Shown here: one piece after another, positions 1 to 64,000 of the stretch | Numbering within the stretch: position 1 is the stretch's first letter | How the letters are laid out: each line of letters opens with the position of its first letter | Assembly (NCBI GenBank): GCA_964355855.1 | Contig: CAYHFD010000001.1 | Span: 9,921-73,920 of the forward strand | Source: an uncultured Candidatus Saccharibacteria bacterium | Lineage (GTDB): Bacteria > Patescibacteriota > Minisyncoccia > Phycocordibacterales > XYD1-FULL-46-19 | DNA length: 64,000 bases | Reading direction: 5' to 3' | Notes under the pieces: model-generated | What the model was told of the DNA's origin: nothing | The model's database searches: none | The model's input: the letters and a program-made list of their open reading frames with translations, nothing else | Made by a program: the position numbers and the translations under genes

Positions 1-336
1 GTTGGCTAAAGCCCCTAGACACACCACGCGAATACCCTCCAGCAAAAAGCTATATATAGTATTAACCAGGCCAGCTGGACCAACCGATTCATAACCCTTC
101 ACAAAAATACCAGAATATTCATACTCACCTGGACCATCAATAATAAAAGGTTCTTTACCGCCACCGGTTAGACCAGTCACACCATTAAACAAATCATCAT
201 GACAACTAGAAATTGCCAAATCAGCCCCGAAACGAGCTGACTTATTGTTAGCACTTTTACCGATCGGATTTACCGCTACTACCGTGTCACCAAAAGAGAC
301 CTTCAAAAAAGCCTCACCATAATATGTGATAACCAT
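1..336 (-). CDS. MBL-fold metal-dependent hydrolase, N-terminal part (gene runs off window edge)
   Basis: Minus-strand translation from ATG at 334-336 gives MVITYYGEAFLKVSFGDTVVAVNPIG...HDDLFNG...; UPF0173/MBL-like pattern; truncated by window start. Confidence 0.45.
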   Translation of the reverse strand, partial: MVITYYGEAFLKVSFGDTVVAVNPIGKSANNKSARFGADLAISSCHDDLFNGVTGLTGGGKEPFIIDGPGEYEYSGIFVKGYESVGPAGLVNTIYSFLLEGIRVVCLGALAN

Positions 337-544
337 TGGTTAATTATAGCAAAAAGTTAAACAAATTGAAAGCCTGGAGCTGACCATTTCACTGGTTGCC
401 AAAGGCTAATTTTTATGTAATACTTTGGCCTATTACCAGTCCTGTTATTGGTCAGGTGGCATAAAACCCAGATGTTTTGTCCCACTAAAACCAGCAGGGT
501 CCATGTCAATTAAACATTGAGTTGGGCTAATTCATAAAATAATA

Positions 545-1756
545 ATGAAAGAAAAGGATAATGTAGTCGATGGTTTAACGACCACGCCGATTGATGGTGG
601 AGTAAAAAGTAAAAGTTCGCCAGCCATGGAAGAGGTGGCCAGATTGTCTCTAGGCAAGCCTGCCCCCGAAACCCTAATTGATGGTCGAGTAATTTCCAAA
701 GAAAAAAAGGCTTTGTATGTAGATATTGCACCGTTTGGTACCGGTATAATTTTTGGGCGTGAATATCTAAATGCCCGCGATATTATCAAAAAAATAAGCC
801 TTGGTGACACGGTCACCGCCAAGGTGGTTGAGTCTGAAGGAGAAAATGGTTATATTGAGCTATCTCTAAAGGAAGCCAAGCAGGCTATTATGTGGGATGC
901 GGCTGAAAAGTCGATGAAGCATAAAGAAATGTTTTCTATTACAGTTAAAGAAGCCAATAAGGGCGGTTTGATTCTCGAGTGGCAAGGCATGGATGGTTTC
1001 GTCCCAGCTTCGCAACTAAAACCAGAGCACTATCCCCGCGTTCCCGATGGTGATAAGGACAAAATTGTTGGTGAACTAGAAAAATTGGTTGGTACTCAAA
1101 TTGAGGTCACAATTATTGGTATTGACCCGAAAGAGGGTAAACTTATCTTTTCTGAAAAAACAACCGACAATAAATCGCGCAAAGAAATTGTCGATAAATA
1201 TGTCGTCGGTGATGTTGTCGAGGGTGAAGTTACCGGCGCTGTCGATTTTGGAATTTTTATTAAAATTGAAGAAGGTTTAGAGGGTTTGGTGCACATTTCC
1301 GAATTAAACTGGTCATTAGTCGAAGACCCGCGCGACCTTTATAAAACTGGCGACAAGGTGCGAGCTAAAATTATCGAAGTTAAGGACGACAAAATCTCTC
1401 TTTCGGTCAAAGCCCTAAAACCAAACCCTTGGCACGAAGCCGAGAAAAAATGGAAACGGGGTGATGTGGTCTCTGGTATTGTTATTAAGTACAACAAACA
1501 CGGCGCACTGGTGGCTATTGAAGAGGGAGTGGCCGGTTTAATTCACATCTCTGAATTTACTGATGAAAATGACTTGCGAACCAAACTTGAACTAGGTAAA
1601 CCATATACTTTTACCATCAACTTGTTTGAGCCTAAAGATCAGCGCATGACTTTAGTGTTTGGTGATAAACAAAAAGAAGTGCTGGCTACTCCAGAAAAAC
1701 CAAAAACTAGAAGTCGCGTCAAAAAAGAAGAGCCGGCGACAACGGAAGCTAAGTAA
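545..1756 (+). CDS. rpsA: 30S ribosomal protein S1-like (four S1 RNA-binding domains)
   Basis: 403 aa with repeated S1-domain signatures (GxxVxGxV...G..GL.HISE); followed by intrinsic terminator. Confidence 0.8.
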   Translation: MKEKDNVVDGLTTTPIDGGVKSKSSPAMEEVARLSLGKPAPETLIDGRVISKEKKALYVDIAPFGTGIIFGREYLNARDIIKKISLGDTVTAKVVESEGENGYIELSLKEAKQAIMWDAAEKSMKHKEMFSITVKEANKGGLILEWQGMDGFVPASQLKPEHYPRVPDGDKDKIVGELEKLVGTQIEVTIIGIDPKEGKLIFSEKTTDNKSRKEIVDKYVVGDVVEGEVTGAVDFGIFIKIEEGLEGLVHISELNWSLVEDPRDLYKTGDKVRAKIIEVKDDKISLSVKALKPNPWHEAEKKWKRGDVVSGIVIKYNKHGALVAIEEGVAGLIHISEFTDENDLRTKLELGKPYTFTINLFEPKDQRMTLVFGDKQKEVLATPEKPKTRSRVKKEEPATTEAK

Positions 1757-1771
1757 TAAGAGCCTTCCCCC

Positions 1772-1806
1772 AAAAAACCCGCTTAGATAATGGCGGGTTT
1801 TTTGGT
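1772..1806. terminator. bidirectional intrinsic terminator between rpsA (+) and pth (-)
   Basis: AAAACCCGC-TTAGATAATG-GCGGGTTTT hairpin with flanking A/T runs. Confidence 0.7.
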
Positions 1807-1813
1807 GGGACAA

Positions 1814-2431
1814 CTAGTGATTATATTTATTCATCGCCAGCGCTAGCCCCTCGCGAACAATTGTTTCAATAATTAATGGCAATTTGTCCTTACTTTTATC
1901 AACTAATAACTTTTCATTTGGGGTAAAAGATTCTAAAACATGTTGGGTAATAGCTTTAGTATCCCGACCAACACCCAAACGGACGCGAACAAAATCTTTG
2001 GTTCCAATTGCATTTATGATGGAACTCACACCATTGTGTCCACCCGCTCCCCGATCTTGTGATAACCGAACTGTGCCAACCGGCAAATCAATATCATCGT
2101 GCACCACTATTAGTTGCGGTAATTTAGCTTGATAACGCAAATATTTTCTAACACTTTGGCCCGATAAATTCATAAAAGTTTGGGGTAATATTAGTGTTAC
2201 CATTTTGCCAGCCACTACGCCTTGAGAAATCAAAGCCTCGGCCTTGCGATTCTCTGTCCACTCGGAAAAATTAGAATTTTTGGCCTGCACCCTAAAGACG
2301 GCCTCTCTTCCGGTATTATGTCTAGTTTTTTCGTATTTTTTACCCGGATTTCCTAGACCAATCACCAAACAAGAAGGTCCCGTGGACTCGGTTTCTTCTT
2401 TTTGTCCCCAAATTTTTTGCCAAATATTCAT
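1814..2431 (-). CDS. pth: peptidyl-tRNA hydrolase
   Basis: LVIGLGNPGKKYEKTRHNTG motif; start taken at internal MNIWQK (upstream part of the long ORF is probably non-coding). Confidence 0.9.
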   Translation of the reverse strand: MNIWQKIWGQKEETESTGPSCLVIGLGNPGKKYEKTRHNTGREAVFRVQAKNSNFSEWTENRKAEALISQGVVAGKMVTLILPQTFMNLSGQSVRKYLRYQAKLPQLIVVHDDIDLPVGTVRLSQDRGAGGHNGVSSIINAIGTKDFVRVRLGVGRDTKAITQHVLESFTPNEKLLVDKSKDKLPLIIETIVREGLALAMNKYNH

Positions 2432-2533
2432 GTCTATAAGTAAGATTAAATTATACGATTTTTGTGAAGTTGCGTCAAAGTATAGTTTATAGTACAATTA
2501 CCCCACTTTGCAACTAATTTAGTCATATTTTAC

Positions 2534-3100
2534 ATGCCAGAAAACAACAAACAGACAGTTTTTGACATTATTCGTTTTGCTCTTATCACCCTTATTATTG
2601 TTATCCCTGTTCGAGCCTATGTGGCCCAGCCTTTTATTGTCTCTGGGGTGTCGATGGACCCCACTTTCGAGAATGGTGAGTATTTAATCGTCGATGAATT
2701 TTCTTATCACTTTCGAACGCCTGAACGAGGCGAGGTAATAGTTTTTCGTTACCCCAAAGACCCATCTAAATTTTTTATTAAACGGGTTATTGGTCTGCCG
2801 GGGGAAACAGTGGAAATTGAAAATGACCACGTGTCAGTTGTTGGCACAAACAATGTTGATGTTGTCCTAGACGAACCCTATCTTACTGTCCCTCCTTTAT
2901 ATGTTCCCAAATCTATAAAGCTTGGTGCAACAGAATATTTTGTGATGGGCGACAACCGCAGTATGAGTCTCGACTCTCGTTCGTGGGGCCCAGTCACCAT
3001 TCAACATATCAAGGGTCGAGTGGGAGTAAGACTTTTTCCCATCACTGAGGCCGAAATTTTACCAGGTGACTACAGTAATCAGATTAAAACCACAAAATAA
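2534..3100 (+). CDS. lepB: signal peptidase I
   Basis: N-terminal TM, SMDPTF / VIVFRYPKDPSKFFIKRVIGLPGE / GDNRSMSLDSRSWG boxes. Confidence 0.85.
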   Translation: MPENNKQTVFDIIRFALITLIIVIPVRAYVAQPFIVSGVSMDPTFENGEYLIVDEFSYHFRTPERGEVIVFRYPKDPSKFFIKRVIGLPGETVEIENDHVSVVGTNNVDVVLDEPYLTVPPLYVPKSIKLGATEYFVMGDNRSMSLDSRSWGPVTIQHIKGRVGVRLFPITEAEILPGDYSNQIKTTK

Positions 3101-3101
3101 T

Positions 3102-4406
3102 ATGCCTACCAGCAAAAAAGGCGTGGGATCAAATAAGGAAGAACTGCAAAGCCCTAAAGGTATGAGGGATTTAATTGGCAATGATCTTTTACACTACCAA
3201 GGTTTTTTTGAAAAGGCCGCCGAAATTGCTTTATATTATGGCTTTACCCCTATTGAAACTCCAATCCTTGAAAAAGAGTCGCTATTTATTCGTGGCGTTG
3301 GTGATGGTACCGATATTGTCGACAAAGAAATGTACACCCTAAAAACTCGCGGGGGCGATCGCTTGGCTCTGCGACCAGAATTTACCGCTTCGGTTATGCG
3401 CGCCTATTTTGAACACGGTATGCAATCTAAACCTCAACCGGTCATGCTTTATAGTCACGGACCGCTCTTTCGTCATGACAACCCCCAACGTGGTCGCTAT
3501 CGCCAACTCTACCAATTTAATTTAGAAATACTTGGCAGTAAAAAAAGTATCGCCGATGCAACTATTATAAAAATAGCTTCGCTTATTCTAACTGAAGTTG
3601 GCCTAAAAAATCACACTGTTCTTATAAATAGCATCGGCGACAAAGAATCCCAAATTGCTTACCGGCGTGAACTTGTGGCCTACTATCGTAAACACACCAA
3701 AACTATTTGTGCTGACTGCCGTGAACGTCTAAAGATCAATCCCCTCCGTTTATTGGATTGTAAAAACCCCAAATGTGCTGAAATTAAAAATGAAGCACCG
3801 GAAACTATCGCCTACCTTTCCACGGAAAGCAAAGCCCATTTCAAAGAAGTTTTGGAATATCTAGATTCAATGGAAATAAATTACACTATTTCCAGCACCT
3901 TGGTTCGGGGACTCGATTATTACACCCACACTGTTTTTGAAATAGTACCAGAAACGACTGGCGACGAAACACCTTTATCTTTAGGTGGTGGTGGTCGCTA
4001 TGACTATCTAGGTAAAATCCTATCCGGTAAAAAAGATGTTCCCGGTATGGGTATGGCCATTGGGGTTGATCGAGTTATGGAAACCCCGGGTTATTCTTTT
4101 CCCACCCCACGGATTGTTAAAAAACCTAAAGTATTTTTCATTCAGTTGTCGTTTGACGCCAAACTACGTTGTTTTGAAATTATTGAGATATTACGCAAAG
4201 CCAAAATACCTATCGCCCAATCTTTGACCAAAGATTCCCTATCAGCCCAACTTGGCACAGCCGAAAAATTGGGGGTAGCTTACGCTTTGATTTTGGGTCA
4301 AAAAGAGGCCCTAGAAGGCACTGTGATTGTCCGTAACATGGATACCCGCTCTCAAGATACAATTAAAATGGACAAATTGGCTGACTACCTAAAAAAAATA
4401 AAATAG
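3102..4406 (+). CDS. hisS: histidyl-tRNA synthetase (class II)
   Basis: GMRDLIG, TPIETPILE, YTLKTRGGDRLALRPEFTA, RHDNPQRGRYRQLYQFNLEILG motifs; start at MPTSKKG after lepB stop. Confidence 0.9.
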   Translation: MPTSKKGVGSNKEELQSPKGMRDLIGNDLLHYQGFFEKAAEIALYYGFTPIETPILEKESLFIRGVGDGTDIVDKEMYTLKTRGGDRLALRPEFTASVMRAYFEHGMQSKPQPVMLYSHGPLFRHDNPQRGRYRQLYQFNLEILGSKKSIADATIIKIASLILTEVGLKNHTVLINSIGDKESQIAYRRELVAYYRKHTKTICADCRERLKINPLRLLDCKNPKCAEIKNEAPETIAYLSTESKAHFKEVLEYLDSMEINYTISSTLVRGLDYYTHTVFEIVPETTGDETPLSLGGGGRYDYLGKILSGKKDVPGMGMAIGVDRVMETPGYSFPTPRIVKKPKVFFIQLSFDAKLRCFEIIEILRKAKIPIAQSLTKDSLSAQLGTAEKLGVAYALILGQKEALEGTVIVRNMDTRSQDTIKMDKLADYLKKIK

Positions 4407-4446
4407 TCTTGCGTGTTTTTTATTCGTGTGCTAAACTCAGCGACAC

Positions 4447-4683
4447 ATGGTTATTGTACAAGTTGAAAAAAATTCCAGCGAATCTAATGCTAGCCTCTTG
4501 CGACGGTTTTCTAAACGCGTCAAAAGTTTGGGCCATCTCCAGCTCGTTCGGACCATCCGTTACTCCAGTCGAGTTAAATCGGACCTGAAAAAAAAGCAAG
4601 ATAAACTAAAGCGCATCGCTAAATATCAAAAACTCCAACTAGACAAAAAGCACGGTAAAATCAAAGATGCTTTCTATCGCTAA
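4447..4683 (+). CDS. rpsU: 30S ribosomal protein S21
   Basis: 78 aa basic protein; V.V..NES.ESALRRF.K......R.RRYS pattern typical of S21. Confidence 0.65.
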   Translation: MVIVQVEKNSSESNASLLRRFSKRVKSLGHLQLVRTIRYSSRVKSDLKKKQDKLKRIAKYQKLQLDKKHGKIKDAFYR

Positions 4684-5068
4684 CAAGACAAGGCAGCCCC
4701 TACCCCGGCTGCCTTTTACCGACATTGCCGACCAAACTGCTGGAAAAAACTACATTTTAAGTTTAGTGTTTGTCGGTAGTACCACCGCCAAAAAACTAAA
4801 TCAGACTTACCGCCAAAAAAATTATATTCCAAATGTTTTGTCTTTCCCTTTGTCTAAAAATGAGGGCGAGATTTTTTTAAATCTTGCTTGTGCTAAACGA
4901 GAATATAAAAATTATGGATTATCTTACAAGAAATATATAGCTTATCTCTTTATTCACGGCCTACTTCATTTGAAAGGATACTCACATGGTAGTACAATGG
5001 ACATTAAGGAGCGTTCATTAATACAGCGCTTTCATCTTAATGACCAGAAACATCGTCACCGGCCTTGA
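4667..5068 (+). CDS. ybeY: rRNA maturation endoribonuclease YbeY
   Basis: HGLLHLKGYSHG metal-binding H..H.....H motif of the YbeY family. Confidence 0.8.
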   Translation: MLSIANKTRQPLPRLPFTDIADQTAGKNYILSLVFVGSTTAKKLNQTYRQKNYIPNVLSFPLSKNEGEIFLNLACAKREYKNYGLSYKKYIAYLFIHGLLHLKGYSHGSTMDIKERSLIQRFHLNDQKHRHRP

Positions 5069-6203
5069 TATTGGAACTGCCAGCATTAGGATTGTGGTCT
5101 GTGAATACAAAAACGGAAGCGCTGTGCCACAAGTCCTAGCCCTAGTTAAAAAAAATTCCCGCGGTCTTCGCCGTGGTTATATTTTGCAGTTTGACGAAGC
5201 GGTCGCGAGTATTAAAGAAGCCCTACAAGAAGCAGAGAGAGTGGCTGGTTGTAAAATTAAACAGGTTATCCTTGGTGTTGGCGGTGCCACCCTTGAATCA
5301 AAAATTATTGAGGGAGGGGTTATTGTCTCACGGGCCGATTCAGAAATAAACACCAATGATATTAATCGAGCCATTGAAGCCAGTGAAGCCGGCCTACCAG
5401 ATACCGCCAACAAGTCTATTATTCACCGTGTTCCAATTGCTTTTAAACTTGACGGTAAACGAGTCACCGGTAGACCAGAGGGACTAAAAGGTTCTAAACT
5501 AGAAGCCCAAATTTTGTTTGTAACTTATGCGTCAAACCATTTACGTGATTTTATTTCGGCGGTAGAAAGCGCTGGGGCCAGGGTGGATGATATCGCGGCC
5601 GCTCCTTTAGCTGCTAGTCTAGCTATCACCACTAAACTACAAAAAACCGCTGGCTGCGTGCTAGCTAATATTGGTTCGCAAACAACCTCTATTATAATTT
5701 TTGAAGAGGGTTTACCTCTTTCTTTAAAAGTATTTCCTATTGGTTCGACCGATATCACCAACGACATCGCCTTGGGCTTTCAAATTCCCCTCGAAGACGC
5801 TGAAAAAGTAAAAATAGGAGACATTGACGCCTCTATTCCCCAAAAAAAATTAGATGAAATTATTGAAGCCCGCTTGTCAGATATTTTTGAATTTATCGAA
5901 AATCATTTGAAAAGGTTGGGCCGCAACGGACTCCTCCCGGCTGGTATTATTATTACCGGCGGTGGGTCCGGTATTACCGAAATTGAACAGTTAGCTAAAG
6001 ATTATTTTAAACTCCCCGCCCGAGTCTCTATCCCAGCCGTGTCCACTGCCTCCAGAAACCAAATTCGCGAAACCGCTTGGTCGGTGGCTTATGGTCTCTG
6101 TTTGTTTGGGGCCGATTTTGAGGCCGAAGAATCATTGGGTCTGAAAATTGCTAAAACCACGAGACTAAACATCCTAAGGTGGATCAAAGAACTTTTGCCT
6201 TAA
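5040..6203 (+). CDS. ftsA: cell division protein FtsA (actin-like ATPase)
   Basis: IVTGLDIGTASIRIVV N-terminal phosphate-1 motif, IITGGGSG; directly upstream of ftsZ. Confidence 0.8.
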   Translation: MTRNIVTGLDIGTASIRIVVCEYKNGSAVPQVLALVKKNSRGLRRGYILQFDEAVASIKEALQEAERVAGCKIKQVILGVGGATLESKIIEGGVIVSRADSEINTNDINRAIEASEAGLPDTANKSIIHRVPIAFKLDGKRVTGRPEGLKGSKLEAQILFVTYASNHLRDFISAVESAGARVDDIAAAPLAASLAITTKLQKTAGCVLANIGSQTTSIIIFEEGLPLSLKVFPIGSTDITNDIALGFQIPLEDAEKVKIGDIDASIPQKKLDEIIEARLSDIFEFIENHLKRLGRNGLLPAGIIITGGGSGITEIEQLAKDYFKLPARVSIPAVSTASRNQIRETAWSVAYGLCLFGADFEAEESLGLKIAKTTRLNILRWIKELLP

Positions 6204-6308
6204 ATTATATCCTTTGCCGACCAAAAAACCCGCTTTTTTTAATGGTTTGCTTTTTTAGTAGAGTTTGTTAACATTGAAACTATATTTCACTAAATAACCG
6301 ACTTTTTC

Positions 6309-7478
6309 ATGGCCAAAATTCAACCGGAAATCGAAGCATTTGCCCGCATTAAAGTTATTGGGGTTGGTGGTTCTGGTACCAATGCAGTCAACCACATGGT
6401 CAACGCCAAGGTACGTGGTGTCGAATTTGTCGCTATGAACACTGACGCCCAGCATCTGCACGCTTCGGTTTCTCAAAAAAAGGTTCACATTGGTAAAAAC
6501 TTAACTCGTGGTCTGGGTACTGGTATGGATCCAGAAATCGGTCGTAAGGCCGCCGAAGAAAGTTTAGAGGATATTCAAAATGTCATCAAGGGGGCCGATA
6601 TGGTGTTTGTTTCTGGTGGTCTTGGAGGTGGTACTGGCACCGGTGCCATGCCCGTCATTGCTCGCACCGCTAAAGAACAGGGTGCATTAACAGTGGCCGT
6701 AGTCACCAAACCTTTTATTTTTGAGGGTAAACATCGCATGGCCCTAGCTGAACGCGGTATGTTGGAACTGCAAAAAGAGGTTGACGCAGTAATCGTTATC
6801 CCTAACGACCGCCTTTTAGGCATAATTTCCAAAGACACCACTGCCGAGCACGCTTTTGCGATGTGTGATGAAATTTTGCGCCAAGCCGTCGAGGGTATTT
6901 CGAATATTATAACCATTCCGGGTATTATTAATGTTGATTTCGCCGACATTCGAGCTATTATGCAAAATGCTGGCTCCGCCCTTATGGGTATTGGCAATGC
7001 TTCTGGAGAAAACCGCGCTGTCGAGGCCGCTCGCAATGCCATCAACTCGCCTCTCTTAGACCTATCGGTGGACGGTGCCAAAGGTGTACTGTTTACCATT
7101 GCCGGTGGTTCTGATATGACAATGTTTGAAATTCAAGAAGCCGCCAAAGTTATTACCGAATCGATTGATCCTGACGCCAAAGTTATTTTTGGTGCTATTC
7201 ATGACGACAAACTCAAAAAATCAGAGATTAGAGTTACGGTTATTGCTTGCGGTTTTCCCGAATCACAGAAAAAGAAAGGTGGCTTGTTTGGTTTTGATTC
7301 AAATAACAAAGAGACCGAAGTCGCCAAGGAACGTTCAAATGGTGTTCCACCCTCAACAACCCTGCGCCAGACACCTCCTCGTACCCAGGTAATTGAGCCC
7401 GAGAATCAATCTGATGGCGACGACGAAGACGATTGGTCATCTATCCCCGCTTTTTTAAGACGAGGAAATAAAAAATAG
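6309..7478 (+). CDS. ftsZ: cell division GTPase FtsZ
   Basis: IKVIGVGGSGTNAVNHM and GGGTGTG tubulin signature, acidic/basic C-terminal tail. Confidence 0.95.
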   Translation: MAKIQPEIEAFARIKVIGVGGSGTNAVNHMVNAKVRGVEFVAMNTDAQHLHASVSQKKVHIGKNLTRGLGTGMDPEIGRKAAEESLEDIQNVIKGADMVFVSGGLGGGTGTGAMPVIARTAKEQGALTVAVVTKPFIFEGKHRMALAERGMLELQKEVDAVIVIPNDRLLGIISKDTTAEHAFAMCDEILRQAVEGISNIITIPGIINVDFADIRAIMQNAGSALMGIGNASGENRAVEAARNAINSPLLDLSVDGAKGVLFTIAGGSDMTMFEIQEAAKVITESIDPDAKVIFGAIHDDKLKKSEIRVTVIACGFPESQKKKGGLFGFDSNNKETEVAKERSNGVPPSTTLRQTPPRTQVIEPENQSDGDDEDDWSSIPAFLRRGNKK

Positions 7479-7554
7479 GAATTAGTATTTAGTATATTGT
7501 ATTTAGGATAATTGGAATTTCATACTATATACTCTATACTACATACATATTTTT

Positions 7555-8487
7555 ATGACCTACGACCTCATCATCATCGGGGGCGGACCCGCGGGAGTTT
7601 CGGCTGGGGTATATTCGGCCCGTAAAAAACTAACCACTTTAGTTCTCACTCCCGACTTTGGCGGTCAATCGGCTGTCTCCCCCGATATTCACAACTGGAT
7701 CGGTACCAAGTCTATTTCGGGAACCGACTTGGCTAAATCACTAGAAAACCATTTGCGGGCCTACGAAGGCCCGGATTGTGTCATTCAGACCGGTCAGGCC
7801 GGCCGAGTGGTTGGTCTAGACAAGTCTGATAATATCTTTGTCGTCAAAACAGAGGACGGCCAAAGTACCGAGGGCAAAGCGGTACTAATCACTGCCGGCT
7901 CCATTCGCCGTAAGCTAGCTGTCCCCGGGGCAAGCGAATACGACCAAAAGGGTCTTACCTACTGTGCCACCTGTGATGGCCCGCTGTTTGCCGACCAAGA
8001 TGTCGTCGTGATTGGCGGGGGCAATGCTGGTTTTGAATCGGCCGCTCAACTCTTGGCCTATTGTAAATCGGTCACCCTGCTTCATAAAAATGCCGACTTT
8101 AAAGCTGACAAAATTACCGTGGACAAAGTTTTGGCCAATCCGAAGATGACTGGCATTTTAAATACCGAGATTGTGGAAGTTAAGGGGGACAAATTTGTTA
8201 CCGGCTTGGTTTATAAAGACAAAATTAGTGGTGAAATCAAAGAACTACCCGTCACTGGTATTTTTGTCGAAATTGGTTTTATGCCCAATACGGCCTTTGC
8301 CAAAGATATTTTAGCCACCAACGATTTTGGCGCCATCAAAATCGACGCCCGCAATCAAAGAGCGACGACCGACGGTATCTGGGCCGCCGGTGACTGTACC
8401 GACGCCCTGTACCACCAAAACAATATTGCCGCCGGTGACGCTGTAAAAGCCGTTGAAGATGCCTACCGCTGGTTGCATTTGAAATAA
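7555..8487 (+). CDS. trxB: thioredoxin reductase
   Basis: IIIGGGPAGVSAG FAD motif, CATCDG redox-active disulfide, GGGNAG NADPH motif. Confidence 0.9.
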   Translation: MTYDLIIIGGGPAGVSAGVYSARKKLTTLVLTPDFGGQSAVSPDIHNWIGTKSISGTDLAKSLENHLRAYEGPDCVIQTGQAGRVVGLDKSDNIFVVKTEDGQSTEGKAVLITAGSIRRKLAVPGASEYDQKGLTYCATCDGPLFADQDVVVIGGGNAGFESAAQLLAYCKSVTLLHKNADFKADKITVDKVLANPKMTGILNTEIVEVKGDKFVTGLVYKDKISGEIKELPVTGIFVEIGFMPNTAFAKDILATNDFGAIKIDARNQRATTDGIWAAGDCTDALYHQNNIAAGDAVKAVEDAYRWLHLK

Positions 8488-8533
8488 AGCATCCTCGACT
8501 TGCAACTCAAAATTTGCTAAATTTTACATGTTC

Positions 8534-8610
8534 GGGCGATTAGCTCAGTTGGCTAGAGCGCAGTCTTGACGTGACTGAGGCCACAGGTTCGAGCCCTGTA
8601 TCGCCCACCA
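8534..8610 (+). tRNA. tRNA-Val (anticodon GAC), CCA encoded
   Basis: Cloverleaf folded by hand: acceptor GGGCGAT/ATCGCCC, anticodon stem CAGTC/GACTG, loop TTGACGT, T-arm ACAGG-TTCGAGC-CCTGT. Confidence 0.9.
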
Positions 8611-8624
8611 AACGAAAAACTACA

Positions 8625-8948
8625 ATGAGATTACCCCTTACATATTTTCTGTTACTACCGATTCTTTTTCTCTGTATCGCTTTTGGTGGTAAATACGCCA
8701 TTTTTGTTTTCCTCACACTAGTTTTTCTATTATTTTTAATAGAGGTTAAGGTGAAATATGGAACTTTTACAAAAAAGAACATTATAAAATTCTTTAATAC
8801 CCCAATTATACAAAAAGGTTTTGACGGCGAGACAGTTATCGATAAAAGTCCAAGGGTTTCAATGTTGACAGGTATATTACTTATCTTGGGTGGTACGATA
8901 TTGGTTGTAATCATCCTAACCCTCATTTTCTGGTTTCTTCTTGCGTAG
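8625..8948 (+). CDS. small membrane protein, hypothetical
   Basis: Three hydrophobic segments; start chosen at MRLPLTYF just after the tRNA; weak evidence. Confidence 0.3.
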   Translation: MRLPLTYFLLLPILFLCIAFGGKYAIFVFLTLVFLLFLIEVKVKYGTFTKKNIIKFFNTPIIQKGFDGETVIDKSPRVSMLTGILLILGGTILVVIILTLIFWFLLA

Positions 8949-9122
8949 TTCAAATCCTTAGGTTTTATTTCTGCCTATGGATCAATGAGAAGCATTGTAG
9001 TTTTTTTGCGTTTGTGTGTGCAATAGAGGAGTCGAAGCCAGATTGAAATATTTTATGAGCTTTTGAAATAAAATATCCAATATGAGTACTGGTCGTGTAG
9101 GGACCGAACCCTCTACCACCCG

Positions 9123-9614
9123 CTATTTCAAATAACTATCAAACCAGACCGCGTGGCAGGTGTAGCCACCCGGGTTTTTCTGCAGATAATCTTGATGGTG
9201 GGCTTCCGCTGGGTAGAATTTAGTCAACGGCTCCAAAGTGGTCACCACCGGCCCCGACCAGCGACCAGACTTGTTGACGATATCAATAAATTTTTCGGCT
9301 TCACTTTTTTCTTCATCACTCCCATAAAATATCGCCGAGCGGTAGGAACTGCCTTTATCATTTCCCTGTTGATTTAAAGTGGTTGGATTATGCACCCGAA
9401 AAAAGAAGTCGAGTAAGTTTTTATACGAAGTCTGGGTCAGGTCATATTCTATCTCCACTGCTTCAGCGTGGCCGGTGTGGTTTTGATAGGTCGGATTGGC
9501 CACACTACCTCCGGTATAACCTACTTCAGTATTAATAACCCCTGGTTCTTTTCGAATCAGTTCCTCTAGGCCCCAAAAGCAACCACCCGCCAAAACTATT
9601 TTTTTATTATTCAT
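9123..9614 (-). CDS. msrA: peptide methionine sulfoxide reductase A
   Basis: IVLAGGCFWGLEE catalytic motif. Confidence 0.9.
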   Translation of the reverse strand: MNNKKIVLAGGCFWGLEELIRKEPGVINTEVGYTGGSVANPTYQNHTGHAEAVEIEYDLTQTSYKNLLDFFFRVHNPTTLNQQGNDKGSSYRSAIFYGSDEEKSEAEKFIDIVNKSGRWSGPVVTTLEPLTKFYPAEAHHQDYLQKNPGGYTCHAVWFDSYLK

Positions 9615-9638
9615 ATTATTTACCCATTTCCTTATTCT

Positions 9639-9662
9639 CCTATTCGCGCGAATTAGAGATAT
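9639..9662 (-). repeat. 24-bp motif copy 1 (CCTATTCGCGCGAATTAGAGATAT)
   Basis: Exact copy; supplies last codons and stop of msrB; 26 nt upstream of msrA ATG. Confidence 0.9.
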
Positions 9663-10038
9663 CTTTGACCGAGATATTCTTAGTCACACCCGCTATAAAT
9701 TTCAGCGAAATCGAGTTCACACAATGGCGGATATTTTTGGCGGTTAGATTTTCACCGGTAAACACGTGGCCGAGGTGACCACCACACTTGGCGCAGGTAA
9801 TCTCGGTCCGCCGGCCATCGGCATCAACACTTTTTATTACCGCTCCCGCAATTTCATCATCAAAACTGGGCCAGCCACAATGTGACTCAAATTTATCTTG
9901 CGAATTATAAAGTGGCGCTTCACACTGCCGGCACACATACACCCCCGTGGCTTTATTATTAACATATTCACCCGTAAAAGCCGGCTCAGTGCCTTTATCA
10001 ATGATGACGTGTTTTTCTTGGGAGGTGAGGGGGTGCAT
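9640..10038 (-). CDS. msrB: peptide methionine sulfoxide reductase B (with repeat-derived C-terminal tail)
   Basis: CxxC...CxxC zinc site and HLGHVF / RHCVNS motifs; last 8 codons (DISNSRE-stop) lie inside the 24-bp repeat. Confidence 0.9.
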
Positions 10039-10089
10039 GGTTCGAATTATGTTAGGTTGGTGGAATTAAAAGATAATAATTAAAACTTT

Positions 10090-10614
10090 TTACCTTAATT
10101 CGTAAGTATTAAATTCAATCGGGCACTCTCCAAGTTCTCTACGGAGACAGTTGATAAATTTACTCTGAGCTTGAGTAAATTTATCAAGACTTTCTGTCCT
10201 ATTCTGCTTGATATGATTTATGAGCATTTCTATCATTATTTTAAGCTCTTCGTAAGCAAAAGATGAAATGAAAAGACTTGAACCTAAATAGGTATCTTGA
10301 AATTGACTGATTAGTCTCTTTTTTTCATCTTCATTTAAATTTTTTTCTAATATAAAAACCCTAATAGCTTTCAATAATTCCCAATATTGTTCTAATTTTT
10401 TATCGTATCGTTTACGTTGCATCTCTAAATAGTGAGTACAAAAATAACCAAAAACGATCGTCGTACCCGCCATTGACGCACTTAAAATATCCATACTTAC
10501 ATCCAATCGATAGAAAATGATAAAAAAGATTAGCTCAAAAGAAATCCAAATCACAAAGGACCATATTAATCCCCTCGTTGTTCTTGGAAAAATTTGGTAG
10601 GCAATAATATTCAT
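10090..10614 (-). CDS. hypothetical membrane protein (very AT-rich gene)
   Basis: N-terminal TM helices, no recognised domain. Confidence 0.35.
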   Translation of the reverse strand: MNIIAYQIFPRTTRGLIWSFVIWISFELIFFIIFYRLDVSMDILSASMAGTTIVFGYFCTHYLEMQRKRYDKKLEQYWELLKAIRVFILEKNLNEDEKKRLISQFQDTYLGSSLFISSFAYEELKIMIEMLINHIKQNRTESLDKFTQAQSKFINCLRRELGECPIEFNTYELR

Positions 10615-10637
10615 AAATCGTTTCTATTGGTGTTTAA

Positions 10638-11537
10638 TCAGTATGTATGCATAATATTCCAAATATTTTGCACAAGACCTTGTGTTTCGTAATTACCAAC
10701 AGTAAGCCATGTCGGTACTCCTAAAACACATAACCCATTTTCCCCTTTAGATAATGCAATCCCCCCAGAGTTTCCACTGTCAACTTTCGCTGATATAAAA
10801 TAGTTAGAGTCCGGCAAAGAAGGCTCTGCCCCTTCATAGCCACTGATAATACCATTTGTCACTATTTGTGTAATAGCACTTCGTTGCGCGTAGGCGGGGT
10901 AACCAATAATTACTACAGGAGATCCTGTACTTATTGAAGTATCACACTTTTGTAGTGTGGACATGGAATAATTTAATTTAGTTTTATCGGTGTTATTACT
11001 GTCCAGGAGTGGAAGAAGAGCAATATCAGTATAATTATTCCATCTTTTAGATTGAGATGGAAAAACGTAATATATCCCTGGTGGACCACCATTTATATTA
11101 AAAGCTGGAATTTCACAGTATCCAGTTGAATATGTAGATCTTTCTACCACATGCTGGTTGGTCAATACAAAATACTCACTTCCAATCTTCCATAAAGTGC
11201 CTGAACCAAAAGAATCACCGCAATCAACTTGTACTATGCCGTATAAATATGGGGTTAATTCACTTGAAGTAATTGCAACAGAAATTTTCTGTATCTGAAC
11301 TTTCTCTTCTAAAACTTCGGATATCCTTTCCTGTTTCTCTGTCTTTTGTTTGAGTGATTCAATTTCTAACTTTGCTTCGTCTAGCATTTTTTGTGTCTTT
11401 TCCTCTTTTTTAAATCTTTCTATTTGATAATTTTTATATTGTTTATAGCCAAAATAACCGATATTGGCTAAAACAGTAAAGCTAAGAATGATCGAGATAA
11501 ATATTAGTATTTGTCTATATTTTATTTGTTTCTTCAT
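10638..11537 (-). CDS. membrane-anchored trypsin-like serine protease
   Basis: N-terminal TM + coiled coil; GSGTLWKIG..FVLTNQHVV (His), DIALLPL (Asp), DSGNSGG (Ser) catalytic-triad contexts. Confidence 0.6.
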   Translation of the reverse strand: MKKQIKYRQILIFISIILSFTVLANIGYFGYKQYKNYQIERFKKEEKTQKMLDEAKLEIESLKQKTEKQERISEVLEEKVQIQKISVAITSSELTPYLYGIVQVDCGDSFGSGTLWKIGSEYFVLTNQHVVERSTYSTGYCEIPAFNINGGPPGIYYVFPSQSKRWNNYTDIALLPLLDSNNTDKTKLNYSMSTLQKCDTSISTGSPVVIIGYPAYAQRSAITQIVTNGIISGYEGAEPSLPDSNYFISAKVDSGNSGGIALSKGENGLCVLGVPTWLTVGNYETQGLVQNIWNIMHTY

Positions 11538-11712
11538 TTTTTTAAAAATAGTCCAAAATTATTATTAGAAGTATAATATATCACAAGAAAAATTAAAGTA
11601 GGAGTAAAAACTATCCTATATTGAATACTTTGCTATTCCTCGACTGTGCTTTGGCCCCTCGAGCTAATTAAATTAGGCCTGGGTTTCCATTGGTTGAACC
11701 TATATATTAAAA

Positions 11713-12825
11713 TTACCTCCCCTTCCAACCAACGGCTTCTTGGATATTTTTATAGCCATTTTGACGTAAAATTTTAGCCAAACCCAAATTAATCTCGCTC
11801 ACCAGCTGGGGGCCCTCAAACACCAGACCAGTAATAAGTTGCACCAGCGAGGCCCCAAAACCAATTTTATGATAAGCATCAGTGGCCGAAAAAATACCAC
11901 CGCAACCAATTATTACATATTTACCTTGCGTTTTTTTATACACTTGGCTAATCGCTCGGTCAGCTAGCTCCGCCACCACTTTACCACTCATCCCACCAGT
12001 CGGTGGCACATTCAGGTCATGCACCCAAACATTATTTCTATCTTTCGTCAAATTGGCCACAATAAAGCCGGCGATGGGATAGCGGGTCGCCACCGCCACC
12101 ACGCCGTCAATAATGGCCGGTGTCATATCGGGACTAATTTTGATAAACACCGGTTTGGTGGTCGGGATGGTAAACAATCGTTTTAGAAGCTCATCAAGCG
12201 CCACTGGGTCCCAAAACAGGCGATCATTGGTTTGGTTGGGACAGCTAATATTGATGGTAAAATAGTCCCCCGTGTCGGCCAAAGTGCTAAAAGACTGAGC
12301 AAAATCCGCAACCGCCGTAGCCACGGTTGAGGTAGAGCTATCATTGGTGAAAGCCAGATTGGTACCAACGGGAATGGTATTTTTTTTGATTCTTTGTTTA
12401 ATCACCTCCACCCCGTCATTTTTAAGACCAAAATTTACTACCAGCCCTTTCGACTGGGGCAAGCGCCACAAATGCCGACCCGGGTTACCCTGGCTCGGCT
12501 TGGCGGTGATCGAGCCCACTTCCGTAAAACCAAAACCAACCGCTGGTAAGAAATTTAAAAGCTGACCATTTTTATCAAACCCACCGGCGAGCCCCACCGG
12601 ATTTTTGAAATATAAATTACCAATTTGTTGTCCAAGGATTGGGTCGGAATAGGAAAACAGCAATCGCCCTAAAAATCGCGTCACGCCAAATTTACCCAGC
12701 CAGTGTCCAATCATCACCGTCTGGTCGTGGACAAATTCCGGGTCAAAACAAAACAAGATGGGCTTGATTAAGTAAACATACCCAAAATGTAAAATCTGAT
12801 TGCGAAGGTAAATTAAGGTGGTCAT
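11713..12825 (-). CDS. pyrD: dihydroorotate dehydrogenase (quinone, class 2)
   Basis: GLAGGFDKNG, GFGFTEVGSIT, NFGLKNDG, IISCPN motifs; N-terminal membrane-association extension. Confidence 0.85.
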   Translation of the reverse strand: MTTLIYLRNQILHFGYVYLIKPILFCFDPEFVHDQTVMIGHWLGKFGVTRFLGRLLFSYSDPILGQQIGNLYFKNPVGLAGGFDKNGQLLNFLPAVGFGFTEVGSITAKPSQGNPGRHLWRLPQSKGLVVNFGLKNDGVEVIKQRIKKNTIPVGTNLAFTNDSSTSTVATAVADFAQSFSTLADTGDYFTINISCPNQTNDRLFWDPVALDELLKRLFTIPTTKPVFIKISPDMTPAIIDGVVAVATRYPIAGFIVANLTKDRNNVWVHDLNVPPTGGMSGKVVAELADRAISQVYKKTQGKYVIIGCGGIFSATDAYHKIGFGASLVQLITGLVFEGPQLVSEINLGLAKILRQNGYKNIQEAVGWKGR

Positions 12826-12974
12826 ATTTTTTTTATTTCTGTTTAAGGGTATTAATAGGTCGGACCTTGGATTCTTTAGCAGATAATGCGGCCAAGGGGG
12901 ATAACTTTGACTTTTTATATAAAGGGGATATACTTATTTTGTCTTAGGGTTTTACCATAAACTTTAAGGGTATT

Positions 12975-13012
12975 ACATCCAAGGGTAGCCCTCCGCAAGG
13001 AGGGCTATTTTG
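12975..13012 (+). terminator. plus-strand intrinsic terminator with no annotated upstream plus-strand gene
   Basis: GGGTAGCCCTCC-GCAA-GGAGGGCTA followed by TTTTGTTTTT. Confidence 0.45.
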
Positions 13013-13015
13013 TTT

Positions 13016-13588
13016 TTACGACTTATCCTCTTTATGTTTAAGATCTCTACCCCACACATCTTCCTTCATGTTTAATACATCGAAGTATCCATCACCTCCT
13101 GTTTTTAACTCATGCGACACATTGTTTTTAGAAGAAAAAATAAAAACCTTTTTACCACCATTACGCAAATAATTGACTAAGGCCAGAAAATCAGAATCAC
13201 CGGTAAAAAGAATTACTGTATCATATTTTTTACAAAAATGAATAGCGTCTATAGTCATTTCCACGTCCATATTGCCTTTTTCTTGTATTGAATCACCTAG
13301 ATCACTATGTTGAATTATTCTTTTAAGCTCCTTTTTACGTACTGTAAATCCCAACCCTTTCTTAAGATAGGTAAAAAACTTATGCTTTCCATCTTGACTT
13401 TGTTCCCGAGTTCCTTCTTTTGGATAGGCCGTGTAATAAAATATCTGAAGTTCTGAAGCATTAAATTTTAATTTTAAAAAATACTTTAATTTTTCATAGT
13501 CAAACATCCTACCTTTTGCCTTTTGGGCTTCCCATAGGTTAGAGGCATCAATAAATGCAAATACAATTTTTTCAACTTCTTTAGACAT
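13016..13588 (-). CDS. NYN-domain (LabA/DUF88-like) protein
   Basis: IVFAFIDASNLW ... VILFTGDSDFLALVNYLRNGGKKVFIFS, characteristic of NYN ribonuclease-like fold. Confidence 0.65.
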   Translation of the reverse strand: MSKEVEKIVFAFIDASNLWEAQKAKGRMFDYEKLKYFLKLKFNASELQIFYYTAYPKEGTREQSQDGKHKFFTYLKKGLGFTVRKKELKRIIQHSDLGDSIQEKGNMDVEMTIDAIHFCKKYDTVILFTGDSDFLALVNYLRNGGKKVFIFSSKNNVSHELKTGGDGYFDVLNMKEDVWGRDLKHKEDKS

Positions 13589-13633
13589 AATATATATTTT
13601 ACATTAATCCTCCCTTTTCTGTTTGGGTAATCC

Positions 13634-13681
13634 CCAAGGACCGTCCTTGGAAAAATTTTGATGTGGTGTAATTTTGCTTGG
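13634..13681. repeat. left inverted repeat (IR-A) of ~5 kb island
   Basis: CCAAGGACCGTCCTTGGAAAAATTTTGATGTGGTGTAATTTTGCTTGG matches reverse complement of 18631-18678 with about 5 mismatches. Confidence 0.8.
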
Positions 13682-13835
13682 CGGGCTACTCGAGTTAAAT
13701 ACCCCTAAGGCAAGGTGCCACAAGGGTATTCTAGCACTAATCAGCCCTCCTTTTCGAGACCTCAGAGTCGGGACTATAATATTGTAAATCCGATACTTAA
13801 AAAGATTCCTCTTGATACGCCACCCCTTATTGCGA

Positions 13836-14618
13836 TTAATTCGTTAATTCATTCCAATACTCAATTAATTCCTGTTCGTTAGTTCTGGATCGATCTTTGG
13901 TTTGGGGCAAGACATCACCTTTATTCCACAGCTGATAACCGACAGAAAATACGAGATTAACAAGTCGAACATAAGCATTAAACCTATCCTTTAAATTGTC
14001 CGCCTTAGTATACCAGGCGAAAGCACCATAGAAATCAACGTCATTTTCCTTCAGATATTTGATAGCTGTTTTCTCCCCTCTCCATAAAATATCTCTGAAG
14101 ACAAAATAGCCAGTGAATACTTCCGAAACACTATAGAGTAGCCGCACTTCAAGCGCGTCGTGATATATTGGATCGCCCGACTCAAAGTAGCGATCATTGG
14201 CGACAAAGTTATAATTGATTTTTTGCCAAAGCAAATCCTTTTCTGATTGCGGTATGACAATCTTTTTATTTAGCTCCGTAATTTTTTCTTTCAACCTACT
14301 TAACTTACCCGATTTATCAAACTGGATTACCGACTTTGTCAGCCAGTTCACAAATATCGCGTCCATGGCATGGCCAGGAAATTCCTTGCTCGTCTCTATT
14401 CGCTTGAGGTCGTCATGATCGAAAAAATAAATATCGGCAAATTTATCATCAATCCAAGTATAAAGAGACACCAATTCATGTTTGTGCTTATTGAGAATTA
14501 TAACGAGGTCTATGTCACTATATGATTTGTTTTTTTCATCCTGAGATCCTGTGAGGAATACTACATCCACATTTTCATGCGATTTAAGCTTTTTAATTAT
14601 ATGGGCTAAGGTTGTCAT
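13836..14618 (-). CDS. Pol-beta superfamily nucleotidyltransferase with C-terminal helical domain (KNTase/LinB-like architecture)
   Basis: LTGSQDEKNKSYSDIDLVII = GS...DxD nucleotidyltransferase motif; ~260 aa. Confidence 0.55.
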   Translation of the reverse strand: MTTLAHIIKKLKSHENVDVVFLTGSQDEKNKSYSDIDLVIILNKHKHELVSLYTWIDDKFADIYFFDHDDLKRIETSKEFPGHAMDAIFVNWLTKSVIQFDKSGKLSRLKEKITELNKKIVIPQSEKDLLWQKINYNFVANDRYFESGDPIYHDALEVRLLYSVSEVFTGYFVFRDILWRGEKTAIKYLKENDVDFYGAFAWYTKADNLKDRFNAYVRLVNLVFSVGYQLWNKGDVLPQTKDRSRTNEQELIEYWNELTN

Positions 14619-14718
14619 AAATTTAGGTAATTACTTATGTATTACTTTAGCAAAATCCAAGATAGATAAAAGAGTTTCCTTTATGCTTATTTTCATAATT
14701 TTATCACTTTTTTTCTTA

Positions 14719-14874
14719 TCAAAAATAGTCTTTTAGTTCCACGGCATCGTCTTCATCAAGACCTTCTTCATCCATAATTTCTTTAACCTGCTCGGCTTCT
14801 TCCATATCTAAGCCGTGATTTTGAGCGATTTCGGCAATGGCTTTAATTTCATCTGGGTCTTTATCTTCAAGCAT
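14719..14874 (-). CDS. small acidic protein (51 aa), hypothetical
   Basis: Hand-translated: MLEDKDPDEIKAIAEIAQNHGLDMEEAEQVKEIMDEEGLDEDDAVELKDYF; below ORF-track size cut-off. Confidence 0.25.
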   Translation of the reverse strand: MLEDKDPDEIKAIAEIAQNHGLDMEEAEQVKEIMDEEGLDEDDAVELKDYF

Positions 14875-14951
14875 GGTTATATTGTATATAGAACCAATAG
14901 TAAATCAAATTTGTAATAAATAGATCGGACCTATAATAATTCTTAAATGGC

Positions 14952-15927
14952 GGCTGACCTGCTCCGTAGAAAACACCTAACCCCAGACAATGGTTACATT
15001 GTGGACGAACAATCGAAGCATCATCTCACGACACTGCGACCAATATGACCGGGCTCGCAAGAACAAACCAAGATTGCTTTAATCATTGAGTTCACTGTTT
15101 CCCCTTGCCACCGCTGGCCGTAAAGAACCTTGTTGAAATGAGTGGCCATAATTTTCCGCCACTTGCCACTTGGAAGTTTGTCAGTTCGTCTGCCAATCCT
15201 CGGTGGGATAATTGTCCGAATGTTTTTCTCGCGAGCAAAGACATGTGAATGTTCGCTGTCATAACCAGCATCAGCCGTTAGGATCTTTAGGTGAACATTT
15301 TTTTCGGCTTCTTTCACTGCTTTTTCAAAATGAACAATATCAGGATATGGACCACGGGATGGCACTCCCGCTAGGACGAGATGGGTATGGCAATCAGAGA
15401 CAATACCAACCTTTGGATAGCGAGTATATGTTGTCAATTGGTACTTTTCTTCTCCTTTAGCTCTTCTTTTCACAAAATAAGTACTAATATGGTGCGATTC
15501 GAAGCCGGTGCCATCAATAGCCGAGAGTTGGATATTTTTTTGCATAATTTTTCTCTGAACCGCAAGAGCGAGAATTTCTTTAATGAGTTTGTCTAAGGTA
15601 TCTTTTTTGGTTAGCCGATAGGCGGCTTTTTGGAGGGTGGTGAAGTGTGGAATTTCGTTTAATTCGAGTATTTTCCTTAGATCGCTGGAGTCCTGCAATA
15701 TTTCTTCGATTCCGCGATAATCAGTAGTAAAAAATTCTTTCAGCACTAAGCAGGCGACTAGTTGATGTTGAGTAAACTTCTTGGGACTTTTGAGATGCCG
15801 AAATGGTGGTAATGCTCGCTTGGCGGTGGCGTAGGCAACCACCGCAATAGCGTTAGGTGATTTTGATGTTTTTATTACCCAAAGTATATCATGGGCTGTC
15901 TATGTTTTCTACGGAGCAGGGCTGACC
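14952..15927 (-). mobile_element. IS4/IS5-like insertion sequence with 17-bp terminal IRs and 8-bp target-site duplication
   Basis: CTGCTCCGTAGAAAACA at 14960-14976 and its reverse complement at 15903-15919, each flanked by direct GGCTGACC (14952-14959; 15920-15927). Confidence 0.75.
15021..15842 (-). CDS. DDE transposase (IS4/IS5-like)
   Basis: IDGTGFESHH ... ILTADAGYDSEHSHVFAREKNIRTIIPP catalytic DDE context. Confidence 0.85.
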   Translation of the reverse strand: MVAYATAKRALPPFRHLKSPKKFTQHQLVACLVLKEFFTTDYRGIEEILQDSSDLRKILELNEIPHFTTLQKAAYRLTKKDTLDKLIKEILALAVQRKIMQKNIQLSAIDGTGFESHHISTYFVKRRAKGEEKYQLTTYTRYPKVGIVSDCHTHLVLAGVPSRGPYPDIVHFEKAVKEAEKNVHLKILTADAGYDSEHSHVFAREKNIRTIIPPRIGRRTDKLPSGKWRKIMATHFNKVLYGQRWQGETVNSMIKAILVCSCEPGHIGRSVVR

Positions 15928-15987
15928 CAATTTCTGAAATAGTGGCTGATTTCATTATCTACCACATTATCCATTTCTAGAAGCTGA

Positions 15988-16191
15988 TTACATCCCTGAC
16001 CACTCCTTTTCACACTGTGCGCAACGATTATTGCCAGTATGTTCAAAAATATCAGTAAACTTGTTTGGCTGATATATTTTTTCATCTTCATTCCAGAAAA
16101 ATTCGTCATCTATAATTGTTTCTACTAACTTGCGTTCACAACCACAAAATTGACAAGAATGTTTTGGAAAAATTATGATTTCTTCATCCAT
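15988..16191 (-). CDS. small zinc-ribbon protein (CxxC...CxxC)
   Basis: CQFCGCERK ... CAQCEKEW. Confidence 0.4.
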   Translation of the reverse strand: MDEEIIIFPKHSCQFCGCERKLVETIIDDEFFWNEDEKIYQPNKFTDIFEHTGNNRCAQCEKEWSGM

Positions 16192-16226
16192 ATTCTGATC
16201 ATTGATCGAATCTAGAAGTAAGTCAA

Positions 16227-16994
16227 CTACTTTAATCGGTAGACGCCATCACCAGCGAATTCAAGATAGCCCTTATCTCTCAAGAATTGTAATTGCTGTC
16301 TGATTTTCGGTTTTATATTTTTGTTTTCAGGATGAATGACGGACAAATCTTGCTCAAAGACATACATGTCTTGCAGGGTAAACTCTTTTTTGTTAAGAAA
16401 ATCTATACAATTCATGATATCCAAAATCCAACCTTTTACATCAGCTTTTTTAACTTGTTTGAGAAATACTGTTTTCTGCCATTTTTCCAATACATCTTTT
16501 TTATATAGTTCTTTCCCGTTCTCAATATAAAAAATTTGTCCTGCTTTTGGTATTTTAGAAAAAAGTATGTTTGAACCGACCCAACCAGCTCGTCTAGCAC
16601 TTTCTGCGAGTGGTTTTCTTTGTTCGATAATTTCGGATACAAAAAAGTGTTTTGGTACAACAAAAAAATTATTTACATCCCACATCTCAACCATATAGCC
16701 CATGAAAAAGAAATTTGGTTTTTGAGGTGAATTAATTCTCTTTATCATCTGAGAATAAGCACCCGCAGAAACCTTTTTGCCCATCTTACCTTTTTTGGAT
16801 TTCAGTTCAAAATCTTCCGCACATTTTTTACAATAAAAATCTGCAACAGGCTTGTTGTTGTCATAATTGTAAATATCATTGCCACAGCTTGGGCAATAAA
16901 TTTCATTAAGAACCCAAGCCTCACTCAACACTCTAGCTTTTTGAGAATAACTTGTGTAATTGTTAGCTAATTTTGTGTCAAAATTTAAGTTCAT
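16227..16994 (-). CDS. DpnI-like (Dam-replacing family) methyl-directed type IIM restriction endonuclease
   Basis: Co-linear resemblance to R.DpnI as I recall it: SYSQKARVLSEAWVLNEIYCPSCGN, PVADFYCKKCAEDFELKSKKG, PNFFFMGY, KPLAESARRAGWVGSNI, C-terminal winged-helix IRQQLQFLRDKGYLEF. Confidence 0.75.
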   Translation of the reverse strand: MNLNFDTKLANNYTSYSQKARVLSEAWVLNEIYCPSCGNDIYNYDNNKPVADFYCKKCAEDFELKSKKGKMGKKVSAGAYSQMIKRINSPQKPNFFFMGYMVEMWDVNNFFVVPKHFFVSEIIEQRKPLAESARRAGWVGSNILFSKIPKAGQIFYIENGKELYKKDVLEKWQKTVFLKQVKKADVKGWILDIMNCIDFLNKKEFTLQDMYVFEQDLSVIHPENKNIKPKIRQQLQFLRDKGYLEFAGDGVYRLK

Positions 16995-16997
16995 AAA

Positions 16998-17840
16998 TTA
17001 TGCCCCCAGTTTGTCTGGTTTCTTCAAGCTCTTTTTTTCATCAGATTTTAACTTCCTCTCAATTTTTTTTATGTCTTCTTCCGCCGGTAATTTTTCAGGA
17101 GTAATTCCTCGACTCAAAAGTGTTCTTCGGACACTTCTATTGTTTGTAATATGTTCTTCGGAAATAGATTGTTCACTTCTCAAGTTTTTACTTTTTGAAT
17201 TAAAAATAGTGATCTCTGTTGCAAAATCCTTCGCTTTTAGAATTATTGTTGGTTGAAAATCAGCAAGCGCACGACCACTAGGAACACCGAGCCGATTTTT
17301 CATTTCTTGAGTTGTATACCCAAATAATGCTTTATCTCCCTTACTTCGTATGAGTGCAAAATTTTTATCACTCCCCGTTTGTTGAAAAATAACACCTGAC
17401 AACTCTTTTTCTGTCTCTGTCAATTTTTGCCGAGCGTTTAGTCTTTCAAATTCTTGTATTCGTTTCTCAATAATTTCAAATTTTCTTGTTTGCACCGCAA
17501 AGTAATTTTGAGCAAATGCAATTTCTTCTTTTCTTGGATCGCCATTTTGAGCAATTAGGTAGCAGGCATACCGAGTAAGCATGATATCTGGAACCTCCTT
17601 TTGCGCACCTTTTGGCATTTGGATCGTTTTCCCGACGTCGGCAAAATGATCATTTACACTGTGACCCGTTACCTCACAAGCAGTTTTTGCCTTTGAGATA
17701 ACAGAGATGAAATTATCCCATTTTGTATAACCCAATAACTGTTGTAAATCACGGGCAAGCCAAAATTCAACACCTTCGCTAGATCTATTGGCATAAGATT
17801 CAAAATTACTTATAAGCGATTTAATAATTTCTATTTTCAT
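16998..17840 (-). CDS. DinD-like (DNA-damage-inducible protein D family, Bro-N-like) protein
   Basis: GVEFWLARDLQQLLGY..W.NF, TRYACYLIAQNGDPRK, FAQNYFAVQTR closely parallel E. coli DinD blocks. Confidence 0.7.
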   Translation of the reverse strand: MKIEIIKSLISNFESYANRSSEGVEFWLARDLQQLLGYTKWDNFISVISKAKTACEVTGHSVNDHFADVGKTIQMPKGAQKEVPDIMLTRYACYLIAQNGDPRKEEIAFAQNYFAVQTRKFEIIEKRIQEFERLNARQKLTETEKELSGVIFQQTGSDKNFALIRSKGDKALFGYTTQEMKNRLGVPSGRALADFQPTIILKAKDFATEITIFNSKSKNLRSEQSISEEHITNNRSVRRTLLSRGITPEKLPAEEDIKKIERKLKSDEKKSLKKPDKLGA

Positions 17841-17879
17841 AAGTCTATTTTAACAATTCATAACTCAAAACACCAAGCG

Positions 17880-18113
17880 CTTTGGCAATATTGGTAATGG
17901 TCGAAAGTGTAGGTGATACATAGGTCGGACCCATGGAAATGGTGACCCTCACAGCCTGGGAAACCCCCACCCGCCATCGCAAGCTCAGGCGTTGCGGGGC
18001 AGGCACGGTTTTCCGACGAGCTTCGCTCTGCCTTCCTCCACGGGAAAACAGGTGTTTTCCCGACCCCTTTCCCCTGTAGGGTCACAGTTTTTTCACTGTG
18101 TTTTAAAAAACTG
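17880..18113 (-). ncRNA. GC-rich structured element G (homolog of 27480-27702), immediately 3' of tRNA-Glu
   Basis: GC-rich in AT-rich genome; shared blocks CCTGGGAAACCC, GGTTTTCC, CTCCACGGGA.A.CAGGTGTT.TCC with element R; 20-bp perfect inverted repeat 18074-18124 includes the tRNA 3' end. Confidence 0.4.
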
Positions 18114-18185
18114 TGACCCTACAGAGAATCGAACTCTGATTACCGCCTTGAAAAGGCGATGTCCTAACCGTTAGACGATAGGGCC
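18114..18185 (-). tRNA. tRNA-Glu (anticodon TTC)
   Basis: GGCCCTATCGTCTAACGGTTAGGACATCGCCTTTTCAAGGCGGTAATCAGAGTTCGATTCTCTGTAGGGTCA folds as cloverleaf; loop TTTTCAA. Confidence 0.85.
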
Positions 18186-18542
18186 AATATTCTATATTTT
18201 AAAACTATCTATTATATTTACCAATATTTATTAGGAACATCGCCTTTACTATTTAATGTGAAAAGGCTTACCCTATTACCTTGTAAACATCAGCAATTTC
18301 TCGTCTGTCAGCGAGAACCGGATAAAAGGTAAAGTAGTTTACCTTTTATTCCAATAACCGTTTCTTGCCCGCCGAAGCCTTGGCGAAGGTGGGGACGATA
18401 GGGCCCTAAATCCACTTTTGGCGAATCGGGCGAACAGTTTCAAAGGAACTGTTTTAGCCAAAAACCGACCAAAAACGAACACGCCTAATATAACATTTTT
18501 TTGAAAAAAGCCAAGAGTTAGGGTAGGATGTAGTAGTATCTT

Positions 18543-18633
18543 GGAAGGGTACCAAAGCGGTCATAATGGCACCGATTCGAAATCGGTTGAGGGCGTAAGT
18601 CCTACAAGGGTTCGAATCCCTTCCCTTCCGCCA
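18543..18633 (+). tRNA. tRNA-Ser (anticodon CGA), long variable arm, CCA encoded
   Basis: Acceptor GGAAGGG/CCCTTCC, anticodon stem ACCGA/TCGGT loop TTCGAAA, variable arm TGAGGGCGTAAGTCCTAC, T-arm AAGGG-TTCGAAT-CCCTT. Confidence 0.9.
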
Positions 18634-18678
18634 AACAAAATTACAACACACTAAAATTTTTCCAAGGACGGTCCTTGG
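18631..18678. repeat. right inverted repeat (IR-B) of ~5 kb island, begins at CCA of tRNA-Ser
   Basis: CCAAACAAAATTACAACACACTAAAATTTTTCCAAGGACGGTCCTTGG; reverse complement matches 13634-13681; similarity extends to CCGCCA of the tRNA 3' end. Confidence 0.8.
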
Positions 18679-18687
18679 TAAACTACT

Positions 18688-19092
18688 ATGAACATCTTCG
18701 AAAAAGTAAAATCTCTAAACTTTCCGACCGGCCAATATGTCGTGGTTGGTAGTGGTATACTAGAAGCAAAAGGTATTAGAGAAACTCATGATGTTGATGT
18801 AGTGGTCACTCCCGAGCTATTTGAAAAATGCAAAACAGAAGGTTGGGAACAGGTTCCATGGACTTATGAAAAAATCGACCAGATTTACTTAAAGAAAGGA
18901 GAATTTGAGGTGTACCTAGACGTAAATTGCAGAGATTTTAATCCAACTTTTAGTGAACTTATACAAAGAGCCGAGACTATCGATGATATAACTTTTGCCT
19001 CGTTACAAGATACAATTAATTTTAAAAGGGCTTACAATAAACCCAAGCATTTGGCTGATCTAAAACTTATTGAAAAATACTTACAAAAATAA
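18688..19092 (+). CDS. minimal nucleotidyltransferase-fold protein (MNT-like), hypothetical
   Basis: VVVGSGILEAKGIRETHDVDVVV resembles GS..DxD NTase core; 134 aa. Confidence 0.4.
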   Translation: MNIFEKVKSLNFPTGQYVVVGSGILEAKGIRETHDVDVVVTPELFEKCKTEGWEQVPWTYEKIDQIYLKKGEFEVYLDVNCRDFNPTFSELIQRAETIDDITFASLQDTINFKRAYNKPKHLADLKLIEKYLQK

Positions 19093-19169
19093 ATTCTCAT
19101 GGGTCCAACCTATTTATTCTCTTTTTAGATTTTAGACAAATCATTTATTTAATTTTATTATATTAGGAT

Positions 19170-19709
19170 ATGAAAAATTTTAACGAAATTGAAAAGAGAA
19201 AAACCCCAGAGCAAGAAAAACTAGAAGACATAACCGATTATGTTAGAGAAAATAAAATTAGTGGTACAGAATTAAGAATAGCCCATGAAATAGCTTTGGG
19301 TATCTCCCCCGAAGAAAGCGGTCGAACAGAAGAAATTAGACAAGAGGTTAGAGATTTGGGTGATAAAATAGAAGAACATACTAAAAATGGCCTACCTATA
19401 AACCTGGTGGCAGAATTTATGCTGAAGGTAGAAGAATATGATTTGGCAGATCAAAGTTATTTTAATCTGGTTGACGACCTGCCTATTACCGACAAAGAAA
19501 AGAAAATCTTGTACTCGGTCGTGACAGACAAAAGGGTTGGGATTATTACATTTTGGGACCGTCACGCCAATTCAGTGGTCGCTTCTATAGAAATTCCACA
19601 AGAAGCTGAAAGGGAAGAGGTCCTACCAAAAGATATTGCTATGGATCTTATTAAAATAATACAAAGACTAAAGGGTTATAAAAAATTAGAAGTTGAATTT
19701 ATATCTTAG
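19170..19709 (+). CDS. hypothetical protein
   Basis: ORF with good length and acidic composition; no recognised motif. Confidence 0.35.
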   Translation: MKNFNEIEKRKTPEQEKLEDITDYVRENKISGTELRIAHEIALGISPEESGRTEEIRQEVRDLGDKIEEHTKNGLPINLVAEFMLKVEEYDLADQSYFNLVDDLPITDKEKKILYSVVTDKRVGIITFWDRHANSVVASIEIPQEAEREEVLPKDIAMDLIKIIQRLKGYKKLEVEFIS

Positions 19710-19747
19710 GATAGGAATATCGCTATGTCTATGCTTAAATAGCAATC

Positions 19748-20920
19748 ATGATTATCCTCGCCATCGAGACTTCCTGTGACGAAACTGCAATCAGTATTGT
19801 GAAAGCCGAGGGTGATTTAATATCGCCAAATTTTGAAGTGCTTGCCCATATTGTGTCCTCGCAGGTTGCCTTGCATGCCACTTGGGGTGGGGTGGTACCC
19901 AACCTCGCCCGGCGCGAACATATTGCCAATCTTATCCCCGTTTTAGAAGAAGCTCTGACTAAAGCCCAGCTCTACACCGAACGTGAACACCCCGAATTAT
20001 CAAACACTGAGTGTTTGATAATTCGGGAAATTTTGGAACGAGAAGAAGGTCTAGCTGAAAACATTATTACCTTCCTGTCGGAAATTCAGATTCCGAATAT
20101 TGACCTGATCGCCGTTACCGCCGGCCCCGGCCTTGAGCCCGCCCTGTGGGCTGGCATCAACTTTGCTCGCGCCCTAGCTACGGCTTGGATGAAACCACTC
20201 GTACCGGTCAACCATATGGAGGGACATATCGTCTCGGTTCTTGCAGACGGAGAAAGCACTAAATCCAAAAACCGAAATTTGAAACAAATAGAATTCCCGG
20301 CGGTGGCCCTGTTGGTGTCTGGGGGCCACACCGAGCTAGTTTTAGTGAAAGCGTGGGGCGAGTACCAGCGACTCGGCGAAACCCGTGACGACGCCGTGGG
20401 TGAAGCTTTTGACAAAGTCGCCCGCCTCATTGGCCTACCTTACCCAGGCGGACCCGAGATTTCTAAATTAGCCCAAGTCGCCCGCGCCCAAAACCTGTCT
20501 GGTGATTGGTCCCTCCCCCGCCCCATGAAAAATTCTGGCGACTATGACTTTTCTTTTTCTGGTATCAAAACGGCGGTTCGTTACGCGGTTGAAAAAAAAG
20601 GAGAATTGACTAACGAAAACAAATTGACCCTTGCCCGCGAATTTGAAGATGCGGTAGTGGAAGTACTGGTCGCCAAAGCAATGTCGGCCTGCAATGAACA
20701 CGGCGCTTCTACTCTCATTGTCGGCGGTGGCGTTATTGCCAACCAATATCTCCGTGCCCAACTAGAAAAAATATGCACGGAAAAAGGAATCAACCTTCTC
20801 CTGCCAACCCTCGAAACTTCCACCGACAATGCCACCATGATCGCGATAGCGGCCTTTTTTCACCAAAACGAAAGCGCGGGCGCGGATGAAATCCGCGCCC
20901 GAGGCAATCTGAAACTCTAA
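19748..20920 (+). CDS. tsaD: tRNA N6-adenosine threonylcarbamoyltransferase
   Basis: MIILAIETSCDETAISIV, VSGGHTEL, GIPYPGGP-type blocks of Kae1/TsaD. Confidence 0.9.
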   Translation: MIILAIETSCDETAISIVKAEGDLISPNFEVLAHIVSSQVALHATWGGVVPNLARREHIANLIPVLEEALTKAQLYTEREHPELSNTECLIIREILEREEGLAENIITFLSEIQIPNIDLIAVTAGPGLEPALWAGINFARALATAWMKPLVPVNHMEGHIVSVLADGESTKSKNRNLKQIEFPAVALLVSGGHTELVLVKAWGEYQRLGETRDDAVGEAFDKVARLIGLPYPGGPEISKLAQVARAQNLSGDWSLPRPMKNSGDYDFSFSGIKTAVRYAVEKKGELTNENKLTLAREFEDAVVEVLVAKAMSACNEHGASTLIVGGGVIANQYLRAQLEKICTEKGINLLLPTLETSTDNATMIAIAAFFHQNESAGADEIRARGNLKL

Positions 20921-21076
20921 CTTCAAAAAACCCTTACGGCGTGGTACGATATCGACAATGAATCCCGTTAGAGGTCACGGACACTAAACTTACTTTCACC
21001 ATGAAAAACAAAATTATTATCAAACTAATTCTGGGTAAAGGCAGGGACAAACAGTCCGTGTCCTACCTCTAACGGG

Positions 21077-23212
21077 ATGAACGAAAAACTACTAAAGCCC
21101 TACGACCCCGCGACCACCGAAGGTCGAATTTACGAAACTTGGGAAAAGTCCGGCTATTTTAACCCCGACAACCTGCCGGCCAGCCACACCCAGCCCTTTA
21201 CTATTATTATGCCCCCACCGAACGCCAATGGGCACCTGCATGCTGGCCACGCTCTTTTTATTACCATTGAAGACATCATGACCCGCTACAAGCGGATGCG
21301 GGGTTATAAAGCACTGTGGGTACCGGGTGCCGATCATGCTGGTTTTGAAACCCAAATTGTCTATGAAAAAAAACTAGAAAAAGAAGGTCGTTCCCGTTTT
21401 GGCATGGACCCCAAACAGCTTTACGACGAGATTTATGCTTTTACAATCGAAAATAAAAAATATATGGAAGCCGAGATGCGAGCCACCGGCGCTTCTTGCG
21501 ATTGGTCCCGGGAAAAATTTACTCTCGACGAAGACATCATCAAGAAAACTCAAACTACTTTCAAAAAAATGTATGATGATGGTTTGGTTTATCGTGGCAA
21601 GCGCATCATCAACTGGTGTAGCAAACATCAGACTTCCCTTTCCGATGTGGAAACCGAATTTAAAGAAAAAAAAGAACCGTTTTATTATTTTAAATACGGA
21701 CCTTTCACTATTGGCACCTCCCGCCCCGAAACCAAATTTGGCGACAAGTATGTGGTTATGCATCCGGCCGACTCTCGCTACCAAGAATATACTCACGGGC
21801 AACAAATAGATTTGGAATGGATCAACGGCCCCATCACTGCCACGGTTATTAAAGATGAAGCAATCGATATGGAATTTGGCACGGGCGTGATGACTATTAC
21901 CCCTTGGCATGACGCGGTTGACTTTGATATTGCCCAGCGTCATCAACTTGAAGCCGAGCAAATTATTGACTTCCGGGGCAAGCTTTTGCCAATTGCCGGT
22001 GAATTTGCCGGTCTCAAAATTACCGAAGCCCGACCAAAGATTGTGGAGAAATTGAAAGCCAAAGGTCTGCTTGAAAAAATTGAAGAAGAATATGTCCACA
22101 ATGTTAAGGTTTGCTACAAATGCGACACCACGATTGAGCCACAAATAAAAGAACAGTGGTTTGTCAAAATGAAACCGCTAGCGGCTAAAGCGATTGAAGC
22201 TGTCAATAATAATAAAATTAAATTTATTCCCGACAATTATCGGAAAATATTTCTCTACTGGCTGGAAAACACTTTAGACTGGAACATTTCCCGCCAGATA
22301 GTGTGGGGTATACCGATACCCGCCAAAATTTGCGACGCCTGTGGAGCGAGCGTGCCCGATTTAGATAATACAATTACTGCTTGCCAAACTTGTGGTAAGG
22401 AAATGCGTGCAGATACCGACACTTTCGACACTTGGTTTTCTTCGGGCCAGTGGCCACAGCTGGTTTTAGGCTATCCCGATGCTAAAGATTTTGCCACCTA
22501 CCACCCAACCGATGTGATGGAAACTGGTCACGACCTAATTTTTAAATGGGTACCACGGATGGTTATTTTTGGTCTTTATCTAACCGGCCAAGTCCCCTTC
22601 CACACGGTCTATATGCACGGTTTAGTTAATGACGCTCAAGGTAAAAAAATGTCCAAATCCAAAGGCAATGTCGTAGACCCAATCGAGATAGCTGAAAAAT
22701 ACGGCATGGACGCCCTGCGTATGGGACTTGTTATTGGCAACCCACCGGGCTCTGATTCGGCCCTCGCTGAAAATAAAATCAAGGGCTATAAAAACTTTGC
22801 CAATAAGTTGTGGAATATTAGCCGGTTTATTTTGGAAAATACCGAGGGAATTGATTTTGATCCAAATTTTACGGCTTATAGTGAAGCCGACGTCACCTAC
22901 CGCGATGAACTAGCCAACCTTATTGGTGACATCACAACTGATATGGAAAATTATCGCTTTCACTTGGCAGCCGAAAAACTCTATCACTACGCTTGGCATC
23001 GCTTGGCCGACGACATAATTGAAAATAGTAAAAATATTTTACGGGGCGATGACGAAGAAGCCAAGAAATCGCGTGCTCAGTTTCTCCTTCAATCCTTAAG
23101 AACCATTTTGACCGCCCTCCACCCCTTTATCCCATTCGTGACCGAAGAACTTTGGGGTATAATAAATAAAGGTGACACGCTCCTTATGATCGAGCCGTGG
23201 CCTCATAATTAA
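21077..23212 (+). CDS. valS: valyl-tRNA synthetase (short form lacking C-terminal coiled coil)
   Basis: PPPNANGHLHAGHAL (HIGH), DTFDTWFSSGQWP, KMSKSKGN; class Ia editing-domain blocks. Confidence 0.8.
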   Translation: MNEKLLKPYDPATTEGRIYETWEKSGYFNPDNLPASHTQPFTIIMPPPNANGHLHAGHALFITIEDIMTRYKRMRGYKALWVPGADHAGFETQIVYEKKLEKEGRSRFGMDPKQLYDEIYAFTIENKKYMEAEMRATGASCDWSREKFTLDEDIIKKTQTTFKKMYDDGLVYRGKRIINWCSKHQTSLSDVETEFKEKKEPFYYFKYGPFTIGTSRPETKFGDKYVVMHPADSRYQEYTHGQQIDLEWINGPITATVIKDEAIDMEFGTGVMTITPWHDAVDFDIAQRHQLEAEQIIDFRGKLLPIAGEFAGLKITEARPKIVEKLKAKGLLEKIEEEYVHNVKVCYKCDTTIEPQIKEQWFVKMKPLAAKAIEAVNNNKIKFIPDNYRKIFLYWLENTLDWNISRQIVWGIPIPAKICDACGASVPDLDNTITACQTCGKEMRADTDTFDTWFSSGQWPQLVLGYPDAKDFATYHPTDVMETGHDLIFKWVPRMVIFGLYLTGQVPFHTVYMHGLVNDAQGKKMSKSKGNVVDPIEIAEKYGMDALRMGLVIGNPPGSDSALAENKIKGYKNFANKLWNISRFILENTEGIDFDPNFTAYSEADVTYRDELANLIGDITTDMENYRFHLAAEKLYHYAWHRLADDIIENSKNILRGDDEEAKKSRAQFLLQSLRTILTALHPFIPFVTEELWGIINKGDTLLMIEPWPHN

Positions 23213-24021
23213 TGCCTCCTCAATCGACCCTTGATTTAAGTACCACTATCTTTGCTTTGGTTGGCGGTTTTGTCCCCGCTTTGATTTGGTTGTGGTTTTG
23301 GTTGCAAGAAGACAAACGCCGACCAGAGCCAGCTGGCCTTATCGCCCAAACATTTGTCGCTGGTGGACTGGCGGTCACTATCGCCTTTATTGTCCAAAAA
23401 TTATTGGCCGGTGGTTTACAAAATTTAGGTTTAAGTAGTTTTGATACCAGTGACCCATCTTTTTCCTTGGCCTTTTTTATATCGTCGTTTGGCATACTTC
23501 TAGTCTGGGCGGGGGCGGAAGAAATTGTAAAATTTTTAGCCACCTATTTTTCGGTATTTCGTAATCGCAATTTTGATGAGCCGATTGATGCGATGATTTA
23601 TTGTATTACCACCGCTATTGGTTTTGCCGCAGTAGAAAACACTTTGTTTTTGCTTAGCACTATTTTGTCGGGCGAGGATAGTATTTTTTTTCTTCTCACG
23701 GGTAATTTACGGTTTATGGGTGCCACGGTAGTTCATATAGTTTCTTCAGCTATTGTTGGTGGTATGGTTGGTCTGGCCTTTTGTTCACCTAAAATTACTA
23801 AAACTTTTGCGGTTGTGTTTGGGTTGTTCACTGCCACTTTGTTGCATGCTCTTTTCAATTTCCTTATAATTACTTCCAGTGGTGAAGAGATGTTGCGAAT
23901 ATTCGTAGCGCTATGGATCGCCGCTATTTTCATTCTATATTTCTTTGAGAAAGTAAAAGTCACAATTTGTCACCCAGCGACTGTGATCACCGCAAAAGAA
24001 ATAGATATTGATACCGATTAA
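23212..24021 (+). CDS. PrsW-family intramembrane protease-like protein
   Basis: Polytopic; AEEIVKF and GFAAVENTLFL motifs typical of PrsW. Confidence 0.6.
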   Translation: MPPQSTLDLSTTIFALVGGFVPALIWLWFWLQEDKRRPEPAGLIAQTFVAGGLAVTIAFIVQKLLAGGLQNLGLSSFDTSDPSFSLAFFISSFGILLVWAGAEEIVKFLATYFSVFRNRNFDEPIDAMIYCITTAIGFAAVENTLFLLSTILSGEDSIFFLLTGNLRFMGATVVHIVSSAIVGGMVGLAFCSPKITKTFAVVFGLFTATLLHALFNFLIITSSGEEMLRIFVALWIAAIFILYFFEKVKVTICHPATVITAKEIDIDTD

Positions 24022-24051
24022 GTAAAAAATTAATAAATAATTTTATCTAGT

Positions 24052-24513
24052 ATGGCAAAAGATCGACGATCCTTTTTTGAAAGAATTACCGGCACAATTT
24101 CGGTAGCCGATGACCGCGATAATTACGAGGAAATAGTTCCCGAGACCAGTCGCCCTGAACCAGATTGGGTAGAAGAGGAAGAGGGTGAACTATCGGTAGA
24201 TGTTTATCAAACCCCCAGCGAAATAATTATTCAGACCATGGTCGCCGGGGTGAAACCCGAAGAGTTAAATATCAATATCACCCGCGAAATGGTCACCATC
24301 AAGGGTACCCGCGAAGCTGCCCGCACTATTGCCGACGAAGACTACTTCCAACACGAACTTTATTGGGGTTCATTTGCCCGGACTATTCTCTTGCCAGCCG
24401 AAGTAGAAACCGAGGAGGCCGAAGCAACCGAGAGAAATGGTTTGCTGACAATCCGCCTGCCAAAAATTGATAAGGATAAGTCCACAAAGTTGAAGGTGAA
24501 GACGGGACAGTAG
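24052..24513 (+). CDS. Hsp20/alpha-crystallin small heat-shock protein
   Basis: ELSVDVYQT...ELNINITREMVTIKGTRE alpha-crystallin domain. Confidence 0.85.
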   Translation: MAKDRRSFFERITGTISVADDRDNYEEIVPETSRPEPDWVEEEEGELSVDVYQTPSEIIIQTMVAGVKPEELNINITREMVTIKGTREAARTIADEDYFQHELYWGSFARTILLPAEVETEEAEATERNGLLTIRLPKIDKDKSTKLKVKTGQ

Positions 24514-24544
24514 ACAATTTAATCCACTCTTAAAATATATGACA

Positions 24545-24572
24545 AAGGGCCGCTCGTTTACGAGCGGCCCTT
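24545..24572. terminator. bidirectional intrinsic terminator
   Basis: AAGGGCCGCTCG-TTTA-CGAGCGGCCCTT perfect hairpin. Confidence 0.75.
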
Positions 24573-24586
24573 GTTGCGACCCCGGT

Positions 24587-24913
24587 TCAGATCATATATA
24601 TTGCCTTTTCTTGACGAGGGTAATCAACCACCATCCGCTCCAAAGCATTGACGATATCGGAGACACTATGCGGGGAGTAGGATACATATACCTTCCATGC
24701 ATCATCAGAATCCTTCGGTGGTGATGTCATCTTTGTGACGACAAAACGCACCCCTTTGGTTTCTGAGCACAGAAGTCCAAGATGGACGTGTTCACCCTTC
24801 CTGAATGGTTTCTTCTCGTCTTTCCTCTCCTCCTCCCATATCTCTCGGCAATGGGTCATAGGGAATATGTATTCCTTCCCCCTGATGGTGGCTATAAATT
24901 TCACACGGTACAT
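24587..24913 (-). CDS. hypothetical protein
   Basis: 108-aa ORF, no motif recognised. Confidence 0.3.
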   Translation of the reverse strand: MYRVKFIATIRGKEYIFPMTHCREIWEEERKDEKKPFRKGEHVHLGLLCSETKGVRFVVTKMTSPPKDSDDAWKVYVSYSPHSVSDIVNALERMVVDYPRQEKAIYMI

Positions 24914-24995
24914 CTCGCCAACCCTCCTCTTTTGTTTTTTCGCTCAGTATCTTCAATTAAGGTATCTTATACGGCAAAGGATAGCAAGCACACAC

Positions 24996-25026
24996 GAAAA
25001 AGGCCTCCATCACTGGAGGCTTTTTG
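24996..25026. terminator. intrinsic terminator immediately 3' of tRNA-Phe (minus strand)
   Basis: GGCCTCCA-TCAC-TGGAGGCC hairpin flanked by A5/T5 runs on both strands. Confidence 0.65.
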
Positions 25027-25391
25027 TGCTTGGGGGCGGGTTCGAACCGCCGACCCTTCGCTCTTCCAGAGCGTTTGGACTATATCATCATCCGTTCTGC
25101 TAATAAGCAGAGTTAGGAGGCAGGCGCTTCCCCTCAACTACGCTCGGGGTAAACCCTAAGCTAATCAAGAGTACTCCCTTTCGGGATAGTCTCTACACCT
25201 TCCGAGCACCACTTTTGAATTCTAGAATATTCTAAAAACCAAAAGTGGTGCTCGGCTTGGCTCGGGATTGTCCAAAAAATTAATCTTGGGTGTCCCCCGA
25301 ATTCACCTACTTTTTCGATCCACTTTACAATAGAAAGGCCCGAAGTTTTTTAGGGTCCAGGCGAATGCTCTACCAACTGAGCTACCCAAGC
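25027..25391 (-). tRNA. tRNA-Phe (inferred anticodon GAA) interrupted by a ~282-nt group-I-like intron in the anticodon loop
   Basis: 5' exon 25359-25391: GCTTGGGTAGCTCAGTTGGTAGAGCATTCGCCT; 3' exon 25027-25076: GAAGAGCGAAGGGTCGGCGGTTCGAACCCGCCCCCAAGCA; halves form perfect acceptor (GCTTGGG/CCCAAGC), anticodon (TTCGC/GCGAA) and T stems. Confidence 0.75.
25077..25358 (-). ncRNA. group I intron (self-splicing ribozyme candidate) within tRNA-Phe
   Basis: 5' exon ends in U, intron ends in G; contains GAGACTATCCCGAAAGGGAGTACTC (P7/GAAA-tetraloop-like) and GATGATATAGTCC (P7') reminiscent of the Tetrahymena/cyanobacterial cores. Confidence 0.65.
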
Positions 25392-25460
25392 AATTTTTAT
25401 CTAACCCTTATTTTATAGCATGTCTGAGGCCAGAAATAAAGCCCAGGATCGAGTGAAATT

Positions 25461-25706
25461 TTACCGCCCCGGAATCGGCAAATTCTGGAACACCCCATTT
25501 AGCTGGTTGTAGGCAGCCAAAACTTGGTCTAAATAGGGTTGCAGATAATAGTAGGTCCACAGGCCAATCCCAAGCACTATTACCCACTTTAGAACCGAAT
25601 AAATCGCCTCTAAACGGCGATAGGACAAGAGTTTTTTCAACATTCGGCGATTATCCTTCCCGATAGCCAAAGACTCCTCTAGTAAGCTTTTTGTTTCCTC
25701 ATCCAT
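25461..25706 (-). CDS. small membrane protein, hypothetical
   Basis: 81 aa, one hydrophobic helix. Confidence 0.3.
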   Translation of the reverse strand: MDEETKSLLEESLAIGKDNRRMLKKLLSYRRLEAIYSVLKWVIVLGIGLWTYYYLQPYLDQVLAAYNQLNGVFQNLPIPGR

Positions 25707-25832
25707 TTGGTAAAAGTATAGCGAACCTGGCTTGGAAAATCAAAGGTTGGGCATCTTCCCTTTCTTCTTTACAGAACAATAAATAAATGATATAGAAAGT
25801 AAAGAGATAACCCAACCACAAGGAGAAGCTAG

Positions 25833-26393
25833 ATGGGTACATCGACAAGAGGGCGGAGAGACGTGCTCATCATCCACCCTTATGGGTTCATCACGGAACT
25901 AGACAACAGTGGTTCTGCCGGCTCAAAAGCACAAATTGAAAGGGCTCGCGAACTCATCCGCCACCACAAGGTTGCTGAAAATTGTGTTATGGTCTTTCCT
26001 CAGGGATATTACCCTCACCGACCGGAGAGTCTAGGTGAGAACATGGTCCGTTACATTCGGAGCTTATCGGAATTTAAGAATGTCTATGTGTTGCAGAGTC
26101 CATGTTCGCGAGGCACGGCCACTGACACCATAGCCGCTTATGACATGGTGGAGAAAGACGGGATAGACAGGTCACTTATGTTCCACTTCGTGACCGATCC
26201 CGTCCATATGCGGCGCGTACGGTTAATCTGGTTCCTGACCCACCCCCGATACAGAGGCTGGCAGGCCACATTTCACCCGGCTTACGGGCACCAAATGACC
26301 GCCAGAGAGCGTAACCTCCGCGAGCCATTGGCTCGCGTCAAGGACGCAGTAAGACTTCTACCTGTGTTCGTTAAGCGACTCATTGGCCGTTGA
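25833..26393 (+). CDS. DUF218 (YdcF/ElyC/SanA-like) domain protein, high-GC gene
   Basis: VTDPVHMRRVRLIW resembles conserved DUF218 HMxRA motif; AAGGAG SD 8 nt upstream; GC clearly above local background. Confidence 0.5.
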   Translation: MGTSTRGRRDVLIIHPYGFITELDNSGSAGSKAQIERARELIRHHKVAENCVMVFPQGYYPHRPESLGENMVRYIRSLSEFKNVYVLQSPCSRGTATDTIAAYDMVEKDGIDRSLMFHFVTDPVHMRRVRLIWFLTHPRYRGWQATFHPAYGHQMTARERNLREPLARVKDAVRLLPVFVKRLIGR

Positions 26394-26416
26394 TTCCATC
26401 CGTCTAATACAACTAC

Positions 26417-26455
26417 ACCCCGGTAGCACTTGTGCTGCCGGGGCAAATTTTATTT
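26417..26455 (+). terminator. intrinsic terminator
   Basis: CCCCGGTAGCAC-TTGT-GCTGCCGGGG then AAATTTTATTT. Confidence 0.65.
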
Positions 26456-26624
26456 ACACAAATTTAATTCCTCTTACTGGCACTTCAGCGCCGACCGACA
26501 CTGGGCTTTTTGGGCCCCCGCCAGCTGATCACAAGCCGCACCGCTGACAATTTTCCTTCAACTCTGTTCAGGATGGTGAACCCGTCGAATCCACAACTTT
26601 TTCTTTGGCGACAATTCAGTAACC

Positions 26625-27386
26625 CTAGAGACAAAGAACTGATGAAAAATCTTGATGGCCACGACCAGGCTGACATCGTTGGGTAGTTATTGGGGTTTCT
26701 AAAACCCAAGCTTTATAGCCATAATCGTAATGCGCAGGCGCAACCTTTCTCGATGCGCTAGAGGAATCGTCTCGAAGTCCTTCGTATGTAGCTGTAACAT
26801 ATATAACACCTCCTGTATTACTTACGGAGACCAAAACTTCGGAACAGCTGTCCGGTGTGCATCCTCCCCATGTAGCTTTAACTAATGCAAGCGCCTCACT
26901 ATTTGAAAGGGTAAGTGGAACAGCGGTGATTGTGAAAGTGGAATCACTTACATCTTCAACAAAGCCTCCTCTAACTGGACGAATAAAAATCTTATATTCA
27001 CCCGTCTGGAGATTGGAAGAGATAGTCCACTTATAAAGACCAGAGTTCCGGACATTCAAAGCTACATAACCAGCTCCTTGCCCTGAACCTTCTGATCCTT
27101 CAACAAGTCCAATGTCAACATTACTTTTTATTGAGTTTGATAACCACTTAATGTCATATGTCTTGCCACCTTGATATTTCTCTCCTCCATTTGGCGAGAG
27201 AACGGTGATTGAAGGTTTAGAATTAGAAGACAGAGGAGTGATGTTGGAAGTTGGTGCCGGCTCTTGTGTGACTGGTCCAGATTTTTTAACAAAAACAAAA
27301 TATCCCACTGTACCAACGAGAATAGCAACAATTACTACTATCAAAACAATATTTACAAATCCTTTTTGATTCATATAATAATTCAT
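26625..27386 (-). CDS. secreted/surface protein with N-terminal anchor, hypothetical
   Basis: N-terminal TM, Pro/Ser/Thr linker, beta-rich body. Confidence 0.45.
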   Translation of the reverse strand: MNYYMNQKGFVNIVLIVVIVAILVGTVGYFVFVKKSGPVTQEPAPTSNITPLSSNSKPSITVLSPNGGEKYQGGKTYDIKWLSNSIKSNVDIGLVEGSEGSGQGAGYVALNVRNSGLYKWTISSNLQTGEYKIFIRPVRGGFVEDVSDSTFTITAVPLTLSNSEALALVKATWGGCTPDSCSEVLVSVSNTGGVIYVTATYEGLRDDSSSASRKVAPAHYDYGYKAWVLETPITTQRCQPGRGHQDFSSVLCL

Positions 27387-27479
27387 AAATTATTTTTCAA
27401 CTTTATAATTAAAAACTTCTTCCTCAAAATTAAATACTAGGCGAGCTTAAGTAATATAACTCCGTTTTTTATCATACCA

Positions 27480-27702
27480 TGATTTTCTGGCTGGTACCCC
27501 AGGCTCCTGGGAAACCCTGCTCCTCCGCTAAAGCTAGCGGCACGCGGGCGGTTTTCCCAATCCTTCCCCGCCTGCCATCGGCTGCGCCATCAGGCAATGG
27601 CGGGCAGGCTCCACGGGAGACCAGGTGTTCTCCTCTAAGCCGTTCGGCACGAGCTAGGCCGACCCCACTCCCTGCCGGGGGCACAACTCGTTCCCCTCGT
27701 TG
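27480..27702 (-). ncRNA. GC-rich structured element R (homolog of 17880-18113), immediately 3' of tRNA-Arg
   Basis: Shares ordered sequence blocks with element G; helix CGGGAGACC-AGGT-GTTCTCC covaries with CGGGAAAAC-AGGT-GTTTTCCCG of G; 14-bp inverted repeat GCCGGGGGCACAAC/GTTGTGCCCCCGGC includes tRNA 3' end. Confidence 0.4.
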
Positions 27703-27774
27703 TGCCCCCGGCAAGAATCGAACTTACATCAGCTCGTTAGGAGTGAGCCGTTCTATCCATTGAACTACGGGGGC
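27703..27774 (-). tRNA. tRNA-Arg (anticodon CCT)
   Basis: GCCCCCGTAGTTCAATGGATAGAACGGCTCACTCCTAACGAGCTGATGTAAGTTCGATTCTTGCCGGGGGCA; one A-C mismatch at base of anticodon stem. Confidence 0.75.
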
Positions 27775-27823
27775 AAAGTAAAAATGAGCTCACGCTCATT
27801 TTTGCATAAATTTATAACTTAGG

Positions 27824-28084
27824 CTATAAGCCAAGCTGAGATTTTATTCTATCCTCATCAAAACCAATGGTCATTTCCGCTGGCCCTGAGGGATTTGAAG
27901 GGTCGCTAATAAAAATTACCGGCACGCCCATCTGTCCGCTCTTATCAATCATTTCTTTCGCTTTGGCCCGATCGGCTACCACATCAATATCCTCGAAAGC
28001 CACATTATTGGCCTTAAAAAAATCCTTGGCCATATGACAGAAGTGGCAGGTGGAAGTGCTGTAAATGACAACTTTTTTATTCAT
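27824..28084 (-). CDS. glutaredoxin-like protein (NrdH/Grx fold)
   Basis: VVIYSTSTCHFCHMAKDFF CxxC active site, GVPVIFI. Confidence 0.75.
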   Translation of the reverse strand: MNKKVVIYSTSTCHFCHMAKDFFKANNVAFEDIDVVADRAKAKEMIDKSGQMGVPVIFISDPSNPSGPAEMTIGFDEDRIKSQLGL

Positions 28085-28111
28085 AAAAATTGAAAACTAA
28101 GGGTAATTGAC

Positions 28112-28408
28112 CTATTGTATCACACGCTCTAGATAGTCGGAAATATCATCTGTCAAAGCAGTTTTATTACGTTTTTGGTAACCACAGTCCAAACATTTAT
28201 GGGTAATAACAAATTCATCGCCATCTTTCTCCAGTTGCTCTGGTTCCATCAATCCCCCACACTCAGACCCTCGATCACCCGGATTTATATCGACATGTTT
28301 ACTCCACAAACAAAATGGACAATGGTTGGTATAGCCATCACCCTTTACGTCTTTACCACAATAGCCACAAATAAAATCCTCTTTTACTTTTATAAAATTC
28401 TCAGCCAT
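28112..28408 (-). CDS. RNHCP-domain protein
   Basis: YTNHCPFCLWSKH and CLDCGYQ cysteine motifs of the RNHCP family; start taken at MAENF (longer ORF would overlap tRNA-Gly). Confidence 0.65.
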   Translation of the reverse strand: MAENFIKVKEDFICGYCGKDVKGDGYTNHCPFCLWSKHVDINPGDRGSECGGLMEPEQLEKDGDEFVITHKCLDCGYQKRNKTALTDDISDYLERVIQ

Positions 28409-28410
28409 AG

Positions 28411-28481
28411 TGCGGAATACGAGAATCGAACTCGTGTCTATTGCTTGGGAAGCAACCATTTTGCCACTAAACTAATTCCGC
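28411..28481 (-). tRNA. tRNA-Gly (anticodon CCC)
   Basis: GCGGAATTAGTTTAGTGGCAAAATGGTTGCTTCCCAAGCAATAGACACGAGTTCGATTCTCGTATTCCGCA. Confidence 0.85.
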
Positions 28482-28602
28482 AGAAATGATGCCTAACTTG
28501 ATGTGTGGGTGAACTATATCCGCAAAATTACTACTGGATTTTCATAAATTATACTCGCATGACTCGTTAATTTATGGAAGAAGCAACCATTTTGCCACTA
28601 AA

Positions 28603-28910
28603 CCCACACACTAACTTTTGTTTTGGAAAAGTTCTAAAGTTTTACCAATACGCTTGAGAAGCTGATTACGCGCTTGCCCCCTTAATTTTAAACTACTCTC
28701 CCTGTTGCGCGCCTCCTCCTCAATCGAATAAGCTTCATAATACAGTAGTTTAAACGGGCGTCTAGATTTGGTTGAACGAACTTTTCCTAAATTATGTTCT
28801 TCTAGACGTTTCTTTAAATCATTGGTTGAGCCAACATAAAGATCATGGTCTTTTAAACTTCCTAAAATATACAAGAAGAACATAATTTGAAACAAAAGTT
28901 AGTGTGTGGG
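28603..28910 (-). mobile_element. miniature GIY-YIG cassette with perfect 20-bp terminal inverted repeats and 5-bp TAAAC target duplication, inserted in a duplicated tRNA-Gly 5' fragment
   Basis: CCCACACACTAACTTTTGTT at 28603-28622; exact reverse complement at 28891-28910; flanks GAAGAAGCAACCATTTTGCCACTAAAC and TAAACTAATTCCGCA copy the tRNA-Gly 5' region (28449-28481). Confidence 0.7.
28611..28883 (-). CDS. GIY-YIG nuclease family protein (COG2827-like, ~90 aa)
   Basis: YILGSLKDHDLYVGSTNDLKKRLEEHN = GIY..YVG...R..EH catalytic motif; ATG at 28883 (TTG at 28895 alternative). Confidence 0.8.
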   Translation of the reverse strand: MFFLYILGSLKDHDLYVGSTNDLKKRLEEHNLGKVRSTKSRRPFKLLYYEAYSIEEEARNRESSLKLRGQARNQLLKRIGKTLELFQNKS

Positions 28911-28934
28911 TAAACTAATTCCGCAATAAAAATT

Positions 28935-29327
28935 TTAAGAAAAAATATCCGCTAAAGCCTGCCAGCCCGCTGTCCACCAACCACCATTACTTTTATTATT
29001 TATTTTAACACTTGAGGTTGATTCTCCTTCCACGATAGTTATGACTTTCTCGCCTGGTTTTAGGACTGAATAATTTTTTCTTATTTCCTCTTCTTGACCT
29101 CGATCAGTGCGCAACCAGACTACTTTTTTTTGCAATTCGCTTTTTTGGCCCTCAAGTTCGGTCAAGCTACCTTCAGCTTGTTTTTTACCAGCTCCCGCCA
29201 AATGATTTTTAGCATACACGCCCCAAACAGCCTTACTCATAAAAAGCACCAACAGGAGCAAGGCAACAATAGTAACTTTAGAATATATAAACCGTCGCAC
29301 CCGCCGTCGGCCTTGAAAATCTCTCAT
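28935..29327 (-). CDS. FtsB/DivIC-like septum formation initiator (membrane coiled-coil protein)
   Basis: Single N-terminal TM followed by coiled coil (LTELEGQKSELQKKVVWL). Confidence 0.4.
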   Translation of the reverse strand: MRDFQGRRRVRRFIYSKVTIVALLLLVLFMSKAVWGVYAKNHLAGAGKKQAEGSLTELEGQKSELQKKVVWLRTDRGQEEEIRKNYSVLKPGEKVITIVEGESTSSVKINNKSNGGWWTAGWQALADIFS

Positions 29328-29450
29328 ATTAGAATTATACTACACTCCATGTTATACGGACGCAATCAGCAGAAATATATCAGAATCATTGCTATGGTGG
29401 TAGGAGTGCTTACCATTATTAGCATGGTTGCCTTGTACTCTCTGCCCTTC

Positions 29451-31253
29451 CTATTCAACTGATTTCATCATCTTTAAGAAAACGTCCTGCGGGATGTTAA
29501 CCTTGCCGATTTTTTGCATTTTCTTCTTACCTTTTTTCTGTTTCTCCCGCAGTTTCATTTTGCGGGTAATGTCTCCGCCATAAAGATAGTCTGTTACATC
29601 TTTGCGTAAAGCCGAAATAGTCCGGGAAGAAATAATTCGTCCCATGGCTTTGGCTTGAATTTTTATAGTAATAAGTTGCTTAGGCAAAAGCTTTTTTAGC
29701 TTATCGGCCGCTTCGGCGGCTTCGGTTTCAACTCGTCGGCGAGCCACTATCCGCGTGAAGGCACCAATAATGTCTTCGTTTATCAAAACATCAAGGCGCA
29801 CGACATCGGCCAGGCGACTATCGATCATCACATATGAAAAACTCGCGTAACCCGAGGTTACACTTTTTACTTCATCAAAAAAGTTTCGCATTAGCTCGCG
29901 CAGGGGCATTTCAATAGTCAAGTTAGTCCGGTTATCGCCAAAGTTATCCATATCAGAAATATCGGCTTCATGCTCGTATAAAATAGCCATTAAACTATTC
30001 AGATAATTTACCGGTAATATCAATTTAACCTTGACCCAAGTTTCCAATACTTCTTTATTTTTTAAGTCTTCTGGAAAAAGATGGGGGGAATAAATGGTTT
30101 CCACTTCATTGGTTTTAATATCACGAACATCGTAGCTAATAGTTGGGGTAGCAATAATGAGTGACAAACTGAACTCGCGACGCAAACGCTCGGTAATTAT
30201 TTCCAAATGTAACATACCCAAAAAACCACAACGAAAACCTCGCCCCAGCGAGCCAGACGATTCTTCTTCAAAGGATAGCGCGGCATCTTCTAACTGAAGC
30301 CGTTCGAGTGATTGACGCAAAATGGGAAAATCATCCTGGCCTTCTGGATAAATACTGGCCCAAACCACCGGCGGAGCGGTTTTATAACCCGGCACCGCCG
30401 GCAAAGGATTTATCGGCTGAACCAAAGTGTCACCCACCTTGGTCCCACCAGCCGCCTTGATACCGGTCACCACGTAGCCTATTTCGCCAGCTTTAATTTC
30501 ATTAATAACTGTTTTGACTGGCGCAAACACACCCGCTTCAAGAATAGTAAATTTTTCACCGGAAGCCGCAAAAACAAGAGTGTCTCCTTTTTTTAGTGAG
30601 CCATCTACTACTCGCACATACACAATCACTCCGCGATGAGTTGAATATTCAAAATCAAACACCAAACCCCTAGTGCCACCCCGGCCAGCATATTCAGATT
30701 CTGGCGGTGGTATTTTATCAATAATAGTCGAAAACAAACCAACTACTCCTTCTCCAGTCTTACCTGAAACTGCTACAATATCTTCTCGCTTACAACCCAA
30801 AAGTTTAACCACTTCTTCTTTGGTTTCCTCTACACGAGCGCTGGGTAAATCTATTTTATTGATCACTGGGATAATCAGCAGATTTTCCGCGCGGGCCATG
30901 TCAAGCACCGACAAGGTCTGGGCCTGCACACCTTGGGTGGCGTCAATAAGAAGTAGCACCCCCTCAACCGCCTTTAGTGCCCGCGACACCTCATAAGAGA
31001 AATCAATATGGCCAGGCGTATCAATTAAATTTAGAACATAGGTTTTACCCCCAGCCTCATATCTCATCCGCACTGGTTGCATTTTTATCGTTATGCCCCG
31101 CTCTCGCTCTAGGTCCATAGAATCAAGAACTTGTTCTTTCATCTTTCGTTTTTCAATCGTCGAAGTCACCTCTAGCATGCGATCGGCTAGGGTTGATTTG
31201 CCATGGTCAATATGAGCAATTATCGAGAAATTGCGGACAAATTCATTTCGCAT
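29451..31253 (-). CDS. lepA: elongation factor 4 (LepA)
   Basis: NFSIIAHIDHGKSTLADR G1, DTPGHIDF, NKID; LepA-specific C-terminal domain. Confidence 0.95.
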   Translation of the reverse strand: MRNEFVRNFSIIAHIDHGKSTLADRMLEVTSTIEKRKMKEQVLDSMDLERERGITIKMQPVRMRYEAGGKTYVLNLIDTPGHIDFSYEVSRALKAVEGVLLLIDATQGVQAQTLSVLDMARAENLLIIPVINKIDLPSARVEETKEEVVKLLGCKREDIVAVSGKTGEGVVGLFSTIIDKIPPPESEYAGRGGTRGLVFDFEYSTHRGVIVYVRVVDGSLKKGDTLVFAASGEKFTILEAGVFAPVKTVINEIKAGEIGYVVTGIKAAGGTKVGDTLVQPINPLPAVPGYKTAPPVVWASIYPEGQDDFPILRQSLERLQLEDAALSFEEESSGSLGRGFRCGFLGMLHLEIITERLRREFSLSLIIATPTISYDVRDIKTNEVETIYSPHLFPEDLKNKEVLETWVKVKLILPVNYLNSLMAILYEHEADISDMDNFGDNRTNLTIEMPLRELMRNFFDEVKSVTSGYASFSYVMIDSRLADVVRLDVLINEDIIGAFTRIVARRRVETEAAEAADKLKKLLPKQLITIKIQAKAMGRIISSRTISALRKDVTDYLYGGDITRKMKLREKQKKGKKKMQKIGKVNIPQDVFLKMMKSVE

Positions 31254-31314
31254 ATGGTAATACTAGCGGAAAAAGGACGAAGGGCAAGTTGTCTGGGCTT
31301 AAACCTAGATAAAA

Positions 31315-32991
31315 TTATATTTCCTCTTCCTCCACCCGAATTGGTTCCCGCCACACCCTGGCCGACAAAGCATTGGTAAACTCGGCCAACTCGACACTTT
31401 TTAAAATAAAAAAAATCAAAATAGCTGACATAATTCCCGACACTCCGGCCCCTAGACCTTGCAAAAATATGCCAACATAAGTCTCCTGATCAACATATGG
31501 AGCAAGTAATAGTAAACTATGATAGGTAACAAAACCAGCTACCACTGCCGCGGAAAAAGAACGAAAGGCCGACTGATATACCAACGGACTAAAAGCCCCA
31601 AAGTCTCGGCGAAACACCCACCAATAAATAATGGCGTTTAGGGTCAGACCAAGAGAGTAGGCCAAAGGTAGAGTCAAAATAATAGTTCCTGGTACATTGT
31701 CGACCCGCAATAGTAATTCTATAAAATAGCGAAAAACTAAAACATTTTTGAAAAAATAAATTAAAATAAAAGCTAAAATAATTACCCCTATCGATGATAT
31801 AATATTAGCCAAAAGAGGCACTTTAGTCCGACCACTAGCATAATAGACCCGAACAAAAAGCTGCACAAAACTCTGGGCCACAACTGAAACCACAAACACC
31901 GCTAAGCCCGCGGCTACTAACCTAGTGTCTGACCAACTAAAATTTCCCGCCCCCAAAATGACGCGCACGATTTGGGCGCGCAGGACAATAAAAAGCACCA
32001 TGGCCGGCAGTGACCAAAAAAAGATGTGGCGAATCGCCGTTTCTATTTTACCGACAAATTTTTTGGTTTCCCCTCTCGAAAAAAGAGCAGCTAGAGTTGG
32101 AAAGGCGGCCACCGAATAGCTAACCCCAATTATAATAAGTGGGACCGATTGTAAGTTAAAGGCCAAATTAAATACTGTAATTGAACCGACGGCCATCAAT
32201 GATCCAAGGGCCACCAAAACCGCTAGCGATATTTGATGGGTGGCTAAAGTAAGGGTTCGAGGCAAAGACATAAACACCACTTCTTTTATTTCTTTGAAAT
32301 TTATATGAACTGTAAATGACGGCAATAGACCAAGCCGATAAACACTGGGCAGTTGAATGAGCATGTGCAAAACAGCGCCAACAATCACACCCCAGACCAA
32401 TCCAACCAAACCCATTGTTGGATAGAAAAAAACTATACCCACAATTATACCAAGATTGTATAAAACTGGACTTAGAATATACGCAAAAAATTTACGATAG
32501 CTTTGGGTTATGCCACCCAAAAAGTTAGACAACCCCAAAAGTAGGGGCGATAAGAGTAAAATTCGTGAAAGTAAAATCAATTCTTGTTTAGCTTCTGGCG
32601 TAAAACCCGGGGCAATCAAACCAGAAAAATACGGCATTGTTATGAAAAAAAACAAACCCATTAAACAGGTCGTTCCCACAAACACCGTACTAACACCACT
32701 TAAAAACCGGCGAACTTTTTCTTCTCCTCCTTCCTCTTTCTTTTTTAAAATAAAAGGAATTAAAACAGTGACAGATACCACCGACGCAAATGTGACATAA
32801 ATTAGGTCAGGAATCCGAAAAGCCGAATAATATATATCTAGTTCGGTGCTGGCCCCAAAAGTAGAAGCTAACAAGCGGTCGCGTAGTAGAGCCAGCACTT
32901 GGGCCGCCAGTGAGGACATACCCAAAAGAAAGGCTGCTTGATGCAAGCCACTCCATTCCTTATACAAAAGTGAGAGTAGTCTAGTTACCAC
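31315..32991 (-). CDS. murJ: lipid II flippase MurJ (MviN)
   Basis: LLALLRDRLLASTFGASTELDIYYSAFRIPDLI N-terminal signature; ~14 TM. Confidence 0.8.
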   Translation of the reverse strand: MVTRLLSLLYKEWSGLHQAAFLLGMSSLAAQVLALLRDRLLASTFGASTELDIYYSAFRIPDLIYVTFASVVSVTVLIPFILKKKEEGGEEKVRRFLSGVSTVFVGTTCLMGLFFFITMPYFSGLIAPGFTPEAKQELILLSRILLLSPLLLGLSNFLGGITQSYRKFFAYILSPVLYNLGIIVGIVFFYPTMGLVGLVWGVIVGAVLHMLIQLPSVYRLGLLPSFTVHINFKEIKEVVFMSLPRTLTLATHQISLAVLVALGSLMAVGSITVFNLAFNLQSVPLIIIGVSYSVAAFPTLAALFSRGETKKFVGKIETAIRHIFFWSLPAMVLFIVLRAQIVRVILGAGNFSWSDTRLVAAGLAVFVVSVVAQSFVQLFVRVYYASGRTKVPLLANIISSIGVIILAFILIYFFKNVLVFRYFIELLLRVDNVPGTIILTLPLAYSLGLTLNAIIYWWVFRRDFGAFSPLVYQSAFRSFSAAVVAGFVTYHSLLLLAPYVDQETYVGIFLQGLGAGVSGIMSAILIFFILKSVELAEFTNALSARVWREPIRVEEEEI

Positions 32992-33003
32992 CTTAGCGGG
33001 TAC

Positions 33004-35478
33004 TTAATTGGCGGGTTCGCTCGCCACTTCGTCAGCCTTGGCTGTATCATCACCTCCTTTGGTTTCATTGCCTGTATTTTCTTCTTCGCCACCTTTATTA
33101 GTATTTACCCCACCCACTCCAGCCAAAGCGTCGCGACCCGCCCGAATATTACGGATTATTTGTTTAACTTCGGCATTGTCAGGGTTAAATTTAGCAATCA
33201 ATTCAAATTGCTCAATCGCTTTATCAGCTTGACCATTTTCCGCGTAAGCTAGACCCAAGAAATATGAAGCATTAGCATTTAGACCATTTGGACTAAGGGC
33301 CAAGACCCGTTGCATAGCGCTAATTGCTCCCACAAAATCACCCGAGCGGTAACGCAAGAAACCAAGTTGAAAATATAGACCCGAATCATTGGTAATAGTT
33401 TGCACCGCCTGTTCTAGGCGACGAATAGCCGCCGGCGCGCCAGTATTTTGAATATCTAGTTGGGCTAATAATAATATAGATGAACTGTAGTTAGATTTAA
33501 TAGCCAGAGCTTGTTCTAGGTAGTCTCGGGCCGAAGTAAATTTATTTTGACTGATCTCTAAGCGCGCCAAAGCCAGTAATATCTCGGGATTATTTTTGTT
33601 GACCTTCAAAGCAGTTTGGTAGGTCGACAATGCCTGTTCGTAGGCCCCCGTTACCCCCAGTCCAGCTAGATACTCATAAACATTACCCAAAGACATAATA
33701 TTAGCACTGTCAGATGGATTGATTTTGACGGCTTCTTCACTAGAACCAATAGCCGCGGTAATAACATTTTGTAACAATGGTTGAATCTCTTCGATTTTAC
33801 CTTCACTTGATGATAATAATTTGTTTAGTTCCTGAATTTTAACACTAGAGAACACGCGAAAATATAATGGATCGCCATTATTTAAATTGATGGCCTTTAT
33901 TATATTAGAACTGGCCGACTCAACATTACCCACACTTAAGGCCGACAAGGCTTTTTGATAAGTAATAACCGACCACATGCGCTGAACCAATAAGTAGCCA
34001 CTAGCGATGGTGATAATTAGGATTAGCACTAACACCAAAAGCGACACAAAATAGTTACGGGGATTGGAATAAAATTTTATCGACAGTTGAGGTAGAGTTT
34101 TGCCGGCCACTAAAGAAGCCACAAAAATACCGGTCATAATGAAGAGGAAGGCAAAACCAAAAGCATCTGGGGTATAGACAATAGACATGACCCAAAAATA
34201 GACCATCCCAGTAAAAGATGAGACGATTAGAAACTTGGTTAAAGGGTCACTGGGTATATTTTTAGACGCCTGCCAGGCGGTATAGAGAATAGCAAATATA
34301 AACAAGAGCCAAGCCAATATCCCCACCGCCCCGGTCGTCACCGCAAAGGTCGGTATAATACCCACCGCATCAGCAAAATTAACATTCCAATATTGCATTT
34401 CATTGACCAGACGTGGTTTATGAATTGACCAAGCGCTACTAAAATTACTTGGACCCACTCCGGTCAACGGATCTTTCAGTAACACCTCTTTTATCACCCC
34501 ACCTGTACTAAGCCAACCCGGCCGAACCTCAACAAACGAAATATTTAATTGGTTATAAACAGAACCAAGACCGTCAGCCAACAAACCACCAGGTCGACCC
34601 AAAATCAAAAACAGTAAAGCAATTAAAAGAACGAAAAAAGATGGCCTAAATATTTGTTTACCCTCCATACTGTTTTTGATTGTTTCCGGGGCATCCCCAG
34701 CTGTTCTTGAGGCGATAGAAAATACAAAAGTAAAAAGAGCCACTAGTCCAACCGCTAGCCAAGCAATAATAAAGTTGGTTAAAGCCAACATAAACACCGA
34801 CAGAGAAAGTGAGGCAATAGCTAACCACTTTAAAATTCTCTTACTACCCAAAATTGGCAATTCAAGCATTAATAACGAAATGATAGCGGTAAAACCAAAA
34901 TAAACACTCATTTCATACCATTTACCGATCAAGGTCTGAGGTAAATAATTAAAAATACCTGGTGCAAATGTACCACCAATTAAAAATACTAAAATATGAA
35001 ATAACGCCACTACTACCGAAACTAACGATAAGGTTAGAAAGAAATTAAATAATCGTTTACGACTATCAAACATCATCATTATCAGAAAAGACAAGAGTGA
35101 TAATGCCAATATCGATAACATGGTTCCCGACTGATAAAGTGGTCCAACCAAAGAATACTTTGGACTAGGAGAAAAAATACCCGCAATTAGGAAAGCAATC
35201 GGTAAAATTGGTAGAGCAAAGGTAATAATACTTTGAGGTAGTTTTATTTCCCCGGCCTGGAGTCGACCAACAATCCACAAGGCAATAGCCACCACCAAAA
35301 TACCAAAAATAAAAAACTTCTTACTTACGTCTGGAGCCAGACCAAACATTGGAAAAGTTACCAGCGGTAAAAGAACTGCCCCTACAAACAGAACCCAAAA
35401 TGAAGCCAGATCGGCGGTAATAAAAGATTTAATTGTAGGCTGAACTTCTTTGTCCATCAAATTTTTGACTATAGGCAT
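33004..35478 (-). CDS. large polytopic membrane protein (O-antigen-ligase-like) with C-terminal TPR repeats
   Basis: ~12 TM N-terminal region, then multiple TPR-like A/L/Y-rich repeats, Gly/Glu-rich C-terminus. Confidence 0.5.
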   Translation of the reverse strand: MPIVKNLMDKEVQPTIKSFITADLASFWVLFVGAVLLPLVTFPMFGLAPDVSKKFFIFGILVVAIALWIVGRLQAGEIKLPQSIITFALPILPIAFLIAGIFSPSPKYSLVGPLYQSGTMLSILALSLLSFLIMMMFDSRKRLFNFFLTLSLVSVVVALFHILVFLIGGTFAPGIFNYLPQTLIGKWYEMSVYFGFTAIISLLMLELPILGSKRILKWLAIASLSLSVFMLALTNFIIAWLAVGLVALFTFVFSIASRTAGDAPETIKNSMEGKQIFRPSFFVLLIALLFLILGRPGGLLADGLGSVYNQLNISFVEVRPGWLSTGGVIKEVLLKDPLTGVGPSNFSSAWSIHKPRLVNEMQYWNVNFADAVGIIPTFAVTTGAVGILAWLLFIFAILYTAWQASKNIPSDPLTKFLIVSSFTGMVYFWVMSIVYTPDAFGFAFLFIMTGIFVASLVAGKTLPQLSIKFYSNPRNYFVSLLVLVLILIITIASGYLLVQRMWSVITYQKALSALSVGNVESASSNIIKAINLNNGDPLYFRVFSSVKIQELNKLLSSSEGKIEEIQPLLQNVITAAIGSSEEAVKINPSDSANIMSLGNVYEYLAGLGVTGAYEQALSTYQTALKVNKNNPEILLALARLEISQNKFTSARDYLEQALAIKSNYSSSILLLAQLDIQNTGAPAAIRRLEQAVQTITNDSGLYFQLGFLRYRSGDFVGAISAMQRVLALSPNGLNANASYFLGLAYAENGQADKAIEQFELIAKFNPDNAEVKQIIRNIRAGRDALAGVGGVNTNKGGEEENTGNETKGGDDTAKADEVASEPAN

Positions 35479-35545
35479 ATTATTTATTATCAGTTAGCTT
35501 TATATTTTTTTATTAGTATACTAGATTTGAGCTATAACCTCCAGT

Positions 35546-35782
35546 ATGAAGCCTATCCCCCACCAATCCAAAAATCGCCTTACTGGTTGTATTTCTATCA
35601 GAAAAGCGGCCGAGATTTTACTGGTTTCCCTATCAGCCCTTAGAAAATGGGACCGAATGGGGATATTAAAGGCCTACCGCAACCCAAAAAATAATTATCG
35701 CCTTTATCACATTAACGATTTACAAAAATTTGCCCAAGAGAAGGGCCTAAAATCTAAACCCAAACGAATATTAAAAGACTGA
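35546..35782 (+). CDS. MerR/excisionase-type HTH DNA-binding protein
   Basis: ISIRKAAEILLVSLSALRKWDRMGIL helix-turn-helix. Confidence 0.5.
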   Translation: MKPIPHQSKNRLTGCISIRKAAEILLVSLSALRKWDRMGILKAYRNPKNNYRLYHINDLQKFAQEKGLKSKPKRILKD

Positions 35783-35786
35783 AAGC

Positions 35787-35813
35787 AAAAACCCCCGCGT
35801 AAGCGGGGGTTTT
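35787..35813. terminator. bidirectional intrinsic terminator (MerR-like gene / rnpB)
   Basis: AAAACCCCCGC-GTAA-GCGGGGGTTTT. Confidence 0.8.
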
Positions 35814-35820
35814 CGATATA

Positions 35821-36270
35821 ATTGCCTTTTGTTTATAAGCCGAATTCTGTACCGAGCACCACTTCTGACACCCACATTCTTATTAGAAAACACTAAGTAA
35901 GTGTAAATTGATTTGCTAGTGAAAGTTAGACAGTCAGTAGCAGAAGTGGTGCTCGGCGATAGCCATTTATCTGGGATGACTGTCGCCAGCCACCTCAAGC
36001 GGCACAAACCAGTGCAAAGCACTGGAGTACGACCTTGCATTCGGGTAGGTATTTTGCCGTTTCAATCTTCAGGTTTCCCTGAAGCTTCACCCCAAAGGGT
36101 GCCTTTGCCTCTCGGCTAGGGCGTCACTGCTCTCAACCCTCGGATTGCTCCGGACAGGCGTTACCTGCTACCTTGTTCCACCATCTAAAGATAGTGGGAA
36201 TGTTCGGACTTTCCTCTATCAGCCCGCCCAATCGGGCAAACTGACAGTAGCTATCCAACAAAAGGCAACC
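35821..36270 (-). ncRNA. rnpB: RNase P RNA (bacterial type A-like)
   Basis: Minus-strand: GAGGAAAGUCCGAAC (P4 5' strand), GGUAACGCCUG, GGGUGAAGC, ACAGAAUUCGGCUUAUA (P4 3' strand); P1 GGUUGCCUUUUGUU pairs with AACAAAAGGCAAUU. Confidence 0.8.
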
Positions 36271-36318
36271 TAAATTATAACATTTTTAGGCAATACAAGC
36301 AATATATCCTCTATAATT

Positions 36319-36942
36319 TTAAAACTTAACCTCAACTGGATTTCTAGCCCCTTCCTCCCCCGCGCCTAATTCAAAAAACTCCCGTTTGGTGAATTTAAAA
36401 ATGCCAGCGATAAAATTTGAAGGAAAACTTTCTATTTTGGTGTTCAAATCACGAACATTGCCATTGTAGAAACGACGAGCGGCCTGAATTTTATTTTCGG
36501 TATCACTAAGTTCACGTTGTAGCTCTAGAAAATTAGTATTGGCTTTCAAGTCGGGATAACTTTCCGACACCGCAAACAATGACTTAAGCGCGCCACTAAG
36601 CATATTTTCCGCTTGTTCATGTTCTTTCACTGTTCCCGCTTGCATGGCCATTGTCCGAGCTTCGGTGACTTTGGCTAAGGTGCCTGCTTCGTGACCAGCA
36701 TAGCCCTTGACTGTATTCACCAAATTAGGAATCAGGTCATAGCGCCGTTTGAGCTGAACATCGATATCCGCCCACGCTTCCTTGGTGCGATTAACCAAAA
36801 CCACAAAACCGTTATACATAACACCAAGCCAAATTAACACCAGAGCCACCAGGGCGATAATATTAAACTCCCACGGAATCAAATCAAAGAAACCACTTAG
36901 GATTAGCAAGATTGCAATAATTCCCACAATAATATTAGACAT
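36319..36942 (-). CDS. lemA: LemA family protein
   Basis: N-terminal TM; NGFVVLVNRTKEAWADIDVQLKRRYDLIPNLV LemA signature. Confidence 0.85.
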   Translation of the reverse strand: MSNIIVGIIAILLILSGFFDLIPWEFNIIALVALVLIWLGVMYNGFVVLVNRTKEAWADIDVQLKRRYDLIPNLVNTVKGYAGHEAGTLAKVTEARTMAMQAGTVKEHEQAENMLSGALKSLFAVSESYPDLKANTNFLELQRELSDTENKIQAARRFYNGNVRDLNTKIESFPSNFIAGIFKFTKREFFELGAGEEGARNPVEVKF

Positions 36943-37004
36943 AAAAGTTATTAGATTAACCTATAAATCACTTAGCCACAGGATAACAAAAAAACCGCTA
37001 AAAA

Positions 37005-37058
37005 GCGACAAAAAAAACCACCATCTTTAGAATGGTGGTTTTTTTGTCGCTTTTTATT
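37005..37058. terminator. long intrinsic terminator 3' of groEL
   Basis: GCGACAAAAAAAACCACCAT-CTTTAGA-ATGGTGGTTTTTTTGTCGC then TTTTTATTT. Confidence 0.7.
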
Positions 37059-37075
37059 TAACCAAACTTAAATCC

Positions 37076-38731
37076 CTAATACCCCATTCCCATATCGCCA
37101 CCACCACGGGTGGGCGGTTCTTCTTTTTTCGGAATCTCGGTGATCGCCACGCCAATAGTCAAATAGTTGGCCGCCACTGATATAGCATTGGTAAAAGCCA
37201 TTTTGGTTACTTTGAGTGGGTCCACAATGCCCGCTTTTTTCAAGTCTTCAATCTTATTAGACGCCGCATTAAACCCTAGCCAGGTCCGCGCCGACTTGTC
37301 TTTGACTTCCGCTTTTTTGGCTTTTAATTCGTCCATAATAATGACCGCTCCTTCTCCACTATTTTCGATAATCGCAGTGAGTGGTGAACACGCCACTTTT
37401 TCTAAAATTTCACGCGCATGGTCGGCCACTACATCACCACTGTTCTCGCCAGACATCGTGAGACTAACATTAAAGAGAGCAATTCCTCCCCCTGGCACCA
37501 CCCCTTCTTCCATCGCCGCGCGCGTCGCGGCCACCGCGTCTTCCACTCGTTGTTTAAGTTCTTTTTGGGCCGATTCGGTTGGCGCCCCAATTTTTATTAC
37601 CGCTACCCCGCCGGCCAACTTACCAATCCGCTCGACCAACTTTTCTTTATCATATTTAGACTCGGTTTTGGCTAGTTGGGCCTTAATTTGGGTCAAACGA
37701 TTTTCAATATCCACTTTTTTACCCTTACCACCAACAATAACTGTTGAATCCTTAGACGACACAATTCGACGCGCTCGACCTAGTTGAGTCAGCTCAACAC
37801 TTTCTAATTTTAAACCAACGTCTTCCGAGATTACTTTGCCACCAGTAACCACGGCAATATCCTCCAACATTTCTTTCCGGCGGTCACCAAAACCCGGCGC
37901 CTTGATGGCCACACTGTTAAAAATACCCCGAATTTTATTTACAATAAGAGTCGTCAACGCTTCACTGTCCACATCTTCAGCAATAATCACCAAATCTTTT
38001 TTCCCGCTTTGGGCCATCTTTTCAATCAAGGGCAAAATATCTTTAATTGAAGAAATCTTTTTATCGGTGATGAGAATATAGGGGTCTTCGTATTGGGCCT
38101 CCATTTTTTCGGCATTAGTGACCATGTAGGGCGCAATATAGCCCTTGTCAAAAGACAAACCCTCTACCACTTCCGAGGAATTGGAAATAGTATTGGAGTC
38201 TTCAATGGTTATCACCCCCTCCTTGCCGACCGTTTTAAACACCCCCGCGATCAGCTCGCCAATTTCCTCGTCTTTAGCCGACAGAGTTGCTACTTCTTTA
38301 ATTTTACCAGCGTCTTTGACAGCTTCCGCCTGACTTTCTAAAGCTAAAATAATTTCGGCACTACCCTTTTTTATTTCATCGGCCAAGCGAATAACATTAA
38401 ACCCGCGGTCAGCAATCGCTTTTTCTCCTTCGGCAATTAGGGCTTGAGCTAAAATAATCGAAGTAGTGGTACCATCACCCACATTGTCATTGGTTTTATC
38501 AGCCGCTTGTTTCAAAAGTTCCGCCCCTAAATTTTCAAACCGATCCTCCAACTCAATTTCCTTGGCCACCGTCACCCCATCTAAGGTGACTTGAGGAGCA
38601 CCATAACTTTTTTCGATGACCACCGCGCGCCCCCGCGGGCCAAGGGTCATTTTGACCGCCTCGGACAACTGATCAATTCCGCGTTTCAAAGCCTTTCTGG
38701 CTTCATCATTAAAATAAATTTTTTTAGCCAT
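37076..38731 (-). CDS. groEL: chaperonin GroEL
   Basis: [12 protein letters not shown]..., [12 protein letters not shown]-terminal GGGDMGMGY. Confidence 0.95.
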
Positions 38732-38737
38732 ATTTTA

Positions 38738-39058
38738 TTATTCTTCGATTATAGCTAATATATTTGTCTCACTGACAATGAGATATTTTTCGTCATTAAT
38801 TTTTATTTCGTCCGGTCCATATTTGGAAAAAATAATATGCTGACCTTTTTTAACCCGAAGGGGAATAATTTTGCCATTTTCGTCAAGACGGCCTTCTCCT
38901 ACTGCTACCACCACCCCTTCTTCTGGACGCTCTTTATCTACTGTTTCGGGAATAATAATTCCAGACAGACTTGTTTTTTCTTGGTGCGAAGATCCAACCT
39001 CCACCAATACTCGGTCACCAAGGGGCACAATCCGTATTTTGCTTTTGGTCTTTTTCAT
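38738..39058 (-). CDS. groES: co-chaperonin GroES
   Basis: IRIVPLGDRVLV, mobile loop. Confidence 0.95.
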   Translation of the reverse strand: MKKTKSKIRIVPLGDRVLVEVGSSHQEKTSLSGIIIPETVDKERPEEGVVVAVGEGRLDENGKIIPLRVKKGQHIIFSKYGPDEIKINDEKYLIVSETNILAIIEE

Positions 39059-39075
39059 AGCGTAAAATTCAAAGC

Positions 39076-39149
39076 GTTTTTAAGCACTTTGATGATAAAT
39101 AAAGCTAATAATACAAGGCTATTATAAGAGCGCGGGGGGTAACAGTCAA
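39076..39149 (-). promoter_or_regulatory. groES promoter (TTGACT-17-TATAAT) followed by degenerate CIRCE-like inverted repeat
   Basis: Minus-strand: TTGACTGTTACCCCCCGCGCTCTTATAAT ... TTAGCTTTA-TTTATCATC-AAAGTGCTTAA ~30 nt before the ATG. Confidence 0.5.
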
Positions 39150-39293
39150 CACCCCCTCCACCCAGCGTCTCAATTTAAATTGTTGCAATTTTAATAATAT
39201 TTTGTATACTTGATTGGTAACGGATTCTGGCCTGAAACACATTAGGTACAGGATTACTCATTTCGCAAGAAATGTTCCGCTAACAACTATCTC

Positions 39294-39524
39294 ATGGAAA
39301 CTATAGCCCCTTTTCTACCTTGGCTACAAATTGTATTGTCCGTCCTCCTAATCGCTCTTATTTTGCTTCAGCAAAATGACTCAAGTTTGGGTGGTAGTTT
39401 TGGTGGCTCTGACTCGGCCACCCATGTCCATCGTAAAAGAGGAGCGGAAAAATATGTTTTTAATTTGACCATCGTAGTAGCAGCCTTGTTTATCGTAGCC
39501 GCGATTCTTTCTCTCTTTATCTAG
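39294..39524 (+). CDS. secG: preprotein translocase subunit SecG
   Basis: LLQQNDSSLGGSFGGSDS matches SecG LLQ..G.G.FGG motif; two TM. Confidence 0.7.
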   Translation: METIAPFLPWLQIVLSVLLIALILLQQNDSSLGGSFGGSDSATHVHRKRGAEKYVFNLTIVVAALFIVAAILSLFI

Positions 39525-39610
39525 TATTCCTTCTATCAAAACTGGCTCCTTAAACTATTCACCACACAATAGAACTGTCTCCCTTTATCTGTAAAAATTA
39601 GTAATCATCC

Positions 39611-41356
39611 ATGTTGAAAAAGTCTGAGCTGGCAAAAACAATCCGCTCTTTACCTCAAAAAAATAAGTTTGTCTTAGTTGCTTTGGTAGCCGTTGGCACC
39701 CTGTGCCTAGTTGGAGCATTTTGGATATTCAATAATAAAAACCTCATAGAAATACCAGAAACCGGTGGTAAATATTTTGAAGGAGTGGTGGGTGCCCCCC
39801 GTTTTATTAACCCCCTACTCGCCATTTCTGATACCGACCGCGATTTGTCAGCTTTGATTTATTCCGGTTTAATGCGCAAGGATAAAACCAACCGACTCGT
39901 GCCCGACTTGGCTGAAAGTTATAAAATATCCGACGACGGCCTAACTTATACCTTTGTTCTACGAGATAAATTATTTTGGCACGATGGCACACCGCTGACT
40001 ACCGCCGACATCGTTTTTACTGTTGCCATGGCTAGTAACCAGGAAGTAAAAAGTATCAAAGCTGGCACTTGGAACGGTATTACCGTTAGGGCCGAGGATA
40101 AACAAACCGTAGTATTTCATCTACCCCAATCTTATTCATCTTTTTTGGGTCAAACTACTTTGGGTATACTACCGGCCCATATTTGGAAAGATGTTCCGAC
40201 AAATAATTTTTCTTTTAGTGAATATAATATAAAACCAGTCGGCTCTGGTCCTTACCAGTTGGTTGATATAAAAAAATCTGCTGCTGGTTTGCCTGAATAC
40301 TATGAACTTTCACCTTTTACCCGTTTTGCCTTAGACACACCACATATTAAAACTTTGCGCCTATACTTCTTTCCTAATGAAAATGACTTGCTCCAGGCTT
40401 TCGAAGACAAACATATTGATAGCCTAAGCGGTATTACTCCCGAAACAGCCCTCCGTCTTTCCCGTTTAGGACAAAAAGTGAACAAATCGAGTCTGCCACG
40501 AGTCTTTGGTATTTTCTTTAATCAAAACCAAGCTGAAGTCTTTACCCAAAGTGAAGTAAGAGAAGCCCTAAACGAAACTATTGATAAAAAATATATCGCT
40601 GACAAAATTCTAAAGGGTTATGCTCGACCCCTTAATGGACCTCTGCCCCCCAACTCTTTTTCTTATGAAGCCGAAAAGTCTACGCCAATGAGTCAAAAAA
40701 TAGAACGAGCTAAATCCCTTTTGGCTAAGGCTGGGTGGCAGGCTGGCCCCGACGGTGTGTTAACAAAAAAGGGTTCTAAATCAAACTATCGCTTAGAATT
40801 TACTATCACCACAGCTGATGTGGCCGAATTAAAAAGTATTGCGACTCTGGCAAAAAATCAGTGGGAAAAATTGGGAGCGAAAGTAGAAATAAAAGTTCTT
40901 GACACCTCGACCTTGCAACAAAATGCAATTCGTCCACGCAAATACGACGCTCTATTATTTGGCATTGCAACTGGTGATGATGGTGATCTATATCCATTCT
41001 GGCATTCCTCACAAAGACTGGATCCGGGACTTAATATTGCGATGTACACCAACGCTGAAAGTGATCGACTACTTGACCGCATCAAATTAGAGCCAAACTA
41101 CCAAGCTCGCACCAAACTTATTTCCCGATTTTTTCAAGAAATAAACAAGGATCGTCCGGCTATATTTATTTACAGTCCAGATTTTATTTACATCGTGCCC
41201 AAAGAATTAAAAGCATTTTCATTACCCAACATTAGTATTCCCGCCGATCGTTTTGCCACTGTTTATCAATGGTATGTAAAAACCGACCGAGTATGGCCAG
41301 TTTTTGCTCCCAAAAAACAACTACCACCACTTCAACCGTCAATAATTAATAAATAA
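39611..41356 (+). CDS. ABC transporter substrate-binding protein, family 5 (peptide/nickel type), membrane-anchored
   Basis: N-terminal TM; ALIYSGLMRKD...LVPDLAESYKISDDGLTYTFVLRDKLFWHDGTPLTTADIVFT. Confidence 0.7.
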   Translation: MLKKSELAKTIRSLPQKNKFVLVALVAVGTLCLVGAFWIFNNKNLIEIPETGGKYFEGVVGAPRFINPLLAISDTDRDLSALIYSGLMRKDKTNRLVPDLAESYKISDDGLTYTFVLRDKLFWHDGTPLTTADIVFTVAMASNQEVKSIKAGTWNGITVRAEDKQTVVFHLPQSYSSFLGQTTLGILPAHIWKDVPTNNFSFSEYNIKPVGSGPYQLVDIKKSAAGLPEYYELSPFTRFALDTPHIKTLRLYFFPNENDLLQAFEDKHIDSLSGITPETALRLSRLGQKVNKSSLPRVFGIFFNQNQAEVFTQSEVREALNETIDKKYIADKILKGYARPLNGPLPPNSFSYEAEKSTPMSQKIERAKSLLAKAGWQAGPDGVLTKKGSKSNYRLEFTITTADVAELKSIATLAKNQWEKLGAKVEIKVLDTSTLQQNAIRPRKYDALLFGIATGDDGDLYPFWHSSQRLDPGLNIAMYTNAESDRLLDRIKLEPNYQARTKLISRFFQEINKDRPAIFIYSPDFIYIVPKELKAFSLPNISIPADRFATVYQWYVKTDRVWPVFAPKKQLPPLQPSIINK

Positions 41357-41382
41357 TAGTAAATAAAATAACAACTAATATC

Positions 41383-43278
41383 ATGCCCCCAATCAGAAAA
41401 CCCAATCCTAGTAAAAACTCCAACCCTCGTCCAGCCCAACAACATGGACAAGCCCCAACCTCGGTCGGGACTCGCCCCCCAGGCGAACGGGCGGCTTTGG
41501 GGTCAAATAAGAATCGTAGTCCACGCCCTCCTCGAGGACGGCATTTTGGTAGCAACAATCAAAAAGAGGAGAATAACAAAGCCAACAAAGCTATACCCCC
41601 AATCGCCCCCGGTGTTATCCGTATTATTCCCCTTGGTGGCGTCGAGGAGGTTGGTAAAAACATGACCGCCATTGAAATGGGTGACGATATTGTGGTTGTC
41701 GACATTGGTTTACAATTTCCCGATGAAAACACTCCGGGTGTTGATTATATTATTCCCGATACCACCTATCTCGAGTCAAACAAAAATAAAATCCGAGGAG
41801 TTATTATTACTCACGGTCACTTAGACCATATTGGTGGTATTCCCTATGTCATGCCCAAGATTGGTAACCCCCCAATGTACACCAGTATCTTAACTTCGGT
41901 TATGATAAAAAAAAGACAAGAAGAATTTGTTCATTTGCCGAAGCTAAATATAAATGTGGTGGAACAAAAAGATACGGTGAAGCTTGGTAATTTTAAATTA
42001 CACTTCTTTGGTGCTACTCACACCATTCCCGACACTTTAGGCATTATTTTGGAAACGCCTTTTGGCAACATCATTATGACTGGTGACATAAAAATTGAAA
42101 CCGTCAATAATGAACCAGTGCCTTTTGAGGTTGAAACATATAGTAAACTTGGAGCGGAAAATAATCTCTTACTTATTGCCGACTCCACTAATGTTGAAAA
42201 AGAAGGCTTTTCCTTTCCCGAAAAAGTAGTTCATGACAATCTAAAACAACTTATTGAACGCGCCCCGGGGCGTATTGTTGTCAGTACCTTTGCTTCACTT
42301 TTTGACCGTATTGTCTATGTGATTCAAGCGGCCGAGCTGTTGGGTAAAAAAGTGGTAGTCGAAGGTCGCTCGATGAAAACCAATGTCGAAATTGCTCGCG
42401 AATTAGGCATACTTAAAGTCAAAGACTCGACGATTGTCAGCGCCGACCGAATGGAAGAATATCCGGAAAATAAACTGGTCATCTTGGCCACCGGCGCCCA
42501 GGGCGATGAATTTGCCGCCCTCATGCGTATTTCCAACAAGACTCATAAATATGTGAAATTACACAAAGGTGACACGGTCTTACTATCCAGCTCGGTTGTC
42601 CCCGGTAATGAAAAAAGTGTGGCCCGTCTTAAAGACAACCTCGCTCGCCAAGGGGCCCGGATTTTGCATTATGGGGTAGCCGAAATCCACTCTTCCGGCC
42701 ACTCCTACCGCGGTGAAATTGAATATATCCACAAAATGATTAAGGCCAAATATTTTATTCCTGTTCACGGTAGCCACTACATGCTACGAGTCCACGAACG
42801 GGTGGCCCAAGAACTGGGGGTTAAAGATGAAAATATTATTGTCCCCGATAACGGTAGTGTTATTGAAATCGCCGATGCTGGCAAAAAGTTTTACCTGCTA
42901 AAAGAAACTGCTTCGAGTCGGGTAGTTATGGTCGACGGTCTGGGTACCGGTAATGTCGAAGAAGTGGTTATCCGCGACCGCCAGCTTCTATCCCAAGATG
43001 GCATGTTTGTGATTATTGCCACGATTGATGTTAAAACCGGCAAGGTCCGCAAATCACCAGATATTATTTCCCGTGGTTTTGTTTATCTAAAAGAATCCCA
43101 GGATATGCTGCACACCGTTCGCAACCTCATTAAAAAATCGATCGAAGACTCAACCAGTAAGATGCATCCGGTCAATTTTGACTATGTTAAAAATACGGTG
43201 CGTGAGGAAGTCGGACGATACCTATTTCAAAAAACCCACAAACGACCAATCATTTTACCTGTTCTAATCGAGGTTTAA
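41383..43278 (+). CDS. rnj: ribonuclease J (beta-CASP MBL RNase) with Pro/Arg-rich N-terminal extension
   Basis: IRIIPLGGVEEVGKNMTAIE, ITHGHLDHIGG, beta-CASP blocks. Confidence 0.9.
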   Translation: MPPIRKPNPSKNSNPRPAQQHGQAPTSVGTRPPGERAALGSNKNRSPRPPRGRHFGSNNQKEENNKANKAIPPIAPGVIRIIPLGGVEEVGKNMTAIEMGDDIVVVDIGLQFPDENTPGVDYIIPDTTYLESNKNKIRGVIITHGHLDHIGGIPYVMPKIGNPPMYTSILTSVMIKKRQEEFVHLPKLNINVVEQKDTVKLGNFKLHFFGATHTIPDTLGIILETPFGNIIMTGDIKIETVNNEPVPFEVETYSKLGAENNLLLIADSTNVEKEGFSFPEKVVHDNLKQLIERAPGRIVVSTFASLFDRIVYVIQAAELLGKKVVVEGRSMKTNVEIARELGILKVKDSTIVSADRMEEYPENKLVILATGAQGDEFAALMRISNKTHKYVKLHKGDTVLLSSSVVPGNEKSVARLKDNLARQGARILHYGVAEIHSSGHSYRGEIEYIHKMIKAKYFIPVHGSHYMLRVHERVAQELGVKDENIIVPDNGSVIEIADAGKKFYLLKETASSRVVMVDGLGTGNVEEVVIRDRQLLSQDGMFVIIATIDVKTGKVRKSPDIISRGFVYLKESQDMLHTVRNLIKKSIEDSTSKMHPVNFDYVKNTVREEVGRYLFQKTHKRPIILPVLIEV

Positions 43279-43300
43279 CTACCACCTAAACTCATAATCT

Positions 43301-44494
43301 GTGACCAACCCTAAACTTTTTACCCCCCAAACTCTTCGGCGCCACACCTATATTGCGGTTTTATTTTTAACTTTAAACGGTTCTTTAGTCTCTTATATAA
43401 ACTCTAGCTTCCTATCACAGCTAGTAGGAGAAAAAGCTATCGGCTGGATTTATATCGTCGCGTCCCTCATTACCATTGCCGGTTTTTGGGCCTTACCTTT
43501 TGTTTTAAGAAAAAACGATTTACGACAAATACTATTGATAACTACCATGGTTATGGTTACCGCCACAGGGCTGTTAGGCTTAGTGGCACAGCCCACGGCC
43601 ATTTTGATTGCTATTTTTTGTATTTTTTATATTGCCGGTGCTCTAGCCCGTTATGTTTTAGATTTATATCTTGAAAATATATCCGTCGACAAAGTAACCG
43701 GTGGGATTAGGGGTTTATTTTTAACCATTATAAATGTCGCCTGGCTGGCCTCGCCACTTTTGGCTGGTTTTATGTTAAACGGCACCGCAAATTACCAGTT
43801 GGTTTATTTGGGGGCCACGGTTATTGCCCTGCCTTTGTTTGCCATTATTATTTGGGGACTAACCAAACAGTCAATAAAAAATATTCCGCCGGTTTCCCCT
43901 GTCTCGTCTTTTGCTATCTTATTTAAACCTCAATCAGATTTTGATCGTGATATTAAAAACATCATTTCTATTGATTTATTGCTAAACTTTTTTTATTCCT
44001 TAATGGTGGTTTACACGCCAATCTATTTATATCAACACATTGGCCTATCTTGGGACCAAATTGGTTTAGTGTTTACAGTTATGCTTTTACCGTTTGTCCT
44101 GCTTGATTACCCCCTTGGCCTATTGGCTGACAAAAAAATCGGTGAAAAGGAAATTTTGGTTGGTGGTTTAGTTATTATGGGCCTGGCCACTATCGCCCTA
44201 TCTTTTATCAGTGGCGCTGGACTGGCGGTTTGGGCCTCACTTCTTTTTATTACTCGTATTGGCGCTGCTTCGGTCGAAGTCGCCAAAGAAATTTATCTGT
44301 TCAAACGAATCACCCCGGGCGACACCTCGATTTTGTCCCTATCGCGTATGATGGTGTCATTTTCTTATATTATTGGGCCCGCCCTGGCTACCGTTTTTCT
44401 GGCTTTTTTTGATTTTCGTTTTATTTTCCTTGCCCTTGGCATAATTGTCCTACTGGGTCTACGACCAGCCCTCGCTTTAATCGACACTAGATAG
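43301..44494 (+). CDS. MFS-type transporter, hypothetical
   Basis: 12 predicted TM segments in 6+6 arrangement. Confidence 0.55.
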   Translation: MTNPKLFTPQTLRRHTYIAVLFLTLNGSLVSYINSSFLSQLVGEKAIGWIYIVASLITIAGFWALPFVLRKNDLRQILLITTMVMVTATGLLGLVAQPTAILIAIFCIFYIAGALARYVLDLYLENISVDKVTGGIRGLFLTIINVAWLASPLLAGFMLNGTANYQLVYLGATVIALPLFAIIIWGLTKQSIKNIPPVSPVSSFAILFKPQSDFDRDIKNIISIDLLLNFFYSLMVVYTPIYLYQHIGLSWDQIGLVFTVMLLPFVLLDYPLGLLADKKIGEKEILVGGLVIMGLATIALSFISGAGLAVWASLLFITRIGAASVEVAKEIYLFKRITPGDTSILSLSRMMVSFSYIIGPALATVFLAFFDFRFIFLALGIIVLLGLRPALALIDTR

Positions 44495-44960
44495 CAAACC
44501 CGTAATCCACCATTTGGCCTTGCTAAATTTAGTCCTTGGTGGTATTTTGGTAGCTGTTTTGATCTTGCCTTGTTCAAGGGGAGCGAGGCAAACTCATTGG
44601 AGACAGTTGTTTTATGCCAAAAGCCAATTTGTTGTTGTCGATGGTCGTTGTTGTCTTCCGGCGGACCAACTCTGGAACAATCCAGGACGAGGTGCGTCAT
44701 GACCTTCGAGTTCCAAACGGTGTTGATCTCCCGCCAAAGGGTGGTGAATTCAATGTCAGAGGGGGCCTACCCGGTATATTCGGTGGGGTTTGCATCGTCA
44801 AACCCGGCACAAATGGAACCTGTCAGGTCAAGCGGGTCTCGACGCACAGAGACCCCGCCTTGGCTACCCTACGGGTAAAACTCGCCCCCCGCTAAACGAC
44901 CACTCCAACCCATACCGACCGCCAACATCAAACCAGGTGCTGGCGGTTGTCTTTTTATTA
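44495..44960 (+). ncRNA. candidate structured ncRNA of unassigned class ending in intrinsic terminator
   Basis: ~460 nt with only short overlapping ORFs in several frames, GC above background, multiple hairpins (GGGTCTC-N8-GAGACCC); ends ACCGCCA-N16-TGGCGGT-TGTCTTTTTATT. Confidence 0.3.
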
Positions 44961-45009
44961 ATGAGTTTCACTTTCTTTTCGAAAAGTTTTATATCTAAAG
45001 CGAGACTAT

Positions 45010-45096
45010 TCCGTTTGATTTGCCTTGCACAGGGCGACGGCCCGAGCAGAGCAAATTTTCAGCAGAAAATTATGTGTGCAAATCAAACGGAATAGG
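45010..45096. repeat. 18-bp perfect inverted repeat (large stem-loop) 3' of helicase gene
   Basis: CTATTCCGTTTGATTTGC ... GCAAATCAAACGGAATAG. Confidence 0.6.
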
Positions 45097-45103
45097 CGAG
45101 CGC

Positions 45104-48061
45104 CTATTTCATCAACTGTCGCAGGTGACAATACTCGCACTTGGCATCAGCGCAAGTTTTGTCCCAAAATGATAAGGTGAGAATTTCCGTGGCTACTTTT
45201 TCAATAACCATTTTTAAATTGGCCACCTTCGCTTCACTCACTTCAAATTTTTCTTTTTTATATTTACCACTATCGCTGGGTTCGACAAAGTCTATTTCCC
45301 CCGAGATCATTTGGTATTTTTTATCTTCAAATAAATCCAACAACAATTTGTAAAATACCAGTTGCCGAAAATAGTTACCATCGGCATCTTTAGTCTCGCC
45401 CAAAATTTGGTTGCGACTTTTAGGCTGGCCGGTTTTATAATCCACCACATTGATCTCGGCCCCAGTACCAACAAATTCAACTTTATCTAAGTTTCCCTTC
45501 AATTTAATATCCGGTGTCAGTAATACCCCTTTGATTTGAAATTCGGTTAAAACATTAAGATTAAATTTACCGTCATATTCATCATACCAACCCGACAACG
45601 CTTCCTCGCCTTTAGCCAAACTATCAGTAAAATCACTAGCGGTTAAAGACTGGGCTTGCAACCGTCGCTGAAAGCTAGCCAATAATGATTCCTTGGTTAA
45701 ACCTCTGCTCTTTCCTTGGGCAAAAACATCTTGCAAGGCACCATGAATTGCCAGTCCATATAACTGGTGTTTGGCCGGCACCGCTGGTAGGCGAATAAGA
45801 TTGCGGTAAAAATATTGCCACGGACAAGTTAAATAGTTATTAAGCGCCGTCACCGACAAACCCTGCTCATGAAAAAGTTCGGCCACAAACTGCATATCCC
45901 GCAAACTACTTTCTGTTACTGATTCTGGCAAAAGAAAAACAGCGCGCTCTTTTTTACTATCACTATTCCACTTTTCGGTCTCTATGGCTTGAACCAATTC
46001 TGGTCGCAAATCGGTCACAAACCGGCTAGGGACTTGTTCCCGACCGGTTTCCCCAATTTTAGAATAGGTAATAGTCACCGCCTGCTTTCCTCTAGTTAAA
46101 GCGACATAAAACAATCGCCGTTCATCGGCATCATCAGTCGCCAACACTTCCGCTTTTTGGCTTTCGGCGGGCAAATCATAAACCTCGTTTAGCAGTTTTA
46201 ATTTGTCGCGGTTTTGGCGCCCACCAAAGTGACCATCGTAAACCCCCACGATATAGACCTGGTCAAATTCCAAACCCTTGGCTTTGTGGGTAGTCATTAG
46301 ACGCACTTTACCTTTATAACCTTGACCGGCTTTTTTCTTCAGTAAAACTTTATGTTTCTGGGCAATATTTAAAAAGGCCAAAAAATCCGCCAGGCGCGCC
46401 CCGGGGCGACTGGCCACGACCGAAGCCGCCAAATCAAAAAAAGTCGCGATTGTTTCTAGTCGTCCCCGAGCTTTATGATCAGTTATTACAAACTCGATCA
46501 ATTTTGATTCTTTAAGCAACCGCTCCATAAACGGTAAAAGATTCATATTTTCACTAGCCACCTTAAGCAACGATAATTGATCAAAAAGTTTAGCCTCTTT
46601 TTCTTTTAGAATTTCAATCAGCTCTCGCTTGGCTTCATAGGCTTTACGGATATAGCTATAAGTAGCAAGTGGCGCTAAACCAAAAAAATCAATATGAAGT
46701 AACCGGGCCAATCTTTCATTGTCGCCAAAATTATTTAGTGCTTCAAAAACCGTAATCATTTTCTGCACATCGAGGTCTGACAACAAGTCATCGTCCGACT
46801 CGACCGCCACCGCCAAACCCCACTTACGCAAAACAGCCGAGAGTGGTAAAGCATCACGATTGTCCCGATATAAAACCGCAATTTCATGTGGTTCGACCCC
46901 AGCCGTAATTTTAGATTGAATATCCTTGGCTAAATAAAAATATTCGGTGATCGGGGAGTCAAACTCGCCCACTTTAATCAAAGGCCCCGCTTTTTTACCA
47001 AAAGCCACCAGGGGACTTTTGCTCGGCAAAACCGCTTCAGCCTGATCTAAAATAGCCTGCCCAGAACGATAGTTATCAGTCAAAGTTATTACCCTTGATT
47101 TGGGGTATAAACGGGAAAAGTAAAAAAAGTTTTCGAGTGAGGCCCCTTGGAACCGAAAAATGGCCTGTTTTTCATCCCCCACCACAAACAAATTTGGATT
47201 ATTATGAAAGCTGGCAATTAGTTCCAAAATTTTATTTTGGGCATTGTTAGTATCTTGATGTTCATCAACCAAAATATATTGATGCTCCTCTTGCAACATT
47301 GAAAGCAAAGTGGTATTACTTTTCAACTCTCGCAACACCTCCATAATCATGTCGTTAAAATCGTAAAGTTTTTTCTCGTTTAAACTGGCTTCATAGGCTT
47401 CATAAACTTCAGCCAACTCCAAATTTTTATCAATCTCCCGTCGTAATTTTTCGTAAACTTTTTTTATTTTACCTTTATAGGCGCCCTGATCGTGACGTAA
47501 ATCAGAAATATTGGCATATTCCCTATCGGCTTTAACGCAAATATTTTTATACTCTTCCACACTAACTCCCTCCCGTTTTAAGTCACCAATGGTACCAACA
47601 ATACCGCGCACATAATAAGTGGGGTCACCATAGGGTCGTAATAGTTTAAGGGGTAAACTATCAATTATTTTTTCTACAATCCCAATCTGATCGATTTCGG
47701 TAATACTAGCCGAACCAATGATCCGCGGAAATTCCTCGGGATAATTTTTAATTATGTTGTTACAAAAACCGTGAAAAGTACTAATCACCACCCGATAGGC
47801 CCGACTACCAATCAGGCGGGCTAATCTATCCCGCATATTGGCGGTAGCATTTTCGGTAAAAGTCAGGGCGAGAATTTGCTCGGGGGCACTGTCGGTCACT
47901 CGCAAAATATTGGCAATCCGCATCGTCAAAATCTGGGTTTTACCCGTACCCGGACCAGCGATGACCATGACTGGCCCCTCAATAGTGTCAACGGCTTCTT
48001 TTTGGGCTGGATTTAGGTTGTTATAAGCTTTTTGGAAGTTTTTCTCATCTAGCATAGCCAA
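45104..48061 (-). CDS. UvrD/PcrA-type helicase fused to C-terminal RecB-family PD-(D/E)XK nuclease with Cys cluster (AddA-like)
   Basis: VIAGPGTGKTQIL Walker A, UvrD motifs; C-terminus IDFVE...K and CADAKCEYC. Confidence 0.75.
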   Translation of the reverse strand: MAMLDEKNFQKAYNNLNPAQKEAVDTIEGPVMVIAGPGTGKTQILTMRIANILRVTDSAPEQILALTFTENATANMRDRLARLIGSRAYRVVISTFHGFCNNIIKNYPEEFPRIIGSASITEIDQIGIVEKIIDSLPLKLLRPYGDPTYYVRGIVGTIGDLKREGVSVEEYKNICVKADREYANISDLRHDQGAYKGKIKKVYEKLRREIDKNLELAEVYEAYEASLNEKKLYDFNDMIMEVLRELKSNTTLLSMLQEEHQYILVDEHQDTNNAQNKILELIASFHNNPNLFVVGDEKQAIFRFQGASLENFFYFSRLYPKSRVITLTDNYRSGQAILDQAEAVLPSKSPLVAFGKKAGPLIKVGEFDSPITEYFYLAKDIQSKITAGVEPHEIAVLYRDNRDALPLSAVLRKWGLAVAVESDDDLLSDLDVQKMITVFEALNNFGDNERLARLLHIDFFGLAPLATYSYIRKAYEAKRELIEILKEKEAKLFDQLSLLKVASENMNLLPFMERLLKESKLIEFVITDHKARGRLETIATFFDLAASVVASRPGARLADFLAFLNIAQKHKVLLKKKAGQGYKGKVRLMTTHKAKGLEFDQVYIVGVYDGHFGGRQNRDKLKLLNEVYDLPAESQKAEVLATDDADERRLFYVALTRGKQAVTITYSKIGETGREQVPSRFVTDLRPELVQAIETEKWNSDSKKERAVFLLPESVTESSLRDMQFVAELFHEQGLSVTALNNYLTCPWQYFYRNLIRLPAVPAKHQLYGLAIHGALQDVFAQGKSRGLTKESLLASFQRRLQAQSLTASDFTDSLAKGEEALSGWYDEYDGKFNLNVLTEFQIKGVLLTPDIKLKGNLDKVEFVGTGAEINVVDYKTGQPKSRNQILGETKDADGNYFRQLVFYKLLLDLFEDKKYQMISGEIDFVEPSDSGKYKKEKFEVSEAKVANLKMVIEKVATEILTLSFWDKTCADAKCEYCHLRQLMK

Positions 48062-48100
48062 AGTATAGCACCCCTTGAAAACAGTCGGGAATAGTGTTTA

Positions 48101-48325
48101 ATGTCTACCAGAAAGGAGGCATGGTCAATGAGCCACAATCATCACCCCAAAAGTGGGCGCAAGCATCGACGGCATTTTGGCCGTAGCTTCGCTGGCTGGG
48201 CCGGTGATAAATTTTCGTTCATCTTGTACTATCTGCCTTTATTCGGCAGAAAACAAGCGGAATACATCACTGGTGAACAACTAGCCAAACGGCTAGAAGC
48301 CGAAGATAATGGTAAAAAGTTATGA
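48101..48325 (+). CDS. small basic protein, hypothetical
   Basis: 74-aa ORF, His/Arg-rich N-terminus; weak. Confidence 0.2.
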   Translation: MSTRKEAWSMSHNHHPKSGRKHRRHFGRSFAGWAGDKFSFILYYLPLFGRKQAEYITGEQLAKRLEAEDNGKKL

Positions 48326-48369
48326 CCGCCCGGAAACTTCGCGTTTCCGGGCGATTATTTTTTGATTTT

Positions 48370-48702
48370 TTAAAAAATTAAATGCTTTTCTATGTCGGCA
48401 AGATTTATCTGGTCATGGTCAACATCATAAACCACCACCCCTTGAGCTAAGACAAGCACCTGGGGTGATTCATGTTTAATACCGGTTTCTTCGGCAATTT
48501 GTTTAGCCATTTCCCGGTCAGCCATTACATCGACTAAATATATTGGAACCGTTATAGTTCGGTTGATATCGGCTGAAGAAAACATTGCAAAAATTCTGGC
48601 ACTAGCCCCACAACTTGGGCTATGTTTAAACACAATTACTGGTTGTTTATAGGATAAGTTTTTAGTTTCGAGCCAACCTTCAATCGTTGTCAGTTTTTCC
48701 AT
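48370..48702 (-). CDS. thioredoxin-like protein (YtxJ/DUF2847-like, single Cys)
   Basis: VIVFKHSPSCGASARIF monothiol thioredoxin-fold motif. Confidence 0.55.
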   Translation of the reverse strand: MEKLTTIEGWLETKNLSYKQPVIVFKHSPSCGASARIFAMFSSADINRTITVPIYLVDVMADREMAKQIAEETGIKHESPQVLVLAQGVVVYDVDHDQINLADIEKHLIF

Positions 48703-48754
48703 AGGCTGATATAGTTAGCGGTAATTAATCTAATCAATACTAACACATACTATT

Positions 48755-49204
48755 ATGTTGCACGAAAAAATAAAAAGTGAAATGAAAGAAGCCATGAAAG
48801 CCAAGGAGGCGGTTCGACTGTCGGTTATTCGAGGCCTATTGTCGGCTTTTACCAACGAGGCTGTTGCGAAAGGCAGAAAACCAGATGAAATGCTGACTGA
48901 CGACGAAACCTTGGCGGTATTAAAACGCGCTTCTAATCAAAGAAAAGATGCTACCTCCCAATATCGCGCCGGTGGTCGTGAAGACCTAGCGATAAATGAA
49001 GAAGCTGAACTAATTATTATTCAAGGCTATTTACCGGAACAAATGTCCCGTGAGGAAATTAAAAAAATTGCCTCCACTAAAATTGCCGAACTAGGTGCCG
49101 ATAAATCTAAAATCGGTCAACTAACAGGGGCAGTAATGAAAGAAACGGCCGGCCGGGCCGATGGGGGTGAAGTAAAGTCTGTTTTAGAAGAGCTGTTAAC
49201 CTAA
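48755..49204 (+). CDS. GatB/YqeY domain protein
   Basis: Full-length match to YqeY pattern (KEAMKAKE..RLSVIR..LSA...A...DE.L.VLKRA.NQRKDA...Y...GRED.A..EE.EL.IIQGYLPEQMS.EEI). Confidence 0.85.
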   Translation: MLHEKIKSEMKEAMKAKEAVRLSVIRGLLSAFTNEAVAKGRKPDEMLTDDETLAVLKRASNQRKDATSQYRAGGREDLAINEEAELIIIQGYLPEQMSREEIKKIASTKIAELGADKSKIGQLTGAVMKETAGRADGGEVKSVLEELLT

Positions 49205-49225
49205 AAATAATAATTTTAAAAAATA

Positions 49226-49263
49226 GAGCCCGGGCCACGCACGTGTGACCCGGGTCTTTTTTT
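49226..49263 (+). terminator. intrinsic terminator
   Basis: GAGCCCGGG-CCACGCACGTGTGA-CCCGGGTC then TTTTTTT. Confidence 0.75.
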
Positions 49264-49527
49264 ACCTTCAGCCTACCTCACCTAAAAAGGTGAGTTCCGA
49301 TCAGACATCGAAACCAAACAAAGGCAAAAACAAAAACAACAAAAAGTCCAACCATCAAGAAACGTCCCCCAACGCCCAGTAAATGAAAAGTCATGGTCGT
49401 CGCTCCCTTTTGTACCTCAACACTAAACAAATAATACTCTAACTCTTTTAATTTTCAACTACTCTCGCTCTGTCTAGTTTTTAGCACCCACTGCTTCTTA
49501 TTCTTTTTTCTTGTTTGCCTCACCGGC

Positions 49528-50220
49528 TTATTTTCGGGCTTTGGCTTGAACTTTTTCTTCCATTTGTTCCTCAACAATCTTTTCTTCTTCTTCTTTTTGT
49601 AATCGCGAGAAACCAAACAAAGCAAAAGCAATAATGGCCCCAATAACTATGGCCAATAAATCAATTAAAAATAAAGTTAAACCACCAGCAACCACTACTC
49701 GATTCATCATCACCGTCCCAATACCAACCGCGCACAGTGGTGGCAACAAAGAGACCGACACCGCGACACCCGGCAAAGTGGCAGACAAATCCTGTTTAAC
49801 CCACGCATAAGCTACCGCGAGACCAGAAGCCAAAGAAATTAAAAACATAATCAGGTCAGGCCGAATCCGCAGCAATATTTCGTCCCCAGCCACATTGCTC
49901 GAAAACAAAAAAGCAGTCGCCAAAGACACTATATAAACCAAAACCATTGAGCGAAAAATTATTTTAAGCGCCCGGCCGATGGCTAGCGGTGACGAAGTAA
50001 CCACTCCCATCGCCAGCGACAACAACGGAAACAATATTGGCGTAATCAAAATACCACCAATAGTTATGCCGGCATTGTCAGTAATAAGACCAAGGGTCGC
50101 AATAAATGTTGCAATGGCTAAAAGAAAATGAAAATCCGCTCGCGCCTGGCTTTCATGTAAAAGTTGAATGAGCGTTTTTTTCTGCTCTAGAAAGCTAGCA
50201 ACAAAAAAAGTTTTGAACAT
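49528..50220 (-). CDS. polytopic membrane protein with acidic/lysine-rich C-terminus, hypothetical
   Basis: 6-7 TM segments; no motif recognised. Confidence 0.45.
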   Translation of the reverse strand: MFKTFFVASFLEQKKTLIQLLHESQARADFHFLLAIATFIATLGLITDNAGITIGGILITPILFPLLSLAMGVVTSSPLAIGRALKIIFRSMVLVYIVSLATAFLFSSNVAGDEILLRIRPDLIMFLISLASGLAVAYAWVKQDLSATLPGVAVSVSLLPPLCAVGIGTVMMNRVVVAGGLTLFLIDLLAIVIGAIIAFALFGFSRLQKEEEEKIVEEQMEEKVQAKARK

Positions 50221-50377
50221 GATATATTTGTCTATTATTGTAACACAAAAATATCAAAGCAAGTGCTAAAAAGATGTGGACATTTGCAAATATAAAAATA
50301 AAATCTTTAATTTTTTTACAAAACAACAAAAGACTCAATCACTCCCCTTTCAGTATGTTTTCTGCTAGACTAGCTCT

Positions 50378-51109
50378 ATGTTAAAAGACAAGCCTTCATT
50401 TCCTGTCCGCCTGAATAAATACCTCGCCGACCACTATCCCGTCACCAGACGTTCGGCGGACACTCTTATCACCAAAGGCAAAGTTAAAATAAACGGTAAA
50501 GTCGCCGTGCTTGGTCAAATGGTCCAAGCTGGTGACACCGTTAAAGTAGAGAGCAAAGCTAGCCGACCCGCCTATCGCTATTTTGCCTACCACAAGCCAA
50601 TCGGGGTAGCTACTCATGCTTCCGCTCCCAGCGAAAAAGCAATCTTGAATGTTTTACGTCTACCCATCAAAGCTTTCCCAATTGGTCGCCTCGATAAAGA
50701 TTCCCGCGGTCTAATTATTTTGTCCGACGATGGTCGCTTGGCTGGTGCCCTTCTGGCGCCAGAATTTAAACACGAGAAAGAATATGTTGTAACGACCGAC
50801 CGCACTATTAATGACGCCAATTTAAAACAATTAGCCGTTGGCGTAAAAATTGAAAATTATCACACCAAGAAAGCTAAGACTAAAAAAATTAGGGACAAGG
50901 AATTTTCCATCATTTTGACCGAGGGTAAAAAACACCAGATCCGGCGAATGTGTGCCGCTTTGTCACTGCAAGTTCACGATTTAATTCGTACGAGAATTGA
51001 AAATATCGAGCTAGGTAAACTACCAGCTGGTGAGGTTCGGGAAATTACTGGTAGTGAACTAGTAGAATTCCTAACTCGTCTTGGACTCCAGAAAAAAACC
51101 ACTGGCTAG
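50378..51109 (+). CDS. 16S/23S rRNA pseudouridine synthase (RsuA/RluB family) with S4 domain
   Basis: S4 N-terminus (VRLNKYLA), YFAYHKP, FPIGRLDKDSRGLIILSDDG catalytic Asp motif. Confidence 0.85.
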   Translation: MLKDKPSFPVRLNKYLADHYPVTRRSADTLITKGKVKINGKVAVLGQMVQAGDTVKVESKASRPAYRYFAYHKPIGVATHASAPSEKAILNVLRLPIKAFPIGRLDKDSRGLIILSDDGRLAGALLAPEFKHEKEYVVTTDRTINDANLKQLAVGVKIENYHTKKAKTKKIRDKEFSIILTEGKKHQIRRMCAALSLQVHDLIRTRIENIELGKLPAGEVREITGSELVEFLTRLGLQKKTTG

Positions 51110-51316
51110 AAAAAAATATCCACAATCGCCTTTGTTTATAACAACTTTTATGTTAAACTTATAAGTGGAATATCTGCTCGAAACACCTAAAAGCGCCCCC
51201 AAACAAAAGCGTTAGCGTTTTTATTTGTTTTGCAGTTAGATAAATGGTCATTAGTGCGACTCTGCGCGCTCTTAGGCGTATTTTTTGTTTTTAAAATTTA
51301 TTCCTAAGCCGTAGAA

Positions 51317-51360
51317 ATTCAAGGCCGGCTCCCTAACGGGAGTCGGCCTTGAATGTTTTA
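51317..51360 (+). terminator. intrinsic terminator
   Basis: ATTCAAGGCCGGCTCCC-TAAC-GGGAGTCGGCCTTGAAT then GTTTT. Confidence 0.75.
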
Positions 51361-51424
51361 AAAACGACAGTCACCCAATTTGTTTGTTATAATATAAAAG
51401 ATTAGAAATTAACTAAAATAAATC

Positions 51425-51814
51425 ATGGAACTATTATTTCTCTTGGGCCGTGTCTTGTTTGGTGGCTACTTTATCTTAATGGGTATTAACCATTTTAAAA
51501 ATCCAGCGGGGCTCATAGCCTACGCCAATTCTAAAAAACTGCCTTATCCTAAAGCATCGGTTTATATTTCCGGACTAATGCTTTTCCTTGGCGGACTAGG
51601 GGTGGTGACTGGTGCTTTTTATGTCACCGCCTTGTGGTTGTTAGTAATATTCCTCCTAGTGTCAGCCTTTTCAATGCACAATTATTGGAAGGCTTCGACC
51701 ACCGAGGCAAAGACTGCCGATAAAGCTAGTTTTCAACGCAATTTAGCTTTAGCTGGCGCATCTTTAATGCTAGCCACCATGCAAGCCGAGTGGATATACT
51801 CGGTGATGTTTTAG
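51425..51814 (+). CDS. DoxX family membrane protein
   Basis: LGRVLFGGYFILMGINHF DoxX N-terminal motif, four TM. Confidence 0.75.
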   Translation: MELLFLLGRVLFGGYFILMGINHFKNPAGLIAYANSKKLPYPKASVYISGLMLFLGGLGVVTGAFYVTALWLLVIFLLVSAFSMHNYWKASTTEAKTADKASFQRNLALAGASLMLATMQAEWIYSVMF

Positions 51815-51914
51815 CTAAGCAAATAACGACCTATTTGACAAATTATATTATATAGTGTATTATATACACCAGATTAGTTGCCGGATTGCCCGGTAACACA
51901 AAGGAGAGACACTC

Positions 51915-52196
51915 ATGCCAGCAGCGGCCCCCTCGACGACCCCGATTAGAACTTTCGACCAGGCCTCCGCCCTTCGGTCCGGAGATCGCCTCCGGTCAAA
52001 AGAAGGAGAAGTTTGGACCGTGGCCAAGGTTGACCGAAATCGGTCATACCCCGATGTTCCCCCACCAGCGTTCGTATTCACGAACGGCCAGCGGGAAATC
52101 CTCGCGGGGTGGTGGCCATTCAGACCACAAGGCTTCGTGGACGAGAGCTTCCAGCTCGTCCCGCAACTCATCGGGGCCACCGTGGTCCAGGACTAG
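51915..52196 (+). CDS. hypothetical protein (high-GC, foreign-looking)
   Basis: AAAGGAGAG SD 7 nt before ATG; Pro/Arg-rich 93 aa; followed by strong terminator. Confidence 0.45.
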   Translation: MPAAAPSTTPIRTFDQASALRSGDRLRSKEGEVWTVAKVDRNRSYPDVPPPAFVFTNGQREILAGWWPFRPQGFVDESFQLVPQLIGATVVQD

Positions 52197-52219
52197 CTCC
52201 TCCTTTCTCGTGTCCCATC

Positions 52220-52256
52220 AGCCGGAACCCCTCAGGGTTCCGGCTGTCTTTTTTTA
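52220..52256 (+). terminator. intrinsic terminator
   Basis: AGCCGGAACCC-CTCA-GGGTTCCGGCT then GTCTTTTTTT. Confidence 0.8.
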
Positions 52257-52262
52257 ATTTTT

Positions 52263-52835
52263 TTATAATTCGATTTCTTTGTTCACCTCACGGTCTAGCA
52301 TATAAATATAGTCCCTGGTTTCTTCCGGGGTGAAAACTTGCAGACCAAGCGCTCTGGCCTCTTCACTTATTTTTTCATACATCTCTTCCGCTTGGTCGGC
52401 CACGTCCGCTTCTTGCTCGGCTTCATAGTAATAGTGCTCGCCCGGCGTCCGCACCAAAGACCACTCAATATCGTGATAGCGATAAATATCTTTCAAGCGG
52501 TGCATCCACACCCCCGTGGTACAGCCCAAGGCCTTCATCACTTCTTTACCCTTAGTTAAATCAGCTACCGCCAGCGGCAATGATATTTCCTGCCGGCTGT
52601 TATTGTTGGCCGAAACTTTATGCTTGACCATAATCTCACATTTGTCATTGGTCTTCCGCAAGCGAATATCAGTTGCCCGTTTTAAGGGGTCGACATCATA
52701 GCCAGGGTAACCATCGGTCAACAAAATCATCTCTCGCTCATGACTTTCGACGTGTTCACCCTTATCAGCCATAAACTTCTTTAGCCGATCAAATTCCTCT
52801 TTCGTCAATTCTCCTCTTATTTCAACTTCAATCAT
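52263..52835 (-). CDS. CYTH (triphosphate tunnel metalloenzyme / CyaB-like) domain protein
   Basis: N-terminal MIEVEIRGEL (ExExK) and downstream acidic/basic tunnel residues. Confidence 0.65.
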   Translation of the reverse strand: MIEVEIRGELTKEEFDRLKKFMADKGEHVESHEREMILLTDGYPGYDVDPLKRATDIRLRKTNDKCEIMVKHKVSANNNSRQEISLPLAVADLTKGKEVMKALGCTTGVWMHRLKDIYRYHDIEWSLVRTPGEHYYYEAEQEADVADQAEEMYEKISEEARALGLQVFTPEETRDYIYMLDREVNKEIEL

Positions 52836-53004
52836 ATGATTTGGGGGGGTTATTGGCTATGGGAACAGAATAACAAATATAAAGTTAAAGAAAAAGTTTT
52901 TTAAAAACTTTTGTCAAGTTTCCCCTGCCAACCAAATTATGGTAGAACTAAGGACAGAACTGAACCGTAACAACCAAGCAACAACTCCAGAAAGGGGTGA
53001 CTTT

Positions 53005-54465
53005 ATGCCAAACACAAACGGCATATGGACCGAAATCCTTGGTCAACTCCCCGCGTTAGGAGTTGACGAACATACGATGACTTTTTGGGCCTCCCAGTGT
53101 CAATTTGGTGGAATAATAAATCAGCAAGTTACGATCCTTGCATCCTCACAGTTTGTTGGTGACTGGGTTCGTGACAACGGTCTGGCCGACAAAATTGTTG
53201 AAGCAGCTAACATGGCAGAGTCCTGCCATACGGAAATCCGTTCCTTCAAGATTGTAGTGGATAACCAAATCAAGTTGTCCGAAGAACTATTGTCTGAAGT
53301 GGATATCGACTCGGAAATTCCCTTTGGGTGCCAAGCTACAATCCAGGCTACCACGGTAGCACCAGCACCACTTCGGGCGTCAGCTCACCAACGTTCGACC
53401 AAGAATCGAGGCTGGGGCAACTACCGCGAAGGCAACTTGGTCGTTGGTAAAGCCAACAACTTTGCCACAGCCGCCATCATTGAGCTGGTAAAACCCAACC
53501 GGAGTTTCAAGGGGTTACTCCTTATCGCTCCACAAGGTCGTGGCAAAAGTCTCCACCTGGAAGCTGCCTGTTTTGCCTTCAGTGCTAAACATAACAGCGC
53601 CCAAAAAATTGTCTTCGTTAGCGGAGATGAATTTTTGGCCCACTATTGTGGAACTGCCAACGGCAATGGCGGGGGCAAGAAATTCGACGACCAATACACG
53701 GGAGTCGACCTGCTCGCTCTAGACGGTCTCGAGAGAATGGCGGGCAACACTCGCAAAGGAACCCAAGATGCGCTCGCGCGAGTGCTGGACCGGCTCGAAA
53801 GAAGGAGGGCGCCGGTGCTAATCGCCTCAACAATGCCCCTAGACGAGCTGGCCTTGACCCCGGACTTGAGTTCACGTCTTCAGTCCCTAGTTCCAGTCTC
53901 GCTCAATTTACCCGACACTGATATGCGCCGGGAAATCACCGGGCGAAAATTGGCAATCTGGGGGTTGGCGCCACATCTGCAACCGAGTGGTGACTCGCTC
54001 TCGTTTTTAGCTGGCTTGCCAGTGACAGATATGCGCGAGTTGGTTGGCCACCTAGACAACATCTTGCTTCACAGCAAGTGTTTCCAGCGCCAACTGACGC
54101 TGGACGAGATAAGGGAGTTGGTTTTGGGTCCAACCAAAACTAAACCACCAGTCACTTGCGAGTTGGTCTGTGCTACCATCGCCGAGCACTATCCCGATTT
54201 GAAACGGTTAGGGGGGCTCGCGGTGCTAGCAGGCAAACGTCGAGACCAAGACGTAGCGTTCTATCGCCATCTGGCGATGTATCTGTGTCTGAAATTGGTC
54301 CCCGACGTAACCGGACCCGATGTTGCCAAATTGTTCAACCGCGACCGGACTTCGGTTAGTCATGGTGTGGACAAAATCAACGAGTTGCTGAAAAGCGACG
54401 AGGGTGAGGACCTGCGCTTTCGTGTTGCAAGGATTTGCGACACGCTTGGTTGTACAATCAAATAG
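53005..54465 (+). CDS. divergent DnaA-like protein (AAA+ core + C-terminal DnaA-type HTH), high-GC paralog
   Basis: IWTEILGQLP..MTFW (domain I-like), NNFATAAIIEL...LLIAPQGRGKS (Walker A variant), VDLLALDGLE (Walker B), LSSRLQSL sensor block, AFYRHLAMYLCLKL...RDRTSVSHGVDKI (domain IV HTH); GGTGA SD before ATG at 53005. Confidence 0.6.
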   Translation: MPNTNGIWTEILGQLPALGVDEHTMTFWASQCQFGGIINQQVTILASSQFVGDWVRDNGLADKIVEAANMAESCHTEIRSFKIVVDNQIKLSEELLSEVDIDSEIPFGCQATIQATTVAPAPLRASAHQRSTKNRGWGNYREGNLVVGKANNFATAAIIELVKPNRSFKGLLLIAPQGRGKSLHLEAACFAFSAKHNSAQKIVFVSGDEFLAHYCGTANGNGGGKKFDDQYTGVDLLALDGLERMAGNTRKGTQDALARVLDRLERRRAPVLIASTMPLDELALTPDLSSRLQSLVPVSLNLPDTDMRREITGRKLAIWGLAPHLQPSGDSLSFLAGLPVTDMRELVGHLDNILLHSKCFQRQLTLDEIRELVLGPTKTKPPVTCELVCATIAEHYPDLKRLGGLAVLAGKRRDQDVAFYRHLAMYLCLKLVPDVTGPDVAKLFNRDRTSVSHGVDKINELLKSDEGEDLRFRVARICDTLGCTIK

Positions 54466-54520
54466 CCCGAGCTAGTGGAGTGATCCACGAGCCCGGGCTA
54501 TATTATTTTTATCTATTTTT
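54463..54520 (+). terminator. intrinsic terminator
   Basis: TAGCCCGAGC...GAGCCCGGGCTA hairpin then TATTATTTTTATCTATTTTTTT. Confidence 0.7.
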
Positions 54521-54548
54521 TTAATATTTTGTGCTAAAACTTGGATAA

Positions 54549-55334
54549 CTAACCTTGGTCATCGTCATCATCGTCATCATCGTCATCATCGTCATCATCG
54601 TCATCATCGTCATCATCGTTTAAATTGTCGCCTTCGTCATCGCTTTCGCCATCTTGATCTTCTTGTTCATCATCCCTATCCTCATTGTCTAAGTTATCCT
54701 CGTCATTAATTAAATCCTGACTAGTTTTCTTGTCCTTTATTTTTATTTTAACTTCTTCTTTGCCATTGTTAAATTTAATTTCAATTTCAATACGAGAGGA
54801 CAATAAATCCGTCGGCACTCGTCCAGTCACCCCCGCCACTTCTAGTATCTCATTTATCCGCGCCAAAGTTTGAGGACCAACTACTCCCACCTGTTCTATT
54901 CTTACTTTATTTTGAAAACGTTTAACAGCTTGTTCGGTTAGTGGCCCAAAAAAACCAGTAATTACTCCTTCTGGGTATAAAGCTGGATCAGTCGCTAAAA
55001 TAGTTTGCAATTCTTTGACATCATCTCCCGACATACCAATTTTTAAACTTCTTTTTAACTTAAGCTGGGCTAATTCCGCATTTAAGGATTGATTAACCGT
55101 CTCAGAAACAACTAATTGTGCTTGTAATTTTTTAATTTGAGCCAATAATGATGCGATTTTTTCCTCAAAAGAGCCCAATGCACTGTTTGCAGTAGAGGAC
55201 GTGGTTGAGGTTGTACTTGAAACAACCGATTCATTAGTACTAGTTGCCGTGCTGGTTGCCGTCTGAGCAAGCCCCTCACTTAAGGTAAAAAAGAAACCAA
55301 AAAGCACCAAGACTACATATCCGATTTTTCTCAT
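54549..55334 (-). CDS. secreted peptidoglycan-binding-domain protein with C-terminal poly-Asp tail
   Basis: Signal peptide, Ser/Thr-rich linker, coiled coil, PG_binding_1-like MSGDDVKELQTILATDPALYPEGVITGFFGPLTEQAVKRFQ, then ~25 consecutive Asp. Confidence 0.7.
   Translation of the reverse strand: MRKIGYVVLVLFGFFFTLSEGLAQTATSTATSTNESVVSSTTSTTSSTANSALGSFEEKIASLLAQIKKLQAQLVVSETVNQSLNAELAQLKLKRSLKIGMSGDDVKELQTILATDPALYPEGVITGFFGPLTEQAVKRFQNKVRIEQVGVVGPQTLARINEILEVAGVTGRVPTDLLSSRIEIEIKFNNGKEEVKIKIKDKKTSQDLINDEDNLDNEDRDDEQEDQDGESDDEGDNLNDDDDDDDDDDDDDDDDDDDDQG
54558..54618. repeat. (GTCATCATC)n microsatellite encoding the poly-Asp tail
   Basis: Seven near-perfect 9-bp units; direct read. Confidence 0.9.
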
Positions 55335-55458
55335 AATTATTTTGTTTATTAAGTTATATAATCAAGACTTACCTCTTGATTATATATTAATATCAATATT
55401 TAGCACACTTTATAACCGTAGCCATACTACGGGTATAAAAACCAAAACCGAAAGCAAT

Positions 55459-57240
55459 TTACTGTCTCTTATGTTTGGCGCGTTCAGCTTCGGTTAAATA
55501 CTGTTTACGCAAGCGCACACTTTTCGGTGTAATTTCCAAATACTCGTCGTCGGACATTATTTCCAGTCCCCGCTCAATAGTAATTGGTAGTGGGGGAATT
55601 AAATAAAGTTTTTCATCAGTACCCGAAGCACGCATATTGGTTAGCTGTTTACCCTTAGTTGGGTTCACCGCCATTTCTTCACCCTTGGACGTATTGCCCA
55701 CCACCATGCCCTCATACACCTCGGTCGCCGCTTCAATATACAAAGTTCCGCGCGTCTGCAAATTTGCCAGCGAAAAACCTAAAGCTTTGCCAGGAGCCAT
55801 CGAGGTCATAGAACCCACGGCCCGCTTTTCTATTTCCCCAGCATAAGGTTTAAAACCCAATACCCGACTGGCAAATATGCCTTCACCTTTAGTGTCAATA
55901 ATAAACTGCCCCCGATAACCCAACAAACCACGAGTCGGCCCCTCAAGCGTAAGACGCACAATTTTATCATCAGTCTTCATATTGGTCATATGGACCGCCC
56001 GTTTGCCCAGCTTCTCAATCACTGCCCCCTGGGCTTCAGTTGGAATTTCGATCGTCACCTCTTCATATGGTTCTGATTTTACCCCCTCGATATCTTTAAT
56101 AATCACTTGCGGTTGGGACACCGACAGCTCAAACCCTTCACGACGCATATTCTCGAGCAGGATCGCGATATGCAATTCCCCGCGGCCGTAGACTTTCATT
56201 GTATCCCCTTCAAAGTCGACCCTTAGTCCGACATTGACTTCGAGCTCTTTCAACAACCGCTCGCGGATCTGCCGACTAGTCACAAATTTCCCTTCGCGGC
56301 CACCAAAAGGGGAGTCGTTGACCAAAAAATTTAGGGCAATCGTCGGTTCGTCGACATGAATAAAAGGCAATATCTCCGCCTCGGGATTATCACAAATAGT
56401 GTCACCAATATAAATTTCCGAGAGCCCAGCCACCATTACAATATCGCCGGCGACAGCCTCTTTCACCTCTTGGCGGCTAATCCCCGCAAAAGTGAAAAGT
56501 TTGGTAATCTTGCCCTCTTCCACTTGGCCATTCGATTTTTTTATATAAATTTTAGTTCCGTCTTTGATGACGCCTTCGTAAACCCGCGCAATCGCCAGCC
56601 GACCCAAAAAGTTGTCGTAAGCCAAGTTAAAAGGCTGGGCCCGCAGGGGCGCCGTGTTATTACTGGCGGCTGGTGGCACATGTTCGAGAATCGTATCAAG
56701 TAGAGGCTCAAGGTTTTTCCGTTCATCATCCAGTTTTTTCATCGCTACCCCATCTTTACCAATCGCGTACACCGTAACAAAGTCTAATTGTTCGTCAGTG
56801 GCCCCTAGTTCCATAAAAAGTTCCAAAATTTCATCATGAGCCCGGGCCGCATCAGCTGCTGGCTTGTCGATTTTGTTTAGCACCACGATCGGCTTGTGAC
56901 CAATTTCAAGCGATTTTTTCAACACAAAACGAGTTTGGGGCATGGGTCCTTCTTGGGCATCTACCACCAAAAGCACCGAGTCGATCGAACGCAAAACGCG
57001 CTCAACCTCGGAACCAAAGTCGGCGTGGCCGGGAGTATCAACAATATTTATCTTGGTCCCTTTGTAATTGATCGAGGTATTTTTGGCGTAAATAGTAATA
57101 CCCCGCTCGCGCTCCAGATCATTAGAATCCATCGTGGTCCCTTCACCAGTCATCCCCGTCTCACGCATAATAGCGTCGGTGAGCGTAGTCTTACCGTGGT
57201 CAACGTGGGCAATAATGGCGATATTACGTATCTCAGTCAT
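55459..57240 (-). CDS. typA: translational GTPase TypA/BipA
   Basis: [32 protein letters not shown]; BipA-specific C-terminal domain. Confidence 0.95.
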
Positions 57241-57249
57241 ACTAGAATC

Positions 57250-57470
57250 TAAAGTTAATTAAACCACTTCTCGCCCCGTAGGAAGCTTGGCTTTCCTACT
57301 GGGGTGGTCCACACTTGTCCCGTAGCCAGCGTACTCGCTGTGGTACCGGGATGGGCAATAATAGCGATGTTACGAATTTCGGTCATTGTAGAAATAATTA
57401 TTGTATTAGCGACCCGCCCGCAACGCCTAAGCTTGCGATGACGGGCGGGTGTTACGAATTTCTGTCATAA
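57250..57470 (-). promoter_or_regulatory. bipA leader with two degenerate upstream copies of the first ~7-11 codons, each preceded by a GC-rich hairpin
   Basis: Minus-strand ATGACTGAGATACGTAATATCGCCATTATTGCCC (57207-57240) recurs as ATGACCGAAATTCGTAACATCGCTATTATTGCCC (57352-57386) and ATGACAGAAATTCGTAAC (57451-57468); hairpins at 57274-57304 and 57414-57450. Confidence 0.5.
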
Positions 57471-57546
57471 AAACAAAATGGCCGACACGGGCCAGAAGTA
57501 ATAGTAATAATACCAACAATACCAACTAAAGTCAACAATCCGCTTT

Positions 57547-58299
57547 TTATTCAAACTCTAAATATAATGGGGCGTGGTCAGAGACTTCATCTGGTAAAAC
57601 ATTAAAATTCTTAAGCTCTATCTCCGGTGAAATGAAAATATAGTCAGCATAGGGTTCAATATGACCAAATTTATATAAACTAGTCCGGGTCGTTGCAATT
57701 TTACTTTCGCTAACCAAATTGCGTAAACCACTTTCCTCTAACAAGCGAATGCTCTCGGTTTCCGGCCGAACATTAAAATCGCCACAGATTATTTTTGGCA
57801 AATTAAAACCTTTTAGAAAACCGAGGATCCGCTGTGACTGCGCGAGACGCTCTGGTGTATCATGTTTTAAAAGCGTCCAGTGCCCATGAAGGTTGGCCAC
57901 TAGATACTCGAGACTATTTTTTTCTATTCGAAACCATTGCAGAAGACGATTATGGTCAGCGTCAGGGTCTTCGTCCACCGGAAAATTACTATTTTCATGA
58001 ACCATAATAGCACCGTCTTCTTTTACTTTAATATCTTTCCGGACAAAAGTGGCTAAACCATATTCCCCATTATATAACGAAGAAAAATAGCCGACGTGGT
58101 TAGATAAAAGTTTTTCTATTTCTTCGTACAGACGGGGGTTAATATTTTTAATTTGCATCGGGTTAGCTTCGGTCGCCGTGCCACCCTTAAAAACTTCTTG
58201 AAAGCAAAAAATATCAATACTATTTTCTTTTTCCTTTATAAAGGATAGCAACGGTTCAAGCACCTTTCCACCCCAAGTGTTTAAGGTAATAAGTTTCAT
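57547..58299 (-). CDS. endonuclease/exonuclease/phosphatase (EEP) family nuclease
   Basis: LITLNTWGG, FCFQEV, GDFN, SDHAPL catalytic blocks. Confidence 0.75.
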   Translation of the reverse strand: MKLITLNTWGGKVLEPLLSFIKEKENSIDIFCFQEVFKGGTATEANPMQIKNINPRLYEEIEKLLSNHVGYFSSLYNGEYGLATFVRKDIKVKEDGAIMVHENSNFPVDEDPDADHNRLLQWFRIEKNSLEYLVANLHGHWTLLKHDTPERLAQSQRILGFLKGFNLPKIICGDFNVRPETESIRLLEESGLRNLVSESKIATTRTSLYKFGHIEPYADYIFISPEIELKNFNVLPDEVSDHAPLYLEFE

Positions 58300-58548
58300 T
58301 TATTTGTTGCCACTGATAGGCTTAATTAAAATCTCGGATTCAATTTTTCTGAACCGCTCCACTTCCCGACCATTTTTCGTAATGGTTTCCAAAAACATCG
58401 TGGTTGGTCGCGCCCACAGCCCACCATCTTCCAGGTGAATATAAACGGTTAGCGGTTCCAAGGTTTCGCTATGTTGAACTTCTAACAGCACTCGCACTTT
58501 GGTCCCTTTGTAGTGTTCATATATCGCTCCGATTTCTAGTTTCTTCAT
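58300..58548 (-). CDS. DUF1653-like small protein
   Basis: YEHYKGTKVRVL...HSETLEPLTVY pattern. Confidence 0.6.
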   Translation of the reverse strand: MKKLEIGAIYEHYKGTKVRVLLEVQHSETLEPLTVYIHLEDGGLWARPTTMFLETITKNGREVERFRKIESEILIKPISGNK

Positions 58549-58561
58549 TTATATATTTTAG

Positions 58562-58610
58562 TCTAAAACAACAGAAAAGCCCACTAGAGAAGCGAGCTTC
58601 TCTAGTGGGC
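58562..58610 (-). terminator. intrinsic terminator
   Basis: GCCCACTAGAGAAGC-GAGC-TTCTCTAGTGGGC, U-run on minus strand. Confidence 0.75.
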
Positions 58611-58629
58611 AAAACGATTTCCACAATGT

Positions 58630-59031
58630 CTAGTGGCCAGGGCTACCACAAATTCTCACGGCGTGTACAAATTCTGCTTCGGGCGGGACTAGTCTCCCAG
58701 TGAGAGATAAGGGGATACACAAAGCGTCCACCTGTAAGACCTTGCTAAAGCAGAAGTCCAGTATCTCTTTTGCAAGACGGAACTGCGACGGGGCAAAAGT
58801 TGCCATAGTGTCTTCCAGTAACGCCCATTCCGCATCTTCAAACACCAGCCAGCAAAATTCCTCTTTTTTCGCCAGTTCCTCGACGATGTTAGAGAGAGAT
58901 TTTTCGCCCCTACCCAGCCTAAATTTAACTTCCTTTCTCGCCCAGCTTGAGGGGGGACGAGTGTCATCCGCCCCTGGTGTCAATGTGTACATCATCGGTC
59001 TCCTTCCTGCACTTTGAAAAGTGCTTGCCAA
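58630..59031 (-). CDS. hypothetical protein (elevated GC)
   Basis: 133-aa ORF followed by terminator; no motif. Confidence 0.35.
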   Translation of the reverse strand: MASTFQSAGRRPMMYTLTPGADDTRPPSSWARKEVKFRLGRGEKSLSNIVEELAKKEEFCWLVFEDAEWALLEDTMATFAPSQFRLAKEILDFCFSKVLQVDALCIPLSLTGRLVPPEAEFVHAVRICGSPGH

Positions 59032-59143
59032 CCCAAATTCTCTACTACATATAATAGCACCGTATTACTATTTAGTCAACTCTACCGTAACCGGTAACAC
59101 CTAAACGCTTCTGGTATTGATTAGAATACACCCAGTTTAAATT

Positions 59144-59971
59144 TTATCTTAAACCTTCACACACTACCCCATCACTATCACTATCTAATTTGTGGGGGTC
59201 GGCCGTCGGGCCACCGCAAGCAATAAAAACTGATTGAGCTTCAGCTTGAGTGGTAAAATTGGTGCAATTGTAAATATTGCGGTCACAAATATAGTTTTCC
59301 CCGACCCCCGCCACGCTGGCCGTGGCGGGGGTGTCTTTTTCTATTTTTTTATCCTCACACACCCCATCGGCCCATAAACCCTTTTTTCCCTCGCGTGCTT
59401 GTTTTTCCGCCAACTTAAACTCGGTCTGGTATTTATAGGGTAAATTGTAGGTGTACTCGTAAGCAAATCCTTGGCTAATCATCAGCTTATTAAAATTGGT
59501 CCCGTCGGCTAGAAAAACATAGCGCAACAGCCGGTTATATTTATCCCGCTCACCATGGCTTGGGTCTGCTTCCAGACGCACCGTCCGACCAGCCAAAACC
59601 GCTTTGGCTTTACTGGAAGCCTCTTTACCAAAACATTCTACCGCCTTACGCGGGTCCACGGTCTCTGGTGTATTTATACCAATTAGACGCAAAGTTTCTG
59701 CTTTGCCATTTATATTCACCACCAGCGTGTCCCCATCAATCACTTTCACTACTTGGTAAGCGTCGCCAGTCACGGCCACCGGCAGTAAATTTCCGGCGGA
59801 TGATGTCGCCCGACTATTTGATATTTTTTCCGTTGAAGTCGATCCACTTATTCCCGTCTCCAATTGGGTTATCTCTTCTCTAGGTCCTGTTCCCCATCCA
59901 CTCAACAAAATAAAACCGGCCGCGAGTAATATCACGAGCCCCAGACCAGTAGCCATTAATTTAGAAAACAT
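59144..59971 (-). CDS. secreted thermonuclease (SNase) with C-terminal excalibur Ca-binding domain
   Basis: Signal peptide; VIDGDTLVV, RLIGINTPE, KYNRLLRYVF SNase blocks; DSDSDGVVCE excalibur motif. Confidence 0.8.
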   Translation of the reverse strand: MFSKLMATGLGLVILLAAGFILLSGWGTGPREEITQLETGISGSTSTEKISNSRATSSAGNLLPVAVTGDAYQVVKVIDGDTLVVNINGKAETLRLIGINTPETVDPRKAVECFGKEASSKAKAVLAGRTVRLEADPSHGERDKYNRLLRYVFLADGTNFNKLMISQGFAYEYTYNLPYKYQTEFKLAEKQAREGKKGLWADGVCEDKKIEKDTPATASVAGVGENYICDRNIYNCTNFTTQAEAQSVFIACGGPTADPHKLDSDSDGVVCEGLR

Positions 59972-60093
59972 TTCCCCAGTCTAACATCTCTTCCCTTCGG
60001 CTATAAATCAACTATGACTAAATCTACTTAAATAATAAGGCCCGGGGTTAAAGACCCGGGCCGGTTTTTACTACTTCACACAGTATAGTAAGA

Positions 60094-60933
60094 CTAAAGA
60101 ACAGAAACCGGTAGATGCAAGATAGCGGCCCCAGTTTCCAAATACCAACCCAAGTTGGTCGTCGTGTGACTAGAGACCAGATACCCATGGCGCGCCACAT
60201 ATTCACCCATGACTAGATACTGGGCTGAAGTCCGCGCCGAGCGTTCCATCAGTTCACTAAAAGAAGCCTGGGGACAAATTCGCTCATACATCCGTAAGCG
60301 CGCTACGGTCTCGCCGACTATCCGGCTGAAATATTGCCCGTCGCTCATCAGCTTAGCCGTAAGCTGCTCTTCGGTCTCGACTAAATTCGGTATCTCGTCA
60401 GTCATCAAGCGCACTTGCCAGCCCCGACTCGCTACTTTAGCCCTGGTCGCCGCCACTGAAGCTTCAACACAAGCCAGCAGTTCCTCCCGACTACGACCGA
60501 CGGCTCGGCTAAGCACTGGGTCATCGGCCTCCTGGTTAGGCATCAGGATTCGCACTTCCGCTTGGGGTAAAACCCTGGTCAGCCGCTCTAGGAATCTAAT
60601 CTGACGTTCGCCCAAGAGTGACACCCCGGTCCCCACCGAGCGAAAGTCATAGGCCCCGTCCCGGTGGCTATAATCCAGGCAAGATGGGGCAATAATCACC
60701 GGCTGTTCATTGGTTCTGGCAATCACCAGCCCAATGCGATCACCCATCACTTTGGTTCGGGAAGCATAGCCGCACACACCGATTGTTCGGCACACCCGCC
60801 GCACTTTTTCCATTCTCAACCGCTTGTGTTGCTCTCCCCATAAGCCTGCCTCACCATTGAGGTACTTCCTCGTCCGTGGCAAGCGCAGGCGGGGTACTGC
60901 CATTTCTTCCATCATTTCCACCACTGTTTGCAT
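60094..60933 (-). CDS. hypothetical protein (high-GC, foreign-looking)
   Basis: AGGAG 8 nt before ATG at 60933 (longer ORF to 61098 probably non-coding); no recognised motif. Confidence 0.35.
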   Translation of the reverse strand: MQTVVEMMEEMAVPRLRLPRTRKYLNGEAGLWGEQHKRLRMEKVRRVCRTIGVCGYASRTKVMGDRIGLVIARTNEQPVIIAPSCLDYSHRDGAYDFRSVGTGVSLLGERQIRFLERLTRVLPQAEVRILMPNQEADDPVLSRAVGRSREELLACVEASVAATRAKVASRGWQVRLMTDEIPNLVETEEQLTAKLMSDGQYFSRIVGETVARLRMYERICPQASFSELMERSARTSAQYLVMGEYVARHGYLVSSHTTTNLGWYLETGAAILHLPVSVL

Positions 60934-61269
60934 TTCACATCTCCTGGTTGGTAAAGATCCACTCAACAAAAAACTCCTCGTCGCCAGGCAGGAAAAAACC
61001 TGCCCAGGGACGAGGAGTCTTGAAAAAAACCCAAGCTCGTGGTGCCACCCTAGTTTTGGAACCAAAAAAACACCGTGGAGGTGCTCTTTTAGTTCCACTC
61101 ATCGGCGCGTACATCCCAGAGGGACAGATACCGATTATCCCATGGTTACGGAGGAGTGCCGAGCTGTCACTTGCGCAACAGCCATCCTGCCCAAACGGGC
61201 GATCGCGGCCCAACCCTCGGCTTACAGCCGAGGACCACGATCAAGGATTTTGTCTCTTGTTGAAGTACT

Positions 61270-61300
61270 AAGCTTAGTCTACCAACGCTACCCCCGCTGT
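61270..61300 (-). promoter_or_regulatory. sigma70-like promoter (TTGACA-16-TAGACT) upstream of 60094-60933 gene
   Basis: Minus-strand TTGACAGCGGGGGTAGCGTTGGTAGACT. Confidence 0.4.
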
Positions 61301-61349
61301 CAACCACCACCTTTTCTTTTTCCCTTTTTATTTCTATTTTTTCTATTCC

Positions 61350-61373
61350 CCTATTCGCGCGAATTAGAGATAT
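61350..61373 (-). repeat. 24-bp motif copy 2
   Basis: Exact copy; supplies last codons and stop of ArsR-like gene. Confidence 0.9.
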
Positions 61374-61635
61374 GTTTAGAAACGTATTGAACAATAGGAT
61401 GACGATCCGGCGACAGCGAATACCACATTTCCAAACCCCGCTGCTTTTTTTCCACAATATCAGCCCCGTAAAGCACTGCCAAATGTTTAGAGGTGGCTTT
61501 GAAAGACAAGTTGATTTTTTCGGCCAACTCACTTACTGTCGCCTCTTTTTCTCGCCCTAAATATTTGATCAGCGCCAGCCGCCGCCCATTGGCCAGTGCT
61601 TTCAACACCCGCTCTAACTCCTTAATATTTTTCAT
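61351..61635 (-). CDS. ArsR/SmtB-family transcriptional regulator (C-terminus supplied by 24-bp repeat)
   Basis: RRLALIKYL...ATVSELAEKINLSFKATSKHLAVLYGADIV winged HTH; ends HISNSRE-stop inside repeat. Confidence 0.8.
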   Translation of the reverse strand: MKNIKELERVLKALANGRRLALIKYLGREKEATVSELAEKINLSFKATSKHLAVLYGADIVEKKQRGLEMWYSLSPDRHPIVQYVSKHISNSRE

Positions 61636-61657
61636 CTTCCCATTTTACCACCCTTGC

Positions 61658-61681
61658 CCTATTCGCGCGAATTAGAGATAT
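61658..61681 (-). repeat. 24-bp motif copy 3
   Basis: Exact copy; between racemase stop and ArsR-like ATG (about 25 nt upstream of ATG). Confidence 0.9.
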
Positions 61682-61692
61682 ATTCTACGCTT

Positions 61693-62397
61693 TTAGGTTT
61701 TATTTTCCAGAGCTAAAGCCAAGGCCTTGTCCACTATCACTTGATTAGAGTTTATTAATGGTACCGCTAAAGCCATGGCCCCGAGCGCCAGTGGCAACTC
61801 TGTACAACCAAGAATAATCACCTCGGCCCCGGCCTGCACCAAGCTAGCCACAATTTCTTGAATCAGCTGAGTATCGGCCCCATCATTTTTTCCAGCCATA
61901 ACTTTCAAAATAATCCCATCTAACTTAGCCTGTTCGGCCACGGTCACAACTAGAGGCTCGATACCGGCTTTCACCAGCTTGTCCGTATAAAGATTATACT
62001 TGGCACTACTGGCTGAGGTTAGGAGTCCCGCCCGAGTGTAGCCCCCAGTCTTCGCCATCTGCACTGTCTCATCGACAATACTCAAAATCGGAATATTGAG
62101 TCCGGCCTGCATTTCGTCTTGATAGATATGTACCGTATTGCAAGCGATCACAACAAAATCACACTTGGCCGATTCTAGTCTTTTGACCCCAGATACCAGT
62201 TGCCTCTTGACGGCTTCAGCCTCCACAATCCCCCGCTCGTCAAAACCCTCGAGCGGTAGATTGTAAATAATTATCGGCGGAAACTCATTGTCTTGCACCG
62301 CCCCATATTTATTATGAGCCAGATCGATAATTAGATTGTAGAAATAAGCACTTGCCTCCGGGCCCATACCACCCAAAATACCAATTGTTTTCTTCAT
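61693..62397 (-). CDS. aspartate/glutamate racemase family protein
   Basis: IGILGGMGPEAS, VIACNTVH, IILGCTELP two-Cys racemase motifs. Confidence 0.85.
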   Translation of the reverse strand: MKKTIGILGGMGPEASAYFYNLIIDLAHNKYGAVQDNEFPPIIIYNLPLEGFDERGIVEAEAVKRQLVSGVKRLESAKCDFVVIACNTVHIYQDEMQAGLNIPILSIVDETVQMAKTGGYTRAGLLTSASSAKYNLYTDKLVKAGIEPLVVTVAEQAKLDGIILKVMAGKNDGADTQLIQEIVASLVQAGAEVIILGCTELPLALGAMALAVPLINSNQVIVDKALALALENKT

Positions 62398-62602
62398 AAA
62401 TATTTTCTTAAACCAATAAAAAACGGCCCCCTTGAGGCCGCTTTAGAACATTTGTGACGAGTGGGACAAACAGGTTTACAAATACTCAAAACCGACCTCA
62501 AAGAGGCTCTCCCGACGACGGTTATTGGTATTTATAGACAGTAGTCTCTGCATATATTTATCCTAGCAATTAATCACAATAAGTCCAGTCCGTCTTACTT
62601 TT

Positions 62603-62905
62603 CTATACCCCACAGGCCTCTTCGACATAGGCCACCAGCTGGTCCTTGTCATCAATAATTTCCGGCGGTACCTCCAGATAATTTTTCAAAACTTGGTCCT
62701 GGCTTGGGGTAAACGGGCCCATCCCCACCGCCTGATATTTTTTAGCCGTCTCGGGATTAGTTTTTAAATATAAAACGCCTTCATTCACGATGCCAAAAAA
62801 GGTCTCACCCAAATACAAACCATAAGAAGAAAATATCTTCTTAATCCGGACCTCCCCCAATTCCCCCACCTGATCCGCCACATATTCTGCGAAGCTAGTA
62901 TCCAT
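62603..62905 (-). CDS. TfoX N-terminal-domain protein
   Basis: IKKIFSSYGLYLGETFFGIVNEGVLYLKT and VPPEIIDDKDQLVAYVEEA match TfoX_N pattern. Confidence 0.65.
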   Translation of the reverse strand: MDTSFAEYVADQVGELGEVRIKKIFSSYGLYLGETFFGIVNEGVLYLKTNPETAKKYQAVGMGPFTPSQDQVLKNYLEVPPEIIDDKDQLVAYVEEACGV

Positions 62906-62976
62906 GTTTTTATTTTACCCCAGCTTAGCCCTTATCTAAAACCCCACAAAAATATTTTCACTATTAGCTTTATTCT

Positions 62977-63000
62977 CCTATTCGCGCGAATTAGAGATAT
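62977..63000 (-). repeat. 24-bp motif copy 4
   Basis: Exact copy with same 7-nt extension as copy 1; ~70 nt upstream of TfoX_N gene ATG. Confidence 0.9.
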
Positions 63001-63045
63001 GGTCTGCACTTTTAGACAAGTCAAAATTAGTGTAGGCTAGATTAT

Positions 63046-63723
63046 ATGCAAGCCATTATTTTAGCTGCCGGTAGTCACGAACATAGCCAGTCGCGAGAAC
63101 CCATAAAGTGTCTCTTAAAAGTCGGTCGAGAACCCCTACTTTGTCACCTCACCCGTGAATTGCCCCCAGAAATATCGGAAATAATTATTGTCGTTGGCCG
63201 GCAAAAAAACCAAGTTAAAGAAATAGCTGGTCGCACCTTGGCTGGTCGGACTGTGCGTTATGTTACCCAAAACGAGCAACTGGGTACTGGCCACGCCCTT
63301 TCTTTGTGCCGACCAATTATTCACACCGAACGTTTTTTGGTCTTGATGGGTGACAACCTTTATTTAAAAAGTGATATCAAGGCTTGTCTTAAACACCCAC
63401 GGGCTATTCTCACTAAAAAAATTGACGCGCCCGAACGCTACGGCCTAGTGAGCGAATCTGGTCACTTGTTAGTGGCGGTCACCGAAAAACCCAAAAACCC
63501 AAACGGGGCTTTGATCAACTGTGGTCTTTATGTTCTTGATCATAAGATTTTTGACATACCTTTAGCTAAAATCGGTGAAGACGAATATGGCCTACCTCAA
63601 CAAGTGGCCAATCTTTCCGCTATTTATCCTGTCGCCATTGAACAGGCCCAGTTTTGGCTTCCGGTTAGCACCATCGAAGATTTAAAACAAGCCGACAAAT
63701 ACCTTCGCCGGATGTATTCTTAA
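63046..63723 (+). CDS. sugar-phosphate nucleotidyltransferase (NTP_transferase fold)
   Basis: MQAIILAAGSHEH...PIKCLLKV, GTGHAL, MGDNLY blocks. Confidence 0.7.
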   Translation: MQAIILAAGSHEHSQSREPIKCLLKVGREPLLCHLTRELPPEISEIIIVVGRQKNQVKEIAGRTLAGRTVRYVTQNEQLGTGHALSLCRPIIHTERFLVLMGDNLYLKSDIKACLKHPRAILTKKIDAPERYGLVSESGHLLVAVTEKPKNPNGALINCGLYVLDHKIFDIPLAKIGEDEYGLPQQVANLSAIYPVAIEQAQFWLPVSTIEDLKQADKYLRRMYS

Positions 63724-64000
63724 TCCACCAACATTCCACACACTATAATTAACTATTTACAAATTATTATCTAAAAAATTTCTTAAGGAAACCAAATCTT
63801 TCTTCTCTTGGTCATAATAATAAGAAATAATACCGACCGATTCGGCACTTTTTATGGCCTCTGGGTTATGATCAAAATAAATTACCTCACTAGAGTATAA
63901 AACTCATCGTTCTTTGCCTTTTTGGCATTTGTAAGATTACTGTTGGCCACAGTTAATTTTCCGTCTAATTCATCATTGGTTTTCCTTTTTAGCTTCATTT

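Follow-up and report, generated by a model that had tools for sequence, protein, structure and literature searches.

A composite inverted repeat of about 32 bp that recurs in the window, by which we mean the whole 64-kb stretch of DNA analysed here, is probably the operator of the 94-aa ArsR/SmtB-family protein encoded beside it, and the two together appear to define a previously undescribed regulon that spans the Patescibacteria radiation; we put the probability of this reading at roughly 0.65. An earlier sequence-only reading of the window had proposed that the palindrome is an operator for the neighbouring ArsR-like regulator, and this proposal gains support from the coupling of repeat and regulator in two independently drawn samples, from an invariant recognition helix, and from paralogous regulators that carry palindromes of their own, all of it evidence from sequence comparison. 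In the searchable full-text literature we found no earlier description of either the motif or the regulon.

Within the window, the 24-mer CCTATTCGCGCGAATTAGAGATAT is present in four exact copies, at 9639, 61350, 61658 and 62977, all of them in the letters of the + strand, exactly as first reported (four copies in one orientation); shuffled sequences predict none, and there is no fifth copy in the window at up to 3 mismatches. The 12-bp palindrome ATTCGCGCGAAT is confined to the same four places even when 1 mismatch is allowed (0.13 expected in the window), and the relaxed pattern ATTC-N4-GAAT adds just one unrelated match. The 31-bp identity described for copies 1 and 4 is likewise exact, 9632-9662 being the same as 62970-63000. 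Since nearly all of the neighbouring genes lie on the - strand, we write the motif in that orientation, as ATATCTCTAATTCGCGCGAATAGG. Three of the four copies fall within 1.7 kb around the gene for the ArsR-like regulator (arsR), and the sites and their surroundings are as follows:

9123..9614 (-): msrA (PMSR), directly downstream of site c1
9632..9663 (-): site c1, gATATCTCTAATTCGCGCGAATAGGAGAATAA in gene orientation, overlapping the last 7 codons and the stop of msrB
9640..10038 (-): msrB (SelR), whose 3' end enters c1
61003..61253 (-): T-box-like leader of the transcription unit downstream of c2, preceded by a promoter-like site
61343..61374 (-): site c2, ATATCTCTAATTCGCGCGAATAGGGGAATAG, which provides the ISNSRE-stop of arsR
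61351..61635 (-): arsR, encoding a 94-aa winged-helix regulator of the ArsR/SmtB family, the proposed binder
61651..61682 (-): site c3, ATATCTCTAATTCGCGCGAATAGGGCAAGGG, beginning 12 nt past the stop of an Asp/Glu racemase gene
62603..62905 (-): TfoX_N-domain gene (tfoX), downstream of c4
62970..63001 (-): site c4, in the divergent intergenic region between tfoX (-) and an NTP-transferase gene (+)
63046..63723 (+): NTP-transferase gene, divergent from c4 and a possible second c4 target

The sites differ in how they sit relative to the genes that follow them. The claim that copies lie 25-70 nt before start codons holds for c1, whose 24-mer ends 25 nt before the msrA ATG at 9614 (the full site ends 17 nt before it), and fails for c2, which is 417 nt from the first plausible ATG of a GC-rich ORF. 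Site c2 instead precedes a promoter-like site, TTGACA-16-TAGACT at 61303-61276, whose -35 is ~47 nt farther downstream; the T-box-like leader of this unit matches Rfam RF00230 at 28 bits (E=0.0013), under the gathering score of 93. At c3 the outer right subsite is degenerate and 23 nt separate the end of the 24-mer from the arsR ATG; the site overlies the -35 region belonging to a TAAAAT -10 whose end is 6 nt from that ATG. Site c4 had been assigned to the start of tfoX, and it does lie 72 nt from the tfoX ATG, but in a divergent region in which it is also 46 nt from the ATG of the + strand NTP-transferase gene. The predicted tfoX promoter has its -35 ~30 nt downstream of c4, and tfoX itself is predicted to be leaderless, its TAAAAT -10 ending 6 nt before the ATG. 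In a related genome (L070), the c1 site is kept at the same msrB/msrA junction.

Both MsrB and the ArsR-like ORF terminate in ISNSRE-stop inside the motif, read in the frame ATC TCT AAT TCG CGC GAA TAG, and the shared tail pointed out previously arises because the TAG or TAA of the site acts as stop codon. The Pfam SelR domain covers residues 4-115 of the 132 residues of MsrB, leaving a tail of 17 aa past the domain; the earlier estimate was that the protein is about 18 aa over-long.

We searched bacterial and archaeal genomes, one for each species, for the 20-mer TATTCGCGCGAATTAGAGAT, and found it exactly in at least 119 contig stretches, nearly all from metagenome-assembled genomes of Patescibacteria/CPR. 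The named lineages include Saccharibacteria, Paceibacterota, Nomura-, Zambryski-, Harrison-, Moran-, Kerfeld-, Lipton-, Sungii-, Giovannoni-, Staskawicz-, Doudna- and Tagabacteria. A few bins are labelled Nanoarchaeota or Gammaproteobacteria; we suspect that these are mis-binned, because the genes they carry look like CPR genes (an MnmA fragment in L042 is one case). The motif-selected loci hold 135 sites, across which the nine positions 3' of the 20-mer, which the search did not select, read RGMGAATAR with 58-96% conservation, while the flanks beyond them carry no information. The canonical element is ~29-32 nt long, (tcta)ATCTCTAATTCGCGCGAATAGGCGAATAG, and so longer than the 24-mer first noticed.

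That 24-mer is the core of a composite dyad of 29-32 bp, (CTA)TCTCTAATTCG-NN-CGAATAGGNGAATAG, which is built from four ATTC/GAAT tetramers in 8-bp steps around an invariant centre, ATTCG-NN-CGAAT. A less biased sample of 146 distinct main-type sites, in which ATTCG-NN-CGAAT is invariant by selection, gave the full pattern (C)TATTC-TCTA-ATTC-GNNC-GAAT-NNNN-GAATAG, with C8 and T9 conserved in more than 90% of sites and the two central bases free. A subset of these sites are perfect 32-nt palindromes whose arms vary among genomes (TAGGCTAATTCG..CGAATTAGCCTA, ACCCCTTATTCG..CGAATAAGGGGT and GGAACTATTCG..CGAATAGTTCC are examples). The window's canonical form is asymmetric, its right arm repeating GAATAG with no complement to the left arm.

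The assignment of the regulator to the ArsR/SmtB family is clear: it matches Pfam PF01022 HTH_5 at 38.6 bits (cutoff 22, E=9.6e-10) and NCBIfam NF033788 (ArsR/SmtB) at 69.9 bits (cutoff 55), and its nearest solved relatives are Lmo1102, HlyU, NolR, CzrA and SmtB (E=2e-6 to 6e-4 for the last four). A single-sequence AlphaFold model is all-helical, at a low confidence (pLDDT 64.5). Across 31 homologues the recognition helix LSFKATSKHL is invariant or nearly so. The window protein has zero Cys residues, the 31 homologues share no conserved Cys column, and the sole invariant His among them, H51, lies in the recognition helix; the metal or metalloid sensory site of ArsR proteins (alpha3/alpha3N Cys, or alpha5 His/Asp/Glu) is absent from this family. 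Because no Cys or His is conserved outside the recognition helix, a classical metal or thiol sensor is unlikely, and without a conserved Cys/His/Asp/Glu ligand set any effector would not act through a classical metal site. The metal regulon that the sequence-only reading had suggested therefore finds no support.

Of the 120 motif-selected sequences, 44 yielded a homologue (45-66% identity) when searched by tblastn with the window ArsR, and in 40 of those 44 a motif copy abuts arsR on the same strand, with 25 copies upstream and 24 at or on the 3' end. To avoid circularity, a second sample was picked by protein only, through a metagenome scan with the 31-homologue alignment; relatives were present in 514 of 600 stretches among the matches listed, and 80 loci were kept. 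One of these proteins, from Hainich groundwater (L120), is 100% identical to that of the window. In the protein-selected loci, the ATTC-N4-GAAT core lies no more than 170 nt upstream of the regulator gene in 76 of 77 cases, at the gene's 3' end in 67 of 76, and at both ends in 64 of 72. Nearly all homologues are thus bracketed in the Patescibacteria, with one copy 26-105 nt before the regulator ATG and the other on or just past its stop.

Frequently the regulator ORF ends inside the site, as it does in 23 protein-selected loci with NSLE, NSIE, NSRE or NSFE tails, in which the third residue varies because the two central bases of the site vary; other regulator ORFs end in ..SLL or ..SIL by way of the TAA of CTCTAA. 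Judged by this comparison of sequences, the ISNSRE tail seen in the window is one case of a widespread layout and no peculiarity of its source genome.

The same architecture was found around paralogous ArsR-like genes (28-44% identity to the query) present in the same loci, each of which is flanked upstream and at its 3' end by a palindrome of its own: ACATTCCAACATTCT-NN-AGAATGTTGGAATGT in L199, L013 and L108, CATTGAACAATTC-NATA-GAATTGTTCAATG in L178, and ATAGGCTAATTCG-TA-CGAATTAGCCTAT in L018. Regulator and palindrome thus change together, the pattern expected of cognate protein-DNA pairs, and such paralogue-specific palindromes would make little sense if protein and palindrome had nothing to do with each other. 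Mutual information between columns of the ArsR alignment and arm bases was dominated by high-entropy columns.

Upstream of arsR, most genomes have a -10-like hexamer 13-35 nt past the site and 6-9 nt before the ATG, often with a TG extension (TGATACAAT, TGCTATAAT or GGTATAAT). With the -10 only 6-9 nt from the ATG, the arsR mRNA is predicted to be leaderless and the site to lie at or just upstream of the -35. We propose that the regulator would bind the site as a dimer or, given the four subsites, as two dimers, and that binding at the upstream copy, on or near the -35 of its own leaderless promoter, would lead to autoregulation, most likely the repression typical of the family. The copy on the stop codon could form a loop of the ~300-bp gene with the upstream copy, could control the next transcription unit, or both. 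Besides arsR, candidate targets in the window would be msrA (through c1), tfoX and possibly the NTP-transferase gene (through c4), and the T-box-led unit (through c2). The ISNSRE tails would then be a by-product of tight spacing: the site abuts the upstream ORF closely enough for the TAG of the site to double as the stop codon.

The wider set of contexts fits this model less well in several respects. Of 139 exact sites, placed with greedy ORF calls that are approximate and mislabel some small genes (the window's arsR among them), ~70 lie between co-directional genes, typically a few nt from the upstream stop, 13 lie in divergent regions, and ~20 are inside ORFs. A CAT that is frequent 5' of the motif was considered as the start codon of divergent genes, and proved to be mostly a His codon or a weak left flank. 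Some 8 solid cases, among them the arsR 3' copies of L029, L046 and L109, are flanked by convergent genes, which counts against an operator. So does the position of the site relative to predicted promoters, which ranges from overlap with the start codon to about -100, and so does the diversity of the neighbouring genes, most of which occur once, with no coherent regulon function evident. That the protein shows no sensor site of a recognisable kind is a further point against.

A recurrent gene order, seen in six genomes, is dnaJ, site, and a 570-aa zinc-ribbon protein of unknown family. Other neighbours include MPG, a DNA-alkylation repair enzyme, UvrC, NUDIX, Ham1, an RNase T/ExoX-like exonuclease, a PD-(D/E)XK nuclease, topoisomerase I and MsrA, together with Mur ligases, Ddl, LD-carboxypeptidase, WecG, SpoU, IMPase and acylphosphatase. 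The theme of repair and maintenance that runs through this list is suggestive.

Some copies lie inside genes. Translated in the sense direction, the site gives (I/S)SLIRAN(K/R)(R/G)I, and it is found in this orientation in MnmA (three genomes), a GT4 glycosyltransferase (two), TruB (two), TGT, a class-V aminotransferase (IscS-like), DegT, a DHH protein and an HsdS subunit; antisense copies occur in MiaA (two genomes) and in a MiaB-like radical-SAM/TRAM protein. Six of ten host families are tRNA-modification enzymes or a cysteine desulfurase, a striking pattern that was spotted post hoc and that the operator reading leaves unexplained. When hosts were compared with site-free orthologues, there was no gap in MiaA, the IscS-like aminotransferase or GT4, in which the motif-coded peptide is a same-length replacement that stands in for a similar native segment (for example, RLFARIRDGMI versus RLLERIQKGMV); in the DHH protein, a 9-aa gap or extra segment coincides with the motif.

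Where orthologues share an in-gene copy, the copy is exact and sits at a matching codon position, even though the rest of the sequence is only ~60-80% identical and the flanking codons have diverged. In four genomes the site accompanies miaA, always antisense and at three positions (inside the gene, 9 nt after it, and ~90 nt before it), which looks like binding-site turnover. These in-gene results suggest that sites have been kept or created by selection, with turnover, rather than left by transposon insertions. As for msrB, the idea that insertion of a repeat rewired its 3' end loses ground, since three of the four in-gene copies tested show no length change.

Symmetry of this kind could also belong to a folded nucleic acid, and its linkage to ArsR would then be secondary. 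The fold could be an RNA hairpin in the sense transcript that acts as an intercistronic or 3'-end stabiliser, a processing site or a mask over AGGAG, or else a cruciform or hairpin of single-stranded DNA; we consider this unlikely, although several observations favour it. In the alignment of 146 sites, a 14-pair hairpin pairs 72.4% of cells (67.8 +/- 0.5 in shuffles, 0/500), its covariation score of 0.183 (0.121 when shuffled) exceeds all slid controls, and the outer arms, while varying among genomes, often stay self-complementary over up to 36 nt. Most copies lie right at stops or just before starts, co-oriented with genes, and in the sense orientation G-U outnumbers A-C (168 vs 88; for pair 9/24, 77 U-G and 3 A-C). 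In addition, a GC-rich hairpin of 15-80 nt splits at least 12 copies whose two arms are intact, an apical insertion that lengthens the stem and spares the arms. A dimeric regulator should not be expected to bind such a split copy as a single site, and the operator reading leaves these copies unexplained. The inserted hairpins (CCTGCCCGCC...GGCGGG and GCCTGCCGGCAGGC) are also found alone elsewhere, and may be a separate small element or a terminator that landed in the CGCG centre. Against folding, the hairpin predicted for the canonical form is weak (-7 to -10 kcal/mol), pairing fails in 28% of cells and, at pairs 2-4 and 10, in over half of the sites, and a typical site forms ~5 of 10 outer pairs. 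Moreover, when the left arm was paired with the right arm of the other arsR site as a within-locus control, self-pairing won in 27 loci versus 14 (p=0.014), a marginal advantage over cross-pairing. Because the half-sites of a homodimer are expected to change together, we read the symmetry mainly as that of a dyad operator. The copies upstream of arsR precede the predicted -10 and hence would lie outside the arsR mRNA, those at miaA run antisense to it, the inner stem is invariant in sequence and not in its pairing alone, and a hairpin gives no reason for the paralogue-specific palindromes. Nor does the motif match an Rfam family: with Rfam 15 no copy in the whole window gave a match at the gathering threshold, and nothing fell on the motif at E<=1 over 59900-63100, an interval with three copies inside.

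Somewhat less probable still is a mobile or recombinogenic palindrome, either a REP/MITE-like repeat (the alternative that the sequence-only reading had entertained), with two terminal inverted repeats abutting, or a site-specific recombination site, in which motif-arsR-motif would be a cassette and solo copies its footprints. Such an origin would suit the near-identity of the sequence across very distant lineages, the ~370-bp motif-arsR-motif block that aligns as a discrete unit between unrelated flanks, a gene indel directly at the site (L015 versus L069), the in-ORF copies in both orientations, the additional segment of the DHH protein, and the likeness of split copies to inverted repeats with an internal segment. 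It is at odds with the low copy number (4 in 64 kb, three of them at arsR, and no degenerate relics), with orthologous in-gene copies that are ancient, conserved and non-polymorphic, and with the lack of length change or target duplication at three of four in-gene copies, the gain in length over empty sites that a MITE would bring being absent from MiaA, IscS-like and GT4. No transposase, RAYT or integrase family was detected by Pfam among neighbours in the 8-kb neighbourhoods, where the gene flanked by repeats is that of the ArsR-like regulator rather than a RAYT (Y1) transposase; the 17-mer has 0 matches in viral contigs, and whereas REPs are extragenic, species-specific and number in the hundreds, ~20 of the 139 exact sites are in ORFs, many lineages share the sequence, and copies are few. 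We regard as very improbable the last alternative, that the element is a core promoter or translation-initiation module of leaderless genes, with GAATAGT as a -10-like sequence and AGGAG/AGGCG as a weak Shine-Dalgarno. Start codons do peak 15-19 nt past the 20-mer, corresponding to AATAGT + 6 nt + ATG; in the motif loci just 9% of genes have an SD-like motif and 27-37% a -10-like hexamer at the leaderless position; and the right arm GAATAGGAGAATA occurs once without a left arm, just before a start (L081). Yet a conserved -35 and a TG extension are both lacking, the flanks are uninformative, the ATG of genes other than arsR lies anywhere from 7 to >100 nt past the 20-mer, the -10 signature downstream of the motif is not enriched (0.24 against a background of 0.27), arsR has a separate and better -10 past the site, and copies within genes or between convergent genes do not fit.

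Several other classes of element were considered and set aside. An integron attC site (55-140 nt, with GTTRRRY boxes) does not match an element of 29-32 nt with no conserved GTTRRRY and no integrase among its neighbours; the copy number is too low for a DNA uptake sequence; a parS-like site would be linked to ParB, and the linked gene here is of the ArsR type; and a restriction site was dropped.

Returning to the operator of the ArsR-type protein, a bolder version of this reading joins the observations into one system, and we offer it tentatively, as possible but doubtful. Here a minimal, sensor-less ArsR-type protein and its ~32-bp, four-subsite operator would form a global system specific to the Patescibacteria and spread across the radiation, in which the regulator's own gene is enclosed by two operators and possibly looped. 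Sites would be selected even inside coding sequence, notably that of tRNA-modification genes (mnmA, truB, tgt, miaA, miaB-like, cysteine desulfurase), as well as before genes for repair and house-cleaning (MPG, AlkD-like, UvrC, NUDIX, Ham1, ExoX, MsrA/B) and before tfoX, so that the whole might serve these reduced genomes as an SOS-like stress or maintenance regulon.

Patescibacteria have few transcription factors and are mostly uncultured, and to our knowledge almost nothing is known of their gene regulation. A regulator-operator pair that can be recognised from sequence alone in hundreds of genomes would offer a testable entry, with target lists for each genome. The site also accounts for a recurring oddity of annotation, in that ISNSRE and ISNSLE tails mark ORFs that end inside it. 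Should the in-gene copies prove to be true binding sites, they would clearly exemplify a long regulatory site that is held constant in conserved coding sequence.

Among known elements, REP/BIME and the Rickettsia palindromic elements resemble the motif in being short, imperfect palindromes at gene ends, and the Rickettsia elements are also found in frame inside protein-coding genes; both differ in being species-specific, present in high copy and adding length to their hosts, and REPs come with a Y1 transposase; none of these traits was found here. The CIRCE element, the operator of HrcA, is closer in that it too is an inverted repeat nearly identical across distant bacteria, which stands before the operon of its own regulator and a few other genes. 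Roles for CIRCE in both DNA and mRNA have been discussed. It differs in the protein family that binds it, in its 9-bp spacer and in its small, coherent heat-shock regulon, whereas the motif described here has heterogeneous neighbours and copies within ORFs.

The nearest parallel is found in the ArsR/SmtB repressors themselves (SmtB, CzrA, CadC and ArsR), which belong to the same family, are likewise small winged-helix proteins and have a dyad before their own gene; a dyad in this position implies autoregulation here, as in SmtB-type repressors. ArsR/SmtB operators of the 12-2-12 type are reported to hold two dimers, and the long site described here could do likewise. Unlike SmtB-type repressors, however, the regulator here has no metal ligands, its site is a ~32-bp dyad of four tetramers with an invariant ATTCG-NN-CGAAT, a second copy lies on the regulator's stop, further copies lie beside or inside unrelated housekeeping genes, and the site is almost invariant across the whole radiation. 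The best structure matches are to members of the family that do not sense metals (HlyU, NolR, BigR, PagR and SdpR, E ~1e-6 to 1e-5). The HlyU/NolR/BigR group lacks classical metal sites, and some of its members control dispersed genes; BigR-type sensors use a Cys pair that is absent from the regulator here. We know of no non-metal ArsR member whose gene is bracketed by its operator, nor of one with a site this long conserved over phylum-level lineages. In kind, then, the element is a transcription factor with its operator, and its unusual features are the near-invariance of the site across a radiation, the bracketing of the regulator gene, and the sites held inside coding sequence.

In CPR genomes, the ArsR-like protein whose gene adjoins the main motif has paralogues that carry palindromes of their own. 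Other ArsR-like families, represented by the related loci L199, L013, L108, L178 and L018, are each bracketed by a distinct palindrome, as in the example ACATTCCAACATTCT..AGAATGTTGGAATGT, with one copy upstream of the regulator gene and one at its 3' end. Such palindromes also occur as solo sites (L034, L064, L094 and L096), in some cases immediately beside the main motif. Together, the family-specific bracketing and the solo copies suggest that several regulator-operator systems run in parallel in CPR genomes.

The main motif itself recurs in a conserved neighbourhood, in which dnaJ is followed by the motif and then by a gene for a protein of ~570 aa (L006, L014, L033, L071, L072 and L119, and also L004). 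This protein begins with MKSEIKNCQNCKKDF and contains several CxxC pairs; searches of Pfam and NCBIfam assigned it to no family. Small GC-rich hairpins, of the forms GCCTGCCGGCAGGC and CCTGCCCGCC-N3-4-GGCGGG, are likewise recurrent in otherwise AT-rich CPR loci (L003, L009, L032, L101, L116 and L157; also L081, L091, L095, L097, L147 and L193), where they stand alone or are inserted in the motif centre; they could act as terminators or form a miniature element in their own right. The motif was also seen with CPR-like genes on contigs binned as Nanoarchaeota (L042 and L082) or Gammaproteobacteria (L027, L061, L073, L088 and L090), labels that probably stem from mis-binning or from mislabelling, and not from spread across domains.

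Across the related loci, an SD-like motif precedes only 9% of genes, and a -10-like hexamer occupies the leaderless position in 27-37%. The TfoX_N-domain gene downstream of motif copy c4 appears to be leaderless, judging by the position of its -10 element, a TAAAAT that ends 6 nt upstream of the ATG (62905-62940, minus strand).

Further elements in the window, by position.
13634-13684 and 18628-18678: inverted repeat of 51 nt, arms 92% complementary and 4.9 kb apart
25058-25361, minus strand: group I intron match (RF00028, 54 bits)
28449-28472 and 28580-28603: exact direct repeat of 24 nt, duplicating part of tRNA-Gly (28410-28481)
28602-28623 and 28890-28911: perfect inverted repeat of 22 nt, adjoining the direct repeat
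54541-54705: periodic repeat TCATCGTCA, 9-nt period
about 60094-60933, minus strand: ORF of 279 aa, 53% GC, 3' of the T-box-like leader
61003-61253, minus strand: T-box-like leader (Rfam RF00230)

The 51-nt repeat, whose second arm adjoins the 3' end of tRNA-Ser (18543-18633), possibly delimits a mobile element or an invertible segment, and the paired repeats at tRNA-Gly look like an integration scar. The intron match lies outside every detected rRNA and tRNA gene; the periodic repeat would encode an Asp-rich low-complexity stretch on the minus strand.

The T-box-like leader scores just 28 bits (E=0.0013) against a gathering score of 93, and contains a canonical AAACUAGGGUGGCACCACGAG box together with a terminator hairpin and U-run. 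The GC-rich ORF behind it matched no family in Pfam or NCBIfam, and is an odd cargo for a T-box.

Follow-up and report, generated by a model that had tools for sequence, protein, structure and literature searches.

A duplicated palindrome-containing cassette in a variable tRNA hotspot of a CPR genome: candidate junctions of a proposed single, now fixed inversion

The window analysed here, a stretch of 64,000 nucleotides from a Vogelbacteria-like (candidate-phylum) genome, contains two inverted copies of a short non-coding cassette that bracket a 4.9-kb block within a variable tRNA hotspot. With about even confidence, we read these duplicated leader/operator cassettes as the junctions of a single, now fixed inversion of that block. 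Each cassette copy precedes an accessory gene, within its upstream or leader sequence: on the left the NYN gene, which a promoter-like 62-nt element would feed, and on the right the MNT-like nucleotidyltransferase gene, which would be fed from the tRNA-Ser unit of transcription. Given their opposite orientation, the copies most likely acted as the junctions of a chromosomal inversion; alternatively, they may have arisen at the junctions. That inversion, probably old, would have swapped the upstream unit (tRNA-Ser or 62-nt element) facing each outward gene; the arrangement is now fixed in the assemblies compared, and the block is not a mobile unit. The features of the locus, in window coordinates, are:

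8611-19747, no strand: real variable interval from tRNA-Val to TsaD, delimited by comparison with relatives
13016-13588, minus strand: NYN-domain (LabA-like) gene, immediately beyond the left arm
13634-13684, no strand: left arm, comprising the palindrome (13634-13650), an A5T4 spacer, the GATGTGGTGTAAT box and TTTGCTTGGCGG
13681-13742, minus strand: 62-nt conserved non-coding element adjoining the inner edge of the left arm and containing the extended -10-like TGCTAGAAT
13836-14618, minus strand: 260-aa Pol-beta-superfamily nucleotidyltransferase (Polbeta/NTP_transf_2 match)
14719-14874, minus strand: 51-aa acidic ORF without family match
14958-15920, minus strand: IS5-family insertion sequence, DDE transposase ORF at 15021-15842
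15988-16191, minus strand: 67-aa Cys-rich (zinc-ribbon-like) ORF without family match
16227-16994, minus strand: DpnI-like methyl-directed type II restriction endonuclease (DpnI and DpnI_C domains; PADLOC methyl-directed type II REase)
16998-17840, minus strand: DinD (DNA-damage-inducible protein D, Bro-N domain; PADLOC candidate PDC-S13)
17940-18073, no strand: GC-rich hairpin element, present again at window 57417-57453 and at 16077-16165 of the related contig L020
18113-18185, minus strand: tRNA-Glu(UUC), a core gene divergent from tRNA-Ser
18543-18633, plus strand: tRNA-Ser(CGA), a core gene kept in relatives, its last 6 nt forming the start of the right arm
18628-18678, no strand: right arm, starting with the CCGCCA 3' end of tRNA-Ser and ending in the palindrome (18662-18678)
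18688-19092, plus strand: 134-aa MNT/DUF6036-like putative nucleotidyltransferase gene, immediately beyond the right arm

A repeat search of the window returned the two arms as a 51-nt inverted repeat with 47/51 positions matched (92% complementary) and a spacing of 4943 nt, the same feature as the 48-nt arms with about five mismatches of the original prediction. The arms differ from each other at 4 positions and share at most 26 bp without a mismatch, roughly the shortest length on which homologous recombination acts. The outward end of each arm is the 17-nt palindrome CCAAGGACSGTCCTTGG, with a centre of 1-3 nt. This sequence occurs exactly twice in the 64 kb even when three mismatches are allowed (0.09 expected; two occurrences were reached in 0/100 shuffles), and a 33-nt arm pattern is also found twice against an expectation of 0.00, so that the predicted repeat is strongly non-random. 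The right arm does adjoin the 3' end of tRNA-Ser, from which 6 nt only (CCGCCA) of the repeat are derived. Both arms lie upstream of outward-facing genes, as had been proposed, with 9 nt from the palindrome to the ATG of the 134-aa nucleotidyltransferase-like gene (18688) and 45 nt to that of the NYN gene (13588). The predicted gene content was likewise confirmed for the NYN protein, the Pol-beta nucleotidyltransferase, the IS5-family transposase, the DpnI-like enzyme, DinD (equivalog match of 362 bits, cut-off 242), tRNA-Glu and tRNA-Ser.

These arms are not the borders of a discrete island. Terminal inverted repeats are indeed present at both ends (51-nt arms, 47/51), one arm adjoins a tRNA 3' end, and the cargo is of a defence or accessory type (DpnI-like, DinD, nucleotidyltransferase, IS) that was not found in the loci of relatives by tblastn or blastn, all of which would fit a composite or foldback transposon with the arms as its terminal inverted repeats, or a tRNA-targeted genomic island whose att sites had turned inverted. 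We nevertheless hold such an origin to be most improbable, and a mobile island, an ordinary finding in any case, is largely refuted. No target-site duplication was found outside the arms in any register (flanks ...GGGTAATCC and TAAACTACT..., the nucleotides directly outside being TAATCC and TAAACT). The single transposase gene is that of the IS5-family element, of which there is no second copy in the window; this element ends in 17-nt inverted repeats of its own (CTGCTCCGTAGAAAACA), unrelated to the arms, and is flanked by a separate target duplication, the 7-bp direct repeat GGCTGAC. No integrase or invertase of the serine or tyrosine recombinase type was found when all ORFs of the block were searched against Pfam and NCBIfam, nor among the precomputed Pfam matches for ~10 kb on each side. 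The arms are not att-type repeats, because only 6 nt are tRNA-derived and the repeats are inverted rather than direct copies of the tRNA 3' part. An arm-bounded unit, whether an empty site or a second copy, was not found in the genome, metagenome or viral collections searched with the arm pattern, which gave 0 matches in viral contigs and one match, in an unrelated context, in 596 Gb of genomes. A phage origin was rejected, the arm and the 62-nt element both lacking matches in viral contigs. Neither the composite-element nor the inverted-att explanation of the original prediction is supported; speaking against both are also the two tRNA genes inside the arms, which are core genes present in relatives, and the variable DNA beyond the arms.

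The 4.9-kb block is instead part of a larger tRNA-anchored hotspot, running from tRNA-Val to TsaD, in which different accessory genes have been gained in each lineage. The distance from TrxB to TsaD is 11.3 kb in the window versus 5.5 kb in the relative L023, and lineage-specific DNA extends well past both arms (about 8.6-19.7 kb). None of the lineage-specific window ORFs between tRNA-Val and TsaD was found by tblastn in the L020 or L023 loci. Several of these ORFs lie outside the arms: to the left a 174-aa ORF and the genes for a trypsin-like protease, DHODH and NYN, to the right the MNT-like gene and a 179-aa ORF. For MsrA and a 124-aa ORF there was no match either. The window interval and L023 (TrxB, tRNA-Val, MsrB ... 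tRNA-Ser, tRNA-Glu ... TsaD) have in common only MsrB, the sole shared protein gene, and the tRNA pair. L020 carries tRNA-Glu, tRNA-Ser and TsaD in that order, with the tRNA pair oriented as in the window, and its locus has other R-M genes. Both relatives match the window's tRNA-Glu gene at 100% identity across 74 nt (18112-18185). The earlier claim that everything between the arms was accessory or tRNA stands for the accessory genes, but the tRNA-Glu/tRNA-Ser pair is conserved core rather than island cargo. As in tRNA-targeted genomic and defence islands, the hotspot is tRNA-anchored and holds lineage-specific defence-type cargo; unlike them, it has no integrase and no direct att repeats, its tRNAs lie inside the repeat pair, and variable DNA continues beyond.

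In each of the three lineages, variable DNA starts directly at the 3' end of tRNA-Ser. L020 and L023 carry a 470-bp tRNA module in opposite orientations (89.6% identity), and one of its breakpoints falls no more than 6 nt from the 3' end of tRNA-Ser; inversion does occur at this spot in the clade. Around this module, inverted repeats comparable to the arms did not rise above chance level in the relatives. The locus illustrates the turnover of tRNA-anchored hotspots in very small CPR genomes, where accessory and defence genes differ by lineage, rearrangements break precisely at the 3' end of tRNA-Ser and small inversions are recurrent.

Beyond this, the proposed inversion draws on a related contig, L073. 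The 62-nt element is homologous to L073 442-503 (alignment score 47, against 19.1 +/- 2.3 and a maximum of 28 for shuffles), a stretch that precedes, by 32 nt and in the same orientation, a homologue (74% identity) of the right-arm MNT-like gene. The homology stops at GCCCGCC, the exact arm boundary; this heptamer of the left arm is part of the conserved element, and L073 has no cassette between element and gene. Flipping positions 13685-18627 of the window would restore the adjacency of 62-nt element and MNT-like gene seen in L073, and tRNA-Ser on the minus strand would be followed by leftward genes, as in L023. The inversion inference draws on one related contig and on synteny with two relatives only. 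Counting against it are five other contexts of MNT-like homologues and two of NYN homologues with neither element nor cassette, the lack of the cassette in L073, the lack of any contig with the alternative orientation, and the cassette's orientation to its gene, which is opposite in L067, Yonathbacteria and L041. As the tRNA pair of L020 is oriented as in the window, the window orientation could be ancestral. Like inversions by homologous recombination between short inverted repeats (inverted IS copies, rRNA operons, REP-type repeats), the proposed event has a repeat pair bracketing the block, a flip that restores the gene order of a related contig, and a neighbouring tRNA module flipped between sister lineages; it differs in that the arms are of 51 bp with a 26-bp perfect stretch, the relatives are sparse and one orientation is seen today.

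The 62-nt element was also considered as a structured or tRNA-like rod RNA ending in CCA inside the left arm. It folds as a rod hairpin in the window, but the L073 copy neither folds (z = -0.45) nor ends in CCA, and no ARAGORN or Rfam match was obtained; a promoter- or leader-type element is preferred. Candidate compensatory changes between the window and L073 fell in different alignment columns, and two sequences cannot establish covariation.

The present orientation is uniform in the assemblies compared. The left arm is crossed by 9 contigs from 9 samples and the right arm by 8, two contigs spanning both arms, and all are collinear with the window at 99.6-100% identity; the repeat is not an assembly artefact. 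The presence/absence or inversion polymorphism envisaged in the original prediction was not encountered in any assembly compared, a single orientation being found in 17/17 contig crossings from ~10 samples, where assemblies give the majority form. Local GC skew, proposed earlier as a check at the arms, tracks the coding strand in this region and is therefore uninformative for dating an inversion.

These data bear directly on an active invertible switch, in which a recombinase would flip the 4.9-kb block and so alternate the tRNA-Ser unit and the 62-nt element before the NYN and MNT-like genes. Short inverted repeats with a palindromic core do flank the block, as in Hin/hix, Gin/gix, fimS, shufflons and Bacteroides invertible promoters; inversion would exchange promoter units before the outward genes, and the tRNA module differs in orientation between related lineages. 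Unlike those systems, the block has no recombinase gene nearby, carries eight genes and two core tRNAs on its 4.9 kb, shows no orientation heterogeneity in ~10 samples and has a 1-3-nt palindrome centre that is not a typical crossover spacer; moreover, its four arm mismatches are unusual for frequently recombining sites and comparable repeats are absent in relatives. We regard such a switch as highly improbable. Of the invertible segment originally suggested, an inversion-type history is plausible, but neither a recombinase nor orientation polymorphism was found.

The arms are, from sequence comparison, members of a conserved cassette family also present elsewhere in Parcubacteria. The cassette is a conserved non-coding sequence of ~44 bp (17-bp palindrome, A/T spacer, TGTG.T.TA box), and a gapless 44-nt alignment unites the two arms with two copies on the Hainich contig L067, a diverged Yonathbacteria copy (L019/43/46/68) and L041. 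Positions T29, G30, T31, G32, T34, T36 and A37 are invariant, none of them forced by the search pattern. Over the first 42 nt, identity is 39/42 between the arms, 39/42 between the left arm and the first L067 copy and 38/42 between the right arm and that copy; since each arm resembles the L067 copy just as much as it resembles its partner, a recent duplication of one arm from the other need not be assumed. Vogelbacteria-like and Yonathbacteria genomes share this palindrome-containing 44-nt cassette, which is strongly conserved, had no Rfam match and, if it proves an operator, promoter or recombination site, would be among the very few cis-elements known for the CPR radiation.

A possible, though doubtful, alternative is that the arms are a duplicated regulatory cassette only, the operator/leader or promoter modules having become tied independently to two accessory genes and being inverted because those genes diverge, with no inversion ever having occurred. 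In other genomes the cassettes are intergenic, single or tandem, and bound nothing. The similarity of each arm to the L067 copy fits this view, as does the agreement in tRNA-pair orientation between the window and L020. In the alignment, a perfect TGATATAAT stands at the box position of L041, 6 nt before an ATG; the genome to which the window belongs has this arrangement (TGnTANNNT-N6-ATG) at its own genes too, where 4/7 TGnTANNNT-type sites before an ATG have exactly the 6-nt spacing. Duplication of a cassette leaves unexplained, however, the coincidence that the left-arm element is the upstream element of the right-arm gene's homologue in L073, and also the 7 further nt (TTGGCGG) that the arms share past the family consensus. 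In addition, six contexts of MNT-like homologues and two of NYN homologues lack the cassette, as do L020 and L023, so that neither the relatives nor the flanking-gene homologues retain the arms as ordinary promoter regions; a conserved operator of the NYN or MNT-like families was rejected on the same grounds. The single, fixed inversion remains our preferred reading.

A further proposal concerns cassette function and is compatible with inversion: the arms may be inward-facing promoters which, read inward from the palindrome, have TGnTGTAAT ~7 nt before structured sequence and would drive RNA antisense to the NYN leader (left) and tRNA-Ser (right). The aligned box in L041 is a perfect extended -10 before a leaderless-type ATG, a stable hairpin starts 4-7 nt after the box in L067 (twice) and Yonathbacteria, and in both window arms structured sequence starts 8 nt past it. 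In 4/6 copies, however, the hexamer has G at position 2 (TGTAAT), where sigma-70-type promoters almost always have A; the L067 hairpin is terminator-like and lies upstream of the gene's own TTGACT-16-TAAAAT promoter; and the 62-nt element does not fold in L073. We therefore consider this function unlikely. It is very unlikely that the locus is a working 4.9-kb switch, acting by a recombinase in trans or driven by RecA and swapping the tRNA-Ser unit and promoter cassette between the NYN RNase and MNT-like genes, and/or that the cassette is an inward promoter of RNA antisense to tRNA-Ser; either one, if real, would add a kind of regulatory device not described before in CPR bacteria.

As a short, conserved, palindrome-containing intergenic cassette found in several genomes and in either orientation to genes, the element resembles REP/BIME-like elements and regulon operators. 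It differs from them in its low copy number (2 per 64 kb), its conserved asymmetric flank and its absence from Rfam, and no cognate binding protein or REP-associated transposase was identified for it. Rfam covariance models gave no match above noise at E<=10 over 13550-13900 and the two tRNAs only over 17840-18720, and a literature search on the palindrome and on CPR inversions at tRNAs returned nothing relevant. Three other candidates were rejected. The palindrome is not an intrinsic terminator (T5 precedes it on one strand and A5 follows on the other, no U run follows the hairpin, and a terminator scan of the window did not call it), and a link with GGWCC restriction sites was discarded (73 observed, 74.5 expected). 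The third was a DnaA box or origin: the cassette box resembles TTATCCACA, but TTATNCACA occurs once in the window against 2.35 expected, and GC skew has no inflection. The contig L062 carries a perfect version of TTATCCACA.

The inverted repeat is present as first noted, and it is non-random. Its arms (13634-13684 and 18628-18678) are 51 nt long, 92% complementary and 4943 nt apart, with a perfectly identical stretch of 26 bp in common. The palindrome CCAAGGAC(C/G)GTCCTTGG forms the outermost 17 nt of both arms and was found only twice in the 64 kb, even with three mismatches permitted (0.09 expected), while a 33-nt arm pattern gave two matches in the window where none was expected. The gene calls made earlier for the block and its flanks were likewise borne out:

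13016-13588, minus strand: NYN protein (190 aa), start codon at 13588; the left palindrome lies 45 nt upstream
13634-13684: left arm
14951-15927 (including duplication): IS5-family element with transposase; its ends are 17-nt inverted repeats (CTGCTCCGTAGAAAACA), and GGCTGAC stands on each side as a 7-bp direct repeat
Pol-beta-type nucleotidyltransferase (NTase)
51-aa ORF, acidic
67-aa ORF, Cys-rich
DpnI-like enzyme, PADLOC class methyl-directed type II restriction endonuclease
DinD, NCBIfam equivalog (362 bits, cut-off 242)
tRNA-Glu
18543-18633: tRNA-Ser(CGA), whose CCGCCA end is the start of the right arm
18628-18678: right arm
18688, plus strand: start codon of a 134-aa MNT/DUF6036-like protein; the right palindrome lies 9 nt upstream
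19748-20920: TsaD

The NYN protein shares 75-89% identity with more than 100 proteins across CPR lineages (Nomura-, Pace- and Yanofskybacteria), a conservation far above that of TsaD (83% to the nearest relative and ~55% to others), and the gene neighbourhoods of these homologues are unrelated to one another. Such comparisons indicate either unusually strong constraint or frequent transfer.

Exact protein matches assigned the window to a 76.9-kb contig of Hainich aquifer sample Hain_H52 (0.1 um fraction) and were also found on contigs of ~10 other assemblies; all 18 loci compared with the window by BLAST were collinear with it at 99.6-100% identity. Nine contigs cross from the left arm into the interior, eight from the right arm into tRNA-Ser, and two span both arms, so the repeat does not stem from an assembly error. 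Contig breaks concentrate inside the IS (several short-read contigs) and not at the arms. At the consensus level, neither an inverted nor an empty allele was seen among the 18 collinear loci, and an active invertible switch, one of the readings first proposed for these inverted arms, is highly improbable.

The proposals of a composite transposon or a tRNA-targeted island did not hold up. The arms are not bordered by a target duplication; neither an integrase nor an invertase was found in the block or the ~10 kb on either side, and the window holds no second IS. Neither an empty site nor a second copy was encountered anywhere, viral contigs included. The IS5-family element, single-copy in the window, was rejected as the mover of the block since it has its own 17-nt ends and its own GGCTGAC duplication. 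Att-type repeats were discarded because the arms are inverted and their tRNA-derived part amounts to only 6 nt, and an island bounded by the arms because core tRNAs lie inside them and accessory genes outside. We consider a mobile island or transposon most improbable.

By TsaD identity, the closest loci belong to Candidatus Vogelbacteria RIFOXYD1_FULL_44_32 (83%; L020-22) and a Patescibacteria MAG (81%; L023). The former has the order tRNA-Glu(-), tRNA-Ser(+), NTPase, TsaD, with a large restriction-modification system to the left; the latter reads FtsA, FtsZ, TrxB, tRNA-Val, MsrB(-), GrpB(-), a 349-aa ORF(-), tRNA-Ser(-), tRNA-Glu(+), InPase, NTPase, TsaD. Searching with the window ORFs (tblastn) recovered TrxB, MsrB and TsaD in L023, while the lineage-specific ORFs of the window, from the 174-aa ORF through the 179-aa ORF, had no match in either relative's locus, nor did MsrA and the 124-aa ORF. 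The variable region is thus the entire tRNA-Val to TsaD interval, which covers ~8.6-19.7 kb and extends well past both arms. Within the arms, tRNA-Glu is 100% identical to that of the relatives and the intergenic promoter region ~90% identical, and the tRNA-Glu/tRNA-Ser pair is core. Neither the palindrome nor a comparable inverted repeat occurs in L020 or L023.

A 470-bp module comprising a conserved non-coding element, tRNA-Glu, the shared promoter region and tRNA-Ser is inverted between the two relatives (L020 8999-9470 and L023 6115-6584; 89.6% identity), with one breakpoint no more than 6 nt from the tRNA-Ser end and no detectable inverted repeats flanking it in either. Inversion at this place has therefore occurred in the clade without arms. 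Sequence 3' of tRNA-Ser diverges from the first base on in all three lineages. In both relatives an ORF start codon touches or overlaps the final base of tRNA-Ser(CGA) (L020 9376-9470, CCGCCATGAAA; L023 6115-6208, CCGCATGAAA), an arrangement suggesting that the mRNA may be co-transcribed with the tRNA and freed nearly leaderless through tRNA processing.

Each arm holds one copy of a 44-nt non-coding cassette composed of the 17-nt palindrome, an A/T spacer and a TGTG.T.TA box. Scanning 596 Gb of species-representative genomes for AATTTTTCCAAGGANNNTCCTTGG returned a single match, in Candidatus Yonathbacteria, with further in-register identity upstream and no tRNA nearby. A looser pattern run on metagenomes gave 45 loci, mostly unrelated coding or simple-repeat matches; the true relatives, having the asymmetric flank in common, were the Hainich contig L067, where two copies lie 470 nt from each other, the Yonathbacteria locus, present on four contigs, and contig L041. 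An nhmmer profile found no additional copies among the remaining fetched loci. All six copies can be aligned over 44 nt without a gap, and the invariant positions not forced by the search pattern are TGTG at 29-32, T34, T36 and A37. Over the first 42 nt, identities were 39/42 between left and right arms, 39/42 between the left arm and the first L067 copy and 38/42 between the right arm and that copy, so the two arms do not resemble one another more than they do a copy on a different contig. L067 may derive from the same genome as the window, with which its coverage and sampling site would agree. Only the last 7 nt (TTGGCGG) are peculiar to the window pair, and these bases are native at both places, the end of tRNA-Ser and the element beside the left arm.

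This last element lies in a gap of 247 nt that separates the NYN gene from the 260-aa NTase, where the sequence beside the left arm folds as a rod. It is 62 nt long and carries TCGAAA-18-TAGAAT with TG upstream. Contig L073 encodes a homologue (74% identical) of the right-flank MNT-like protein, and 32 nt upstream of that gene, on the same strand, lies a homologue of the 62-nt element (local alignment score 47, against 19.1 +/- 2.3 and a maximum of 28 for shuffles), the homology ending at GCCCGCC, the exact inner edge of the arm. Since the L073 copy does not fold (z = -0.45), the conserved feature is probably a promoter or leader and not an RNA structure. In the window the element and the MNT-like gene stand 5 kb apart on opposite strands, one arm joined to each. 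Flipping 13685-18627 would move the element to just upstream of the MNT-like gene, its position in L073, and the leftward gene array would begin with tRNA-Ser(-), as it does in L023; the arms would then be the crossover sites of an inversion, or have been duplicated at its junctions. For RecA-type recombination, 26 bp is close to the lower length limit. The case for a fixed, one-off event between the arms is moderate, not strong: it draws on a single contig (L073), the tRNA orientation of L020 is that of the window, and no alternative isomer was seen among the collinear contigs. A regulatory duplication without inversion is possible but the less probable account. We regard it as roughly an even call that a conserved intergenic cassette of Parcubacteria, present in two inverted copies upstream of two accessory genes, marks a fixed one-off inversion within a larger tRNA-anchored hotspot. 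The feature is of an ordinary structural kind, its small novelty being the uncharacterised cassette and the recurrent flipping around the tRNA-Ser/tRNA-Glu pair.

As to what the cassette does, no Rfam family matched it, and a terminator was rejected (the hairpin has T5 before it on one strand and A5 after it on the opposite one), as was a conserved operator of the flanking gene families, the cassette being absent from six MNT-like and two NYN homologue contexts. For both L067 copies and for those of Yonathbacteria and L041, it is the box side of the palindrome that faces the closest co-oriented gene, these genes encoding a small coiled-coil protein, a prepilin peptidase and a methyltransferase, whereas in the window arms the palindrome side faces the nearest genes. 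L041 has a perfect TGATATAAT as its box, 6 nt ahead of an ATG. Among extended -10-like sites within 40 nt of the starts of 43 long window ORFs, four of seven lay at exactly 6 nt (TGnTANNNT-N6-ATG), which suggests that leaderless mRNAs are frequent in this organism; taken with the perfect box, this peak makes a promoter reading reasonable for L041. A -10-like hexamer likewise stands 6 nt ahead of DinD and of the 51-aa ORF. Four of the six cassette copies carry TGTAAT, without the A at hexamer position 2 that is usually essential. L067 (1-1226) contains two tandem paralogues of a ~95-aa coiled-coil protein, each preceded by a cassette, a GC-rich terminator-like hairpin and the gene's own TTGACT-16-TAAAAT promoter, with AATTGGGGATAAG direct repeats past the palindrome. 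What would fit these copies best is a symmetric site bound by protein, next to a -10-like box of variable function.

Other elements were noticed around the tRNA pair. A perfect 20-bp hairpin with an 11-nt loop (18074-18124; CTGTAGGGTCACAGTTTTTT / AAAAAACTGTGACCCTACAG) has as one arm the last 12 nt of tRNA-Glu plus 8 nt of trailer, so that the tRNA 3' end has an inverted duplicate immediately downstream, a position taken in the relatives by an ordinary terminator. Beside the ancestral promoter region, at 18398-18409, stands a 12-nt repeat of the tRNA-Glu 5' end (GGCCCTATCGTC, minus strand). The 212 nt separating it from the intact tRNA-Glu, with a TTGGTA-17-TAAAAT promoter-like site, are missing from L020 and L023; 18186-18409 thus appears to be a small insertion, its 12-bp direct repeat falling within the tRNA-Glu 5' end. 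The 64 kb contain four matches to the motif GGTCCRAYCTAT, against 0.72 expected, at 12855-12866(-), 14920-14931(-), 17920-17931(-) and 19102-19113(+), all within 12.8-19.2 kb and 20-80 nt upstream of the starts of DHODH, the 51-aa ORF, DinD and the 179-aa ORF. The motif is similar to the 3' half of the arm palindrome together with the bases downstream (GGTCC-N4-TA) and may be a second local element of operator or promoter type.

A GC-rich hairpin element with core CCCGCCCGCCATCGCAAGCTCAGGCGTTGCGGGCGGG and no Rfam match is found in opposite orientations at 17956-18041 and 57417-57453, and once at a different locus of the Vogelbacteria relative (L020 16077-16165); the 178-nt region folds better than 200 of 200 shuffles (z = -2.7). 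A near-palindromic 30-nt repeat (CTCCTATTCGCGCGAATTAGAG core) lies at 9633-9662, 61344-61377 and 62970-63000, and once in L020 (8635-8672). Rfam also called, at 54 bits, a group I intron (25058-25361(-)) and, at 35820-36266(-), a bacterial RNase P class A RNA, which barely passes at 103 bits against a threshold of 100 and has a large insertion close to its 3' end.

Follow-up and report, generated by a model that had tools for sequence, protein, structure and literature searches.

A probable mobile DpnI-type cassette beside a tRNA-Glu gene, with DinD and a small zinc-ribbon protein as candidate accessories

Does a DpnI-like restriction gene belong together with the DinD-like gene directly ahead of it and the small zinc-ribbon gene directly behind it? 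The question is raised by a 64,000-nucleotide stretch of DNA (the window) on a 76.9-kb contig from an uncultured groundwater bacterium of the Patescibacteria/CPR, in which the locus is probably chromosomal. Three co-directional genes lie on the minus strand at 15988-17840, in the order DinD (280 aa, 16998..17840), DpnI (255 aa, 16227..16994), and a gene that we call Zn67 (67 aa, 15988..16191), all taken from the list of open reading frames (ORFs). Between DinD and the start codon of DpnI lie 3 nt, and 35 nt separate DpnI from Zn67. The ORFs (17840..16998, 16994..16227, 16191..15988) agree exactly with the description in an earlier note on this DNA. Identical gene order is found on independent contigs; the DinD-DpnI-Zn67 pattern is no chance array of ORFs.

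The 255-aa protein had been described as a relative of DpnI with a CxxC...CxxC zinc site and a winged helix, and profile searches bear this out. It matches the DpnI (Dam-replacing) model PF06044 end to end (246.6 bits; residues 1 to 180 on profile positions 1 to 182 of 183), the winged-helix model DpnI_C (PF17726; 108.5 bits, residues 186 to 253), and the PADLOC model mREase_II (344 bits). Residues 1 to 253 match the solved DpnI structures 4esj/4kyw (E = 4.2e-80). The architecture is that of an N-terminal PD-(D/E)XK domain with a Cys4 zinc site followed by a C-terminal winged helix. The residues of DpnI that serve catalysis, zinc binding, guanine contact, and the methyl pocket have been assigned (PMC4117772, PMC3424567). 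Catalytic residues Asp52, Glu63, and Lys65 (Asp53, Glu64, and Lys66 in DpnI), the zinc ligands Cys34, Cys37, Cys55, and Cys58, the guanine-contact residues Asn47 (Asn48 in DpnI) and Arg126, and the methyl-binding cleft residues Leu129, Arg135, Trp138, and Gly140 are all kept, which makes 13 of the 13 functional positions checked; these are essentially invariant across 72 homologs. Judged by its sequence, the ORF encodes a full-length DpnI-family, Type IIM endonuclease, and the conserved residues predict that cleavage depends on Gm6ATC. The endonuclease is itself ordinary; the interest lies in its neighbors.

A host carrying such an enzyme was expected to be incompatible with Dam methylation, and the data fit this expectation. 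Pfam annotation identifies no DNA methyltransferase anywhere on the 76.9-kb source contig, and tblastn gave no Dam-like match within the window. Matches to the E. coli Dam query were validated by their DPPY and FxGxG motifs; dam-like queries from CPR and Bacteroidota, together with the contig's Pfam annotation, independently back the lack of a Dam-like gene in the window. GATC is mildly depleted in the window, at an uninformative observed/expected ratio of 0.73. In relatives, truncated dam-like genes lie immediately upstream of DpnI. The gene is cut after its DPPY motif in CPR loci L004 and L007 and is fragmented in L037, L057, L063, L065, and L083, and in Bacteroidota the dam-like genes beside DpnI lack their C terminus, which is replaced by a common junction sequence. 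These truncated genes, in CPR and Bacteroidota alike, suggest that dam replacement is a general route by which the cassettes spread. Dam replacement has been described in Neisseria, with a parallel in the exchange of cassettes in pneumococcus.

Downstream of DpnI, the 67-aa ORF had been called a zinc ribbon, a name that the invariant Cys13/Cys16 and Cys57/Cys60 pairs uphold. No Pfam, NCBIfam, PADLOC, or PHROG model matches Zn67. Its family comprises 75 clusters at >=60% identity, with 28 representatives among 1.84 billion proteins. His51 and Trp64 are invariant together with the cysteines (C13-x2-C16 and C57-x2-C60), and the persistence of both CxxC pairs in 44 homologs indicates that the ORF is a real conserved gene. 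An AlphaFold2 model (pLDDT 84) shows a long beta-hairpin (strands 21-34 and 39-57) and two zinc knuckles. With two CxxC knuckles joined by a beta-hairpin, the modeled protein is a zinc ribbon with a predicted Cys4 site; structure comparison of Zn67 returned no neighbor suggestive of function. Members of the family are always directly downstream of DpnI and occur only there. Zn67 thus represents a genuine orphan family of small, acidic proteins with a narrow range, and it is a tighter partner of DpnI than DinD is.

Zn67 is one of several occupants of this position. A small same-strand gene follows DpnI by 4 to 74 bp in 57 of 73 loci, and at least seven recurrent, non-homologous families fill the slot, among them DpnD/PcfM (PF14207) in Bacteroidota loci. 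Most are acidic, the three largest strongly so: their charge per residue is -0.07 to -0.15, compared with +0.009 (sd 0.036) in background ORFs. One 52-aa family is basic. That so many unrelated, mostly acidic proteins share one slot suggests a common role, for example in control of the nuclease. An hhalign comparison of Zn67 with DpnD-like proteins gave a probability of 0.1%, and Zn67 has no PF14207 match. In the pneumococcal DpnI cassette, dpnD is the unexplained second gene (PMC4471560), and it is the place of this gene that Zn67 takes in the window.

Upstream of DpnI, the 280-aa ORF scores 361.9 bits against NF008573, an equivalog model for DNA damage-inducible protein D (cutoff, 242 bits), with residues 2 to 278 covering profile positions 2 to 287 of 288. 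The protein has an N-terminal Bro-N DNA-binding domain (PF02498; 46.2 bits, residues 22 to 111) and a helical C-terminal region, for which the structure prediction was too poor for use (pLDDT 55 for DinD). It also matches PADLOC PDC-S13 (380.8 bits), the first 278 positions of a PADLOC Type I S-subunit model that is 717 positions long, and a phage family, phrog_8036 (322 bits). Membership of the DinD family therefore stands, but "close homolog", as the ORF had been termed, overstates the relation, given only about 37% identity to E. coli DinD. It is LexA regulation in E. coli that gave DinD its name; the gene has been known as an SOS gene for decades, with no settled physiological role. We found no pointer to the damage-inducible control of restriction that the earlier note had raised. 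Reading positions 17841-18112 by eye, we saw no SOS-box-like CTGT-N8-ACAG, a motif that may not be the CPR LexA site, and a promoter/terminator scan gave no clear enrichment over shuffled sequence. Literature searches retrieved no papers on PDC-S13 and only passing mentions of DinD or Bro-N with defense or restriction.

The genomic surroundings of DinD say more. A restriction-modification neighbor (Type I, Type III-like, Type IIG-like, or DpnI) is present in 39 of 80 DinD loci, which makes DinD a general companion of restriction operons. The neighbors comprise HsdS, HsdM, HsdR, a Type III-like Res/Mod pair, and DpnI, often with 4-nt overlaps; the homologs sit between hsdR, hsdM, and hsdS or between res and mod genes, where stop and start codons often overlap. 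PADLOC contains a DinD-HsdS fusion model, and Type I core genes have been listed that enclose a dinD-domain coding sequence along with RhuM (PMC9881135). DinD lies directly upstream of DpnI in only 3 of 80 DpnI loci, and DpnI directly downstream of DinD in 4 of 80 DinD loci. Because this adjacency is rare and embedding in Type I or Type III-like operons is far commoner, the linkage of DinD is to restriction systems generally and not to DpnI. Even that link is of limited generality, since three annotated plasmids (of Zymomonas, Parabacteroides, and Bernardetia) carry DinD without restriction-modification neighbors. Coupling of DinD to DpnI is not obligatory, as DinD is solitary on these plasmids and present in phages.

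Where the two genes do meet, they are closely tied. The gap between DinD and DpnI is 3 to 6 nt in six independent loci, and the identities of DinD and DpnI drop together across loci (97/92, 97/88, 82/85, 81/86, 81/67, and 67/50%). The complete triplet, however, is not a conserved unit: apart from the population of the window itself (L001-L003), a single near relative (L005) has it. The proposed three-gene unit is thus borne out only in part. Zn67 always comes right after DpnI; DinD, with the frequencies given above, is not a regular third member.

Just upstream of DinD lies a C-terminal remnant of an HTH_3 gene (17845..17913, minus strand; about 22 codons, ending ...PTLSTITNIAKALGVLSYELLK), identified by homology to the intact gene of relatives. 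In locus L084 the HTH_3 gene is intact (94 aa) and lies 4 nt ahead of DinD, and HTH homologs precede DinD or another Bro-N gene in L005 and L018. By blastn, 85% DNA identity to L005 is confined to window positions 17913->16000; homology to the closest relative begins at the HTH remnant, and that of the relatives stops at about 16000. An IS5-family insertion sequence (14937..15941, minus strand), with 39-nt imperfect terminal inverted repeats and a DDE_Tnp_1 transposase (15842..15021) whose IS5-family NCBIfam matches are below cutoff, has inserted 47 bp beyond Zn67 and delimits the cassette at its downstream end. On the other side the cassette is flanked by a tRNA-Glu(TTC) gene (18113..18185, minus strand; ARAGORN and Rfam). 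A tRNA-Glu gene is near DpnI in L005, L010, L031, and L050 as well. DpnI identity is 76 to 92% across several named CPR groups, and the region is a low-GC variable island that also holds unrelated modules in a Pfam profile search (NYN, nucleotidyltransferase, and the IS). With its HTH gene truncated, tRNA-Glu beside it, and the IS after it, the window copy reads as a mobile cassette of roughly 1.9 kb.

Two candidate boundary marks were set aside. No att-type direct repeat of tRNA-Glu bounds the island; the tRNA 3' end recurs as an inverted copy only, the two copies making up a perfect 20-nt inverted repeat (18074-18093 / 18105-18124). The tRNA-Ser flank likewise has an inverted copy, 51 nt long, and a permissive Rfam scan of 17800-18720 returned two tRNAs and hairpin artifacts, nothing else. 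The 12-mer GGTCCGACCTAT occurs in 4 copies against 0.21 expected. No locus from another organism contains it, which makes it a local host feature outside the mobile cassette.

We consider it likely that the locus is a horizontally mobile DpnI-type (Type IIM) cassette beside tRNA-Glu, with DinD and Zn67 as putative accessories. DpnI would read fully methylated Gm6ATC twice, with its catalytic domain and its winged helix, and then cleave, so that DNA from Dam-methylating hosts or dam-carrying phages would be destroyed, while host DNA would be safe for want of GATC adenine methylation. In relatives the full order runs HTH_3 regulator, Bro-N/DinD, DpnI, and small accessory protein; in the window copy the HTH gene is reduced to its C-terminal remnant, and the IS5-family element lies behind the cassette. 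Across its 3-nt gap, DinD is probably co-transcribed with DpnI. Its most likely role is that of an accessory that works on DNA or RecA once the DNA is cut, rather than that of a damage sensor in control of DpnI. In E. coli, DinD acts as an inhibitor of RecA (Uranga 2011, cited in PMC10602874). The E. coli protein takes RecA filaments apart, and DinD could thereby keep restricted DNA from being rescued through recombination. Zn67 most likely binds DpnI and modulates or inhibits it, which would keep self-damage low, for example during establishment of the cassette in a previously Dam-positive cell.

Alternatively, DinD may be an independent single-gene defense or stress gene that is beside DpnI through co-residence on an island, without functional coupling. 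The low adjacency counts, the solitary plasmid copies and the phage family, the PADLOC treatment of PDC-S13 as a single-gene candidate, and the unrelated modules of the window's island all speak for this reading. We nevertheless think it rather unlikely: the gap is 3 to 6 nt in six loci and both genes diverge jointly, L018 has a different Bro-N protein in the same slot between the same HTH gene and DpnI, and the 4-nt overlaps with Type I and Type III-like subunit genes are tighter than island co-residence would require.

An improbable reading makes DinD or Bro-N, with the leading HTH gene, a transcriptional control unit resembling the controller (C) proteins of Type II systems, with Zn67 as co-regulator. 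In its favor, the Bro-N domain binds DNA, the cassettes of L084, L005, and L018 begin with an HTH_3 gene, and small regulators commonly precede restriction genes. However, DinD has 280 residues, with a large conserved C-terminal region superfluous for simple repression, and it lies among structural subunit genes instead of at operon heads; moreover, the window cassette lost its HTH gene and keeps DinD, DpnI, and Zn67 intact, and no operator was identified. It is very improbable that the DpnI homolog is something other than a methyl-dependent GATC enzyme here, whether changed in specificity, inactive, or partnered with a methylase. What favors this is a D12-class methylase directly upstream in some relatives (in L166, apparently intact and divergent, 1 nt ahead of DpnI-Zn67) and an N6/N4-type methylase fusion just downstream in L084 and L004. 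If the L166 methylase acts on GATC, DpnI there must be restrained by something. Against it stand the full set of conserved functional positions, the truncation of most adjacent dam-like genes, and the methylase-free contig of the window.

Beyond the preferred reading of a DpnI cassette with accessories, we offer one speculative and on balance unlikely extension: DinD-family proteins would be dedicated accessories of several restriction types, for example antagonizing RecA filaments and so denying invader DNA a recombinational rescue, or serving as back-up effectors when restriction is blocked, and the unrelated small acidic proteins encoded after DpnI (DpnD, Zn67, and the others) would be interchangeable DpnI-binding inhibitors. 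If so, a cassette with a methyl-dependent nuclease could, thanks to the inhibitors, enter a Dam-methylated host without killing it and then replace dam. In any case, the finding that about half of the sampled DinD homologs lie in Type I, Type III-like, Type IIG-like, or DpnI operons gives a concrete context for their function.

Several known systems resemble parts of this locus. DinD homologs lie among subunit genes as do the accessories of other restriction operons (RhuM, Fic/DOC, DUF1016, and PrrC of EcoprrI). The PrrC anticodon nuclease lies within EcoprrI; no trigger, toxicity, or back-up defense activity is known for DinD. With E. coli DinD, a LexA-regulated inhibitor of post-synaptic RecA filaments, the window protein shares a full-length match above the equivalog cutoff and the Bro-N plus C-terminal architecture, but the former is a solitary SOS gene, whereas the latter lies in a restriction-enzyme operon with no SOS box seen on reading the sequence ahead of it. 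The Neisseria "dam-replacing protein" belongs to the same enzyme family (PF06044), and relatives of the window locus offer a parallel, with DpnI placed on, or abutting, a truncated dam-like gene; in the window copy no dam remnant was detected, and DinD takes that place. The Pfam description of the Dam-replacing family mentions flanking small-repeat elements. Closest is the S. pneumoniae DpnI cassette (dpnC and dpnD), which shares the two-domain endonuclease with all of its catalytic, zinc, and m6A-pocket residues, a small co-directional gene after it, the lack of a cognate methylase (for the window copy, on the 76.9-kb contig), and the form of a cassette-like mobile unit. The window copy differs in having Zn67 rather than dpnD downstream, DinD and an HTH remnant ahead, a CPR host, and a position beside tRNA-Glu.

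Three co-directional ORFs occupy the minus strand at 15988-17840, as the earlier note described: a 280-aa ORF (DinD; 17840..16998), a 255-aa ORF (DpnI; 16994..16227), and a 67-aa ORF (Zn67; 16191..15988), with gaps of 3 nt between DinD and DpnI and 35 nt between DpnI and Zn67. The three genes are probably co-transcribed. The source contig (76.9 kb; Hainich groundwater metagenome, well H52) is chromosomal and carries dnaA, gyrA, groEL, ftsZ, and tsaD. The same trio is found on two shorter contigs from the Hainich site, and the nearest named relatives are Patescibacteria/CPR genomes.

Profile searches bear out the proposed DpnI identity of the 255-aa ORF. Both DpnI domains are matched end to end in Pfam (PF06044, 246.6 bits; PF17726, 108.5 bits), the PADLOC Type II methyl-directed enzyme model scores 344 bits, and residues 1 to 253 align with the solved DpnI structure (4esj/4kyw; E = 4.2e-80). 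The catalytic triad of DpnI (D53/E64/K66), its four zinc cysteines, its guanine contacts (N48, R126, and R135), and its methyl cleft (L129, R135, W138, and G140) have been defined previously (PMC4117772; PMC3424567). All of these residues are kept at equivalent positions of the 255-aa ORF, and the same positions are invariant or nearly so across 72 DpnI homologs. Together, these matches and the retained residues make membership in the DpnI family secure. Gm6ATC-dependent cleavage is to be expected, and a DpnI-type enzyme would attack DNA of Dam-positive origin whose GATC sites are fully methylated; the rival reading, that the enzyme has changed specificity, has to be set beside the intact guanine contacts and methyl cleft.

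An enzyme of this kind led the earlier note to propose a host lacking Dam methylation, which agrees with what we found. The annotation of the 76.9-kb contig includes no DNA methyltransferase family, and Dam-like queries (E. coli, CPR, and Bacteroidota) gave no match within the window, where GATC is mildly rarer than expected (0.73), a value that does not discriminate either way. Relatives are more informative: the position immediately upstream of DpnI is taken by a dam-like D12 methylase gene, truncated or in fragments, in approximately 19 of 80 genome loci (numbered here with an L; including L004, L007, L039, L048, L058, L060, L066, L068-L071, L073, and L081). In the CPR loci L004 and L007 (DpnI 91% identical to the window copy), the dam-like genes break off immediately past the DPPY motif, with 3 nt left ahead of the DpnI start codon; other upstream copies are short fragments. 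In Bacteroidota copies, the final ~15 conserved residues are swapped for a common unrelated tail (...GRAFRSNLF...KGFPLQSLTQ), perhaps a shared cassette junction or repeat element. Such apparent truncation is the pattern expected if DpnI cassettes replace or disable dam, and these damaged genes support the proposal. An exception is found in L166: there, a MethyltransfD12 gene (2357-3223) that is divergent but apparently intact ends 1 nt before DpnI-Zn67, and should the product of this gene methylate GATC, the host would have to keep DpnI in check.

The 280-aa ORF also belongs to its proposed family, scoring 361.9 bits against the NCBIfam model for DNA damage-inducible protein D (equivalog cutoff, 242), bearing a Bro-N domain, and sharing ~37% identity with E. 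coli DinD. Two PADLOC matches were also obtained, one to the candidate PDC-S13 and one to a Type I specificity-subunit model, the latter in its N-terminal part. The idea of a DinD-DpnI-zinc ribbon system is only partly borne out. Linkage was checked from both sides, in 80 DpnI loci from reference genomes and 80 DinD loci from metagenomes. DinD adjoins DpnI in 3/80 of the former (L005, L008, and L013); a fourth (L038) has a distant DinD-like gene 1.3 kb away, and in L018 the start of DpnI is overlapped by the gene for another Bro-N protein. Among the metagenome loci, DpnI follows DinD in 4/80, whereas 39/80 have a restriction-modification neighbor: a Type III-like pair (14 loci), HsdS (12), HsdR (5 further), HsdM or a Type IIG-like methylase (4 further), or DpnI itself (4). 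The Type III-like order is ResIII helicase (~1020-1070 aa), DinD, and N6/N4 methylase (~930-950 aa), frequently with 4-nt overlaps (L097, L103, L111, L113, L115, L120, L122, L133, L142, L149, and others), and overlaps of 4 nt recur at many DinD/restriction-modification gene junctions. A dinD-domain gene has been listed, without comment, between Type I core genes (PMC9881135). These frequencies indicate that DinD is a general companion of restriction operons, its pairing with DpnI being a single case among several. DinD can also do without such neighbors, since it occurs alone on plasmids and in a phage protein family.

The DinD-DpnI pairing is more than accidental. The gap between the two genes is 3-6 nt in six loci, their identities drop in parallel over loci (97/92, 97/88, 82/85, 81/86, 81/67, and 67/50%), and in L018 the other Bro-N protein takes the position of DinD beneath an HTH gene that shares 90% identity with its L084 counterpart. 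These observations weigh against the reading of DinD as an independent island gene, with which its solitary occurrence on plasmids would be compatible. Alternatively, DinD and the HTH protein could be regulators; an intact HTH gene heads the cassette in L084, L005, and L018, and the window copy is an HTH_3 remnant of the last ~22 codons (17845-17913). Damage-inducible control of restriction, raised in the earlier note, found no support at this locus. We instead propose DinD as a post-cleavage accessory, possibly antagonizing RecA by analogy with the E. coli protein (Uranga 2011, as cited in PMC10602874).

The closest relative, L005, is homologous at the DNA level (85%) only between 17913 and 16000, from the HTH_3 gene tail through the end of Zn67. 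Upstream of the cassette is a tRNA-Glu gene (18113-18185), and 47 bp downstream of Zn67 lies an IS5-family element (14937-15941) that has terminal inverted repeats; GC content is 0.33-0.38 at 13-17.8 kb (IS excepted) versus ~0.42-0.45 elsewhere. Recurrence of tRNA-Glu near DpnI (L005, L010, L031, and L050) and of MsrA and MsrB genes near DpnI-Zn67 (L165, L166, and the window) suggests that the site is a variable hotspot conserved among these genomes. In L084, inverted copies of a ~150-nt sequence (130-297 and 5509-5658) bracket a 5.4-kb segment with HTH, DinD, DpnI, a methylase fusion, and a 693-aa protein, and may mark a composite mobile element. This 345-aa fusion of a mini-nucleotidyltransferase domain and an N6/N4-type DNA methylase (HPPY motif) overlaps the DpnI 3' end (L084:2152-3189; L004:10729-11772).

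Several repeats surround the window cassette. A perfect 20-nt inverted repeat (18074-18093/18105-18124) has the tRNA-Glu 3' end as one arm and is followed by ~140 GC-rich nt (17932-18073) in place of the HTH gene 5' part. A 51-nt inverted repeat (13634-13684 and 18628-18678; 92% complementary), one arm of which is the tRNA-Ser 3' flank including a terminator-like hairpin, encloses ~4.9 kb with the DpnI cassette, the IS, and a nucleotidyltransferase gene, and may have been left behind by an inversion or an integration. The 12-mer GGTCCGACCTAT (1 mismatch allowed) occurs four times in the window versus 0.21 expected (12855-12866(-), 14920-14931(-), 17920-17931(-), and 19102-19113(+)). The four sites are confined to 6.3 kb, and each precedes the start of a gene or cassette by 30-80 nt and shares its orientation. 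The 12-mer is absent from the loci of all other organisms; it could be a local promoter, operator, or recombination site. Beside the IS, low-GC DNA (13016-14874) encodes a 190-aa protein with an NYN domain, a 260-aa Polbeta-type nucleotidyltransferase, and a very acidic 51-aa ORF, which may be further defense or toxin-antitoxin modules. Elsewhere, an Rfam match to a group I catalytic intron (25058-25361 (-); 54.3 bits; gathering score, 50) lies between two small called genes, and bacterial RNase P class A RNA (35820-36266 (-)) scores 103.4 against a gathering score of 100, a bare margin which suggests that the RNase P RNA of this lineage is divergent.

Searches of Pfam, NCBIfam, PADLOC, and PHROGs gave no match to Zn67; despite this, the protein is conserved, with homologs in 75 clusters at ≥60% identity and four cysteines, H51, and W64 invariant. 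Only 28 representatives occur in 1.84 billion proteins. AlphaFold2 confidently predicts a long beta-hairpin closed by two CxxC knuckles (pLDDT 84), for which a search found no structural neighbors. Zn67 directly follows DpnI in every context examined, whatever lies upstream. More generally, a small same-strand ORF begins 4-74 bp after DpnI in 57/73 loci extending past the gene, and these ORFs fall into seven recurrent families: DpnD/PcfM (PF14207; 13 loci), a modular acidic family (22), Zn67 (9 plus the window), a mini-nucleotidyltransferase (4), and three smaller families (4, 3, and 2). The acidic family comprises three modules, separate or variously fused (e.g., L029, L041, and L049). At least seven non-homologous families thus fill this position (L006-L083). 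The three largest are all strongly acidic, and profile-profile comparison found no homology among them (probability <1%), so Zn67 occupies the dpnD position as a non-homologous family restricted to its lineage. It may modulate or inhibit DpnI.

The locus is better described as a DpnI cassette with two additions: DinD, which accompanies restriction operons in general, and Zn67, one among many small partners that are interchangeable. Its interest lies in the two accessory-gene patterns rather than in the enzyme. In the pneumococcal DpnI cassette, the unexplained second gene is DpnD/PcfM (PMC4471560), whereas the same position in the window cassette is taken by the non-homologous Zn67.
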